Below are positions 1 to 64,000 of a DNA stretch of 64,000 bases, one piece after another. The stretch is from assembly GCF_006345805.1 (NCBI RefSeq), contig NC_042997.1, forward strand, positions 42,470,001 to 42,534,000, in the 5' to 3' direction. The first letter of the stretch is position 1; every line of letters starts with the position of its first letter. Below the pieces are notes generated by a model. That model saw only the letters and a program-made list of their open reading frames with translations. It was not told the origin of the DNA and made no database searches. Position numbers and translations under genes: made by a program. This DNA comes from Octopus sinensis (taxonomy: Eukaryota).

Positions 1-1000
1 TAATAAAGGAACAAGACAGCCATCATGACCTCAGTGCTCGAGTGATACTCTATTTTTCTGACTCCAAAAACTGAAAATTGAACTCAATGGGATTTGAATT
101 CAGAATGTTAAGGAGTAGAGTAAATTTTTCCTTACACCATCAATCCAATGTCCAATGTTAATGAGATTTTATATTACTAATATTAACAGAAATTGCTTCT
201 AATTTAAGTACAAGGTCAACAAATTTTAGGGGAAGAGTTAGATGATGCCAATGATCCCAGTACTTCACTGGTACTTTATTGACCTTGAAATTATGAAAGG
301 CAAAGCTGACCTAGGTAGTCTTTGAACAAAGAACTAGGAATGCTTGCTGATTGGCTGTCGTCGTCGTCATCATTTAACATCTATTTACCATACTGGCATA
401 GGTTGGACAGTTTGACAGGATCTGGCAAGCTGCAGGGCTGTGCTATGCTTTGGCATAATCTCTAGGGATGCCCTTCCTAATACTACCCACTTTACATCAT
501 ATGCTGAGTGTTTTTTTGCTTTTCATGACACTAGCACTAGTGAGGTTGCCACGTAACTTGCAAAACAAAAGAACAGGGGAAAAAATGAAGAGGTGGTGTT
601 TTTATGCCAGGTTTTGATAGCCAATTGTAATTGTCTTCTATAGAGGAAATTTACAGCTATCCCACATTTAGATAAGGGTGGGTGTGAACAACTGGCAAGG
701 AGATAATCATTGAGGAGTACCAGAGCAAGCTCTCAAGGTACAGTAAAGTGAGCATAAGAGAAAATACAATGGATCAGGGGAAGGGAGGAGAGAAAAGGTA
801 ATAATGGTTTCAAATTTTGGTACAAGGTCAGCAAATTTTATTTTATTGTATCCAAAAGGACGAAAGGCAAAGTTGACCTCAGAAGTATTTAAACACAAAC
901 TAAAGAGCTGGAAAAAATGCCAACATTTATCTGACATGCTAACAATTCTGCAAGCTCACTGCTTTAACAATAATAATAATAAAAATACTCAACTACTCAC

Positions 1001-1591
1001 TTGCTTGTGAGATTATTAAATGCATTATTGATAGCAGTTGGGTCATTTGGCACTATTGAATCAACTCGGTACACCGCAGCAATGTTCTCTTTCCGGTTTG
1101 CATTGATGGTCTTATTTTTAGTATTTGAGCTCCCACCAGACCTAGTGGGAGCTGAACCGTTTTTTGTCGCATTCGGTGACTTCTCTTTCACAGAATTCTT
1201 TCCACGCTCCATACTTTGAGATTTTCGTGCATCATTTGAATTCCCTCTGCGATTTTGGCGGTCATTCCCAGGTCGTTGGTTAGAAAAGCTCTTCTTTACA
1301 GGAACATTTTCTTTTTTATCCTTATCTTTCGAGTCATTTTTAGCTTCTCTATTTTTATCAAGTACATCACTGCTTTCTGATGCTGTTTCCCACTCCTCAT
1401 TTGCAAAGTCCGAAGAATTCTGTTTAGTCAATGTTGGTTTTTTGGCATTATATGTTGCAGGAGCAACACTACTACCTCTTCCTCGGCCTCTACCTCTCCC
1501 ACCTCTTTCAAAGTTACCACGACTGCGTTCACTGAAGGCTCCTCTGCGGGCAAATCGTGGTGGAGGAGGAGCGCGTTCATGACGGCGAGAC
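1001..1591 (-). CDS. PRRC2: PRRC2 coding exon 21 (RHERAPPPPRFARR..RGGRGRGRGRG..FANEEWETASESSD..)
   Basis: ttcttatggtag acceptor, AA|gtgagt donor, 591 nt, phase 2 to 2; conserved NEEWETASESSD; gene continues past the window start. Confidence 0.93.
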
Positions 1592-2276
1592 CTACCATAA
1601 GAAATAAAACTATTTCCAAAAATTATTTTGCCAAATCAAAAATTTTGTTTTATACTTAAATATCAAACTCAAATTTAGTCCAAGTAGTTTAAGGGAAAAT
1701 AAACCCACAATAGGCAAAAATAAAACCATAAAGGTTTGTTAAGTTGCATATATTATATACAGAAACATTCTTCGTAATTTTAAAATTCCTGAGATTAGCA
1801 AGAAAATGTCAATGCATTTTACAACTGGATTATTATCTAAATAGCATCTGTACAAAATATAAGTACTACCATCAAACTAATGTATCTAAAATTAATAATA
1901 TGCCATTACTTTTGAGTCAGTGAGACAATATTAACTGCACTTCAACATGTAGAATTAAAAATTATTTAATGCAAACCTAAGAATTAACTTTCATTTGAGA
2001 AGGTTTCGAATACTTTATTATTTCTAATATTTCAATTGTAAAATATTTTTAATAGAGCCTATAAGGAAGGAAAATTAATGAAAGGAATGGAACCTTAAAG
2101 AAAAGCATTTCTTCAACATTATTTTTCAATATAGAAACTAGGTGAAATAATCAAAAACCTTGAAAATGTTCCCAAGTAGAAGCTAATATTACAACCGCAA
2201 TAGGAAAGTGTTGTAAAAATAATTACATTTTTTCATAATTATTTGAAAAAGCAGAGTGAGATAATTCAAAATTTAC

Positions 2277-2427
2277 CTAGTGTTACGATTATTTTCCTGT
2301 TCTTCATTTCGAGTAACATTAGCATTGTTGCCACTACCATTTCCGCCAGCATTGTAACGTCCAAATCCTCGGGCTGAAGGAGGAGAAGAATAAAATCTGC
2401 TCCCTCTACTTCGTATTAACGGGCCAC
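2277..2427 (-). CDS. PRRC2: PRRC2 coding exon 20 (GGPLIRSRGSRFYSSPPSARGFGRYNAGG...NNRNT)
   Basis: poly-T then taag acceptor, AG|gtaaat donor, 151 nt, phase 1 to 2. Confidence 0.9.
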
Positions 2428-2658
2428 CTTAAAAAAAAAAAAAAAAAAGCATACGCAATAGGTTATGATGCAATTCCAAAATATTATTTCTAACTACTGC
2501 AAAAATGACAAGGCTATTTATTACAAACCTACAGAAGCCGGCTTTAGACTAGTAGATGGGTATTGCACTAGCTTGATCACTTGCTTCTCATGTACATGAC
2601 TAATATATTCAAGCAGCTTAAAAACAAATGATATGATTTCGAAGATGATGAGGCTGTG

Positions 2659-2766
2659 CCCCCTTACAAAATTCCTTACCACTATTGGGTACACTGTTTG
2701 AACGGTCTTTATCAAAGCAATTTCTAAATAAATCCTCACTCATTCATTTCAGGGGAGGTTTTGTAG
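2659..2766 (-). pseudogene. Degenerate intronic duplicate of part of PRRC2 exon 19 (source 7698-7803)
   Basis: Hand alignment: ~107 nt with 10 substitutions and 1 insertion; Arg CGA has become TGA in the copy. Confidence 0.85.
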
Positions 2767-3029
2767 AAACAATGAGCATTCTTGTTCAAAAATAAATCAC
2801 ATCAAATCTTTAGCCTCTTGAGCGAGTACAATTTTAAATTATTTTAAAAAAAACTTTATTTAAACAAAATTGTTTTTATAGCATTTACAGTGGTTGACAT
2901 ACTAATCCAAACAAAGCCACAAGCACTGTTTGGATTAGTATAATATAAGCATCAATCTGTGGATACATTTATTTCTAGGGTACTTATAAAGGTATATTAT
3001 TACTTTTAAACTTTTTTTTATTTTTATTA

Positions 3030-6000
3030 CGTGTAGATTTGTGCTGCCTCCAAGAAGTAAGGTGGAGAGGAGGTTCCGCTAGGTTCCTCACAGACCAAGG
3101 ACACAGGTACAAGATTTTCTGGGCAGGGAACATTGATGGGGTCAGGAGCGTGGGTATACTTCTTATAGAGAAATGGGTTGTCGAGGTAGTCAGAGTATGC
3201 GATAGAATACTTAAGATTAAGTGATACATCATGCGTTAGCAACCATTACCTCTGCTCCTCAGCCGGGACTACCTGATGGACAGAAAGACCATTCTTATAA
3301 CACCCTCTTGCAGACTAGCTTGTTGACGAATGACAAGGACCTTCTCTTTGTGGCTAGTGACTTCAATGGGCATGTTGGACAACATGCAGGGGGCTTCCAT
3401 GCTGTTCATGGAGGATATGGTTTTGGTTCCCACAATGAGGAGGGAACCAGGGAGTTTTGTGATGCAAGTGATGTTATGGTTTCCAATACTAATTTCAGGA
3501 AACCTGCCAGTCACCTTGTCACCTATCATTCTGGCAGACACACTAGCCAAATTGACTACATCCTTGCCAGAAAAAGGGAAAGATGGCTGCTTATTAAATG
3601 CCAAAACATTCCCAGGCGAATAATGTACCCCACAACAGACTAGTAGTCAGCGACTTCAGGATCAGCACTAAATGGATGCCCTGATGACGACCAGCATGGA
3701 GGAGAAGGGTCTGGAAGGTTAAAGATCCTGCAAATGGACAGAGATTTAGAGATGTATTACTTGAAGCCTTCGACGAAATAGAAGGGGACATGATGTGGAA
3801 GACAATTGGAGGGCCACTGACCAGATCTGTGGATAGTGCAAAGTCCCCTCAAGACCCAAGGTAACGTAGTGGTGGAACAATGTTGTTAACAGGGCTATTA
3901 GGGAAAAGAAACAAGCTTGGAAGGACTGGAAGAAGGGTGGTAGCAGGGAATTGTATCAGACTGCCAGAAGGGAAGCTAGGGGAGAGGTTTAACCCTTTAA
4001 TGTTCAGATTATTCAGTCAAGTGTGATGTTTGTTTATTCACATTGTTTTGAATTAATCATGTATTATCTTGTAGTTTAGAGATTTCAGTGATGCTATTTT
4101 TTAGTTTTAGAATGACATGGTAGGGCTGAGGTGAGAGGCAAGATCTGGTCAGTTTCAATATAAATCAGGTTAAATATTTTGGCCGGATATGGCCGGTTTG
4201 AACATTAAAGGGTTAATTAGCCAGAGGGGAAGCAGATAAGACAAAATTTGCCAATGTTCAGCGCTCTGAGGACCAAAGACTTAAGGTATATTTTGTTGCA
4301 AGACAGTATGTAAGAGAGAATCGTGATGTCGTAGGAGAGAAATGTGTCCACATGGATGATGGTTCACTTGCATTAAACAAGGCTACAGAGAGGTTTGGAG
4401 ATGCCACTATGAAAGGTTGCTCAATAAAGTGAATGAATGGGAGAAAGAGAGTCTGCCAAATGTTGACCCATGAGAGGGACCAGCTATCCGAATTGACAGT
4501 ACCTTGGTAGGTAAAGCATTTGAGAGTGTAAAGACAGGGAAAGCCCCCGGTCCACCAGGAATCATCACAGAGATGTTCAAAATACCTGGCAGTGTCGGCT
4601 ATAGCCTAGTCACTCATATAGTTAACCAGGTGATACATGAAGGAGTCATACACAATGACTGGTGTAGCAGCACTACAGTCAACTGCTACAAAGGTAAAGG
4701 TGACGTTTTAGATACAAATAATTACAGAGGTATCAAGTTGTTGGATCAGGTAATGAAGGTCACCGAGAGGGTCGTAGCCCAACTACTTAGGGAGAGAGTC
4801 AGTTTAGATGAGATGCAGTTTGGTGAGAGTTGGCAACAAGTACAGTGAAGAATTCCAAGTAGGGGTAGGGGTTCACCATTGATCAGTCCTCAGCCCCCTC
4901 TTATATTCCTCCAGACAATAACAGAGGAATTCAAGACAGGATGCCCTTGGGAGTTCCTCTATACTGATGACCTTGCTCTAATTGCTGAATCACTATCAGA
5001 ACTAGAGGAAAAGTTTCAGGTGTGGAAGCAAAAATTAGAATGGAAGGGCCTTAGAGTCAACCTAGCTAAAACTAAAGTCTTAATAAGTAGGAAGGCAGAC
5101 AAACCACAAATCCCTTCAGGTAAATGGCCCTGCTCAATCTGTAGAAAAGGCGTAAGTAGAAACTCTATAAGATGCACCCAGTGTAAGTTATGGACACATA
5201 AGAGATGCAGTAATCTCAAAGGGAGGCTAACTGGGAAGATAGTTTTTGTATGTGGCAGATGCTCAGGAGCCATAAACACTGAAAATGTGCAGAGAACAGC
5301 TTCTGTCACATTCCAGGGAGAAAAACTAGAAGTAGTTGATAGCTTCTGTTACCTAGGGGACCAAGTCAGTAGCAGGGGTATATGTTCAGAAAGTGTAGCC
5401 GCTAGAATAAGAATAGCCTGGGCAAAGTTCAGAGAACTCCTACTGGTGACAAAGAGCCTCTCTTGCTCAGAGTAAAAGGTAGACTGTATGACGCATGTAT
5501 GTGAACATTCATGCTACACGGCAATGAAACTTGGGCCATGACTGCTGAGGACATGCGTAAGCTTGCAAGGCATGAAGCCAGTATGTTCCACTAGATGTGT
5601 AATGTCAGTGTGCATACACGACAGAGTGTAAGCACCCTGAGAATAAAATTGGATTTAAGAAGCATCAGATGTGGTGTGCACGAGAGACTACTGCATTGGT
5701 ATGGTCATGTTTTGCAAATGAATGAGGACAGCTGTTTGAAAAAGTGTCACACCTTAGCAGTTGAGGGAACCTGTGGAAGAGGTAGACCCAGGAAAACCTG
5801 GGATGAGGTGAAGCACAACTTTCGAACATTGGGCCTTACTGAGGTAATGACTAGTGACCGGGACCTTTGGAGATATGCTGTGCTTGAGAAGACTCAACAA
5901 GCCAAGTGAGACCATAGCCCATGGCCTATACCAGTGGTTGTAACCAGCCCATTTATGAATACCCCTCATTCATTGCTTGTGAAGACTACTGAGGCAAGTG

Positions 6001-6620
6001 AAATCAAATCAAAATTGCTGACGTGGTTGACGACAGTACCGCCTGATTGGCACTCATGCCAGTGGAACATTAAAAGCACATCCGAACATGAGGTGTAACC
6101 AGCCCACTTATGTGTACCCCTCACTCATTGGACAATGAACTTTGCTTGCGAAGACCTATTAAGGCAAGTGTAAACAAACCATTTGCAGACATGGCCGATG
6201 ACAGTACTGCCTGATTCGTTCCACTCGTGCCAGTGGAACATTAAAAGCACATCCAAGCAGGATTGTTGCCAGCACCATATGAAAAGCACCCTTTGAGTGT
6301 GATCGTTGCCAGCATCGCCTTACCAGTACATGTGCCAGTGGCACATAAAAAACAACATTCGAGCGTTGTCGTTGCCAGCGCTGCCTCCCATGCAGGCAGC
6401 ACGTAAAAACACCTTTCGAGTGTGCTCACTGCCAGTACTGCCTGACTAGCCCCCGTGCCGGTGGCACATAAAAGCAGTCTTGGAGTGGTTGGCATTAGGA
6501 AGGGCATCCAGCTGTAGAAACTTTGCCAGATCAGATTGAGCCTCGTGCAGCTGCTGGCTCACCAGTCCTCAGTCAAACCGTCCAACTCATGGAAAGCAGG
6601 CGTTAAACAATGATGATGAT
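3030..6620 (+). mobile_element. Decayed RTE-clade LINE (AP endonuclease + reverse transcriptase with PHD-like finger + long 3' UTR), antisense in intron 19
   Basis: APE motifs CCLQEVRW, DFNGHVG, SQIDYIL. RT motifs GKAPGP.GI..EMFK, NYRGIKLL, FLYTDDL. C-terminal GRGRPRKTW. Ends in a (GAT)n tail. Frameshifts, stops, internal deletion at ~4823 and a nested MITE. Confidence 0.93.
3989..4216. mobile_element. TTAA-flanked piggyBac-type MITE (family A) inserted in the RTE
   Basis: Perfect 17-bp terminal inverted repeat TTAACCCTTTAATGTTC / GAACATTAAAGGGTTAA; interrupts RTE coding sequence. Confidence 0.8.
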
Positions 6621-6853
6621 GTTATATTGTCAAAGAAAACCTAGCAGCTGAATCTGCAGCTAAATAATTCCCTAATGTCTAGGTGAAAGATATTAACTCA
6701 ACACCTCACTAGTGCTGGTACCATGAAAAGAGAACCAATACACTGTGAGCAGCATGTACCAGGAAGGGAATCCAGCCATAGAAACTCAGCCAAAAATAAA
6801 ACACTATTCATATTAAAAACCATACAAACTCAAGTAGTATATAAACATATTCT

Positions 6854-7083
6854 TTAACCCTTTAGCATTTAAACCAGCCATATCCGGCCAAAAAGTATTC
6901 TGCCTGTTTTATGGTCAAACTGGCCAGATCTGGTCTCTCACACCAGCCCTACAATGTCGTTTTAAAAATTAACAGCTACCTCATCAAAATCTCATAGCAC
7001 CAAGATAATGCCTGATTAGTTCAAGGCAATGTGGATTAAAAAGGATTAATTTTAGCAGAATAATGCGAACACTAAAGGGTTAA
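6854..7083. mobile_element. piggyBac-type MITE family A, opposite orientation to the 3989 copy
   Basis: TTAACCCTTTAG...CTAAAGGGTTAA ends; interior matches the reverse complement of 3989-4216. Confidence 0.8.
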
Positions 7084-7152
7084 ACAATTTCTAAAATGCA
7101 ACTGAATAGCTCTTCTACAGAACAAGTTATTAGAAATAATTTTCAGAGTTAC

Positions 7153-7913
7153 CTCTGCCACGCCGTGATGGCTCGCCTCTTTGAATAAAAGCTGGATTTT
7201 TCCCTCTGTATCCTTTCATCTCATCTTTATTTTGCTCATTTCTATCACTGCGGTCTGCTTTCTCTTTATTCTTCTCATCCTTCTTGTCTTTCCAAGTATT
7301 TGTCTTGACTTTCTCATCTCTGTTATCTTTAATATGCTTTTTGTTATCATCATGAAGTGCTTTCCCTTTACCAGCAGCCACAACAGCATTGTCCTCCTCC
7401 TTGCCATGAGTCACATCTCTAACTTCAGATGTTCGTTCACTGCAACTTTCACTCGTTGTGCCACTAGTTTCATCAACAGACACATCACTCTCTTCATCAC
7501 GCCCCCGCCTTCGCTTCGACAGTTCTACTTCCACTTCACCCTCACTATGCTCACTTTCCATATTCAACTTTTCCTGCCATTTATTTGTTGTATATTTTCC
7601 TTTATGGTCTGTTGGGAGTCTGCGGTCATAGGTACGAAAGTCATTTCGCCCTCGATTATTATTGAAGCCACGACTTCGACCCCGACTACGACCACGTCCC
7701 CTTACAAATTCCCTACCTCTATTTGGTACACTGTGTGAACGGTCCTTATCAAAGCGATTTCTAAATGCATCCTCTCTCATTCGTTTCAGGGGAGGTTTTG
7801 TAGTCGTGCGAGTTTCTTTTTTCTCTTCCTTCACCTTTTCTTCTTTTTCATTTGGCACTTCAACAATTTCCACTTTTTGTGGTTTTTCAGTTTTAGTAGA
7901 TTCAGACAATGGC
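7153..7913 (-). CDS. PRRC2: PRRC2 coding exon 19 (charged; RGRGRSRGR / RRRGRDEESD motifs)
   Basis: poly-T then gaag acceptor, AG|gtaact donor, 761 nt, phase 2 to 1; ORF 7130..7909. Confidence 0.92.
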
Positions 7914-8759
7914 CTTCAAAAAAAAAAAAAAAATTAAATTTAAAGATTTCCATCTGTAGAGTGTTTACTATATAAAAATTAAGCTTACAAAGCTAAATTA
8001 CTTGAGTTAACATAAAAATCCTTGAAATTTAGGAAAAATATTTTGTAAATTACATAAAATATCAAATAATATACACAATTTCTTTCAGAAGACATTCAAC
8101 ACTATCTTCCAACAACTTTCAGATTATCTGATTTTGCTAGTAAAATTATCAGAAATTTTCATTTTTATCTATGGTTGTGACACCATGTATAAACATTCTT
8201 CTCTAAAATGGCATTTATCTTCCAAACTATTTTGCCATTGTCAAATTGAGAATTTCAAATATCACCTTTCTATCCAGCAAAATACTGATTAAAAATAATG
8301 TTGGGGAGCAAATGTAGCCTGTATCATTCAGTCAAGATCCCGTTTTTCCATGCAAGCATGGTTTCAACAGGAACTTAAGATTTTACAGCTGGATGCTCTT
8401 CCTATCAACCCCACCACATGCACTTTCTTTAAATGCCAAATGTGTTCGAAAACCAAGGGTAACCAGATAATGTCAACAAAGTAAAATCAGTTTTGCTGAA
8501 ATGTTAAGTTAAATAACTTTCACACATACATGTGTGTCCTACAGTTTCCGATACACCAAATTTCTTCACAAGGCATTGATTGATCTAGGGTTATAGTAGA
8601 AGACACTTGTCCTAAGTATCTAAAGTTGGACTTCACCCACGACCACTTGGTTGCAAAGGAAACTTCCTGATCATACAGCCATATCTGTGTGTGTGTGTGT
8701 GTGTGTGTGTGAATGTGTGTCTATGTACATACACATACTGAAAGTAACATTAACCCTAC

Positions 8760-8857
8760 CTATTTTCCTTCTCAGATACATCATCTACTTTTTCAGGCTG
8801 AGTCTCGGGGACTTTCAAATCTTTTGGTTGTGTTTTCTGGGATTCTTTGAGGGATTC
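8760..8857 (-). CDS. PRRC2: PRRC2 coding exon 18 (ESLKESQKTQPKDLKVPETQPEKVDDVSEKEN)
   Basis: tttttatctgtag acceptor, AG|gtaggg donor, 98 nt; supplies exactly the phase 0 to 2 step needed between exons 17 and 19; not in the ORF track. Confidence 0.85.
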
Positions 8858-11800
8858 CTACAGATAAAAACAGGAGTCAAACTTGTAAAGTAGTCAACAA
8901 AAATTTCAAAATCTTTCCAAATAAGCCTGAATAACAGAATTTACAAACTATATTGAGTAGGCTACATAAAAATTTAAAATTTGTTTTATATTAAAATATT
9001 AGTTTCCTTTTTAAAAATACTTTTTGCATAAAAAGAAAGAGCTACGATATATATTATTCAAGAAACTAAAGTTCAAATCAACAAATGGAAATTATTCATA
9101 ACTACTTTTCAAATGTTCAAAAATCCTATCAAATTTACACTGGAAACAAAAAGAGGCAACTGAATATATTGAAAAAAAAAACACTAACAGCATAAATTAT
9201 CCAAGTTGAAAAAAAAAAAAAATTAAATATTAGCTTAATGAAATTAAATATTAGCCAAAAAGTGAATTAAATTGACAAAACTTCGTAGTTTAAAACAAAA
9301 CAAACACCAACTGACTGCTATTTTATCCTATTTTTTATGCTCTGAACTGCAGCTAATTTAATTTTTCTATAAATCAGTTGAAGTACTACTAACCATTCAC
9401 AAGAACAATATTATACTTATTTAAATTACAAATAGTGGACAAAAATCAAATATTTTAAGAGAAGATTCATTTCAAATCTGTATTATAGGTTTTAATTACT
9501 ACTTTCATTAATAACAGTAAATGAAAACCTAACAAAAAAAATATATATTGTAACTGGGCATTTTACCAATTCAACAAAATGACTGCAAAAAAGAAAATCA
9601 AAGACAACTTATTACCCTAAAATTCTCAACAACTTAACCATGAAAATTTTAAAGGTCAACCAATCTAACTATTCAAAAATCATTAATGCTTTAAAAATGT
9701 ACAGCCTCAAAAATGTTAAACTTGGAGGTTAACATATTCCAATAATCAAGATAATGTACAACAAGTTTTTAAAAAATGTCACTTCTAATAGCAAATGCAA
9801 TAAAGGAGAATGTATTCATTTTGAACACATGAATTATCTGCTGCACAATTTCACGACTAATTCTGAAAAAATTTAATTATCTTAGCTAAGAAGATGGAGA
9901 AATTCAATGAAGCCAATTATACTATACTTATTTAATTATAATACCAACCAACAGAATCTAATGTTTGTAAAACAACAGACTACCAACTAGAAAAAAATAT
10001 ATATTTTAACACTCAAAATCAAATATATTTTGTTAGTGTGTGAGATAAATGTGTATTAAACAGTCTCACAAAAATATAAAAGATGTAATAACTACGTAAA
10101 CACACAATGACTATAAAAGAGAGTTATGAGGTTTGAAAATATGAGGAATGAAAGATATCAAATAAATTCAAATTGCAGTAATATTTAATCAACTTTGGAT
10201 CATCTTAAGTGGACATTCGGATTCCAAATCTATGGTAATAAGTGAAAATATCTTATGTTCAATTGCATCAAATGTGAAGGAAAAGTATTTCACATAAAAT
10301 GAGAAAAGAAAAAATAGAAAAAGTAAAAGGAAAACACTTCATAAAATAAATACTGAAGGATTTGAAACATCAGTTCATAATTATATTTTCAAACCTCAAA
10401 ACCAACCTGTTTTTTCAGAAAAAGGGATATTGCTGGCATCTTCAGGGAAGAAAAAAGAAAAAACCTAAAACAAATATAAAATGTAACCCAACACCAACAT
10501 GGAAATTGTGTTTTGCTAACAAAGTATTAACCAACAAAACCGGATTTCTTCCAACTTTGAGTTCTTAAAACAAAACAGCATGGAAGAAAAGTCAGAAATT
10601 GTCTATAATGAACTGGTAATTTCACTTTGAAAAAGACAAGCAAATCATTTGTCTTGCCTTATTAATTTGTCAACAAAAATGAACATCTTTGACCTTTAAA
10701 TAATTCAAAACAGAAAATCAAAATTAATATCAAAAGTAAATTTTATTAAATATAATATTACATATATTTCAATGAGCTCATAAGATTTTCCTATATTGTC
10801 TAGTTTCCTTATGTGGAATTGACATAGTAAATTAAATTACAAGGAACCCAAGTATCTGTTTTCAAATAAAGCAGCACTCAAATGTTTAACTCAAAACTAA
10901 CAGGACGAAGAAATTGAGAATAAATAAAATCAAAAGACTATCTTAAAAATTCTTTAACTAATACACTGAAAAGACACCAAGAAAACTAGTTAATAAAAAC
11001 TGATAAACTCTCAAAGTAAATTGTCTCAATATAGGTTTCTCAGATTGACAAAGAAAAAAGAAAAAAACCGAAGAAAGTCACAGCTAAATAGAATCTAACT
11101 ACTTTTTATCTGCTACAACCAAAGTTTCCGTGATATACCTACATTTTTGAGATTTCCAGAGCTTCAGCATCAGGGAATACACGCCAACTGCCATCGTCTT
11201 CAAAGTAAAGATGACCCTCATGGAGATTGGGTAGGTAGAAGAGCAAGTTCCAAGGTAAAATGAAATTATAGCCAAAATAGGTCAGCTGTGTTAAAAAGTA
11301 CAAATCTTTCCAGTATTGTGAATGTTTGGAGGACATTTTTTTTGTTTTGTTTTGTTTTTTATTTTGTTTTGTTTTGACATATTTTTTTTTACTTCCTGTT
11401 ATCAAGTCTGGAAATTGTTGGGTTGTTCTAGTAAACTTGGCACAGTCAATGTTATTGCGATTGTCGCAATTTTCTGCAAGATCCTCTTAGGGACAAATTA
11501 TTTGTAATGTGAAAAAAAATCCTTTCGAAGTAACTTCTTTTTCAATCTGGTGAAACAACTGGATAATTGAACAACTGCCATAACAGGAGGAATTGGTTGT
11601 CGGGTCAGAAAGGCATAGTAGATGTCTTGAAGGAACACTTGAGTAAGTAATACATTCTTGTATCCCAATGATAGTAGAAACTGATGACACCAACCAGATG
11701 ACTTTTTTCCCAGATACACACACACACAAACACATACATATATATGAAATACATATATATGAATACATTTCTGAGAACTAAGACAATGGAATTTGAAGCA

Positions 11801-13588
11801 GCAGCAGCAGTTTAATAAATTTAGAATAGATATATCCAAAAGGTGCCACTTCCAAGACACTACTAGTTGGTTTGGCACCAGACAGTACAGGCAAACAAAT
11901 TATTTGGACAGCAGAAAAAATACTCCTCTTTCATAATAACCAATGAAAAAAATCTAATACGTCAGGAAAGGGCAGAAGGGATGTAAGAACCTGGAACTAG
12001 TAATCCAACTGAACTGCATTACAAAAGCTGCTGCTGCTGCTATAATCCATTTTCCTGCTTAAGTCAGTGCCACCTGGCAATTGTACTTGTGATTTTTGTA
12101 CAGTTAGAAGTGTGTAATAAGCATATCAGCATACTCAGAGTATGGATTGGTGAAAACATGAACTTGCAAGCTTCACAACTAACAAAGAAGTCAAGATAAG
12201 AATTGAGCAAATATTTTCTAGTACCATTATTCAAAGAAGATATTAACTGCTAACTTAGCATGAATAGCTCAACTGGTAGTTAGTACACTTTCACTAACAC
12301 ACCAGAAAAGTTAGTTAAAAGGAATTGCTTTCCTCTAATCTAAAAAAAAAAAAAGGAAAAAAAAAAAACGAAGATTTGAAGAGATCTCTTAACTAAGCCA
12401 TTCCATTTTACTTGCAAGAGAAAGTTATATAAACAGGATACAAACTATGAAAAGATATCGGGTAAAGAGATTGGTTTTAACAGCAGCTAATAAACTAAGA
12501 AAATAACTTAATATGCAACATCCAGTGTAAAAGATGGATGGAATGGTTAATAAACCAATTTGTAAATGATCTATGCTAAGTGTAGCTCTTGTAGATGCAG
12601 TGATGAAAAACTAGATACAGGAACTTACAAAGTAGAATGAAAGATTATGAAAAATTATGGACACAATTTTCAAAAAAAAACTATCATCATTTATCCAAAA
12701 TGAAGACAAAAATGTTCATTTTTGTTGACTGATTATTTCTGCTTCCAAAATTTTTTCTTTATAATGAATCCAAGTAATTTTTGCCTGTACTGAATTATCT
12801 AGCTTAGCTTAGCATTGTATCTTTTCCTGTTGCTTTGTCAGGTCTATATACAAGTGGAGAAAAATAGATCTCAGTAGCATCAGCATTTTTACAATTGTCA
12901 CTTGAATTTATGACCTAACTCAGTAATAAAAGAAAAAACAAAAATAGAAATCCAATAAGGCAAATACTATGCAATTTTTTTAATGATTTTAATTATACAT
13001 AAGAAAAAGTGCTTTACTCTCCAAGCAATTCTACTAGAGATCTATTTTTATCCAAATTGCAATAATAATTTCATGCAACAATGAGAAAGCACTCTTTTTT
13101 AAAGAAAAAAAATATGTATTTCTGGTTAAATTCTTATACACCCATTCACATGGGAATTTGAGTAAATAAAAAAAATTGTTTTAATGATTACCAATATAAC
13201 ACATCAACATGCTTGATCGATGTGCTGTAAGACTGAATCCATGTGGAAACACTTCAGCAGAGTAAGAGCACACAACTATAGACATTATGTTCACCATGGC
13301 AAAGCCAGGCCATTGAAATAAGCTTTATTGTTAAAAATCTCATCCATTTCAGTGGCAAGAAATCCGGTAATGGTATTGAACATAAACGGTGCATGCAGAA
13401 ATTCAAGTTGAACAATGAGGATATTACTGGCATAAGCCAGAAGAGATACAGTTTATCTAACTATGAAGGGAACAATAGATGTGTAGACTTTAGTTACCGG
13501 CTGATACAGTATCGAAACAATGACAGCTTTCTTCTTGATGTTCAGGACATTAGATATTAGCATAGACAGAACGAGGACAATGATATAC

Positions 13589-13791
13589 CTTGCTTGAGGA
13601 CTTCAAACGGGTTTCCTCTAGTTTCTCATTAACAGGGCCTTCTTTAGGAGAATCAGTCTTTCTTTCAGAGGCCCCAGAACTGCTTGACATACTAGAAGCA
13701 CTGCGCTTCAGAGGAGTATAAACACTCCTAGGAGGCATGTTCTGTTGAGATTGTTGTAATGGAATAGGTGGTGGGCAGCTGTAATCCTTTT
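13589..13791 (-). CDS. PRRC2: PRRC2 coding exon 17 (KKDYSCPPPIPLQQ...KSSSK)
   Basis: ttactattag acceptor, AAG|gtatat donor, 203 nt, phase 1 to 0; ORF 13550..13834. Confidence 0.85.
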
Positions 13792-14961
13792 CTAATAGTA
13801 AAAAAAAAAAAATACATATATACAAAATGGTCATTTAAAACATTTTAAATTCAGAACAATTACAAAAAAATTAAACTTCTCAAATTTTATGAGAGCTATT
13901 ATAATTCCCTTTTGTGGTATACTACCGGTAGGCAGTAATTATTCTAAGATTCTTTTAAAACCTAGTGAAATATGAACAAGATATTACTTTTTTTTTTTTC
14001 TTTTTTTTTAAATTCTCGTTTAAGATCCAATCCAACGTATATTAAGATCTAAGTTATATCCTCATATACAAACTGATTTAAATATATTGCTCCAATGTGC
14101 AGGTAAGCAGTCAATGTATAACAAAGATTTTCTTTAATAAATTTTAGACACATAAGTGGTTTTGTAGTGCTATTCAAATATAGAAGTGATTGCAAAATGG
14201 AACTCCTATCTATCCACTGAATTTTCAATAGCTTGCTTTGTCTTCAATGTAGTTGAAATACATCACCAGATAGAACACTAATACCATTTTAAAACAGTGA
14301 TAATCCAAAATATTTAATATATTCACATCTTGTTTTTCAACAGTGCCAGGACTTAACACTTTGATTTTGGAACCAAACATCTAAATCATTCAAGTAAACA
14401 CACATCTCATGGTTATAATAATTTGGACATTAAAATATAGATTTATGAATCACAAATCATTCAACAAATAAGTACTTATTTTCAGCTGGCCATGCACTCA
14501 AAACCAAAATATGATTTGACCTACACTTTTAATTTTGTACTTAGTAATTAATATATATCTGCAATATGCATACAATTATATATTCCTGGAAAAATTTGGG
14601 ACAATGTCACTTTTCACTGCTAACAAGTCTTATCTTCAAAATATGCTTATGATCAGCCTAAAACCATTTCTGAATCCCCCCAAAAATATGGCCATAGACA
14701 ATGATTATCCTATCTAATATGGCCTTCTTTTTTAAGGATGGGAGGATGTATTTCTAGCAGGATGAAAAATAACAGAGGCTTTATCACCTGCCCAAGAGAA
14801 AAAAAAAAGATTCTTTTATAAATAAATGTTTCATGATTGTAAAATTAAAATGCATTTTAGCATTATCCAACTCACGCTATTACTTCCTATATTGTTTAGG
14901 TTCACTGAACATGTAGAATTCATAGCAAAAGCAAAATGAAATGTAAGAAATTAGAACTCAC

Positions 14962-15341
14962 TTTTATCATCAGGGAAAGATCTGTAAGTGGAAGAGTAGA
15001 GACGCTGATTCCAATGAGGATCAGAATGGTTTTTATCTTGCCTCCAATGAGATGAAGGCTCTGAGGGACTCTTATCTTCTCTTCGCCATTGAGAGTCAAC
15101 TGAATTCTTATCTCTATGCCAGTGAGAAGGTTCAACATGATTTTTATCTTCCCGTCGCCAATGGGGCTCCTGTTGTGACTTCTCTTCTCGTCTCCAGTGA
15201 CTATCAGGTAGAGGTTTTTCTTCTCGCTTCTCAGATTCATGATCAATCAAATGAGAATGGGCATGTGGATGAGGATGTGGCGAAGGATGAACATGAAGGT
15301 GTCTCTCATCTTCTTTGTTTTTCACTGGTTTTTCATCTTCC
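14962..15341 (-). CDS. PRRC2: PRRC2 coding exon 16 (His-rich; HWRREDK-type repeats)
   Basis: tttttag acceptor, AA|gtgagt donor, 380 nt, phase 2 to 1; ORF 14951..15325. Confidence 0.9.
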
Positions 15342-16209
15342 CTAAAAATTTAGTTAGGAAAATAAAATTGCTATAAAGTAAGTCTAACAGTTAAAAAAAA
15401 AGAAGTCTTAAAATTTGTTAATACATCAGAAATTACAGTTGTCTACTTCTGCAAATCTATCAACAAAAAAACCTGTATCAGGCTTTGCTTTAATAAACAA
15501 ATTCAATAGCTGTTTGAACCCAACCAGCCAATATAACAGCATAATAAAATATGCCACTTTACTGTAGAGAATTTGCAAGACAGTTATACAATCTCATGAA
15601 CTCAAAATATTTTTGATAGGATCTAAGGAATTACCTACCAACAGGTTCACATTAAATCTATTAATAACACAAAACAAAATCTTACGCAGTATATATAAAC
15701 CAGGAAAGATGAAATACATTTTCTACAAACCCGTTAAAATAAAAATCTGAAGAAACAAAACTGAAAATGATAAACATATATGCAAATAGAAGAAATATTA
15801 AATCCTATCATAAAATGTAGCAATACTACTAATATCCACATACTGAATTACTAATATTCTTAATAGAAATGCACAAACATTTAAAACAGGTTGCTAAATT
15901 GGAAAATAGCTATTTATTATTTAGGTTTTTTCCAGTTGTTTTAATCATGCTTTCTCAGAAGCACCATCAAATAGATCCCTCTGTACAAATGCTTGCAGCC
16001 TGTTGTCCTTTTTTACAATTAATATGGGGTACACTTTGGAGTTCAACCTCATATTCCTAAAGTGACAAATTAATGCTGTAAAACTATTACAATGTCTCAA
16101 CACTGCTTGACACTTCCTAAGAAATCTACCAATGAACCAAGCTGGACATCCAAAGCAGTGGTTCTTAACCTGGGGTCTGCGGATCCCTGGTGGATCCTGG
16201 TGGTTATTT

Positions 16210-16232
16210 TATATATATATATATTATATATA

Positions 16233-16274
<42 letters not shown>
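16210..16274. repeat. (TA)n microsatellite
   Basis: Read directly. Confidence 0.9.
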
Positions 16275-16279
<5 letters not shown>

Positions 16280-16503
16280 CACCATCTGTTCGTGGCCGTT
16301 CGCCAGCTCTGTCTGGCACCTGTGCAGGTGGCACGTAAAAAACACCCACTACACTCGCGGAGTGGTTGGCGTTAGGAAGGGCATCCAGCCGTAGAAACAC
16401 TGCCAGATCTGACTGGGCCTGACGAAGCCTTCCAGCTTCACAGACCCCAGTTGACCCGTCCAACCCATGCTAGCATGGAAAGCGGACGCTAAATGATGAT
16501 GAT
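16274..16503 (+). mobile_element. RTE 3'-tail fragment or RTE-mobilised SINE in a TA microsatellite
   Basis: Matches the 3' end of the 3030-6620 RTE (..AGGGCATCCAGCYGTAGAAAC..CCGTCCAACCCATGCTAGCATGGAAAGCGGACG..GATGATGAT). Confidence 0.8.
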
Positions 16504-17232
16504 GATATATATAAGGATAAGCATACTAAAAGGGTTCATGGAAAAATCTCACTTAAATAAAAGGGTTCAGAACCACTGTGAAAAGGTTAGGAACCACTGA
16601 TCTAAGGTGCCAAAAGAGAACTCATTTGGCATTTGGTTATAACGATGTCCTTTTGGTCAAAAATAGCTCCCAAAGTTTCACATCAAATTGAATATCTTTA
16701 CTTACACGATTTTTTTTCCAGTTTATCAGTCTTTGATACTAAATAATGCATTAAGCTAAATTTTTAATATTAGCTGTGTAGAAAAAGATTATATATATAT
16801 ATATTATATCAACTACGATGATTTCCAGAATTTAATGTAACTTTACATTAAGTTACATTAAGCAATATATCAATTTAAAATATCCAGTGCAATAATAGTG
16901 GAATATTTAATAGCCTGGAATTTCATGTATACTCCTGTCCTGTCCAACCCCATCCCAGCATGGAAAAAATGACAAAACGATTACAAAAAGTTTTGTTAAA
17001 TGTACGAAAAGGTACTTTATCTGTAAAAATGTCATTCCACAAATATCTGACAAAACTGAAACACTTGAATCAATAAATTAGTATGAACCCGTATAGATGT
17101 GTCAACAAAATATAAAACTTACAAAGTTTTGACAAGTTAATATTTAATGAAGTATTTTCTTTAAAAAATACTCTCAAGATTCAAAGGAAAATATAATACT
17201 TGAATTAAAATGATTCACACTAATACACTCAC

Positions 17233-17320
17233 CTTCTGTCATATTCATAATCCCGTCTTTCAAATTCAGAGTACATCCTTGGATCAAAGTAAGGAGGTCG
17301 CCGAATATCTTCATATGGAG
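17233..17320 (-). CDS. PRRC2: PRRC2 coding exon 15 (APYEDIRRPPYFDPRMYSEFERRDYEYDR)
   Basis: gttaatag acceptor, AAG|gtgagt donor, 88 nt, phase 1 to 2. Confidence 0.88.
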
Positions 17321-18777
17321 CTATTAACAGTGAAAATAAGAATTATAAACTCAGATTATCAAATGTAGAATTCTAGATGCAAGTGGACAATATGATATAT
17401 ATCATGGAAGAAGCAGTTAGGATATATTCCATGGAAGAAGGAGCACAATTGTTCAGAAGATATTCTTTCTTAGTGGTGTTTGAAATACTTAATTTAAATT
17501 AAAATGGCCCACAATTTTCTCACTTTCAACAAACCTATTTTCATGAACACTAATTGGTTTCAACAATTTGTGCTATTTTATTAAAAATAGGAAAAAGATT
17601 TTATTAAGTAACTGCACATCACAGAGCTAACAAATTTTAAATTAAAATCTACAGTTTAAATGTTATCTAAATTTCAGTTATATTAATACAAATTGAGGGA
17701 GAGAAAGGCAAACATTTTCAATAAGTTTAACCTTAAATAGTTTATGCTCAGGAGAGTTTAATGTTTCTACATATTAAATAAAATAAACTTGACTGTAGCA
17801 AGCAGATAAATACACGTTTATAGTCAAATGCAAACTATATACATCATGACTTATGCCTTAGCTCTTCTGTTACTATATTTTTGTTGGTATATGTTGTCTT
17901 TGCTTCAATTAATTTGGAAGGAAAAAAAAAAAAAAAAAAGAATTTAGTACAATAACTCATTATTAAGCTGATGTTTTGAGAATAGATTAGCATGAAATTT
18001 TGAAAGAAAATTTTTCAGTCAGATCGTTAAGCAGGAAGTTTGTGCCATAGAACCCGAACTGTTTTATATAGGTTAGAATCAAAAGGGTTAAGTTGTCACA
18101 CCATTACACTTCCTATTTCATATAGCTAGAAAAGCTTTCTAGCTTCATTGGCACAATTAATAAAAAGTACAGACCACTGTTCACATCAAATATGAACAGT
18201 TCCTATTTTAAAGAATATCACTTTCAGTCTAAATTAACAAAAACCTATGCAATATTTTTTTGCTCATAAATTCTGCCTTAACATCATATTGTTCTCTGAA
18301 ATCCACTACATTTAAAATTTTCCAAGTTCTCATTTCCATTACCTGTTGATCTGCAAATTCACATCTTAGGCATCCTCCTAGTTTTGTAAATGATTTTGTA
18401 CAAAAACACCATAATTAACAATTACCATGTCCAAACAAATCATCTTACACCATCAAAAGATAGGAGACGCATAATGAAAAAAAAAACCCTATTAGTTTAG
18501 CTTTTTCATCAAACCCATACTGACAACCTTTCTGCTCTTACCACAATTAAAGGCCTAACATTAAACATTTGAAATCCTTTATGTACGAAACATACTATAA
18601 ATTTCTATCCACTGCTTTGAATTAATTTCAATTATTTAACTTAAAAAAGCCATAAGCCAACTCTGGCAAGATTTGAGCTGAGATATAAATCACCATAGTT
18701 TCCTATTCACTAACAACATCCCCCAACCTTTTTACTTTAGATAATCTTATTATAGATTATCTATGAGAAAAACTCAC

Positions 18778-18918
18778 CAGGAGGCAAAGGGTAGCTCCTT
18801 TCCATCCAGGAGCGAGATTCTCGTTCATACATATCAGGAGTTCTGCTTTCACTGTCATGACTCTCAGTTCCTGAGCCATGACTATCAGTACGCCGCCTAA
18901 CTGGATAAACTGGTAATG
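18778..18918 (-). CDS. PRRC2: PRRC2 coding exon 14 (ALPVYPVRRRTDSHGSGTESHDSESRTPDMYERESRSWMERSYPLPP)
   Basis: ttcttttcag acceptor, CTG|gtgagt donor, 141 nt, phase 1 to 1. Confidence 0.9.
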
Positions 18919-19280
18919 CTGAAAAGAAATCATTTATTCTAACTGTATCATTTTGAAATTTCATTAGGATCTGATCCAAGCCTTTTTTTTTTTTTAATAT
19001 TAAATCATCAGCTCAATTTTTTTTTTTTTATTGTTTCACCATGCATTTTCATTAAAAGTCCAAATTTTCAATAATCATTGCAAAAATACTGAATATTTGG
19101 CATATAGCCCTAACAAACTATTTCTCCCATTAAAAAAATAATTATTTACACAGCCATTTTGAAATTACATATTTTTAAAATAATCAAATAAAAATAATAA
19201 AATTTTTAACCCATTAAGTTTTGGACACCAGTAATTCTCCTCTAGGCCATGGACGATTGATTTGAATTCAGACCAGCAAG

Positions 19281-19760
19281 CTAAGAAAACACTTCTAAAT
19301 TAGTGCCTATTCTAAATAAGCAAGGTAATTCTTCTGTAACTACCTGTAAGAGCAAACCATTATACCTAACATTTATTAACCTAGAGCTGGCCTTTGACAC
19401 AGTTCCATAATCTGTAGTGCAGTGACAACTAAGAAAATTGGATGAAGATGAAAGTTTTGTGAGAGCAGTGAAAGCAATGGATAGGTGTGTGTGTGTCAGC
19501 AAGGTGAGAAGTAGCATTGAGAAACTTAACATAAATAGGTGTCCACCAGGGCCCAATTTTCAGTCTCCATTCATATTACCACTTCCTACTAATAATTTTT
19601 CAGATAAAAAAAAAATAAAAAGGACTGGTTGTCCTAGGGATATTAAGCATATGAATGACCTAGTTTTCACAGGTGAATCAAAGAATTACAAATATGGAAG
19701 CTAAGCCTCAAATCATGAGGACCAGAAATAAGCCTAGTAAAGTCAAATGTTAAAGCAAGA
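19281..19760 (+). mobile_element. Old RTE reverse-transcriptase fragment
   Basis: Translates to ..LYLTFINLELAFDTVP..LRKLDEDESFVRAVKAM..VSKVR.., RT segment with stops. Confidence 0.6.
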
Positions 19761-21298
19761 AAAATTACAGAATTCTATTTGGTATCTGGAAGTGGCCATG
19801 CTCAGCATGCAAACAAAAGAAGTGTAGTTGAGAATATCATGTACCCAATATAAACTGTGTGCATAAAAGATGCAGTCGCATCACAAGCAGGATCACACAG
19901 GAAGACTAAGTAGCTATCAGTAACACCACCTATAAAATTATTTTTTCAGATACCCAGAAGGCTCAACTGAAGTCAATAATAACCTAACCAAGAGAGGGAG
20001 TAGCCAGAGTAAGGACAGGGTGGAAAAAATTTACAAAGCTACAGGTGAAATTCAGTTATAATGAATTTTTCAGTATAGTGATTTTAAGTCCCAGGCCATA
20101 ATCCTACTAAAACAATGCTTATTGAGTCAAGAAAATTCATTACTTCTATTTTAGTACAATTAAGCAAAAAAACTTTGATACAATAAAAAATTTCTCCAAA
20201 AGGAAAAAAAAAATCTCACAGTAGTCTTGTAAAGTTAATTGTGCAGATAATATTAAATATTGATTGGGACATGGAGAAGTCAGATAACCTCAAGAGAGTA
20301 CAAACATACAACAGTATCAGACAAGGGCATATTTGTATTTGTCACTTGTCTTTCTGATAATAAAACAGAAATTTTGTAAAATGGGTGAGAAAAAAAAAGT
20401 CAAACTCACTTTGTTCTTTACACTAAGAACATGCATATTTCAACATTCCTATCAACAAGGGGTTTTTTATGGAATAGGATCTTTTTCACAGTAATAAGAA
20501 TGTAAACATTCAAATCCTGACTCAATTTTAAAATGTAAATTTCAAATCAAGGAATACAAATCAAAGTGGCCAATACATCCATCTGACATCCAAGTGTCTG
20601 GTAATTCTCTATCAGAGGTTGTAATGCGTCCATCTTGATCAGAGAACAAGTACGAAAAAATATTTCATTGTATTTTTTATTTAACAAAATATCTTGTTTC
20701 TGTTAATCTCCTTAAAATGAATTTTTCTTATATTATTATCTAGTTAATTTCACCTGTATTTCTTCTTGCTGACAACAAAGGAATTCATAGTCTAAGTGAG
20801 GGACATTGTATGATGATGCAAATTTTCATAGCAAAACATGACTGAATGCAAAGGCTAGAAAGAAATGAGGTGAGCATGCTCAAGTGAGTGTGTAATGTTA
20901 GTATATACACAGACAAATAAAGCATGAGCTGAGAAAAACTGAATATAAGAATCAACCAGAGTAAGCAAGTCTGTGCTAATACAGATATATGATGCATATG
21001 AAGGATGACAGCTGGATAAGGAAGCACCAAGTGATCCAAGTAGAAGCAAATTATGGAAGAGGAAGAACAAGGATGTCAGAATTAGTTAAGGTTATCTCAA
21101 AATCTCACTAAGGAGATGAGAAGGAATTACAAGTGGCGAGACATATTGGAAAAAAGGTGTCCAACCCATGCAAGCATGGTAAACAAATGTAAAAATGATA
21201 GTAAATCATGTAATTAAGCAAATTTGCCAAATAGCTGTTAAATATTTAAAGCAACAGTTATGTTAGAACAATGGAAAATGCACACTAATTCAACTTAC

Positions 21299-21809
21299 CC
21301 TGCATATCCATTGGAGGTCTAGGAGCAAAACGTGGATCAATAAAAGCTGGTGTTGGAGGAGCTGGCATAGCACCCCATGTTTGCCTCAGCTCATACAGAG
21401 CCCATGGTGGTGGTGGTCCTTGGCCTGGACGCATACCTTGATGTTGAGGAGGTTGTTGCTGCTGCTGTGGCTGTGGAGGTGGCTGCTGTTGCTGTGGTGG
21501 TTGCTGAGGTTGGGGTGGAGGAGGCTGTGGTTGCTGGGGTGGTTGTTGTTGAGGAGAAGGTGGTTGTTGGGGCAACTGAGGCTGTGGTTGCAGTGAAGGG
21601 GGTTGGGGATGGGCAAGGGGAAGTGTCGGGGGTGGGGCTGATTGGGGGGGTGGTAATTGTTGAGAAGATGGTGACTGTGGAGGCTGAATTTGTGAGGGCT
21701 GAGGTTGGTTTGAAGGCTGCTGGCGCATCATTTGTTCCTGAACTTGTTTTTGGAATCTTGGTGGGATATTTTTTGCATAATGCTTAGAAAACTGAGCTTG
21801 TGGGCCACC
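21299..21809 (-). CDS. PRRC2: PRRC2 coding exon 13, Q/P-rich (..NIPPRFQKQ..polyQ/P..FIDPRFAPRPPMDMQ)
   Basis: ttattgcag acceptor, G|gtaagt donor, 511 nt, phase 0 to 1; ORF 21285..21815. Confidence 0.92.
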
Positions 21810-22880
21810 CTGCAATAAATATAGTAACAGTTTTCACAAACCATTTTATTTTGAATAAACGTTCTTAAAAATGAATAATTATACTGATGCATATGCAATA
21901 CAAATATTTTCAGTACTATATTCATTTAAACTTTAAGAAAGCGGTCGACCAAAAATACTAAGTTTTAAAAACTGCATTTCTGAACACAAAATGCAAGTAA
22001 CTAATTAAAATCTAAGGTAGATTTGTAAAAACAAATTCATTTTTATAGAAACTGAATTCATAGTTTCCTCTCCATGCTTGAATATTGAATATCTAACACT
22101 TTTGAAACAACAAATTAATGCAAATATTTACTGGATTAGAAAATATCTATTCAGTCAATATATTAAACTGATTCAATTTTAATAAATATTAAGACATTCA
22201 GATTTGCAGATTTTAATATCTCAACTATAAAGTGCAACACAGGAAAGTGATAAGTTTTTTATTTTAATTTTCTTTTAAAAATATTATTCCAACCATAAAA
22301 ATGATACAAAAAAAAAAAAACTATCTTTGGCTAATAAGCCCAAAAATTATATACTACATAATTAAAAATTTTGCAATAATTTGCCAGATTGGATTGGAGC
22401 GTGGTGCAGCCTTCTAGCTTGCCAGCCCTCAGTCAAACCGTCCAACCTATGCCAGCATGGAAAACAGATATTAAACAATGATGATGATCATCAAATAACT
22501 ATAAACTTCCAGTCAAGCTAAAAAATTTTTAAAAACTCCAAGGAATCAAATGATTTCTTTTAAGTTAGAAACCTATCACCAAGATTTTTATATTAGAAGT
22601 ACACATTTGAAAAAAATGCATGCATATGTGTATTTGTAGACATGTTCATGAATGTGTATTGAACTGAAACATTTTGAGCAAAATTTACAGGCGTTTACAT
22701 GTTGGTAAAATATTTTGCATTTAGAGAGAATTTATAGAGAAAACTAAAATGTTAAAAAACCAACCCTCTTAAGTCCTTAACATATAATTTACCCTATCTA
22801 AAATGTATTCAAGTAGTGAAATAAATGCTAGACAGTTGAAACTTTGCTCCAACACCAGTTAATAAACTTTTAATACGTAC

Positions 22881-22982
22881 AATTGGATATTTGGAAGAGT
22901 CCCTATGGGCTCTTTCGCGTGCATCTTTTTCACTGCTTTCACTAGGTGTACGACTAGTTCGCCCATCCGATTCCTCTCTTTC
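22881..22982 (-). CDS. PRRC2: PRRC2 coding exon 12 (EREESDGRTSRTPSESSEKDARERAHRDSSKYPI)
   Basis: caattcag acceptor; donor ATT|gtacgt chosen because the next exon needs phase 0; 102 nt. Confidence 0.78.
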
Positions 22983-23506
22983 CTGAATTGAATACATAAA
23001 GTTTTGCTTTAGCATACATTATGCTAATCATAATATTCAAGCAAAATACTCAATATCAATCAAGTAAAACAAGACAATTGAGTGAATCCTGCAAACTTAT
23101 TTGTAAATAGTGTTATCACACATTTTAACAACCATCTAAGATTAAAATAGACTAGTTGCATTTGTAAGATAACATTTTCTATTTTCCTCTAAAATCAAGG
23201 CTATCACTATATCTAGGGTTCATTAAATCTCTCCTATTTATAAATTGTTCTAACAAATCCTAAAAATCAGTAACGATTGTTTGTTTATACATTTAATTAT
23301 TCCTTTTAACCCTTATTTACACACTCATCTGTACAATTCTTCATCCCAAGCATTCTTCTAACAAAATCTCATACCTACAATTCCCATCTTTAAATTTCAA
23401 GTTTATATTCATCTAGCTAAAGATAAAAACAACAGGAAATGAATACCAATTACTATCCAATATTATGTCCCAACGTACAATACCTTTAATACTGTAAATC
23501 TTGTTT

Positions 23507-23560
23507 TGCTCAATACTGTAAATCTTGTTTTGCTCAATACTGTAAATTGTGTTTTGCTTA
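23507..23560. repeat. 24-bp tandem repeat, ~2.3 copies (AATACTGTAAATCTTGTTTTGCTC)
   Basis: Read directly. Confidence 0.8.
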
Positions 23561-23580
23561 GTGTATTGTCAATACATTCA

Positions 23581-23850
<270 letters not shown>

Positions 23851-23934
23851 TTAATATAAATATTTGCACAATTTTTGATATTAAATATTCCCATTTATTT
23901 TCTCATAAAATTTTAACAAAGAAAATTAACTTAC

Positions 23935-24027
23935 CTGTCCAGGTGGATGTGGTGGGCCCATTCTAAATGCAGGATAAGGTGGCCTTTGACCCATATATTC
24001 ATAAGCCATCTGAAGATTCCAACCACG
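23935..24027 (-). CDS. PRRC2: PRRC2 coding exon 10 (RGWNLQMAYEYMGQRPPYPAFRMGPPHPPGQ)
   Basis: tttcttaag acceptor, CAG|gtaagt donor, 93 nt, phase 0 to 0. Confidence 0.82.
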
Positions 24028-24635
24028 CTTAAGAAAGATATTAAGGTATTACTTCACTAAAATTCACAATGTATGCTTAATACATATATTGTTTTTATAA
24101 ATTAAGAATATACATTTTCAGAGACTGCGTAGGAAAATATTTAAATATTAAATGTTTAATATTATGCTCTAAATTTTAAAAATAAAGTACGCAAATATCC
24201 CCAATATATATATTCATTTCAAAGATTACATCAAAAAATTTAAAATAAAATCAATATTTAAGAAATTGATTCCTGGACTGGTAATCATTCAATAGAATAG
24301 GGAATTCTATTCCCTATTTATGAAAATGAAATATATAATATATAATAGATTAAATATTACAAAATGATTAAACCAGATATCTCAATTGCAAAGTTTAAAA
24401 TCTAATTTACTAATCCAAGATTTATATTAAAATAATTCCAATAGTACAGTCTAGTGAATCATTTACATCTTATTAATTCAATCACTTGGTAGTAATGATA
24501 GATTTGAGTTAGATAACATGTAGCCATTTTTAAACATACTAAAAGTACTTGCAGAATTAGATTCTATCCTAAGTGAGAAAACTATATTACAGGTATAGTT
24601 ATTGCTTTAGGAAATTAAAGGTCTTCTTCCTGTAT

Positions 24636-24845
24636 TTCACCCTTTACCATTCAGATTACCGTCAAATGTAATATTTATTCATTGTTTTGAATTTAATTAT
24701 GCATTATCTCAGAGCTTTGAGATTTCAATGATGTGATCACTTATTTTTAGAATGACATTGTAGGTCGGTGAGAAAGGCATGGTTTGACTGCTTTGAACAT
24801 AGATTATTTGGGTCAGATATAGCCATTTGAATTACTTTCTTTTAA
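24636..24845. mobile_element. Degenerate piggyBac-type MITE family A (orientation as 3989 copy)
   Basis: CCCTTTACCATTCAGATT..ATTGTTTTGAATT..GAGATTTCAATGATG..TTTTAGAATGACATTGTAGG matches the 3989-4216 interior; right TIR eroded. Confidence 0.6.
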
Positions 24846-26373
24846 CTGATATCCATCACAACTTATTAGATCAGATTTTTCAAACTATTCAAAGATAAAT
24901 AAAATTAAAAACAATTGCAACCAACAATTCATTTGCAATGTTGGGAGAGAAAATTAGATATCACAGACAACTACAGAATTTATTTACTCTCTTCATAAGA
25001 TGTTAAGCTGGAATTCAACAATTGTTGCACTAGACTAAATAATTCAAGTAACTAGCAACTATGTCCAATAAGCAGCAAACTGATACAATGCTAATTTCAC
25101 CAAATATGAATTACTATATGGTTTTTCTAACCATATTCCAAATGCTTTTATGCTTATATTTTTAATTTCTTATATTAGTACAAAAAATATCAACTTCTCA
25201 GCAACTCAAATTATGAAAAAATGATTTACTTAATAGTTAAATCTATCTAAATAAATCTAAGTGATAATCTGCATAATTATAGAAATTGTTTTCAATGTGA
25301 TTTATTGCATAAACAAGCAGTTAAGAAGTCGAGTTTTCTCTGCAACTATGTTATTCCTGTTTTGATCTCACTGCACAGCATCTTGGTAATTTGGTAGATG
25401 GGAACTGTGCTGAAAATGGTTTGTGTAGCGCATGTATGCCTGTGTCAGGTGGTGTGTCAAGCTGTTGTTAATGGAATTTAGCCAGTCAATAAAACAGTAC
25501 AAAACAGAAATGAGTACTAGGTTTGATATTATTGGCTGAAAACCCTTACTTGCAGTTTCCCAAAATGGCTAAGATGTTCATTACAAGATGCTCTAAAATC
25601 AACTAAAATGCAAGTTTTAGCAAATTACAAGAAACTATCAGGGATCTACAGTAGCTAGAGAGTTGTTAAAAAATAAATATTTCATATTAAAATCCATTCT
25701 AACCATAAATATCAAGACAGCTGAATTTTTTTTTTTTTCTTCCTATTTCTAAAATGTTCTGATTGACACAACTTGAACAATAGCAGTGGTACTCACTTCT
25801 ATTCCTGGAATGGGGGGTCTTGGTTGATTAGATCTATAATGTTGAGGGGGGAAAGCCTGACCCCAACTTTCTCTATGAGATGGCCGACTGTGTTCATCCT
25901 TAAAAGCAAACCAGATTTGTGTAGAGTTTCAATAACAATGAACGATCAAATTAAATGAAGGACATGAACCCAGAAAATATACAGTTCAAAACAAACCTTT
26001 AACTGCTAAAATATTTTCATAATGCAAGAAATATATTTTAAACGAAGTAACAACCAAAGAGTTATTGAAAACTTTCTTTTACAACACTTAAAATTATGTC
26101 TGTGCTAAGCTTGAGTTTAATTTGTAAGTTAAATGCTGAAATTCAATAACCTAAACCCAACAATTCAAATCTTGAACAATGTCACAATTTTCAAACAGAA
26201 AATACTTCCAATATGCAATAAATATAGCACAAAGGAAGCAGCAAAACGGTGAAAATGAGGGAGTGGGGAATTAGTTGCAACAGTAGTCATTTCTGGTTTT
26301 TGTAAGATCAATAAAAACAAGGTAAGTTTCTACTTTGAACTACATATAAACTAATCAGGTAAAGTTGATTTGT

Positions 26374-26377
<4 letters not shown>

Positions 26378-26449
<72 letters not shown>
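26378..26449. repeat. Compound (TA)n(CA)n microsatellite
   Basis: Read directly. Confidence 0.9.
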
Positions 26450-26699
26450 GAGGAGGAAGAGTAACAGGTAGATGTAGAGAAAGTATTAAACTGAATTGTT
26501 TTTCACACAACTCCTGTTTTATACCACTAACATAGTCAAATGAAAATTCTTTGGTGTTCAGGCTGCTTTTATATACATGGCTTTATATCATTATTTTGCC
26601 TTACTTTGACTAGTTTCCATGTTTATCTAAGGCTTTATGATGGTTGTTTCATATGCTAGCACAGTGTTCCATTCTTCGCAGGTCAGTTTCACAGTTATC

Positions 26700-27040
26700 T
26701 TGCTTCTGTCTTTGGACTACGACCTTTCTGGGGCACTGCCTTGAAAGGTTTAGTGGAATCAATTGACCCCAGTATATATTTTAAGATTCGTGCTTATTCT
26801 GTTGGCCCCTCTTTTTGTTGGAACGCTAAATTACAAAGATGTAAACAAACAAGTACCAATTGTCAAGTGCTAATGGAGTGAAAAAACACGCATGCTTCAT
26901 TGAATTTCCGTCAACCAAATACACTCACACAATGGTTGGCCCAGGGATATAGTAGAAGGCACTTGTCCAAGATGTCACTCAGTGGGACTGAACCCAGAAC
27001 CATGAGGTTGGGAAGCGAACCTCTTACCATATGACCATGA
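26700..27040 (-). mobile_element. Degenerate tRNA-derived SINE
   Basis: Same family as 55091-55450 (..GGATATAGTAGAAGGCACTTGTCCAAG..CAGTGGGACTGAACCC..). Confidence 0.6.
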
Positions 27041-29560
27041 CCATATATTTTCTGAAATTATTTGCCTATCATTTCTCATTTCAATTATCTGTATGTTTGT
27101 TATATAATCTCATCCTGTTTTTCAAAGCTATCTTGCCAGAGCTGTTTCATAACTGAAAATATTGAAGATATGTCTTTATATACTTGGATGTGGAGTGCAT
27201 TTATTTTCTATATGAGGTTGTTCTTTTTCACGAATTCACTGGTTTCATTATCCCATAAGTGTTGACACTGTTGTACCTCCACTAATTTCTGCTATCATTG
27301 TGCATTTGGATGTTCAACCTGTTTGCATGTCAAGCCAGTTAAAAAATTTACTGATGTCCACAACCTGATATCACCTGCACTAAATTGAAAACTGAATAAT
27401 CAATGAGGCAGCAGTAATAGAAACAGCAGTGGAGAAAATATGCTAATGCCAACAGTCAAACAAAAACTAACCCATAAGAAAAATGAGTTTAGAGCTATCA
27501 AATATAAAACAACTTCAACTCCAACAATATTAAAAACATTTTTAGCAACTACAGGTATAAAATAAAGTAGCCAGAATAACTTTAAAAAACAGAATATGAT
27601 CTGGTCAACAGGTAAATACAGAAAACAACTGACATACAAATAGCTCTAGTAAAACAGGTTGAGATTATGTAATACACAAAGAGAACTACTGAAACGACTG
27701 AGAAATGCAAGACAGATAATGCATTTCAGAAAACCACTTCAGAGAGAAAGCAGATGAAAAACCTTTCACAAATAAAAGCAAAGGTACCCAATACGAAAAA
27801 AAAATGGAACATCATAAAATATCAGAAACCAGCCAAAGACAAAAGAATTTACCAATATATATCAATTGTTTTAACATCCTCTTTTCCATGCTTGCACAAA
27901 TTAGATGGAAATAGTTGAGGCAGATTCTCTACAGCCAGATGCCCTTCCTATCATAAATCCTCACCGGTTTCCAAGTAGAATATTTCCCCAAGTCAGACGG
28001 AATTGCAAGCATGATTATAAAACAACTCCATTTGTATATGAGTGACACTCATTTGCAAGTGTCATATGATGCCAAGGTGACATGACAGCAGGCTTCTTTC
28101 ACTATTAAATCCACTAACAAAGGTTTGGTTGTCCCTGGTGACGCAATGGCACTGAAACCAAAATCTGATTGAGAATGAACTTCTGAACCATAGTCATATA
28201 TAATATAAAAAGCAGTCTGATCTGACAATGATAGTTCTTTTTATTGTATCTTGAATTTGACAACACTGCACAGTTCAAACAAGAATTTAGTTTTCATAAA
28301 CAATGCAAGTTACTGGTGATCCTGTCAATGCTGGGGCTATGTAAAAAGCACTGGTACACTCTCTAGAGTGGTAGGCATCAAGAGCATCCTGCTGTAGAAA
28401 CCTTGCCAAAACAGACTGGAATTTGCCAGCTCCAGTCAAACCCTGCTATTATGGAAAACACATAAAATGACGACAATATACTCTATACTATTTATCAAAT
28501 ACCATCTCTTTTACTTACAAAATGTAAACTGTAATATTTGAATATGTACAGATATGACTGCCACTCACAAAGAACTATGGTGTGTAATAAAAATGTATTA
28601 GCGACAGAGGCAGCATTAATACAGAGAAGATTTATCCCCAAATAAATGTGATGTCCTATTAGAACTAAAATGCAGTAGTTACCATGAGAGAAACTCAGTA
28701 TTTTGGTGCAAAATGTACATTGCTAGCAGGGGGATAAATCCCCAACCCCTTCAGTGCTGAGACCACCAGATCATGTGATTCCAACCTTGTCAATGACTGA
28801 CACTAAATACCAAACTATGATTTGGTATCAGCAAACATTAAGCCTTTCACTAATATTTATTTATGAGAATCTCAATGTATTGCAATAGCTATATATTTAT
28901 TTCAAGTACCATAGTCAACGTTGCCTTTCGTTAGTTTTGGGGTTGGTTAAAAAAAAGTACTAGCACGGTGCCAATGCTGTCCACTCTCCGACCAACTGTC
29001 AAATTCTTTGTTTACTGGGCCAAGTATGGGAGAACCTAGAGAGTATCTGCTCTCAACTATGTAGGAACAGAAAACAACAATGTTACTAAGGATTATTTGA
29101 CTGCAAGTGACATGTAGAGAGGAAAGAAGGGAAGAGAGAGCTGAGAGGAAAGCAGAGAAGATAAAGGAGAAACAAAGGGGACTAGTGATACAATTGGGTG
29201 GGGGACAGAAACAATGTAGAAAAAAAAAAGGTGAAAACAGAAAACCTGACAGTTCCACATTAGACAATTCATTATTTGAAAGTGTTAAACATAACTGATA
29301 AAGTTTAAGAGCTTTAAACTGAATAGAGTCCAAAAATCTTACTAAGTGCCATTTCATGAATTCTATTAAGTAAAAAGCTGGCATTTCCCTTTTAAGTTAT
29401 ACATATTTAGTTATTCTGCTTATAATCCTTTACAGAGTTCTGTAATAGATTTCACTTTATAGCAAATTTTAGTTTAAACGGGACTCTAGCAAAATAGCGT
29501 TAAAATGTGAGTAACTTAAAAGCTACTTAAATATAGAATAAAAGGTGGGCAATTAACAAT

Positions 29561-30438
29561 TTAACCCTTTCGTTACTAACCCGGCCGAAAAATTTTTTGG
29601 TTCGTAATACCAACCCGGCCGAGAGAACCTATTGTTATTTAAATGTAAATTTGAACCCCAATCTCGGTACATTCGTTAAAACATGTGATTTCACTTTGTA
29701 AATAGTTGGCTTATAGTAACCGACATTGCTTGAAGTGATATCTCAACTCAGTAAATTTTGGGAGATTTTTTTCCACATTTTTTTCGGCATCGATTTTTCT
29801 TCAACTTTGAAAATGGATAGGAGTTTCATGTTATCAAGCATTGATTCCGAATTTAAAGCTTTTTCTACGGAAAATAGGGAGATATCGAGAAAAAGAATGA
29901 ATGAGATCCTAAAGCACGTGGTATACAATAAAGAATAGGATATTTTTTTATCCGTTAACCGAAAGCAGCGAAGTAAAAAACTTTAAAAATGTTTTTATTA
30001 GCAATTCCAGTATTTCAGTTTATTCCACCTTTATGGTACACCTGTTGTGCATTAAATTCAACTGATGATCTTGTGATGTGCACAATTCTTCTTTATCAAA
30101 ATTTTGTTGCATACCATTTGAATATTAGCTGATGATTCATTTTCTATAGTGATGTTTAAACAAAATTTTAATATTTTTACCTTTTGCTCAATTTAAAATT
30201 TTAATATTTTTACCTTTTGCTCAATTTACCTGTAATTAAAGTCACTTTGAGACAAAAGTTATGCAATAGAATTGATTAAGAACCCTTTCTTTAATTATGT
30301 TCCAAATATCACAATATGTTGATAAGTAAAAAAGTTAGTTATTTAATGAAACAAGCCTAAATTCATGATTATTTTAGAATTTAATTGAAACTCATGGGGG
30401 GTGTATTTTGGTCAGAAATATAGTAACGAAAGGGTTAA
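29561..30438. mobile_element. 878-bp non-autonomous piggyBac-type element (family B)
   Basis: Perfect 18-bp TTAACCCTTTCGTTACTA / TAGTAACGAAAGGGTTAA ends including TTAA; internal 33-bp tandem duplication at ~30162-30228. Confidence 0.8.
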
Positions 30439-30622
30439 TCCACTAAAACTGCAATGACAAAGATACCTACAATGTTATCTCAGAAGTCATAAAGAACTCA
30501 AAGCAAAATGGATAGAATTCAATAACATTGTTTGATGAAATTTGTATAAAAATTTGCAAGGAACTGTTAGACTACTACTGAATTGTGGGGAAATGTGACA
30601 ACAAAACAAAGAAAGGCGCGCG

Positions 30623-30658
<36 letters not shown>

Positions 30659-31266
30659 GAAATAGGCATGTAAAGTGCTATTAATGAATGGGAAAAAAAT
30701 GAAAGATAATGAAAGGACATGAAAGAGGGAAGAGAGTAATCTGAGTCAGAAAATGAAAAAAAAAAAAAAGATGAGCAAGCCCAAATATTAACATTATGAA
30801 CAGCTCAGGTGACTTAAAAGTGTCAGTTATTGGAAAAAGAAAACAATGCCAAAATGCAGATATTTTTCACTTGAACATGAAAATCTAGACAAGAATGCAA
30901 TTGAAATTTATGTTAATGATTATTTTTAGTTGAACGGGACCATCAAAGCTTCGTTAAACCTCTAAATTACAAAAGATGCAGAAGCTGTTATATGTAAAAC
31001 ATCAAAATTCTGCCTATAACTTTATTCCAATTCTAGCTAGTCATTTCTTGTCTCGTGTTTGTCTATACTTGCTGCAGAGACAACAGATACATTTCAATGG
31101 AAGTCAAGTAAAAATAAACAAAAAAAAAAGATGAGTTTGGGAGTTCAAGCAGCCAAAATTGAAATTCAACAAATACATCAAATATTGGAACAGAACAGAG
31201 ATTGACAACTATTCCACTAAACATCAAAGGTAGATAAACACTGATTGCTGCAATTAGTGTACTTAC

Positions 31267-34213
31267 TTTAAGTTTTTCATGATTATCTCTGTCATTTTCT
31301 TCCGAGGTAGTTTTACCATCTTCGTGTGTCTCAGTTCGTAAATCCCTGCTATCTCTTAGGTCACGTGCATCTCTGCTTTCAACACGTATATCTCTACTTT
31401 CTCTCATATCTCGGGAATCTAAAATAACCTCTCTTGGTTCCCGGATGTCTCTTGTCTCACTACGAGTATCACATGTTTCCCAAACATCTTGTGAGTCTCC
31501 TCGGGGTTCTCTAGGTTCACGTATGTCTTGAGATTCAACACGTACATCCCTCTGATCACGAATCTCACGGGTTTCAGGGCGCACATCTCTAGCATCACGA
31601 ATGTCTCTCGTTTCTCCGCGCCCCATGTCCCTCGGTTCACGAATATCTCGTGTCTCTCCACGCATGTCTCTGGGTTCTCGAATGTCACGTGGCTCACCAC
31701 GCACCAATTCCCTAGTTTCACGAATGTCTCGAGGCTCATTACGCCCAATGTCTCTTGGTTCAGCACGCACATCTCTCTGCTCACGAAGGTCTCGTGGCTC
31801 AGTACGTACATCCCTTGGTTGGCGAATATCTCGTGGTTCAGCACGCACATCCCTTGGCTGGCGAATGTCTCGTGGTTCAGCACGCATATCTCTTGGCTCA
31901 CGAATGTCACGTGGCTCGGCACGTACATCCCTAGATTCACAAATGTCCCGTGGCTCGGTACGAACATCCCTTTGTTCACGAATGTCTCGTGGTTCGGCAC
32001 GCACATCCCTTGGCTCGTGAATGTCTCGTGGTTCAACACGCACATCCCTTGGCTGGCGAATGTCTCGTGGTTCAGCACGCACATCCCTTGGCTGGCGAAT
32101 GTCTCGTGGTTCAGCACGCACATCCCTTGGCTGGCGAATGTCTCGTGGCTCAGCACGCACATCTCTAGGTTCATGAAGGTCTCGTGGCTCTGTTCGAACA
32201 TCCCGTGGCTCAACACGGACATCCCGTGGCTCACGCATGTCTCTTGGCTCAGCACAGACATCTCTCGGCTCACGAACATCTCGGGATTCAGGACGCACAT
32301 CTCTTGATTCTCGACTATCCCGTGGCTCAGCACGTACATCTCTTGCTTCTAGAATATCTCGTGATTCAGCACGTGCATCCCTTGGCTCACGAATGTCACG
32401 CAGCTCAGTACGCATATCTCTTGGTTCGCGAATATCACGTGGTTCAGTACGCAGATCCCTGGGTTCACGCATGTCACGTGGTTCAGCACGTACATCCCTT
32501 GTTTCGCAAATGTCTCGTGTCTCAGGACGTACATCCCGCTGATCACGAATGTCACGGGGTTCAACACGCACATCACGAATGTCATGTGGTTCCCCACGTA
32601 AGTCGCGTGCTTCGCCACGTACATCTCTTTGCTCACGAATGTCACGTGTTTCACCACGCACGTCTCTCTGTTCTCTAATATCGCGTACTTCACTACGCAC
32701 ATCCCTTTGCTCGCGAATGTCACGTGCTTCACCAAGCACACCTCTTTGCTCCCGAATATCACGAGGTTCATTACGAACATCTCTTGGTTCTCTAATGTCT
32801 CTGGGCTCAGCCCGTACGTCCCTCTGCTCTCTATTGTCATGAGGTTCAGTACGTGCATCTCTCTGTTCCCTGATGTCTCTAGGCTCCACTCGTGCATCTC
32901 TCTGTTCCCTAATATCTCTTGGCTCCACCCGTGCATCCCTCTGTTCCCTCATGTCTCTAGGCTCTCCCCGTGCATCTCTCTGTTCCCTTATGTCTCTAGG
33001 CTCTCCCCGTGCATCTCTCTGTTCCCTCATGTCTCTAGGCTCTCCCCGTGCATCTCTCTGTTCCCTTATGTCTCTTGGTTCAGCACGCACATCATTTCTC
33101 TGCTCACGGACATCTCTTAGTTCACGAATTGCATCTCTTGGTTTCTGAAGGTTCATTGCATCACCACGAGTATCTCGTATATCTCTAGTCTCTCCACGGA
33201 CATCTCTTATTTCACGAGAATCACCACGGATATCCCTGTCTCGTGGTTCAAGACGGATATCTCTTGATCCCATACGCGAGTCTCTGGTAGTTTCAATACG
33301 ACAATCTCTACCATCCAGTCGAATATCTCTAGCTGGTTCATGTCGGGTATCTCTACCTTCAAGTCGAATGTCTCTGGTTGCATCAAGGCGATTATCTCTC
33401 ATATCATGACAGATATCTCTATTTGAATCTAATCTTGAATCTCTGGGTTCAAGACGAATCCCTCTATTTGGTTCAAGGCGTATATCTCTTGGTTCATGAC
33501 GTAAATTCCTTGTTGGTTCAAGTCGTGCATCTCTTGGCTCATGGCGTATGTCACGAGTAGGGTCAAGATGAGTATCTCTTGACTCGTGGCGCATGTCCCT
33601 GGATGGATCAAGACAAGGATCTCGATTTTCATGTCTTATAGCTCTTGGTGTTTCCATGCCATGACGCAGTTCTCGTGGAGATTCAAGAAGAGGATCTCTA
33701 GGTTCATGCCGAATTTCCCTAGAGGATTGAAGACGGCAGTCTCTTGCTTCCATGCGAATATCTCTTGATACACCACGCATTTCTCGTGGTTCATGGCGAA
33801 TGTCTCTGGGTTCAATATGAATATCGCGATTTTCACCGCTTATATCCCTATTTTCACGCATGTCTCTAGCTTCAAAACGAATTTCTCTAGGTTTTCCACG
33901 CCCATCTCTAGTTTCACGAATGTGATCTAGATTAATGTCCCTAGGTTCACCACGCATATCGCGGCGTATGTCTCTAGGTTCAGCACGTACTTCCCTATTT
34001 TCATGGCGAATATCCCTTGGTTCACCACGAATTTCTCGTGGATCATGACGAATGTCCCTTGGTTCACCACGTGTTTCCCGTGGATCATGGCGAGCATCTC
34101 GATTCTCAGCACGTGTTTCACGTGGATCTCTATGTTCTCTTGCTTCACGCAAGTTTCCTCCTTCAGTACGTATTTCCCTTGCTTCACGGTGTTTTTCCCG
34201 TTTCTCTTCATTT
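31267..34213 (-). CDS. PRRC2: PRRC2 coding exon 9: 2,947-nt exon of Arg/Asp/Glu mixed-charge tandem repeats (~982 aa)
   Basis: tttcttttacag acceptor at 34214, AAA|gtaagt donor at 31266; stop-free in the frame required by exon 8 (phase 2 to 0); coincides with ORF 31063..34152. Confidence 0.88.
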
Positions 34214-35001
34214 CTGTAAAAGAAAAAGAAAAGTGGAAAATAAATTATTGCAGCATAAGAAAAGCATATATCAAAGAAAACATTTTTCTAAAATACTTAA
34301 CTCTTCTTATATTTCTAACACTGCATATTTATTTCAATATTCAGCTGATCTTTGGAAAACAATTTAGAATTGGCTCACACTATTATCTAGATATATTATA
34401 AATATAACCACCCCAATAAAGATTAAAACCCACTTTTAGTAAATGTTTATATATTCATTGTCAGTAAATTACTTTTATAATTGCTCAAGGATGTATTTAT
34501 GAAATTGCAGGCTGTTTAAACCCTTCAACTATAATCTTTATTATATCTTACCCACTGCGAAAAGCTACAGGGAAAGTTTATTTTTTAAAAAATTTGTCTT
34601 AATTTTTGTGTGGGGCCTAAGAACTTTATTTACATAAATTTCTTCCCTAATTTTGTTTTCCGAGATACTAATATCCTCTAACTAATTGTTGTTGGTAGTC
34701 ACACTGGTATCACTTTTGTAAAACATGCATGATCACTCAATTGAACTATATTATAATGCACTAAAAGTTAATTGTAAAAGACATTTGATTGGTCAAATTT
34801 CCAAACCATAAATAACCAATAAAATAACATTTCATTAAAACAAGATCTTGTAATTAGCTGGTAACAAGCATTTTTCTTGCTAGAATTGTCTCATTATCAT
34901 AGTTGAAAGAGTTAAACGTGGCAGCCCAAAATCTAAATTAAACATTGAATATGATTGTCTTTAGCAACCGGTCTTTAAAATTAAAAGTTTATAATGGAGA
35001 T

Positions 35002-35214
35002 TTAACCCTTTAGAATTTAAACTGACCATGTCCTTCGCAAATATTCCACTTGTTTTAAGTTCAAACTGGCCAGATCTGGCCTCTCACACCTACTCTGCAA
35101 TGTCATTCTGACTAATAACTATCACATCATTGAAATCTCAAAGATAATGCAAGTTTAATTCAAAACAATGTGGAATAAGCATTTGACAGAGTAATCTGAA
35201 TGTCAAAGGGTTAA
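35002..35214. mobile_element. piggyBac-type MITE family A (orientation as 6854 copy)
   Basis: TTAACCCTTT..AAAGGGTTAA ends; interior AAACTGGCCAGATCTGGCCTCTCACACC matches 6854-7083. Confidence 0.78.
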
Positions 35215-35837
35215 ACATAACTATTTAAAGGATATACTTTCACCCATGAACTTAAAAGCCATTCTCCTTGATCCAATATTGAATGAAAAATATTTAGCCA
35301 GTTTTCTCACTAATGTTTCTTGCTTATACAAACACAAGCTTTCATTGGCTTTCTTAAATTCTTATAACTATGACTACAGTATATGCACATTGTTAAGTAA
35401 TTGTATTTCAAGATATTCAACTACCATAATAGTTTGAATGTCTAATGAAATCTGAAAAATCTTTATGCTACACAGTTTAATTTAATTTAACCAGCCAAAA
35501 ATGTACTTGGTGCTATTAATTCTTTAGTTTAAAAGTGAAAATATAGAAAATGGATATAATGGCCTGATTTTGGGTATATTTCTGGAAAACATCTAAAAAT
35601 CAATGTTAACACAGAGGAAGCAGTATTTTCTATTTTGAGCATCATCATTTAATGTCTATTTTTGATGCTGGAATGGGCTAGGTAGTTTGGCAGAATCCGG
35701 TTAGCCACAGGGCTGCATCAAGCACCAAGGTCAGTTTTGATATGGTTTCTATGGCTGGAAGCCCTTTGTAATGCCAACCCCTATATAAGTCATTTAAATG
35801 AAATGTAACATTTGATGTATTTGCTAGATAGACATAC

Positions 35838-35885
35838 CTTTCATGTTTCTCACCCTCTTCATCATCACTGAAGACCAGCTTTTCA
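35838..35885 (-). CDS. PRRC2: PRRC2 coding exon 8, 48-nt microexon (SEKLVFSDDEEGEKHE)
   Basis: tttcatttag acceptor, AAG|gtatgt donor; completes the conserved DYxEKLxFSDDEE motif begun in exon 7; phase 2 to 2. Confidence 0.92.
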
Positions 35886-35965
35886 CTAAATGAAAGAATA
35901 TAGAAGTGTTTAAAAAATAATTCGAAATTATAGGACTAATACAAATTCAATCAAATAAGCTTTCA

Positions 35966-36183
35966 TTAACCCTTTCATTACCAACCTGGCTGAAACTGGC
36001 TCAAGTACAAATGTTTTGTTTTCATAAGTTTTGAATTAATATCTTCCAAACCTTAGTTACAATTTATTTTCCTAACACTAATTGAATGATAACTAAGTTA
36101 TTTTACTAAATTCTTTGTTATATTTAAAGTAATTGAAAGAAACACAGAGCATCTCAAAATAAATATAGTAACAAAAGGGTTAA
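35966..36183. mobile_element. Short internally deleted family-B piggyBac-type MITE
   Basis: TTAACCCTTTCATTACCAACCTGGCTGAAA and AAATATAGTAACAAAAGGGTTAA match both ends of 29561-30438. Confidence 0.72.
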
Positions 36184-37768
36184 AGAAAAGATATGAAAAT
36201 ATTAAGCTAACAAACAACTTGAACTGAATCACTGATAGGCCTGAGTATATTTCCATAAGGTTTAAGATTTATCAGGTTCATAGATTCCAAATAGTAGATG
36301 AGAGAGATGCAATTCCATAAAGCACAAATGCCAACATGGAGACAATTCAAAATATTTTAAATTGTTTAAACTAGTTAAATATATTTACAATTCAGTGTAA
36401 AAAGTTATTTTCTTTGGCAAAATTTCTGTATTTTCAAACCAAAGGTTATTTGAAATTATATCTACATTTCTTGTGTGGTCCCTAAGACAACACCCAAGAT
36501 CCTTTTCAGGCTTCTAAGATGACATGAAGCTGTCCTCAAACAGGACCTGACACTGAATGCTTGAAGCAGCTGACTCCACTAAAAGGCACTCAATAACCAG
36601 GTGGTGATGTTCCATCATTTTCCTTTTTCTCCACCCCACTCTTAGAAATACGTTAATCTATGTACAACTACATTACCTATAAGGTTTGACTAAGAGATTT
36701 GAATATAGTGAACTGAATTTTACTTAACAGATTATTCAATTGTTTCAGACTGATGTAAACAGTCAACCACAAGAACTGGACACCAGAAAAGAGCTCCAAA
36801 ATCAAAAACTGTTGTGTGTTTAATTTTTGGTAGTCTATCACTTCTTTCATTAGACTACCATTTGTATACTAATAATCACTTCTAATATAGCCCTAAAGAT
36901 TCATGAGGAAAGAGAGTCTATGGTAAATTAAATCAACCCTAGTACTCAACTGGTTCTTATTTTATCCTTCTACACATCATCCAAGAAGAATGATAGGCAA
37001 TACATTTTTCAAAGCAAGATTTGAACTCAACATATAGACATCATATGCAAGAAATTTTTGTCAGCATTGATAAATGAAAACTAATTTAGAATTTTCAAGG
37101 AGGAGCCCATTAAACAGTATTATATTTCTCATAAAGCATCAATGGTCACAAAATGTCTTCCAGAAACCAGAAACCAAATCTTCCTCAAAGCACACCCACC
37201 ATAAAATTTTTTTACAATGCAACCTAATGTTTGGATTGCAGGTCTGTTTAATGCCAGCTTTATTCAATCTAATAAAAAACTGATGATAAATTCAATATTT
37301 CTTAAGGTTTTGATTCTGCTTATTTAATAATTCCAGACTACAAAGGTCCACTGATAGACTTCTTGTTATATTTAGTCGTGTCCAATAAATTGCAGTCTAC
37401 AGATAACTCAGATAACGTTTTTCTCTTTTGCTGGAAACTCACTTAGCTATTCAATTAATGTACATTAAACAGATTTATTGGAAAAAATACTTTTTCATTT
37501 GGTTTAACTTGACCAAGAAAACAATACTTTTTGGAATTTCAAATTCAGAAAAATAAATTGTTCACAGTCAGCTCTTTGTAGCTGACGACAGCCACCACCA
37601 CCACCCACTCCATTAACACCTGAGCAACTAACTATTACAGTTCTCAGTTATATATGTATACACATGTGAGTGATTATTGGCAAAACCTATAGAAACTCCG
37701 GAGTTTTGCAAGTAGAATTAAATGTGCAAACGTAATGGCAGTATCAGAATAACCTCAAAAGATGTTAC

Positions 37769-37948
37769 CTGTAGTCTATCTCCCCTTGAGCTCCAGCCCA
37801 ACCACCATCAGTTGGGTCATTACGCAAAATTTCATCAAATTCTTTGAGATCACGATCTTTAATAATAGCAGGTCGTTTGTAGTTCTCATTGTCAGTTTCA
37901 TTTGCTGGCCTTTGTGCTTGAACATTTGGAGGGGGAACTCTCGGGAAC
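37769..37948 (-). CDS. PRRC2: PRRC2 coding exon 7 (RFPRVPPP...RPAIIKDRDLKEFDEILRNDPTDGGWAGAQGEIDY)
   Basis: ttttgcag acceptor, CAG|gtaaca donor, 180 nt, phase 2 to 2; conserved family motif. Confidence 0.93.
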
Positions 37949-38820
37949 CTGCAAAAAAAACAAGTTGAATTTTGTTCCAGTTAAATCTGATTGCAAGCCA
38001 AGCAGCTTTTGGACTAAGAAAATGGCAGCCATTCTTAGAGTCAAGAGGTTGCTTGGCTTTTAGAACAAATAAAAACCAATAAATTTTCTAAGACAACTTT
38101 ATTATCAAAGCATATTTAATATTTTCTAAACAATCACTTTCTTGCCTATTATTTACAAGGAATGTCAAAAACAGACAAGCCTCAAAAATAATTAAGAGGC
38201 ATGTACTTAAAATTTACTAGACAAATTGATTTCTAGCACTTTATTTCAAAATTTAGGAAAATTGATGTTTTTGGATATAATCTTAGTTGTCTTAACTGTA
38301 ATAGAAAAATTTTACTTATCACAAAAAAACTGCCCATGGTTTTATGTAAAGCAAGAAAGATAATAATGAAATTTTTTTAAGTAGCTGCTTCTATAACATC
38401 ACGACAATTTCACTGTAATGTAGCGAGAGTACTGTGGCCTCTATACACAAAAGCTACTATGGTATTTTGCAAAGAGGAAAAACTTCATTTACAGTTACCT
38501 AGAATTTCTAATTTCCACCTTACAATGGAATTTACTTACAGCACCTCTAATATTTTTCATCAACTTACTTGATATTTGTTTACTGCCCTCTGTTGAGCTT
38601 AATCACTATACACTCCCCTTTCTACCTACCGTATTCAACTTGCACTCAACTTATAGCACCTCCCACTAGTTTCTATTTTATTTTTAACTCTTTTATTCCA
38701 CTTCAATTGGCAATTTATGCAAGGTGACAAAATTAAGTTTCTGTTGGAAGGGCAAGAGCATAAAACAATCTTTCCACACTATAAGTATCACACTGAATTC
38801 TACAAACTCAGAGATACCTA

Positions 38821-39046
38821 TTTCTTTACTACCCACAAGGGGCTAAACACAGAGGGGACAAACAACGACAAATGGATTAAATCGATTACATCGACCCCAG
38901 TGTGTAACTGGTACTTAATTTATTGACCCCCGAAAGGATGAAAGGCAAAGTCGACCTCGGCGGAATTTGAACTCAGAACGTAATGGCAGACGAAAAACGG
39001 CTACACATTTCGCCGGACATGCTAACGTTTCTACCAGCTCGCCGCC
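38821..39046 (-). mobile_element. tRNA-derived SINE (same family as 58176-58400)
   Basis: Reverse complement has a B-box-like GAGTTCAAATTCC and the core GTCGACTTTGCCTTTCATCCTTTCGGGGGTCAATAAATTAAGTACCAG. Confidence 0.8.
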
Positions 39047-39376
39047 TTTCTACAGAGATGCCACCAACAGTTTCTTCAAATTACAGATTTTTATCATAAT
39101 CATATTAAAAACTAGTATAGGAAATACCTAATGTTGAAGCAGTGCCATGCACCAACAAGATGAACAAGATGAGAAGTAGCATGATCAAAATTAAGAATGT
39201 TGAACCTCAGAAGATGACAAAGGATTAAATAAAATGGCAATATGCAAAACTGTAGAGTTAATTCCATTGAAAGAAAATACTGAAACAAAGTCTGAATCAG
39301 TGAAATACATGTTTCTTCCTGAAAAGACAAATATGGTTTTTATCTATGACCAACAGGAAATTTTTTAATATCTTAC

Positions 39377-39480
39377 CTTCCATCATAATATGGAGCTGGT
39401 TGCCGTGGAACAGGAGGAAAATTTGGAGGATATGTACCTGGACCTGGTGGTGGGCCTTGAGGGAAGTTCCCACGATATAG
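39377..39480 (-). CDS. PRRC2: PRRC2 coding exon 6 (LYRGNFPQGPPPGPGTYPPNFPPVPRQPAPYYDG)
   Basis: ttcttgtctag acceptor, AAG|gtaaga donor, 104 nt, phase 0 to 2. Confidence 0.88.
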
Positions 39481-41182
39481 CTAGACAAGAAATAAATATA
39501 TCATATAAACACGTTAAAATGGGACTTTCTGATAGATACTCAATATTAACTTTTATAGACAAGATGAATTAACAAAATTTCTTAACCGCACCTTTTTTTT
39601 TTTTTTTTTTTACATGATGCCATACTTTAGAAAGGTTTACTACTTCAACAATAATCTTAATCCACATATTCTCACCTTACAGATCTATTATCTCTCTTGT
39701 ATACACATTTTATTAACCAATTTACATTTTATTTCTAATCTAAACCTCCAGAAACAATAACCAACATTATGATTTGCAAGCACACCTGCAACATTCATTA
39801 AAAATTCAATCAGAATCACTTCCCATAACTCAGTTTGTCACCCATGATGAAATCAGTCAAAAGACATCTCTTAGGTAACAAGTGGTCTAATTTTTGATCA
39901 TTGTTTCAGAAATTTTATACTGGTTTATATATTCTCAGTCAACTTACCAGACAGGCCACAGTACCACTTATGCTCATCATTTGCCATGACTATAAAATAT
40001 CAAGTCCCAAAGCAAGTCTATCTAAACATTGGCAAAGTTTGTGACTTGTGTAACTAGTTTCTTGGTTTTCAGGTTGTTCTTCAGAAGGCTTATATGATAC
40101 AACCATACTTCCAGCTCTCAAGACTGGTTCTTTGAAAACTTCAGAAACAAGAATCGGGTTTTGTTATACAAGATTTCCCACAAACAACTTCAACAAAACC
40201 ATTTAACACTCGCTCAAATTTTATAACTATCAAACAAAATTTTTAAATAACATGATTAAATGGATTTCATAGAACAAAAATATTTGAATTTTGTTTAAAT
40301 ACTGTCATATAAAAAGTTATAAGCCAATATTCAACTGTGATAAATAATTGAAAGAATTTAAAAGAATTGTTCATATTGGATTTTCAACCAAAGTGAAACA
40401 TACACATATAAAGTAGTTCGATATATTGCCATTTATTAAAATACAAGACTACTTCAAAATTAATTCTGATATATACCATAGTGGTTTTACTAACATAATT
40501 GAGCATAATCTGTCAACTTAATTTTTAAAGAAAAGTATTTATAAAGTGAATTATATAACTTGTTATATAAAGCAAAAAGCTATGTATTAAAATAAACCTT
40601 TGATGTAGCTTGAATTTGAATAAAATCAACTTAAAAAGTAGACAATGACCAAGTCATGAGGATGACTGATTGGGTTTTAATTTCTTCCAAAAATTTTGGG
40701 GAAAATAATTTTCCATTACATTTTGTTTCCAAAAATTAGTTCATCACTCACACTGTCACTCCAGTTTCTTTTTATATTATCAGAAATTGAAAACTTTTGG
40801 TTTCATGTCTATCCAAGTTGTTAAACCAATTGTTTTTTTTTTTTGCTTTTCCATTTGCCATATTCAAAATTCAAATTCAGAGTACCTTTTACTAAATTCA
40901 AAATTAATTTTTTAAGAAGGAAGCCAAAAAATTCCAACATCACATAATTCACACTATAATACTAGTGGTGTACAAATGTTAACCTAGTGAAATCATTAAT
41001 AATATAGTGGAACAAATTATATTGATGATTTATTAAATCAAGTGCAGTTTTAAGGCAGTTTAATAATGAAAAGGTTAAGAATTAGACTGAGGTGTACACC
41101 CTACTTAATAGTTCAGATTCATAAAAATGAATCTGCAAGATTATTTTCCAACTAATAAAATCTTAAAAGCATGCATACTTAC

Positions 41183-41454
41183 ATAATGAGGCAACATACT
41201 GCGGTACTGATTGGGTGGATTAGTTAAGCCCATATGAGGTCCAAGTGGTGGTACGACACCGGGGCCAGGTCCTTGATTTGAAGAGCCTGGCCGAGGTGGT
41301 ACCGGTTGAGGAGGAACCTCGGTTCCACCTAACATCTGGGGGCCATTTATTTGAGAAGTCACATTCGGAACTTGTGAAGAAGAAATTTGATTTTCTGGCG
41401 TTTGCTGTGACTGTATAGCACCACGAGTGCTGCCTTCGCGCCAATTGGCAATAT
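41183..41454 (-). CDS. PRRC2: PRRC2 coding exon 5 (NIANWREGSTRG...QYRSMLPHY)
   Basis: attag acceptor, TAT|gtaagt donor, 272 nt, phase 1 to 0. Confidence 0.9.
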
Positions 41455-42167
41455 CTAATTTTAAAAAGATAAAAAAAACAATAACCTAAGAATTCTGATC
41501 ATAAATACTAAAGAAATGAAATTTCCCACTTTTTTTTAAACAAAATCCTTAAATTGTTTTCTATATGCAGTTGTGTAGTTGTCAGTGGGAAAATGCACAA
41601 GCAGGTAACTGAGCTTACTGAATAACTTCAGTAATTATAAAAGAATTTAGGTGTAAATTTTACTGGAAATGCATGGAGTAAAATTCATGCATTTTTTAAG
41701 CAGGTGATCCAAGGAAATAAAATCAGTGCTTGTTAAGTCAAGAAACTTGTTTACATTTGATGTAATTTGATTGAATATTTCTTTTTACTAAAGGCTTGAA
41801 ATTGTGGTGGGATGGGGATAGTAGATTGTGTCCACCTGGTATTTATCTTAACCCCAAAAGGATAAAAGGCAAAGTTGACCACAGCAGAAAATGAGCCCAG
41901 AATGTAAAGACATACAAAATGTCACTAAGCCTTTTGCCCAGCGTGCAAACAATTCTGCCAGCTTGCCACCTGAACACTGAAGAAAACCAAGATCAAAAAC
42001 GACAGACAAAAAATATACTAAATAGTTCATAAATTGGATTGCATTTTTTTCCCATAAGGTTACAGAAAACATCGCTTATAGTCGGTTTATCATTTTTAAG
42101 CCTAATAGATTAATAAAACAAGTAATGAACTAATTTCAAGTGTTATTATAAAGTTTGGACTATTTAC

Positions 42168-42311
42168 TTTGAGGTCGTAAATTTGGTCCTGGACCAAATT
42201 GGGTGTCTTTTCCAGGCTCTTCTTTCACTTCTTTTTTTTCTTCTTCCCCACCAGGAGCAAGCTTTGGGAATTCTTCGTGAAATAATGGCGATTGGTGGCT
42301 CAATATTCCAC
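42168..42311 (-). CDS. PRRC2: PRRC2 coding exon 4 (..SPLFHEEFPKLAPGG..DTQFGPGPNLRPQ)
   Basis: ttctaccag acceptor, AA|gtaaat donor, 144 nt, phase 1 to 1; family motifs EEFP.L and GPGP.LRPQ. Confidence 0.92.
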
Positions 42312-43766
42312 CTGGTAGAAAATAAAAAATATTTTTCAGTAATATTTCAAATTTTTAAGAGTGAAAAAAAAGCATTAAGATTTGGAATAACCACTCTAAA
42401 AAAAAAAAAAAAGACATATTACAAAATATGAGCGAAGGCATATCAGATCATTTAATTAAAGATTCATAGTAAAACAGAAGAATCCAAGGAAGCCAGTGAT
42501 GTTCTTGCAGTGGCAAATAACACAAACAAGTCAAACAGTATGATAAATGTTATGCATCAGGGAGTGGAAAAAGTATAATATTGTGGGTAGAACTCTTGTC
42601 AAAGAGAGAAGGTGGGATGAAATGTTTGCTGGTGAAGCAGGATACATTGGAAATGGCGAGAACAAGGACTTATTAAAACAGTGAAAAGAGAAAGGAATGA
42701 ATGAAGATGAGGAAGTAAACAGAAGAGATTGAGGGAAAGGCATACAAACATACACACAAGTTTATATGTGTATTTGTAAATAAAGTGCACATCTATGTAT
42801 AGTACAATTTATACAGCCACACACATTTCTGATTATTCTCATATTCATAAACATGCCACATATATAGCCACACATACAAACTTCTATATTTATGCACTCA
42901 AGTGTGCTGAAACAAATGTGCAGTCACAAATATAAACTGCAACTACATATAGACATGTATATTATGATGAAGGGTGTGACATTAGTAACTGCTGCTGTAT
43001 TACACAGCTGGAGCTATTGAAAAAACAAATCATATATCAAATGTTGAAAGAAAATCAAGTCAAAGTAATTTAAGTAATTGTGTCAAGCCTATCATAGAAA
43101 GTACAACATAACAGAAATGGTAAAGTTAAATTTAAAGTGAGAAAAGTGTCAATGAGCAATGAGAGAGCAATATTGCCAAGAGTCACTGTATCAAACATAC
43201 AATTCCAGGACAATCCAAGTGAATTTGACCAACACCTAGACCTCTATAGGGCTGGCATAACAGCTCATCTTAGTAGCCATAAGCACTCCATTACATTGTT
43301 CATAAAATTCACAGGAGATACCGTTAAGAGTAAGAGCTAGTTTAGCTAAGTGGAAATGCATTGTGGAGTTAGATTCAAGTAGAGGTTGAAAAGATGTTTA
43401 AGGACTGCCATTGTTGAAGGCAGAATAGTAAAAAGGAATCACATGAAATTACCAAAGGAGTTCAGTGGAGCAACAAGTAGAAGCAATGGAGTAACCAAAA
43501 TGGTTTGTGCAGCTAAGGAAGAAAATAATAGAGGCAAAAGGTGTGTTGAGGTAATGCAAGAGTTTATGGAAGAGAGTAATGCTTCGACAATAAATTTTTG
43601 GTTCTCATATGTGATCATAGGGTAACAGAATTTAGAATTGTCGTCAGACAGCAACAATAATCACTGTCAACTGAATTGTGACATCACTACAGTGGACATT
43701 ATCTTTGAAGTATCCAATACATAAATACATTCTAAGAATTTTCAAAGCAACTAGAAAATAACTTAC

Positions 43767-43848
43767 TTTGTGAAGTTTCCCCAACAGTGACACTGCTCCA
43801 TGACTTGACCCCAGTACTGTTTATGGTTGCCCCAGATGTGTTCACTTG
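43767..43848 (-). CDS. PRRC2: PRRC2 coding exon 3 (QVNTSGATINSTGVKSWSSVTVGETSQ)
   Basis: ttttatag acceptor, AA|gtaagt donor, 82 nt, phase 0 to 1. Confidence 0.85.
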
Positions 43849-45160
43849 CTATAAAAAAAGATATTAGAATAAGATGAATGTAAAATATACAGCAAAATGT
43901 TATATACAGTAGTTTACACAGTAATTTTGTAATCAAGAGCAATAGTTCCACATGATTCTACCACTGACTGCTACTGTCAAATGAGGGACTCTTTCTGTTT
44001 GACTTACTCGAAATAGTCAAATCTTCCTCATCTAAGTACAGGACAAGATAATTCCTTTAAAAAGACATGCTGAACATGTATAGAATGCCTTGAATTCAAA
44101 GTCTGCTTAATCAATATTGACTTGGAGCTAAGTTATACTATCACAAGATTCATCTTCATAAAATTATCTTTCTGAAATGTTATTAATTGCAGCTCACTAA
44201 ACAATTACTGTCCATACCAAAAGGTAACATAAGTGCATATGGCAGACTTATTTTCTGTTACACCTCTTAAATATAAATAGTTTAAGACATCCAAATCAGT
44301 TCATAACTATAGATTTACCCTTACACATTCTTACATCTTGAAGTCAATTTGAAAGTATTTTATATTTTAAAATCAAGGTTTCAAAAGAGGAACTCAATGA
44401 CAGGCAACAGTGGAACTTGAATTTAATTAGCCAATTTCACATGGCGCTTGTAAGAGCTCCATTTTATAGCATTAACTAGTACATCATATTAGCATTTTCA
44501 TATCTATCCTTGTAATGCCAATAAAAGTATTAGGAAACTTTCTAATACCATTATATTGGACTCGTGCCTTTTGACTGAATCATTGTCTAATAGTTAAAAC
44601 ACTTGAGATTACAAATTTTCAGAAATAAAAACGTCTACATAAAAAACTAAGAACATTAAATTTTAAAATTGGTAATTGTTTTTGTACAACTGGTATTTTC
44701 CTGAATATTTACATGAAGTGAGCAGTTTATACTGCACCTTAAGTCTTATCATAAAACACTAACTATTACAATATAAGGAACGATTCAGCCTTGAGAAAGC
44801 CAGTATCTTAAGTTAGTATCAAATTGAAGATTTTAATATCCTTTAAATTTGGGAAAGAGTAATAAGAAATAAGCTACTAATGTATGCGTGCAATAGTTGA
44901 AATGTGAAATGTCATTAATCTACACAGTTCTTCAGTCTAGCACTCAATAGTTTCATATTATAAAGTAGGTTTGGTTCAAGAAAAAAAAAGGTGAATAATC
45001 TAAAAATGATTAAATTCTTTATTTAAAATGCAATATTAACGATATACCTTAACAGATTTTCTTTCATTAATTTTTGCATGAAAATGAATGGTAAATCCTT
45101 AAGGAGACTTAAGCAAATACAAAATGTCCCATGAGAAAACATCTAAATGTTTACAACTCA

Positions 45161-45520
<360 letters not shown>

Positions 45521-45556
45521 TCAAAAACGGAAGACACATTGAATAAAATTACTTAC

Positions 45557-45671
45557 CTGTTGATTTCTGTGTCTCAACGCTCTTTCCTTTGTATATATTA
45601 TTTATGTTAATAGATGTAAATTTTCCCTTTCCTTTCTCCCCTTTATTACCTAGCCCCGAGAGTGAGGACAT
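45557..45671 (-). CDS. PRRC2: PRRC2 coding exon 1 (MSSLSGLGNKGEKGKGKFTSININNIYKGKSVETQKST); exon incl. UTR 45557-45732
   Basis: ATG at 45671 in caagATG context; acceptor tttctttcag at 45733; donor AG|gtaagt; 115 nt, ends phase 1. Confidence 0.9.
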
Positions 45672-47699
45672 CTTGCCAAGGCGTTCATTGAAATTTTTCT
45701 GATATTATACCCTATGAACGGTCCGTTAAAATCTGAAAGAAAGAAAGAAATTTAAAGAGATTGTCTAAAGTAATTTCTAGATATTTTTCAGAGTCAGAAT
45801 GCAAATTTTACATTAATCAAAATTTTTTCAAATGTTTAGTATTTGAAAAACCACTAACAAAATTTGTAAACAAAATCTAACGCGCGCACAGTCTTCCGAT
45901 TACATTTCGAAAACAAGTTCCCAGATACGAAGCCATTAGGATATAAAAGAACACGGTAAGAATTGACGTAGATTATAATGCAGTACTGAAAATACATGTA
46001 GTCGTCATTTAAATGAACAATACTAGTTTGTTAAAAGCTTGCACGAAACCTCAACTCGACAGCTACACATTATGATAAACCCCAATTAATATTTCTTTCG
46101 TTCCCTATGCAACTACTTCGGATATAAATGTGCATCTTTCCTCTCATGTGCATACATATTGAACGCGCGTGTGCGACATGCAAGTATATGCACAAAAGGC
46201 GCACTAAAAAAGAAAATAATCAATGAATAATCTAACGACGACAATATGTAATCGTTGCTGTAATGAGCATCTGCTACTATGACAATAGCAACACAGCAGC
46301 AGCAGCAGCATTGGTTTCCCTTCCAATGAACGAAGAAGATTAGTTGACCACATTAAGAGGTAGTTGCTTCCCTTGTGTGAATTTGCCATTCTTCATGAAA
46401 TGGTGATCTTATTTAAGACTATTTTTAAAGCCAAACGAAAAGCCATTGTAGTTATTCAAGTTGTACATCATATGACGATGATATTAAGTAGTATTAATAG
46501 TTTCTTTTGTTTTTTTTTTATTGTTTCATGAACATCTCTATAAAAATATTTTAAATTCTTAAACGGTAAATTCGCAATTTGAATCTCTACAAAGAGATTA
46601 CACCTTATGTTAATAGTACTTAGTAACCGGTTTCTGATCAGCAATCAAAATTTTACACAAAGTAGAAAATTCCGCAGAGTTCATTGCACAAAATATTCCG
46701 ATGGTAATTCACAAATCAGAGAAAAGTGTATAAGCAAATATATATCTTGAGAACGATAAAAGTGCTTAAAAATACTTATTCTTCAAAAGAATAATTCTAA
46801 AATTTTCTTTTCTCAACGAAGTCTTCACAAATATAGAGTTAGATTAGTTTAACCTACGATCATCTCACATTTTATCAGAAAGCATCCTTTCAGATGTACT
46901 GAATGTTTTTACGCTGGTTCAGAAATACCGAGAAAGAAACGGTTTGAAGGGTTTTTAGATCTATAGCTGCAACCAAGAACAGTAAACCTATAAATCCAAA
47001 TCTGTCCAACATATTCTGCGGTGAAATTTTAAATCAATAACACGGTAGTCTATTTTATGCTCTCGTGATTAACAAATTAACATCGAGTGTTGAAAAAAAA
47101 TATTCATACTTTGATTAAAATTCTTTAATTTTAGACATTGATAGCTTTTACGACATAATCAATAAAACTACGAAGAAAAAATATATATTGTTCAAGAAAT
47201 TACCGAAAAAAATATTGCTCAATATACAAGGCATGTATACTGGCTTAAGATAATTAGCTTATTTTTACAACCATTCATCTAAAAATGTAAAATAAAATAT
47301 AACCCAAACTATTATAAAGCTAGTTCCTATCATTGTGCTGCTAATTAATAGTTGAATCATAGTATGTATGCCAAACAATAAAGAGCAAAGCTAACGCGCA
47401 CACGAGAACGGAAAGATTACGAATTTCCCTACCAATAGCACTTAATGTTACTTTCATTATAATAAAAGATTCCAATTTTATCAAAATAATATTCAGTTTG
47501 TTTAAAGCCGCGATAAATTATGAAAACAATTTAAAATTCATTTGAAATATACTAAATGATATTACAAAATCTTACAAGCTTTAACATGAAACCACAACTA
47601 GATTATTTCAAAGAGGAGGTATTTATGCTTATACAAAATATGTTTTTTTTAATTTGTCCTATATGGTGGGAAAGCTATGCCAAAAGCCGAGAGACCGGT

Positions 47700-48090
47700 A
47701 AGTTGTGGTCAGCTGCAGTTTAGACTATGTGCCACGAGAAAATTCCAGAGGGCCGAAGTTCTTGGAAAGGAAGGGCTAGGCGTAATAGTATGAGGTGTGA
47801 TGGGGTTGGACACAGTATCTGCAATGATAGGAGGATGCGAGTGAATGGAGAATGCCTCAATGAGATGGGAAGGACCAACAAAACCAAAAAAAAGCAGAGA
47901 CCATTTTAGTAGCGAAAGAAAAGGAGGAGCGGAAACAGAAAGGTTGTGGACCAAAGGTTGGAGTCCGTCAGCCGAGTGGCATTTCTCTCGATAGTCAATG
48001 TGCATAGTAGCAGCCAAGTCCCAGATGTGGAGGTAGTAGTACTCAAATTGTACGATTCACCTGAGCAGCGGTGCAGAGGGTCAATAATTG
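47700..48090 (-). mobile_element. 3' fragment of a CR1/Jockey-like LINE ORF2
   Basis: Minus ORF ends ..SFPRTSALWNFL, resembling the FFPRT..LWN.LP C-terminal motif; GC-rich block in AT-rich intron. Confidence 0.55.
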
Positions 48091-49049
48091 GAAGCTAAAC
48101 AAGTATTTTCTGATCCCGTAAACAAAAGACCACACTGAAATGCAAGCAAATAACAATAAACGCAAGTTTAACGCCATTTGAAATCCTGATGTCGCTATTT
48201 CTACCCTGTTCTTAAAAACCTAGGGGAGAAAAAAAGGTTGCTTCGACATGCTGAATCTCTTAACCTATACCCAATCGTCTTAACAAAAAAATGTAATTTT
48301 ATAATGAAAAGCTAGATGTATAATTTTTAAACAAAAAAAAAAATGTGAAATTATTACAGAAAGCCTATGATCATATGTGATGTATTAAGAACGTCACTAA
48401 AATTACAAATAATCGGAAAAGATAATATTTCAGCAATAAAACGTGCAATGAGGTGTTATATAATCAATGGTATATAATAATATGGATAATATATTTGCAA
48501 GTAAATAGCAAGCAATTTAAACATTCTCAACGGATAAAATGGGAAACAATTTTTCCCCTTTCTTCCCAGTATAGGGAATTAAACTCGCCCGATTTTAAAG
48601 ATATTTTCGCTAATAATCTACAAGAAATACTGCAATTAATCTCATCGCATATTTGAAAAAATGTGAAAAAATTCAACGGTACATTTAAACGTTTTAAATT
48701 TGTTAAACATTTAAGGAACATATTATGGGGAGTACAATGTTTCAATAAAACCAATTCTTATCTTTTAAATGTTAGATTAGATTTACGAATTGTATTGAAT
48801 TTATATTATTTCAGAATATGACATTTTTTTAAAGATCCAATTAAGAAAACTAGTGGGAGGTAGTTTTAAGATTGACAGACGAATAATCTGAACAGTTTAA
48901 TATTATGAAGAAGGTAGATTTTAGAACGAAAAACCACCCCATCACGCAAATTATAGTATTTCGAAGCAGAAAAATGAGTAGGTTGAAAAGCGGAAAGAGC
49001 AAGGGAAAGCGATTGAGCTGGGAGAAGAAATATGTTGGGCACAATTTCA

Positions 49050-50900
49050 ATATTTAATTATCAATAGGTCGCCATCTTGTATTCCTTACTGAGGTCGTTA
49101 GGAGAGAGAAATACATTTAGAGAAGGAGATTCAGATCGGGGGAAAAAGGACAGTAGTAATTCAACATTTTGAAATTCATTCTAACAACACCAGGAAAAAT
49201 AAGTAAAGGGGCAAAAAAAAACAAAAAAAAAAAACAGGAAAATTATAGAAAGGAAAACGGAAATCCCACAAAAAAAAAAAAGAAATTTGAATCGAAATTC
49301 AATTTAGAGAGAGAGAGAGAGAGAAAAATTAGTTTCCGGGAACCGGTTAGGATGGTTATTGTCCAGAAAGCGAGCAGACCAGAACCCTAATTACCTCAAC
49401 AATTAACAATATATATTTATTTATACACAAATGAAACCATTTTCTTAAAACATCAAATTGAAGGAAACCAAGTTTTCAAAAATCTAGAAATCTAATTCCG
49501 ACTATTTTTTCACATTGAAAAAAAAAGGAGTGATTTCATGCAACTCCATGCAACCTACAGAAATATTCTCTCTCTGTGTCTATGAATTATGGAACAAAGC
49601 AAGTTTAAATAGATTTTGTGAAGAGATTTTTTTGAAAAAAAAAAATTTTCCAAACATGAATTCTTTGTCATTTTTTGTCTCTTTTTTTTCTGTCGGGATT
49701 AGGAACAGGTCATGCTTTCAATTACTGAATTGACAAGAGGGAGGGTTTTTATGGCAAGCCACTTGTCAATTTGAATTATATTTCTATAAATAAATGAAAC
49801 TATCTCGAGTAAAATATCCACACACATCTCGTAAATGGTTAGTTTTTAGCTCTTTTCCTACAAAATTTCAGAAACAACAACCAATAATGGCGAGAATAAA
49901 ACGCAAAGCAATGATTAGGAAATCAAGTGAATATTATTAAAGACTCCAAAGAGACCATAATTTCGTATAAAATAGTCCAAAATCAGGAAATTATGATATA
50001 TTTCAAAACAAATACAAGAATAAAGGGAAATGCGATACACATTTTTTCAAAATGGATTTCACAGAAAAATTAAGGTTAGACCAAATGGGGAAAAAAAACA
50101 TTAGTCAATTAAAAACTAAAATTAGAATTATCACATGAAAAAAATTGAGGTACTTACACCGGCCCGTTCTGATGGGTTATAATTTAAGATGATAAACAGA
50201 AGATTACAATAAGTTTATCGGGACGGATGACTAAAGATAAATTTCCGATTTGCTGTTTTGTGTGCAACGTAAAAGTTGTCTTATCAAAATGGCGTTCAAC
50301 GTTCAGTTTGGTATGCAAATGATGGTGATGATGTCACTGCTATCCCACAATGCACGCAGAAATTCGAAACTTCCAAGGAACAGCGATGTCCTGCAAATGG
50401 AATTTACCAAATTTCTTTCTTTTGGAACACCCCAAAAAAATTAATTTGAAAATATCCTCGTTTGTGTCTGTTTACTGTATACGAATTAAATGGCAACACA
50501 TGACGTCTAAACGGACGAGTTGCCGCTCCTTCTCTAGCATTTAGTATGTGGGTATGGACGTGCGTTATGCAAAAGGAAATGATTTTCCCACAACTCTCTC
50601 TCTCTTTCTCTCTCTCTCACGCGCCACCGGTATTGCACCCAGTGACTCCCAATCGCATCTCTATCTCTTTATGTTATCGAGTTTATAAAGGCGACTATGG
50701 TCAACCTTTTGTCTACCTAGGAGTGTGTTTCTATGGTCTTTTGTCTCAGCTACAACAACACCATAGGCACCTGCCTAAACTCTCCACCTCTTGTTTGGTT
50801 AGAACGAGTAACAGGCTCAACGGCGTGAATCTTGTCAAAAACGCCGTCTCCAGCTTCTGTGCAGATTCCTTTTGGCAGGAGATTCACAGGATGCTGTGTG
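49050..50900 (-). promoter_or_regulatory. Probable promoter / non-coding first exon(s) of the PRRC2 gene
   Basis: CpG-richer island. YY1-type motifs CAAGATGGCG (minus, ~49069-49078) and CAAAATGGCG (plus, 50285-50294). Strong minus-strand donor GT|gtaagta at 50158/50157, further donors at ~49089 and ~49394. CT-repeat tract at 50574-50598. TSS cannot be fixed from sequence. Confidence 0.5.
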
Positions 50901-51152
50901 TCCCCCCCCCCCAATAGTATTTCCACCACCGCCTAAACAGCTGGTGTTGTTCACGAATTCTCAAATAAAGCAATTGTTGCTTGAGGTATTTTAGTCCTTA
51001 TAAATGACCGTTACAATGAGGTAACCTTTTGAAAACTAATATATAAAGGGGTTAAGTAAAATACGTTGGGACTATTATCTGCTTCCATGTAAGTATTACG
51101 TTTGTCAAATGTGCGTGATATATATTTATATACACATGATTATATGTGTCAT

Positions 51153-51187
<35 letters not shown>

Positions 51188-51204
51188 TATATATGTATGT
51201 ATGT

Positions 51205-51410
51205 ATTCGCCATGATAGATCGCTAGCCACTACACATTCTTTATTTTCTCTCCCCCTTTATTTCTGTGGAAGAGCGTAGGCTCGAAACATTAAAGACTTT
51301 TTCACTTCTCAAACGTTAAACTAATACATCTGTTTGTTGTCTACACCACCTGTCTTCGTCTTTTGTTTTGTTTTTGTTTTTTTCTTTTTGTGAATTCTTC
51401 CCCTAAATGT
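51205..51410 (+). mobile_element. Penelope-like terminal repeat remnant with a minimal-hammerhead-like motif
   Basis: CTGTGGAA-GAGC-gtag-GCTC-GAAAC at 51264-51288, next to a TA microsatellite. Confidence 0.4.
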
Positions 51411-51919
51411 GTGTGTGTACAGAGGGGAAAGCAAAATGGACATTTAATCAATTGTAATAATCGCAATGAAGAAAAAAGTAATAAATGTTAATGAAAATAA
51501 ATTCCAAAATGGGCAAGGGAGACAATTTTCAAAATTTCAAGCGCATAAATTTTACAAGAGAATATACAGAGGAAGGTATAGTGTTAACTCCGAAAGTTAG
51601 GGGTTTATTAGGCCTTGTCCACTCATACCCACCACTGGTTTGACAAATTGTGTCCCAGGAACATTTCCAAACTCTGCATGAAGAATAGTTAAGTGCAGGC
51701 TAAGGTTTTTTGAAACACATTAAAACCAGGCAAGCAACTCACTTCTGCAACAGAATATATATTTGGAAGTCCGAAACAGAGTTTTGGTTGCATTTTCAAT
51801 TCATTGTCATTTTTATTGTTTCCTTCATGGCGATCACTGTTAAACTTTGCAAAGTTCAACTATAGTCTCTCCTAAAAACTCTGGTATGGGGTTTTATACA
51901 ACCACAGAGGCACAATCTG

Positions 51920-52211
51920 TGAAGGCACATGGCCTAATGGTTAGAGCAGTGGACTCGCGGTCGAGGGATCGTGGGTTCAAATCTCAGACCGGGTGATGTG
52001 TGTGTTTATGAGCGAAACACCTAAGCTCCATGCAGTTCCTGCAGAAGGTAACGGCGAACTTCTGCTGACTCTTTCGCCACAACTTTCTCTCACTCTTTCC
52101 TCCTGCATCTTGCAGCTCACCTGTGATGGACTGGCATCCCGTCCAGGTGGGGAACCTAAATGCCAGCCCTTAAGAGCCAGGCGTGGCTCGAGAAGGAACA
52201 AACAAACAACA
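51920..52211 (+). mobile_element. Full-length tRNA-derived SINE with target-site duplication
   Basis: A box TGGCCTAATGG, B box GGGTTCAAATC, central CCTGTGATGGACTGGCATCCCGTCCAGG, (AAC)-rich tail; 16-bp TSD ACAGAGGCACAATCTG at 51904-51919 and 52212-52227. Confidence 0.9.
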
Positions 52212-52349
52212 ACAGAGGCACAATCTGCAAATAAATTATGTAACTCTTCTTAAGATGCTTTGAGCACTTAATTGGAAGTGGCTTACTTTGATTTATACTT
52301 AGAATAACTTGATCACACACACATATATACATCCATATTTTCATGTGTG

Positions 52350-52680
52350 TGTTTGTGTATGTACATACATACATACATGATGGCTGCTCCCTCATTATCG
52401 AGTATGGCCATTGCACGAAGCTTAACTGTTATTGGTGCTGTGATTGAATGTGACTTTTTAGCCCAGCTAAAGATCTACAATGTCTTGTACAGAATTGGCA
52501 GCTAAAACCTTTCCCGGCAATAGCCGGCTGTTGTTGTAACTGAGTTTCATGTACCTTTGCATGTTGTTTAAATCCTCCTGCCGAATTACACTCTCTTCCG
52601 AATGCCTGACGGATATGATTAGTATGGTGTGTAACACCACCACCAGTGGCCAGGTTGTCACTCATCTACAAACATACATA
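52350..52680 (-). mobile_element. 3' end of a LINE encoding tandem C2H2 zinc fingers
   Basis: ..GRECNSAGGFKQHAKVH..FSCQFCTRHCRSLAGLKSHIQSQH-stop, then a short UTR and (ATGT)n tail; no TGEKP linkers. Confidence 0.55.
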
Positions 52681-53250
52681 TTTGTATATATGGGCCAGTC
52701 CAAATCAATATGCTATCTGCTACTTTGTGATTAAAAAAACGATCATTATCAAGTTTGGTATTGTATATCTTTGTTTTACCAAGAAGCAATCTCAAGTGTT
52801 GAAATCAGGCATCTAGATGCTGGTCTGTGGTTTCTCCCATAATGCGGATCATTGAGAAACCTCTCTTATTGGTAAGTTCACTCAGAGCTGTCCACACAGC
52901 TACATGTTTGTTTTCATTGAGGAGATTCCGACCCAAAAATTGTTTCTTGTAAATACCAGATACAAGAACAGCATACCCACTAAATTAGCATAGATGCTAA
53001 TTTATACAAGTTCTATTGCAGTACACAACAAATTCTTCACTCTTTCAGACATGCTTCTGGACAAGAATAGCAATGCTGTATATGACACACTAACCACTGC
53101 TAACAGAGATAGATCACTGGGAGTATTCTCAAAGAAGTGACAATGGTAGAGGGGAGCTGAAGAAAATGGAAATGAATTACACTGCTTGTATGACAGTGAT
53201 GCTCATTTACAACTATGATGACAAGACAGGGAAACACTAGCTTAGACACA

Positions 53251-53311
53251 CACACACATATCTTTCTCTCTCTCTCTCTTCTCTCTCTCTCTCTATATAT
53301 ATATATATGTG

Positions 53312-53361
<50 letters not shown>
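53251..53361. repeat. Compound (CA)n(CT)n(TA)n microsatellite
   Basis: Read directly; abuts the truncated 5' end of the RTE at 53362. Confidence 0.9.
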
Positions 53362-55063
53362 AGGTGAGGGTTGGCGACGAGTACAGTGAAGAATTCTGAG
53401 TAGAGATAGGGGTCCACCAAGGTTCAGTCTTCAGCCCCCTCCTATTTATAATAGTTCTCCAGGCAATAACGGAGGAATTCAAGACAGGATACCCCTGGGA
53501 GCTCCTCTATGCTGATGACCATGCTCTAATTGCTGAGTCACTATCAGAACTAGAGGAGAAGTTTCAGGTGTGGAAGCAAGGATTTGAATCGAAATGCCTT
53601 AGAGTTAACCTAGCTAAAACCAAAGTCCTAATAAGTAGGAAGGTAGACAAACCACAAACCCCTTCAGGTAGATGGCCCTGCTCGATCTGTAGAAAAGGCA
53701 TAGGCAGAAACTCTATAAGATGTACCCAGTGTAAGCTATGGACACATAAGAGGTGCAGCAATATCAAAGGAAGGCTAACTGGGAAGATAGTTTTTGTATG
53801 TGGCAGATGCTCAGGAGCAATAAACACTGAAAATGTGCAGAGAACAACTTCCATCACTTTCCAGGGAGAAAAATAGAAGACAAAGTCAATAGTGGGAGCA
53901 GGTGTGCTGAAAGTGTAACTGCTAGAATAAGAATAGCCAGGGCAAAATTCAGAAAGCACTTACCTCTGCTGGTGACAAAGGGCCTCTCGCTCAGAGTAAA
54001 AGGCAGACTGTATAACGCATGTGTACGAACAGCCATGCTATATGGCAGTGAAATATGGGCTGTGACTGCTGAGGACATGCGTAAGCTCACAAGGAATGAA
54101 GCCAGTATGCTCCAATGGATGTGTAATGTCAGTGTACATACTCGATAGAGTGTAAGTACCCTGAGAGAAAAGTTGGACCTAAGAAGCTTCAGTTGTGGTG
54201 TGCAAGAGAGAAGATAGCTGTGTGAAAAAGTGCCACACCTTAGCTGTTGAGGGAATCTGTGAAAGAAGTAGACCCAGGAAAACCTGATCTTCAAACATTA
54301 GGCCTCACCGAGGCAATGACTAGTGACTGAGACCTTTGGAAATATGATGTGCGTAAGAAGACCCGGCAGAACAAGTGAGATCATAACCCATGACCTTTAC
54401 CAGGATGTAGCCAGCCCACTCATGCATACCTTTCCTTCTTTGGACACAAAACTCTGCTTACGAAGACTGTTGAGGCAAGTGAAATCAAAACTGAATTCGA
54501 AATCAAACCAAATTCGTCGACTGCCACCCATGCCAACCTCCCTTCACTGGACACTAAACTCTGCTTGCGAAGACCTGTTGGGGCAAGTGAAATCAAAATT
54601 GAACCAAATTCGATGACTAGCACCCATACCAGTGGAGTGCTAACAGCTCCATCTGAGTGGGATCACTGCCAGAGCAGCCGTCTGGCACGTAAAGAGCACC
54701 AGTTGAGCGTGATCATTGTCAGTGTCACCTCACTGGTACTTGTGCCGGTGGCATGTGAACAAAACATTCGAGCGAGGTCATTGCCAGTGCTGCTGGACTG
54801 ACTCCTGTGCAGGTGGCACGTAAAAAACACCATTTTCGAGCGTGGCCGTTGCCAGTACCGCCAGACTGGCCCTCGTGCCGGTGGCACATTATAAGTACCC
54901 ACTACACTCTTTGAGTGGTTGGTGTTAGGAAAGGCATCCAGCTGTAGAAACTCTGCCAGATCTGATTGAAGCCTGCGCAGCCATCTGGTTCGCCAGTCCT
55001 CAGTCAAATCGTCCAACCCATGCTAGCATGGAGAACGGACGTTAAACGATGATGATGATGATA
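53362..55063 (+). mobile_element. 5'-truncated decayed RTE LINE, same family as 3030-6620
   Basis: Starts KVRVGDEYSEEF..GVHQGSVFSPLLF..ELLYADD, then PHD-like finger, hairpin-array 3' UTR and (GAT)n tail. Confidence 0.92.
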
Positions 55064-55090
55064 TGTATAATTACATATTCTTTTTCTTTT

Positions 55091-55450
55091 ATTCTTTTAT
55101 TTGTTTCAGTCATTTGACTGTGCCATGCTGGAGCATCACCTTAAAGGGTTTTAGTTGAAGAAATTGGCCTCGGGATATTGCTTGTAAGCCTAGTACTTAT
55201 AATATTGGTATCTTTTGCTGAACTGCTAAGTTATGGAGACATAAACACACCAGCATCGGTTGTCAAGCAATGACAGGAGGACAAACGCACATAAATACAT
55301 CCATATATATACACGACAGGCTTCTTTCAGTTTCTGTCTACCAAATCCACACACAAGGCTTTGGTTGGCCCAAGGTTATAGTTGATGACACTGGGACTGA
55401 ACCTGGAACCATGTGACTGAGAAACAAGCTTCTGACCACACAGCCATGCC
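55091..55450 (-). mobile_element. tRNA-derived SINE
   Basis: Reverse complement begins GGCTGTGTGGTCAGAAGC..CCAGGTTCAGTCCC (A/B boxes); further pieces at ~8540-8690, 56812-57092 and 57800-57980. Confidence 0.75.
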
Positions 55451-55469
55451 TACATATATATATATATAT

Positions 55470-55672
55470 CTGGCACCTGTGTCGGTGGCACATAAAATCA
55501 CCCACTACACTCTCAGAGTGGTTGGCGTTAGGAAGGGCATCCAGCTGTAGAAACACTGCCAGATCTGACTGGCCTGGTGCAGCCTTCGGGCTTGCCAGAC
55601 CCCAGTTGAACCGTCCAACCCATGCTAGCATGGAAAGCAGACGTTAAACGATGATGATGATGATGATGATGA
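55470..55672 (+). mobile_element. RTE 3'-tail fragment (one hairpin unit)
   Basis: Near-identical to 16274-16503 and 57540-57710. Confidence 0.8.
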
Positions 55673-55699
55673 TATATATATATATATATTTTTTTTTTT

Positions 55700-55938
55700 A
55701 AATATAACTATATTAAAGAATGGAGTTGAACAACAAATTAACAAAATTCCTTTATTTTCGACATATGTTTCGAAGGCTGCATATTCCTAATTGCGAAGGA
55801 ATAAGGAGTATATTATGCCGCTTTCTATACTTCTTATTCCTTCGCAATTAGGAATATGCAGCCTTCGAAATATATGTCGAAAATAAAGGAATTTTGTTAA
55901 TTCGTCGTTCAACTCCATTCTTTAATATAGTTATATTT
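55700..55938. repeat. Long inverted repeat (113-bp arms, 13-nt loop)
   Basis: Arms 55700-55812 and 55826-55938 are reverse complements with 4 mismatches by hand alignment. Confidence 0.92.
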
Positions 55939-56064
55939 TTTAAAAAAACAAACAAATTTCCACACGAAAGCACGTAACTTCAAACGTGTCTTCTCTGATG
56001 TGAATTTGCTACCCAGGTATCAGTTAACCGAATTATCCATAACAAGATAATTCATTCAACTACT

Positions 56065-56110
<46 letters not shown>

Positions 56111-56139
56111 GTTATATCATATAATATTATATTAGAGGA

Positions 56140-56800
56140 AAAATAAAAAATCAAGGCAGAACGAGTATCTCAAGTCATTTGGAATAATTTATTTAGGGTA
56201 CAGCCATTTCTGGGATAACCCAAGTGGTAGGTTAGCATACCCACACACAGAGCATTCCATCATCAGACAAGGTATGAATCTTTTAGACTGGGAAAATTTA
56301 CACTTTACACGGAATAAAATTCACACTTTATAAAGAATAAAACTGAAGAATAAGGAGTAAAGGTATTTAGAAGAATATAGGTAGGAGAACAATGTTCACA
56401 ACTCATCTTTTTCCAGAGGATATAGATATTGGTCAATACTTCCATGAAAGTACAGGTGCTTCGTTAAAATCCCAGGTAAATCCAGGTGGTATTTTGGCAG
56501 TAATTTGAATGATTTATTCATTTTGTAAATGTGCATATAGAGCAAGAAAGTAAGATAGACATAAATGGGAAAGAGAGAGGAGAAATGGAATAAAAATAAG
56601 ATAGGGGTAAAAGGAGAAAAAAATAGGAAAAATATAAAAAATAAAATAAAAATAAAGGAAATGATAAAGATATCATAAATGGGATTTGTGAGTGGGTGTA
56701 TCTCGGAGAGAGAGGAGAAATGGAATAAAAATAAGAAAAGGGTAAATGAGTAAAAACAAGAATAAAAATAAAAATTACATAAAGTAAAGGTAATGATAGA
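56140..56800 (-). mobile_element. Probable Penelope-like element 3' remnant with hammerhead-like motif
   Basis: Minus strand CTGATGA-TGGAAT...ATCCCA-GAAA-TGGCTG-TA at 56199-56266; adjacent ~130-bp purine-rich tandem duplication at 56570-56800. Confidence 0.45.
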
Positions 56801-57249
56801 GATGTGTCAGTAACAGGCTGCTTTCAGTTTTAATTTACTAAATCCACTCACAAGGCATTGTTTTGGCCTGGGGCTATAGTAGAAGACACTTGTTCACGGT
56901 GCCAGTCAGTGGGATTGAACCTGAAACCATTTGTTTGGGAAGAAGGCATCAAAAATTTATTTCACAACTACATGCCTTCAACTTCAGTCCTACAGCACGG
57001 CACCTTGAAATGTCTTCTGCTATTGCAACAAGCCTACCAAAACCTTCTGAGAAGATTTGGTAAAGAGAAACTGAAAGAAGCCCATCATATATATGAATGT
57101 ATGTGATTGTTCAGTTTTATTTCAAGATTTCTTGCCAATAGAGAAAGAGCCAGTTTCAAACCTAGATCCAAGGTTCCTTCACTGGAATTTTGACATCAAC
57201 AACAGGGTATTCTTATATATATGTATGTATGTGTGTATCAAAATCAAAT

Positions 57250-57710
57250 CAAAATCGATGAACATCAATGGAATTTGTATTTTTGTGGTACCAGTGCCGG
57301 TGGCACATAAGAAAACCATCCAAACGTGGCTGTAGCCAGTACCGCATCGACTGGCCTCCATGCTGTGGGCACGTAACAAACACCATCCAATCTTGGTCGT
57401 GCCAGCCTCGCCTGGCCTCCGTGCCGGTGGCACGTAAAAAACACCATCCAAGCGTGGCCGTCTGCCAGCCTTGTCTGGCACCTGTGTCGGTGGCACAAAA
57501 AAACACCATCCGAGCGTGGCCGTTCGCCTGTGTCGGTGGCACATAAAAAGCACCCACTACACTCACGGAGTGGTTGGCATTAGGAAGGGCACCCAGCTGT
57601 AGAAACTCTGCCAGATCAGACAGGGCCTGGTGCAGCCTTCGGGCTTCCCAGACCCCAGTTGAACCGTCCAACCCATGCTAGCATGGAAAGCGGACGTTAA
57701 ACGATGATGT
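57250..57710 (+). mobile_element. RTE 3'-tail fragment with ~5 tandem hairpin units
   Basis: Repeated GTGYCGGTGGCACRTAAAAAACACCATCC units followed by the shared RTE tail. Confidence 0.82.
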
Positions 57711-58175
57711 ATGTATGTATGTATGTATGTGTATGTGTGAGAGAGAGAGAGAAAGAGAGTGTGTGTATGTATGCATGTACGTATATATATATATTCTTTC
57801 ACTTATTTCAGTCATTTGATTGCGGCCATGCTGGAGTACTGCCTTAAAGGGTGTCAGTCAAAGAAATCGACTGCCGGGCCTATTCTTTGTAAGCCTAGTA
57901 CTTATTGTGTTGGTCACTTTTGCTGAACTGCTAAGTTACAGGGACATAAACACGTCAGCATCAGTTGTCAAGTGATTGTGTGAAGCTATTTTGCTAATGA
58001 AGCTTATGTTTTTAAGAAATACGTACATATTCTCTGACTCACTCATTTAGTAAAGACTTGGGGGGGGGAGTATGGTTGAGTAGCTGTAGGCATGGCTGTA
58101 TGGTCAAGTAGCTTGCTTTCTTATGTGATTTCAGGTTCAATCCTACATACATACACACATATATATATTTTCCCA

Positions 58176-58400
58176 GCTGGCAGAATAGTTAGCACGCCGG
58201 GCGAAATGCGTTGCTGTATTTCGTCTGCCGTTACGTTCCGAGTTCAAATTCCGCCAAGGTCAACTTTGCCTTTCATCCTTCCGGGGTCGATAAATTAAGT
58301 ACCAGTTACGCACTGGGGTCGATGTAATCGACTTAATCCGTTTGTCTGTCCTTGTTTGTCTCCTCTGTGTTTAGCCCCTTGTGGGTAGTAAAGAAATAGA
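58176..58400 (+). mobile_element. tRNA-derived SINE
   Basis: AGCTGGCAGAATAGTTAGCACG head, GAGTTCAAATTCC B box, core GTCAACTTTGCCTTTCATCCTTCCGGGGTCGATAAATTAAGTACCAG; eroded copies at ~200-350, 810-955 and 41835-41975. Confidence 0.82.
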
Positions 58401-59040
58401 TATATTTTCCATATTCCATTCCCTAACACACATCACTCTGTCTATGGTACTACTTGGCTGCTGTAATCACTTGAGAGGAGAATCAGCACAGATTACATCC
58501 CTCCTTTTCTTTGTCTATCCAGTTACCTTCTCCCCTCTGGGGACCCATCCCATCTCCCATTCACATTACCATCCCTTCCCACACTATTTTCATTGATCCC
58601 CTTTCGATGCCTTCAGCCATCGCACTCTCTCCTGCCATACTCCATCTTAACACCTCTCATATCTACTATCATACCCTACCTAATATATAATCCCCACCCT
58701 CAAGTACTTCTGCATCCATCTTCCTCCAAACTGCTTTCCAATTTATTGTCCTTTCTGAGATCTCTCTCTCTCCCTCTCTCTCTCACCTTACTCTCTCTCT
58801 CTCTCTCCTTACTCTCTTTCCATACTGGTGTTTCCCATCAACCATACCTCCACTTTCATTCATCACTCTCTACATTTACTCCTACTCCCATCTCTAACCA
58901 TCTATTACTCGCACTTCACACTTTTATAAAACTACTCACCTCCCTCCTTCCCTTATACTCATCATTTTTATCTTGTAATGTTCTGGTATTACATCACCAC
59001 CATTTCTACCGTCCTTCCAGCTACTCCTATCCACCCTGAC
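58400..59040. repeat. Pyrimidine-rich low-complexity tract with (CT)n core
   Basis: Plus strand strongly C/T-biased for ~600 bp; (CT)n at ~58760-58820. Confidence 0.7.
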
Positions 59041-59989
59041 ATAACGCAGGGTAGCCATGTATCTCCTCTATAGCAAGACACCTTGCTTGTCCTGTCATAC
59101 TTTAACCTGGCATGGACAGAAACAGCACAGCTCCCATGACTTTCAGAAACATTTTTTCACCCTCAGAGTTACTGAAGCAGGGAACAAACTACCTGCATCA
59201 GTTGTTAGTTGCTGAGACAGTGCATCCTTTAAAACATCCATGCTTCCTGAAATTCACCAACACTACACCTGATATCCACCCCCGCCCCTCCCCCACCATA
59301 CACATGCACACATGTATATCATGACTCATACACAGTTCACTTTCCTGACTTTTGTATGTAATTCTGTGTACTGTACATGCATCTTTGATGAGCACTATAC
59401 AAAATAATTTCATTATTATTATTATTATAATAAAACCACTGGCCCTTTCAAATGTCCCCTTGCCACGGAGTCAAGGGTGTATTTCCATTTTCCTTTGTCT
59501 CGTTATTTTCTCTCTCTTGCAAGTAACTTGGCAACCTCACTAGTGCTGGCAACACAAAAGAAGCACCCAGTACACACCATAAAGTAGATGGCAATAGGAG
59601 GGGCATCCAGTCATAGAAACTATTCCATAGCAGACATTGGAGGTGAATGCAGCCCTGAGGCTCGTCAGATACTGTCAAACCTTCCAAACCATGCCAGCAT
59701 GGAAGTCAGATGGTAAATAATGATGTAGATGATGATGGTGGTGTGTGTGTGGCAGAGGGGTCATTGTTTGTACCTCTTTGTCTTGCCATTGTACAATAGC
59801 TGCAAATGAGTAGGACTGCCATACAAGCTTGGTAGTAGTAATAAGGACAATATTGAATTCTTTGCATAAGGAAAGAAAATTCATAAATGTAAGAGAGATT
59901 CAGTGGGAAGTTGTTTGCCTTTCATTGGTGCTTTGCTTTGCTTGAGACACATCAAGCTAAGTTAAATTGTAGTCATGGTCAGTGCTGGT

Positions 59990-60290
59990 GACACATGAAA
60001 GGCACCTGTGCTGGTGACACATGGGAAGCATCTGTGCTGGTGACATGTAAAAGGCACTTGTGTCAGGCATGTAAAAGACACCTGTGCCAGTGACATGTAA
60101 AAGGTACCCACTATATTCTGTGGAGTGGTTGGCATTAGGAAGAGCATCCAACCATAGAAACCAAGTCAAAACAGACTAGAGCCTGGTGCAGCTTTCTGGT
60201 TTGCCAGCTCCAGTCAAACCGTCTTACCCATGCCAGCATAGAAAACAGACACTAAATGATGATGATGATTATGATGATGATGATTACAAG
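59990..60290 (+). mobile_element. Older RTE-tail fragment with ~25-bp tandem units
   Basis: GTGCTGGTGACACATG.. x5, then the shared tail and (GAT)n. Confidence 0.7.
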
Positions 60291-60887
60291 AATGTACTTT
60301 TCCCCTACTGAACAAATGGCATTGTGCTTCTTCAAGAGAAATCAATTTTTCAAAGCAGTACCCTAGTGTGGCCAAAGTTCAATGACTGAAACAAATAAAA
60401 GAAAGTTCAAGAACTATAGTTGTTGTTGTTTCTTAACCCCAGGTCAACCAAAACAAGCAAACTTATGATCAAAGGCATTCCAGCTGTGACTCCCACCACT
60501 ATCTTTTTAAGGGTAAGTAAAACTATATGATCTAGTGCTCCATTTCTGTATTTAAAATGAAAGAGTATGATTGAGAGAGATTTAGTTGGTGTTTATCAGA
60601 CAATCACTTAGAGGTTTCTTTGTTCAGTATTTGTGTAGTAATTCTGATTAGTCAAAGCAACTGAGAATAATAATTGTCTGAGATGTTTCAGGGTTCTTTT
60701 TAAATTCAATGTATTTTATTATTCAGAAACTAATTGTTGGCCTTTTACAGTCTAAAGTTCAATCTGAATGATGACAGGACTTTGTGTTATAGTTCAAAAC
60801 ATGTATGAAATAAGTTTTTATAATCATCATCATCATCATTTAACATCCACTTTCCATTTGTTGAGGCAGATATTCTACAGCCAAATG

Positions 60888-61028
60888 CCCTTCTAGTCAC
60901 AAACACATCTGTTTGAGAGTGAATTTTTCCCATGGCCAAACATGGTTTTCATGGAAGACCAGAAACACATGTTTGGCCATGGGGAAAATTCACTCACTAA
61001 GAAACAGATGTGTTTGTGACTAGAAGGG
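60888..61028. repeat. Fold-back inverted repeat (~57-61-bp arms, ~23-nt loop) inside a SINE
   Basis: CCCTTCTAGTCACAAACACATCTGTTT..CCCATGGCCAAACATG mirrored by CATGTTTGGCCATGGG..AAACAGATGTGTTTGTGACTAGAAGGG. Confidence 0.88.
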
Positions 61029-61069
61029 AAGACAGGAAACAAACAATCTATGATGGTGATACTCATTTT

Positions 61070-61311
61070 CAACCATTGCGACGATTTCATCTCAATCGAA
61101 GGAGAGGAGCTTTCTCCGTCCGGGTTGCGGATCCGTGGAACAAGCTGCCAGACGAGATGGTGAAGATGCCAACGACCGCTTTGTTCAAAGCCTCCCTTGA
61201 CCTCAAGTGGCCTGAACTCTTTACATGAACACCACCCTGTACTTAACTCCATGTCCCCCTACATGGCCTTGCTATTTGCTTTTGAGCCAAATTAACTAAC
61301 TAACTAACTAA
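61070..61311 (+). mobile_element. 5'-truncated CR1-like LINE 3' end
   Basis: ..FHLNRRRGAFSVRVADPWNKLPDEMV..FKASLD..-stop, short UTR, (TAAC)n tail. Confidence 0.8.
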
Positions 61312-61360
61312 GACAACACACAAGCACACAGACACACACACACACATTTTTTCTGGGAAA

Positions 61361-63050
61361 GACTGGTTTATGGGATTACCCTGGTTTTATCGTCCATAAA
61401 GGGTTTAACTTTAGGGCATATTGTTGCACGCCAAAACCTGTTGACTAAGACCTCTTCAAAATATGGAAGGGGAAGGGCCTCATTATGAATGTAAACAAGG
61501 GGATTATCTCCCTTCGCCATTGACTATCGACTTCTGGCTGTGGTGCCATCCAACGGATTCCAAAATGCTAGCAGGAATTTCCTAAAATGCAAACATGGCC
61601 TGAAAAATCTCCACTCTGAAGTTAAGGATGCTCCCCGACTTATGTGAGTCTTTCAGGATTTTTGCGTGTTCAGCTATGCATAACTTCATCTCATTGATGT
61701 AGGGGCCTGGGTTTTCGAGGATTTTCCATGAGATCAAGTGTGGGATTCTGTCGTCTCTTAGTTGCCAGACATGACTGACCTGTAATGTGACGTATTTCCT
61801 TTCCGAGACCCTGAAGGAAGATTTATGGTTGGAAATGTATTGCTTGAGAGAATTCCCAGTACATTCAATGTATTTCCATGGGCACATGATGTTGGTGCTA
61901 CATCTGTTACTGTTGCTGATCCTACTGCCAAAAATATCTCCATACCATCCAAGAAACTATTCACCCGCATGCTGCTGGAGAAGATAATGGACATGATTAG
62001 GCGTATGAGGTAGAAGGCTTTCCACTACAACCTAGCCACACCATCTCCGGAGGGTAATGACTATGGCATTAGATCAAAAAACACCTGCCCAGAATCAAGG
62101 ACCTTGAACCCTCTGAAGTGGACTTGCTGGGAAACATCCCAAAACTGAAGTTCCATAAGTCCTCTTCCCCCTTCCAAGCTCTGGGCTGATATTAGATTAT
62201 TAAAAAACTCAGGTGGGTCCCTAATCTTCTCTGATAAGATGAAGAATTTATAAAGGTTTGACACCTTAGAATATGATAGACTACTAGAAAATAACATCAC
62301 ACAAAACTATAAGCATCCCCCGCACACATATAGCAACATCAACAGTGAAGCACAAAAATTAGCTAATACACTAGAGATAACAGATAGGATAAAGATCCTA
62401 GCTAAAGGAAATGCTTTCATCACCATAAAAGATCATAAACTGAACTTTGTCTCTAACCCTAAATGCACCTGATCAATCAGGCTAGCGTTTTGGTAACAGG
62501 TGCAGCACCAACATCATGCGCACATAGAAATACATTGGATGTGCTGGGAATTCTCTCAAACAATGCATTTCCAACCATAAATCCCCCTTTAGGGTCCTGG
62601 AAAGAAGATATGTAACATCCCTGGCCAGTCACGTCTGGTAACTAAAAGACGACAGAATCCCACACTCGACCTCAGGGAAAATCCTCGAAAACCCAGGCCC
62701 CCACCTCAACGGGATGAAGCACAGCAAGTTATGCATAGCTGAACACACGAGAATCCTAAAAGACTCGCTCAAGTCAGGGAACATCCTTAATTTCAGAACA
62801 GAGATTTTTGGGCCATGTATGCATTTTAGGAAATTCCTGCTAGTATTTTGGAATCCGCAAGAATCCAGAAGTCAATAGCCGAAGGCAACGTGAGATAATC
62901 CCTTATTATTTACCTTCATAGCTTTTTGGAGACTGCAAGATGTTACATTCATAATGAAGCCTTTCCCCCTCCATATTTTGAAGAGGTCTTAGGCTAACAG
63001 GTTTTGGGGTCTGATGATACACCATAAAGTTAAACCTTTTATGGACAGGT
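61361..63050. mobile_element. Penelope-like retroelement: inverted GIY-YIG/3'-end copy (minus, 61361-~61915), RT-proximal fragment (plus, ~61930-62480), second GIY-YIG/3'-end copy (plus, ~62490-63050)
   Basis: Minus ORF WKYIECTGNSLKQYISNHKSSFR..SHVWQLRD..ISWKILE..KLCIAEH (GIY-YIG-like). Plus strand FITIKDHKLNFVSNPKC (Penelope/Neptune RT-proximal motif). Outer segments are reverse-complement homologues. Confidence 0.85.
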
Positions 63051-63679
63051 CTATCTAAAAAGGTTGAAATGAGTTCGCAAGAATGGAGAGAAGAGCAGAT
63101 GTCAACTCAGGATTTGCGGTTGCTTTTGGACAATTCCTTAGGCACCCATTTTCCAAGTTTAGGAACCTTTCCAAGTTGTTGAAGATGACGATGAACAGTT
63201 GTATGGTTTGATCTAAGCTTTATTGCCAATTCTTCAACTGATAATGCAGTATTTTCTTCAAGTAATGCCTCAAGGAGCTTATCATCAAATTCAACTGGGC
63301 ATTCTGTTCAATCTTCATCTTCAAGGCTGAAATCTCCAAATCTGAATTTTGCAAACCATCTTCTGCAAGTTCTTTCAGTCAAGCATTCTTTCCCATAAAC
63401 TGAGTGTATGTTTCAAGTTGCTTTGGCTTCAGAGTTTCCTTTTTTGTACTCATAAAGCATTATGTGCCTCAAATGCTCTTTGGATACTTCCACGCTAGAA
63501 AGGGTTTTAATTAAAGAAATTTTAATTCTATTATTCTGTAAGTTAGCATTTAATTAGTGTAAATGTACACAAATGCATAAAAATAATTTTTAATTCCATC
63601 AGACATTCTAAAATACTATTAAATTTCATTCAGTTTTAAAAAAGGTAAAATCGGACAGAACTTATGGGATGACCTGATA
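63051..63679 (-). mobile_element. 5' half of a decayed mariner transposon
   Basis: TA + TIR TCAGGTCATCCCATAAGTTCTGTCCGATTT at 63648-63679. Translation ..HLRHIMLYEY..ERTCRRWFAKFRFGDFSLEDE..LGKWVPKEL..FLDR with stops/frameshift. Truncated at the Penelope junction before the D,D(34)D catalytic domain. Confidence 0.9.
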
Positions 63680-64000
63680 AATGCACATACATACATACAC
63701 ATACATACATACATACAGTAGAACATCGCAGAATGAGTGCACCATTGTACATGTAATTTGAAGTATGAGCCAAGGCTCATGTGAATTTCTGTCTTGAAAT
63801 ATGAGCAGAAATCCGCAGTACGAGTGAGTTTCATGCCAGTGGCTCCCAGTAGGTGCTGAGCTCACACATGCTCTCCCAACAAGTGCAGTTTCCACTTCCT
63901 CAGTTCATGTGTTTATCTCGTTGTGGCAGCATCCCTGTTGTTTTTTCCTAGTGTTTTTGTTCGGTTTTGTGCATTGTCTACTATTATTTTATAATAATTA

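Follow-up and report, generated by a model that had tools for sequence, protein, structure and literature searches.

A PRRC2-family gene with a predicted 982-codon repeat exon

The window, by which we mean the whole stretch of DNA analysed (64,000 nucleotides), carries a gene of the PRRC2/BAT2 family on its minus strand. The joined N-terminal exons match BAT2_N (Pfam PF07001, present in 107 homologues) with E=1.3e-41 and 143.6 bits against a cutoff of 25. Four PRRC2 motifs also follow one another in order along the minus strand: DY(S/T)EKLxFSD(D/E)E at 37.8/35.9 kb, the W(R/K)xRRRQ...ER(A/T)RQRREEEER helix at 23.8 kb, PPRFQ(K/R)Q at 21.8 kb and EEWETASESSD at 1.4 kb. The family assignment made in an earlier note on this DNA is thus borne out. 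PRRC2 proteins belong to stress granules, favour leaky scanning and bind eIF3 (PMC10123092; bioRxiv 10.64898/2026.02.24.707808), and human PRRC2C binds both eIF3 and eIF4G2 through its coiled-coil region (bioRxiv 10.64898/2026.02.24.707808). The exons and array segments discussed below are as follows.

45557 to 45671, minus strand: exon 1, the first coding exon (ATG, MSSLSGLGNKGEKGKGKFTSININNIYKGKSVETQKST, start of BAT2_N), placed by sequence and splice context
37769 to 37959, minus strand: exon 7, 5' limit approximate, ending ...DGGWAGAQGEIDY plus AG (phase 2)
35838 to 35885, minus strand: exon 8, 48 nt, (S)EKLVFSDDEEGEKHE followed by AG; it forms the conserved motif on the upstream side of the array
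31267 to 34213, minus strand: exon 9, predicted, Arg/Asp/Glu mixed-charge repeats, 2947 nt (1 base plus 982 codons)
33193 to 34212, minus strand: within exon 9, the older, degenerate N-terminal third (aa 1 to ~340; 14-15-residue RDxRHEP/RDxRLEP-type units), colinear with locus L005
31783 to 33105, minus strand: within exon 9, the young, amplified core (aa ~370-810; 13-residue RDIREQ/RDARGEP and RDIRQP/RDVRAEP units)
25797 to 25898, minus strand: exon 10, 102 nt, phase 0-0 (DEHSRPSHRESWGQAFPPQHYRSNQPRPPIPGIE)
23935 to 24027, minus strand: exon 11, 93 nt, phase 0-0 (RGWNLQMAYEYMGQRPPYPAFRMGPPHPPGQ)
23608 to 23835, minus strand: exon 12, first helix of the PRRC2 coiled-coil region, 82% amino acid identity to L005

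The splice sites of exon 9 coincide exactly with the ends of its open frame. The acceptor at 34213 reads cttttctttttcttttacag/AAATGA, with 13 of 14 pyrimidines in its tract, and the donor at 31267 reads CTTAAA/gtaagtac. Exon 8 ends in AG, which the initial A of exon 9 turns into a full Arg codon, and exon 9 itself ends in phase 0. Translation of 34212-31267 runs through 982 codons without a stop, whereas stops number 16, 148, 17, 16 and 29 in the remaining five frames, and from base composition alone the chance of a stop-free frame of this kind is about 1e-24. Open reading frames on the plus strand over the array (up to 259 aa) were rejected as by-products of the repeats, their frames holding 16-29 stops. 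When exons 7-12 are spliced in silico, they encode 1145 aa without a stop. The single stop-free exon of about 980 aa proposed earlier, in phase with its neighbours, is therefore upheld, its splice sites being canonical, as is its position between the DYSEKLVFSDDEE motif and the coiled-coil helix. The coiled-coil exon is not the next one after the array, however, as two conserved phase-0 exons (25898-25797 and 24027-23935) intervene and had been overlooked. The first of these, exon 10, is kept in L005 with AG/GT sites at matching places, and related sequence occurs in L006, L009 and P0048. The exon 8 motif is found in at least 20 PRRC2 homologues.

It is conceivable that the exon is regulated, either because the array is removed in some tissues through alternative sites (an exitron) or because exon 9 is skipped to yield a frameshifted isoform with BAT2_N only. 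Short N-terminal isoforms of 353-366 aa that end just past SDDEE are annotated in vertebrates (P0007, P0008, P0014 and P0016), a 387-aa homologue (P0003) ends by read-through directly after ...EIDY, and exon 9 holds one in-frame internal acceptor candidate, at 33718. That candidate is not conserved in L005, where CGG stands in place of AGG, and for this reason we rejected it as a conserved alternative site. A splice-site scan found no other strong donor or acceptor inside exon 9, the annotated donor being the sole strong one within or near it, and with 61% purines the sense strand has no room for polypyrimidine tracts. Skipping in silico shifts the frame, as the earlier note had predicted, and brings a stop after 54 codons, so that the long isoform must include exon 9. 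Regulated use of the array is on these grounds improbable. A junction-spanning query (exons 7-8 with the first part of exon 9; its last part with exons 10-12) returned no spliced transcript contigs. The segment 34213-31267 is a genuine internal coding exon of this PRRC2/BAT2-family gene and, judged by sequence logic and conservation, would be included in its mRNA.

Composition and architecture of the array

The exon 9 product contains 261 Arg (26.6%), 143 Asp (15%), 133 Glu (14%) and 77 Pro (7.8%), with only 7 Lys (<1%) and 2.6% Ser, for a charged fraction of 0.55 and a net charge of -8. Positive and negative charges alternate strictly, with a kappa of about 0.02 versus 0.15 for shuffled sequences. 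The basic unit is 13 residues (39 bp) long. At period 39, Tandem Repeats Finder reports arrays of 11.9, 15 and 5.7 copies at 84%, 69% and 92% identity, respectively, and it also reports higher-order periods of 78 and 117 bp; the period of diverged units is 39, 42 or 45 bp. The higher-order periods lie in the core, where the period-39 arrays are 84-92% identical, and about 250 residues of the array sit in blocks at least 93% identical, among them aa ~380-430 and 680-800. Units of the form RD[IVMLA]R-x-EP (32 matches) alternate with RD[IVM]R-[EQD]-[PQ] (29 matches). The pattern previously offered for the units, RD[IV]R[EQHL]xEP, has no literal match in the array, and DIREQRDARGEPR, thought to be the commonest unit, occurs only twice; the commonest 13-mer is RAEPRDIRQPRDV, with five occurrences.

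A Pfam scan of the exon 9 product gave no match. AlphaFold2 on the single sequence, which is weak evidence, gave a pLDDT of 50 and one 7-residue helix in 260 residues; a single alpha-helix or coiled coil was rejected on this result and on the proline content, with a Pro every 6-13 residues. The product would thus be a polyampholyte of about 1000 residues, intrinsically disordered and well mixed, with about 260 Arg.

Coding constraint and a second locus

Differences between units fall on codon positions 1, 2 and 3 in the proportion 55/29/129 (368 codons). In frame, synonymous and non-synonymous differences between units number 95:78; read in the other frames, the counts are 25:149 and 14:166. 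The array has 32 CGA codons but no TGA. Exon 9 has periods divisible by three and one open frame, and third-position and synonymous differences are in excess between its units; it thus tests as a coding minisatellite under selection.

A second locus, L005 (ENA, 359 kb), has all of the flanking exons in unchanged order. Its exon 9 is 2035 nt long (1 base plus 678 codons) in the same phase, starts with NEEK..., ends with ...EKLK/gt, and encodes 28% Arg with a net charge of -2. Divergence between the loci is considerable (dS about 1, at ~0.4-1.9), and over 306 aligned codons in the shared part of exon 9 dN/dS is 0.18. L005 could be a paralogue instead of an orthologue of the locus in the window. 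Segments of 60 nt from the N-terminal third match colinear L005 positions at least as well as they match paralogous units, and an island, EPREMRGVSRDIR.EARDCRL.SSR.IRHEPR, is conserved between the two. Segments of the same length from the core are 83-98% identical to paralogous segments versus 65-80% to any segment of L005, and the core has no positional conservation. On this pattern, the N-terminal third is old and common to L005, and the central two-thirds underwent recent amplification or homogenisation, separate in each lineage. In all parts of the array, selection has kept the frame open, Arg near 27%, Lys almost absent and net charge near zero.

These observations bear on whether the array is coding at all. 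It might instead be an intronic minisatellite with an open frame by chance, or an assembly artefact might have inflated it. Arrays built of stop-free units trivially stay open, the copy number of the nearly identical blocks is hard to assemble, and public protein searches gave no annotated protein with exon 9. Yet one frame of six is open across diverged units of 39, 42 and 45 bp, the codon-position signature is that of coding constraint, the splice sites fall exactly at the ends of the frame, and the orthologous exon is kept in L005 and L006. Moreover, most units are just 65-85% alike, which makes them too diverged for an assembler to collapse or duplicate, and L005 independently has an array of 678 residues. 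We consider a non-coding or artefactual array very improbable. As to the searches themselves, exons 8-9-12 joined and compared with a set of 5.8 billion proteins recovered one repeat protein from Chromera, a DnaA and nothing else, an exact look-up of the 1029-aa ORF of the window gave no recorded entry, and JGI metagenome contigs gave only three distant matches, all to the coiled-coil exon. The full HMMER scan, which found no annotated protein with exon 9, also missed the recorded 740-aa ORF of L005, probably because low-complexity matches were removed by bias filtering, so that a protein missing from its output may still exist.

Expansion of a short charged exon

Shorter counterparts occupy the array position in other invertebrates. 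L006 has a 95-aa exon there of equal intron phase (1 base plus n codons, ending in phase 0), L009 a matching segment of about 48 aa and P0048, a continuous 612-aa ORF, one of 77 aa. The three segments contain 25-29% Arg and have a net charge per residue within +/-0.04. Across versions of 48, 77, 95, 678 and 982 residues, Arg stays at about 27%, Lys below 1% and net charge near zero. The contigs of P0136, P0137, P0156 and P0240 (1-3.5 kb) are too short to show the exon. Vertebrate PRRC2 proteins have about 105-115 weakly charged residues between the flanking motifs (108 aa with a charged fraction of 0.26 in P0005), close to the 100 or so given in the earlier note. That note was also right that the array is greatly enlarged, as it far exceeds the 48-95 residues of the other sampled invertebrates. 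Its picture of an inserted or grafted domain does not stand, because L006, L009 and P0048 carry a segment of like composition at the same position, so that the exon was amplified where it stood. Exon 9 accordingly represents an in-place, 7-20-fold expansion of an exon of about 50-100 residues, with a copy number that is still turning over.

Possible roles of the array

Among condensate 'stickers', Arg-rich mixed-charge sequences are comparatively well understood, and the longer they are, the stronger their effect. In this lineage, an ancestral, Arg-rich and charge-neutral exon of about 50-100 residues reached 982 residues as 39-bp units, and 78- and 117-bp multiples of them, were duplicated in tandem again and again. 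The array would lie between the BAT2_N region and a helix whose human PRRC2C counterpart is part of the region that binds eIF3 and eIF4G2. Most likely it would serve both as a high-valency, Arg-based cohesive module, in which guanidinium-carboxylate and guanidinium-RNA contacts would increase partitioning of the protein into RNP assemblies, and as a long flexible tether joining two conserved parts of the protein. Overall, we think it probable that a genuine PRRC2 exon was expanded in place by tandem duplication and acts as such a module and tether.

Precedent for this mechanism comes from RD repeats, whose condensation and entry into nuclear speckles depend on length and need Arg, not Lys (bioRxiv 10.1101/771592), and from the eIF3 binding of the PRRC2C coiled-coil region. 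Several points speak against it. The RD-repeat precedent concerns nuclear speckles, whereas PRRC2 proteins are mainly cytoplasmic; rapid copy-number turnover (678 versus 982 residues) is also expected of a merely tolerated repeat; and the charged fraction of the array stays below the published cutoff for mixed-charge domains, given below. An alternating R/D peptide alone reportedly did not phase separate in vitro (PMC9324279), and this too counts against the mechanism, since the exon 9 array alternates very strictly.

The array may alternatively be a tolerated passenger, a product of slippage or unequal crossover in a disordered linker that adds length without new function and stays open and charge-balanced only since frameshifts, stops or net charge would harm an essential protein. 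The two loci differ strongly in copy number and in unit types, with the core homogenised within each and lacking positional conservation. Similar xPRDxRDVRG arrays arose in proteins of no relation, among them Chromera P0001 and the BTB zinc-finger protein P0194, and vertebrates manage without a charged spacer at this position. A passenger fits less well with the dN/dS of 0.18 in the old part, the strong third-position excess between units, the 32 CGA codons without a TGA, the composition held constant over a 48- to 982-residue range, or the independent RD expansion of equal composition in lungfish PRRC2C. We rate this explanation as possible but on the unlikely side, and continue to favour a cohesive module and tether.

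A bolder extension, which we put forward as rather doubtful, is that PRRC2 carries a 'valency dial': a neutral Arg polyampholyte of fixed composition (~27% Arg, net charge 0) whose length might tune engagement with RNP condensates or with 43S/48S initiation complexes. At least two animal lineages would have enlarged it, each on its own, to 300-1000 residues: that of the window, before the eIF3-binding helix, and that of lungfish PRRC2C, before the RG box; in the former it would still be expanding. If true, no larger natural mixed-charge array of Arg and acidic residues would have been described in a core translation factor; our literature search found no paper linking PRRC2 with mixed-charge domains. 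Lineage-specific low-complexity expansions are common in disordered proteins, which limits the significance of this one, and a new function of the array is only proposed. The natural length series in one orthologous exon (~48, 77, 95, 678 and 982 residues) at constant composition, together with a second independent expansion in the family, offers a ready-made test of neutral-polyampholyte valency in a translation factor. The locus also makes selection on bulk features (open frame, Arg over Lys, zero net charge) visible within a fast-evolving repeat.

Comparison with known systems

One described class for comparison is that of mixed-charge domains enriched in Arg (R-MCDs; Greig et al.), defined by a charged fraction of at least 0.7 in a 60-residue window and a +/- ratio of 1:1 +/- 0.3. 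Over 923 such windows of the array, the charged fraction has a median of 0.57 and a maximum of 0.63, and none reaches 0.7; membership in the U1-70K/LUC7-type class, as first suggested, therefore fails at the published cutoff. The charge ratio lies within 0.7-1.3 in 98.7% of windows (median 1.0), and positive charge comes from Arg, not Lys (261 versus 7), both as in the class. An RS domain (Ser+Arg at least 0.6, Ser/Arg ~1) was rejected, with Ser at 2.6% and Arg at 26.6%. Like R-MCDs, exon 9 pairs Arg about 1:1 with Asp/Glu, nearly lacks Lys, and combines low complexity, predicted disorder and high valency, and in the R-MCD precedent length is the property that scales condensation. Unlike them, it has a fixed hydrophobic I/V and a Pro in each unit, its Arg codons are 60% CGN as opposed to the GA-rich bias described for vertebrate R-MCDs, and its host is a cytoplasmic translation factor, not a splicing factor. 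Its 982 residues exceed the length of the named R-MCD fragments (~195-285 aa) several-fold.

The short invertebrate exon (L006, L009, P0048 and spider P0046) resembles exon 9 in lying directly after ...LVFSDDE(E/D), in having ...RESW..PPQ(H)Y... and then ...FRMGP... segments downstream, and in being Arg-rich with a net charge near zero. The likeness is weaker in the spider, Trichonephila clavata PRRC2C (P0046), with about 99 aa at the array position and 16% Arg. In contrast to exon 9, these exons are 48-99 residues long, a 10-20-fold difference in length, lack a regular 13-residue periodicity and have more Asp than Glu, and P0048 has fewer prolines.

Within the same host family, PRRC2C of the lungfish Protopterus annectens (XP_043942694.1, P0144) has a 302-residue RD block (aa 1024-1325) with 26% Arg, a net charge per residue of 0.000 and 47 RD dipeptides, and its repeats (RDIRD, SRDIREPRD, RDARENRD) resemble those of exon 9. 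The block differs in that Ser and Asn replace Pro and in that it precedes the DQGYRGRGRG box, not the coiled coil; given this different position in the protein, it arose independently. PRDxRDVRG arrays like exon 9 also occur in Chromera velia A0A0G4I5Z7 (P0001), P0134, P0215, P0258 and the BTB zinc-finger protein P0194, with 6-7-residue units near-identical to those of exon 9, such as DPRDSRDVRG in P0001. Unlike the PRRC2 gene, these proteins lack a BAT2_N domain and have unrelated architectures, and their likeness to exon 9 is one of composition and motif, not of descent.

Exon structure of the PRRC2 gene

The BAT2-family gene, located by six-frame reading and by tblastn with a PRRC2C query (used for locating exons only), runs on the minus strand from an ATG at 45671 past the window start, and its joined N-terminal exons match BAT2_N in Pfam (E=1.3e-41). 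The Arg/Asp/Glu repeat array is encoded by exon 9 and is followed by two small exons, which are also present in L005, a diverged second PRRC2 locus.

Exon 9 and the two exons downstream of it (slash, splice junction)
34213-31267, minus strand: exon 9, a single exon of 2947 nt; acceptor cttttctttttcttttacag/A, donor AAA/gtaagt
25898-25797, minus strand: exon 10, 102 nt, phase 0, DEHSRPSHRESWGQAFPPQHYRSNQPRPPIPGIE; AG/GT sites; present in L005
24027-23935, minus strand: exon 11, 93 nt, phase 0, RGWNLQMAYEYMGQRPPYPAFRMGPPHPPGQ; AG/GT sites; present in L005

The model in the earlier note, in which the array exon directly adjoins the coiled-coil exon, missed exons 10 and 11, although both are conserved; related sequence was found in three other invertebrate PRRC2 sequences (L006, L009 and P0048). 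Both exons are phase 0, and the phase argument for exon 9 is unaffected. Exon 8 (...EKLVFSDDEEGEKHE+AG) starts an Arg codon that the first base of exon 9 completes, and 982 stop-free codons follow, in phase with both neighbours as the note had claimed. The other five frames contain 16-148 stops, and the chance of such an open frame from base composition alone is P ~1e-24. The predicted splice product of exons 7-12 is open for 1145 aa; omission of exon 9 gives a stop after 54 codons, bearing out the expectation that plain skipping would frameshift. The acceptor has 13/14 pyrimidines, and the only donor of at least 8 of 9 across exon 9 and the 300 nt beyond is the annotated one. An in-frame internal acceptor candidate at 33718 (minus strand, tcaatcctctag/G), which would remove the first 165 codons, is probably unused because its AG is not kept in L005 (CGG).

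Several other features of the locus were observed. Read-through of the exon 7 donor (37760-37771, minus strand) yields ...EIDYR and then at once a stop; the homologues P0003 and P0107 likewise terminate by read-through just past EIDYR, and vertebrates have annotated short isoforms of 353-366 aa that stop close to this motif. The capacity to make a short isoform with BAT2_N only may be conserved. A downstream exon (14951-15325, minus strand) encodes a second mixed-charge repeat, HWRRE(E/D)K...SHWR(Q/R)DK, with 73% amino acid identity in L005. Just downstream of exon 13553-13810, an intron stretch of ~300 nt (13253-13553, minus strand) is ~87% identical to L005, the other introns being without any alignment; it is possibly a conserved element that regulates splicing, or an alternative 3' end. 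Two copies of a retroelement reading frame (...LRVNLAKTKVLISRK...CSICRKG...RCTQCKLWTHKRCS...) lie on the plus strand, at 3221-5909 in a PRRC2 intron and at 53568-54300 upstream of the gene.

Coding evidence and the second locus

Three independent lines of sequence evidence identify exon 9 as coding: the splice sites described above, the pattern of differences between units, and conservation at a second locus. When each codon was compared with the codon 39 nt downstream (368 codons), mismatches numbered 55 at the first codon position, 29 at the second and 129 at the third, and the ratio of synonymous to non-synonymous changes was 95:78 in frame versus 25:149 and 14:166 in the two wrong frames. 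A full HMMER scan identified an ORF over the coiled-coil exon (P0118, 84% identical), the contig of which (ENA ERZ21867824, 359 kb) is L005; it carries all flanking exons in the same order at 72-93% nucleotide identity, with introns unalignable outside the stretch described. Exon 9 of L005 has 2035 nt, one base plus 678 codons, and keeps the phase; it starts NEEK and ends ...NQEKLK/gt, and its product has 28% R and a net charge of -2. Synonymous divergence between the loci is ~0.4-1.9, and dN/dS in exon 9 is 0.18 over 306 alignable codons. L005 could be a paralogue.

Composition of the array

The array consists of R (26.6%), D (14.6%), E (13.5%), P (7.8%) and K (0.7%) among other residues, with a charged fraction of 0.55 and a net charge of -8. 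The main unit spans 39 bp and 13 residues, with hexamers RD[IVM]R[EQD][PQ] alternating with heptamers RD[VAIML]RxEP; RD dipeptides number 122 and R[DE]xR motifs 150. Tandem Repeats Finder reports period-39 arrays of 69-92% identity and higher-order periods of 78, 117, 138 and 177 bp. Charges alternate almost perfectly (kappa, the Das-Pappu patterning parameter in our own implementation, ~0.02 versus 0.15 shuffled, no shuffle coming close). A Pfam search of the array gave no match, and AlphaFold2 on aa 361-620 (single sequence, weak evidence) predicted no secondary structure (pLDDT 50, pTM 0.12), consistent with disorder.

CpG observed/expected is 1.05 in exon 9 versus 0.45 in the whole window. 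Units that are regular apart from a Cys or His (RDIC, RDVC, RDIH, RDLH, EPHD) show the pattern expected from CpG deamination of CGT; the exon has 32 CGA codons and no TGA.

Origin and growth of the array

The proposal that the array was inserted, or grafted, into PRRC2 does not hold, as a short charged exon is already present at the same position elsewhere. In L006 (a second ENA contig, reached via ORF P0130), the exon 9 position is taken by an exon that has 95 codons after its first base (DRDMRDKGRGHPPDEKRERMDRNRDPRDRRGDH...) and a phase-0 end; the segments downstream of it match those of the window gene. L009 has ~48 residues of a like charged segment at that position, P0048, a continuous 612-aa ORF, has 77, and a spider PRRC2C (Trichonephila clavata) has a weaker version, with 16% R. 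In L006, L009 and P0048, R makes up 25-29% of the segment, and the net charge per residue stays within +/-0.04. In vertebrates the spacer is indeed short, as stated in the note (~100 aa): in the vertebrate PRRC2 P0005 it is 108 aa, with 4% R and a charged fraction of 0.26.

The first ~340 residues of the array are at least as similar to the colinear positions of L005 as to paralogous units, whereas within residues 370-810 identity is 83-98% to paralogous units and at best 65-80% to L005. The old degenerate part was therefore already there when the two loci separated; each locus later amplified or homogenised the core on its own. The main rival, a tolerated passenger expansion constrained only to remain open and neutral, we consider less likely. 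Exon 9 is a real, selected, still-evolving expansion of an ancestral PRRC2 mixed-charge exon. The original observation of the exon is confirmed, its interpretation in part only.

Comparison with known mixed-charge and RD-repeat proteins

In the literature searched, no paper paired PRRC2 with 'mixed-charge', and PRRC2 and 'cephalopod' were paired in a single paper, with PRRC2 as no more than an entry in a table. For Greig et al., a stretch of 60 residues is a mixed-charge domain if its charged fraction is >=0.7 and its charge ratio lies within 1 +/- 0.3. The likeness to U1-70K/LUC7-type regions drawn in the earlier note extends to the Arg bias and to the charge ratio, the latter being within range in 98.7% of the windows, but not to the charged fraction, which peaks at 0.63 and never reaches 0.7; we therefore infer that the array behaves as an Arg-rich mixed-charge region, though outside the formal class. 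Vertebrate R-MCDs have a GA-rich Arg codon bias, whereas 60% of Arg codons in the array are CGN. Condensation and speckle entry of RD repeats depend on length and Arg (bioRxiv 10.1101/771592); PMC9324279 describes a strictly alternating R/D peptide that alone does not phase separate. Human PRRC2C binds eIF3/eIF4G2 via its coiled-coil region (bioRxiv 10.64898/2026.02.24.707808); the array thus has the BAT2_N region on one side and the first helix of the coiled-coil region on the other.

Lungfish PRRC2C (Protopterus annectens XP_043942694.1) also has an RD block, of 302 residues (aa 1024-1325, R 26%, net charge 0), but at a different site, just before the DQGYRGRGRG box, and this is an independent expansion within the same family. 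PRDxRDVRG arrays with near-identical DPRDSRDVRG-type units occur in unrelated proteins as well (P0001, Chromera velia A0A0G4I5Z7; P0134, P0194, P0215 and P0258), and the motif therefore arose convergently several times.
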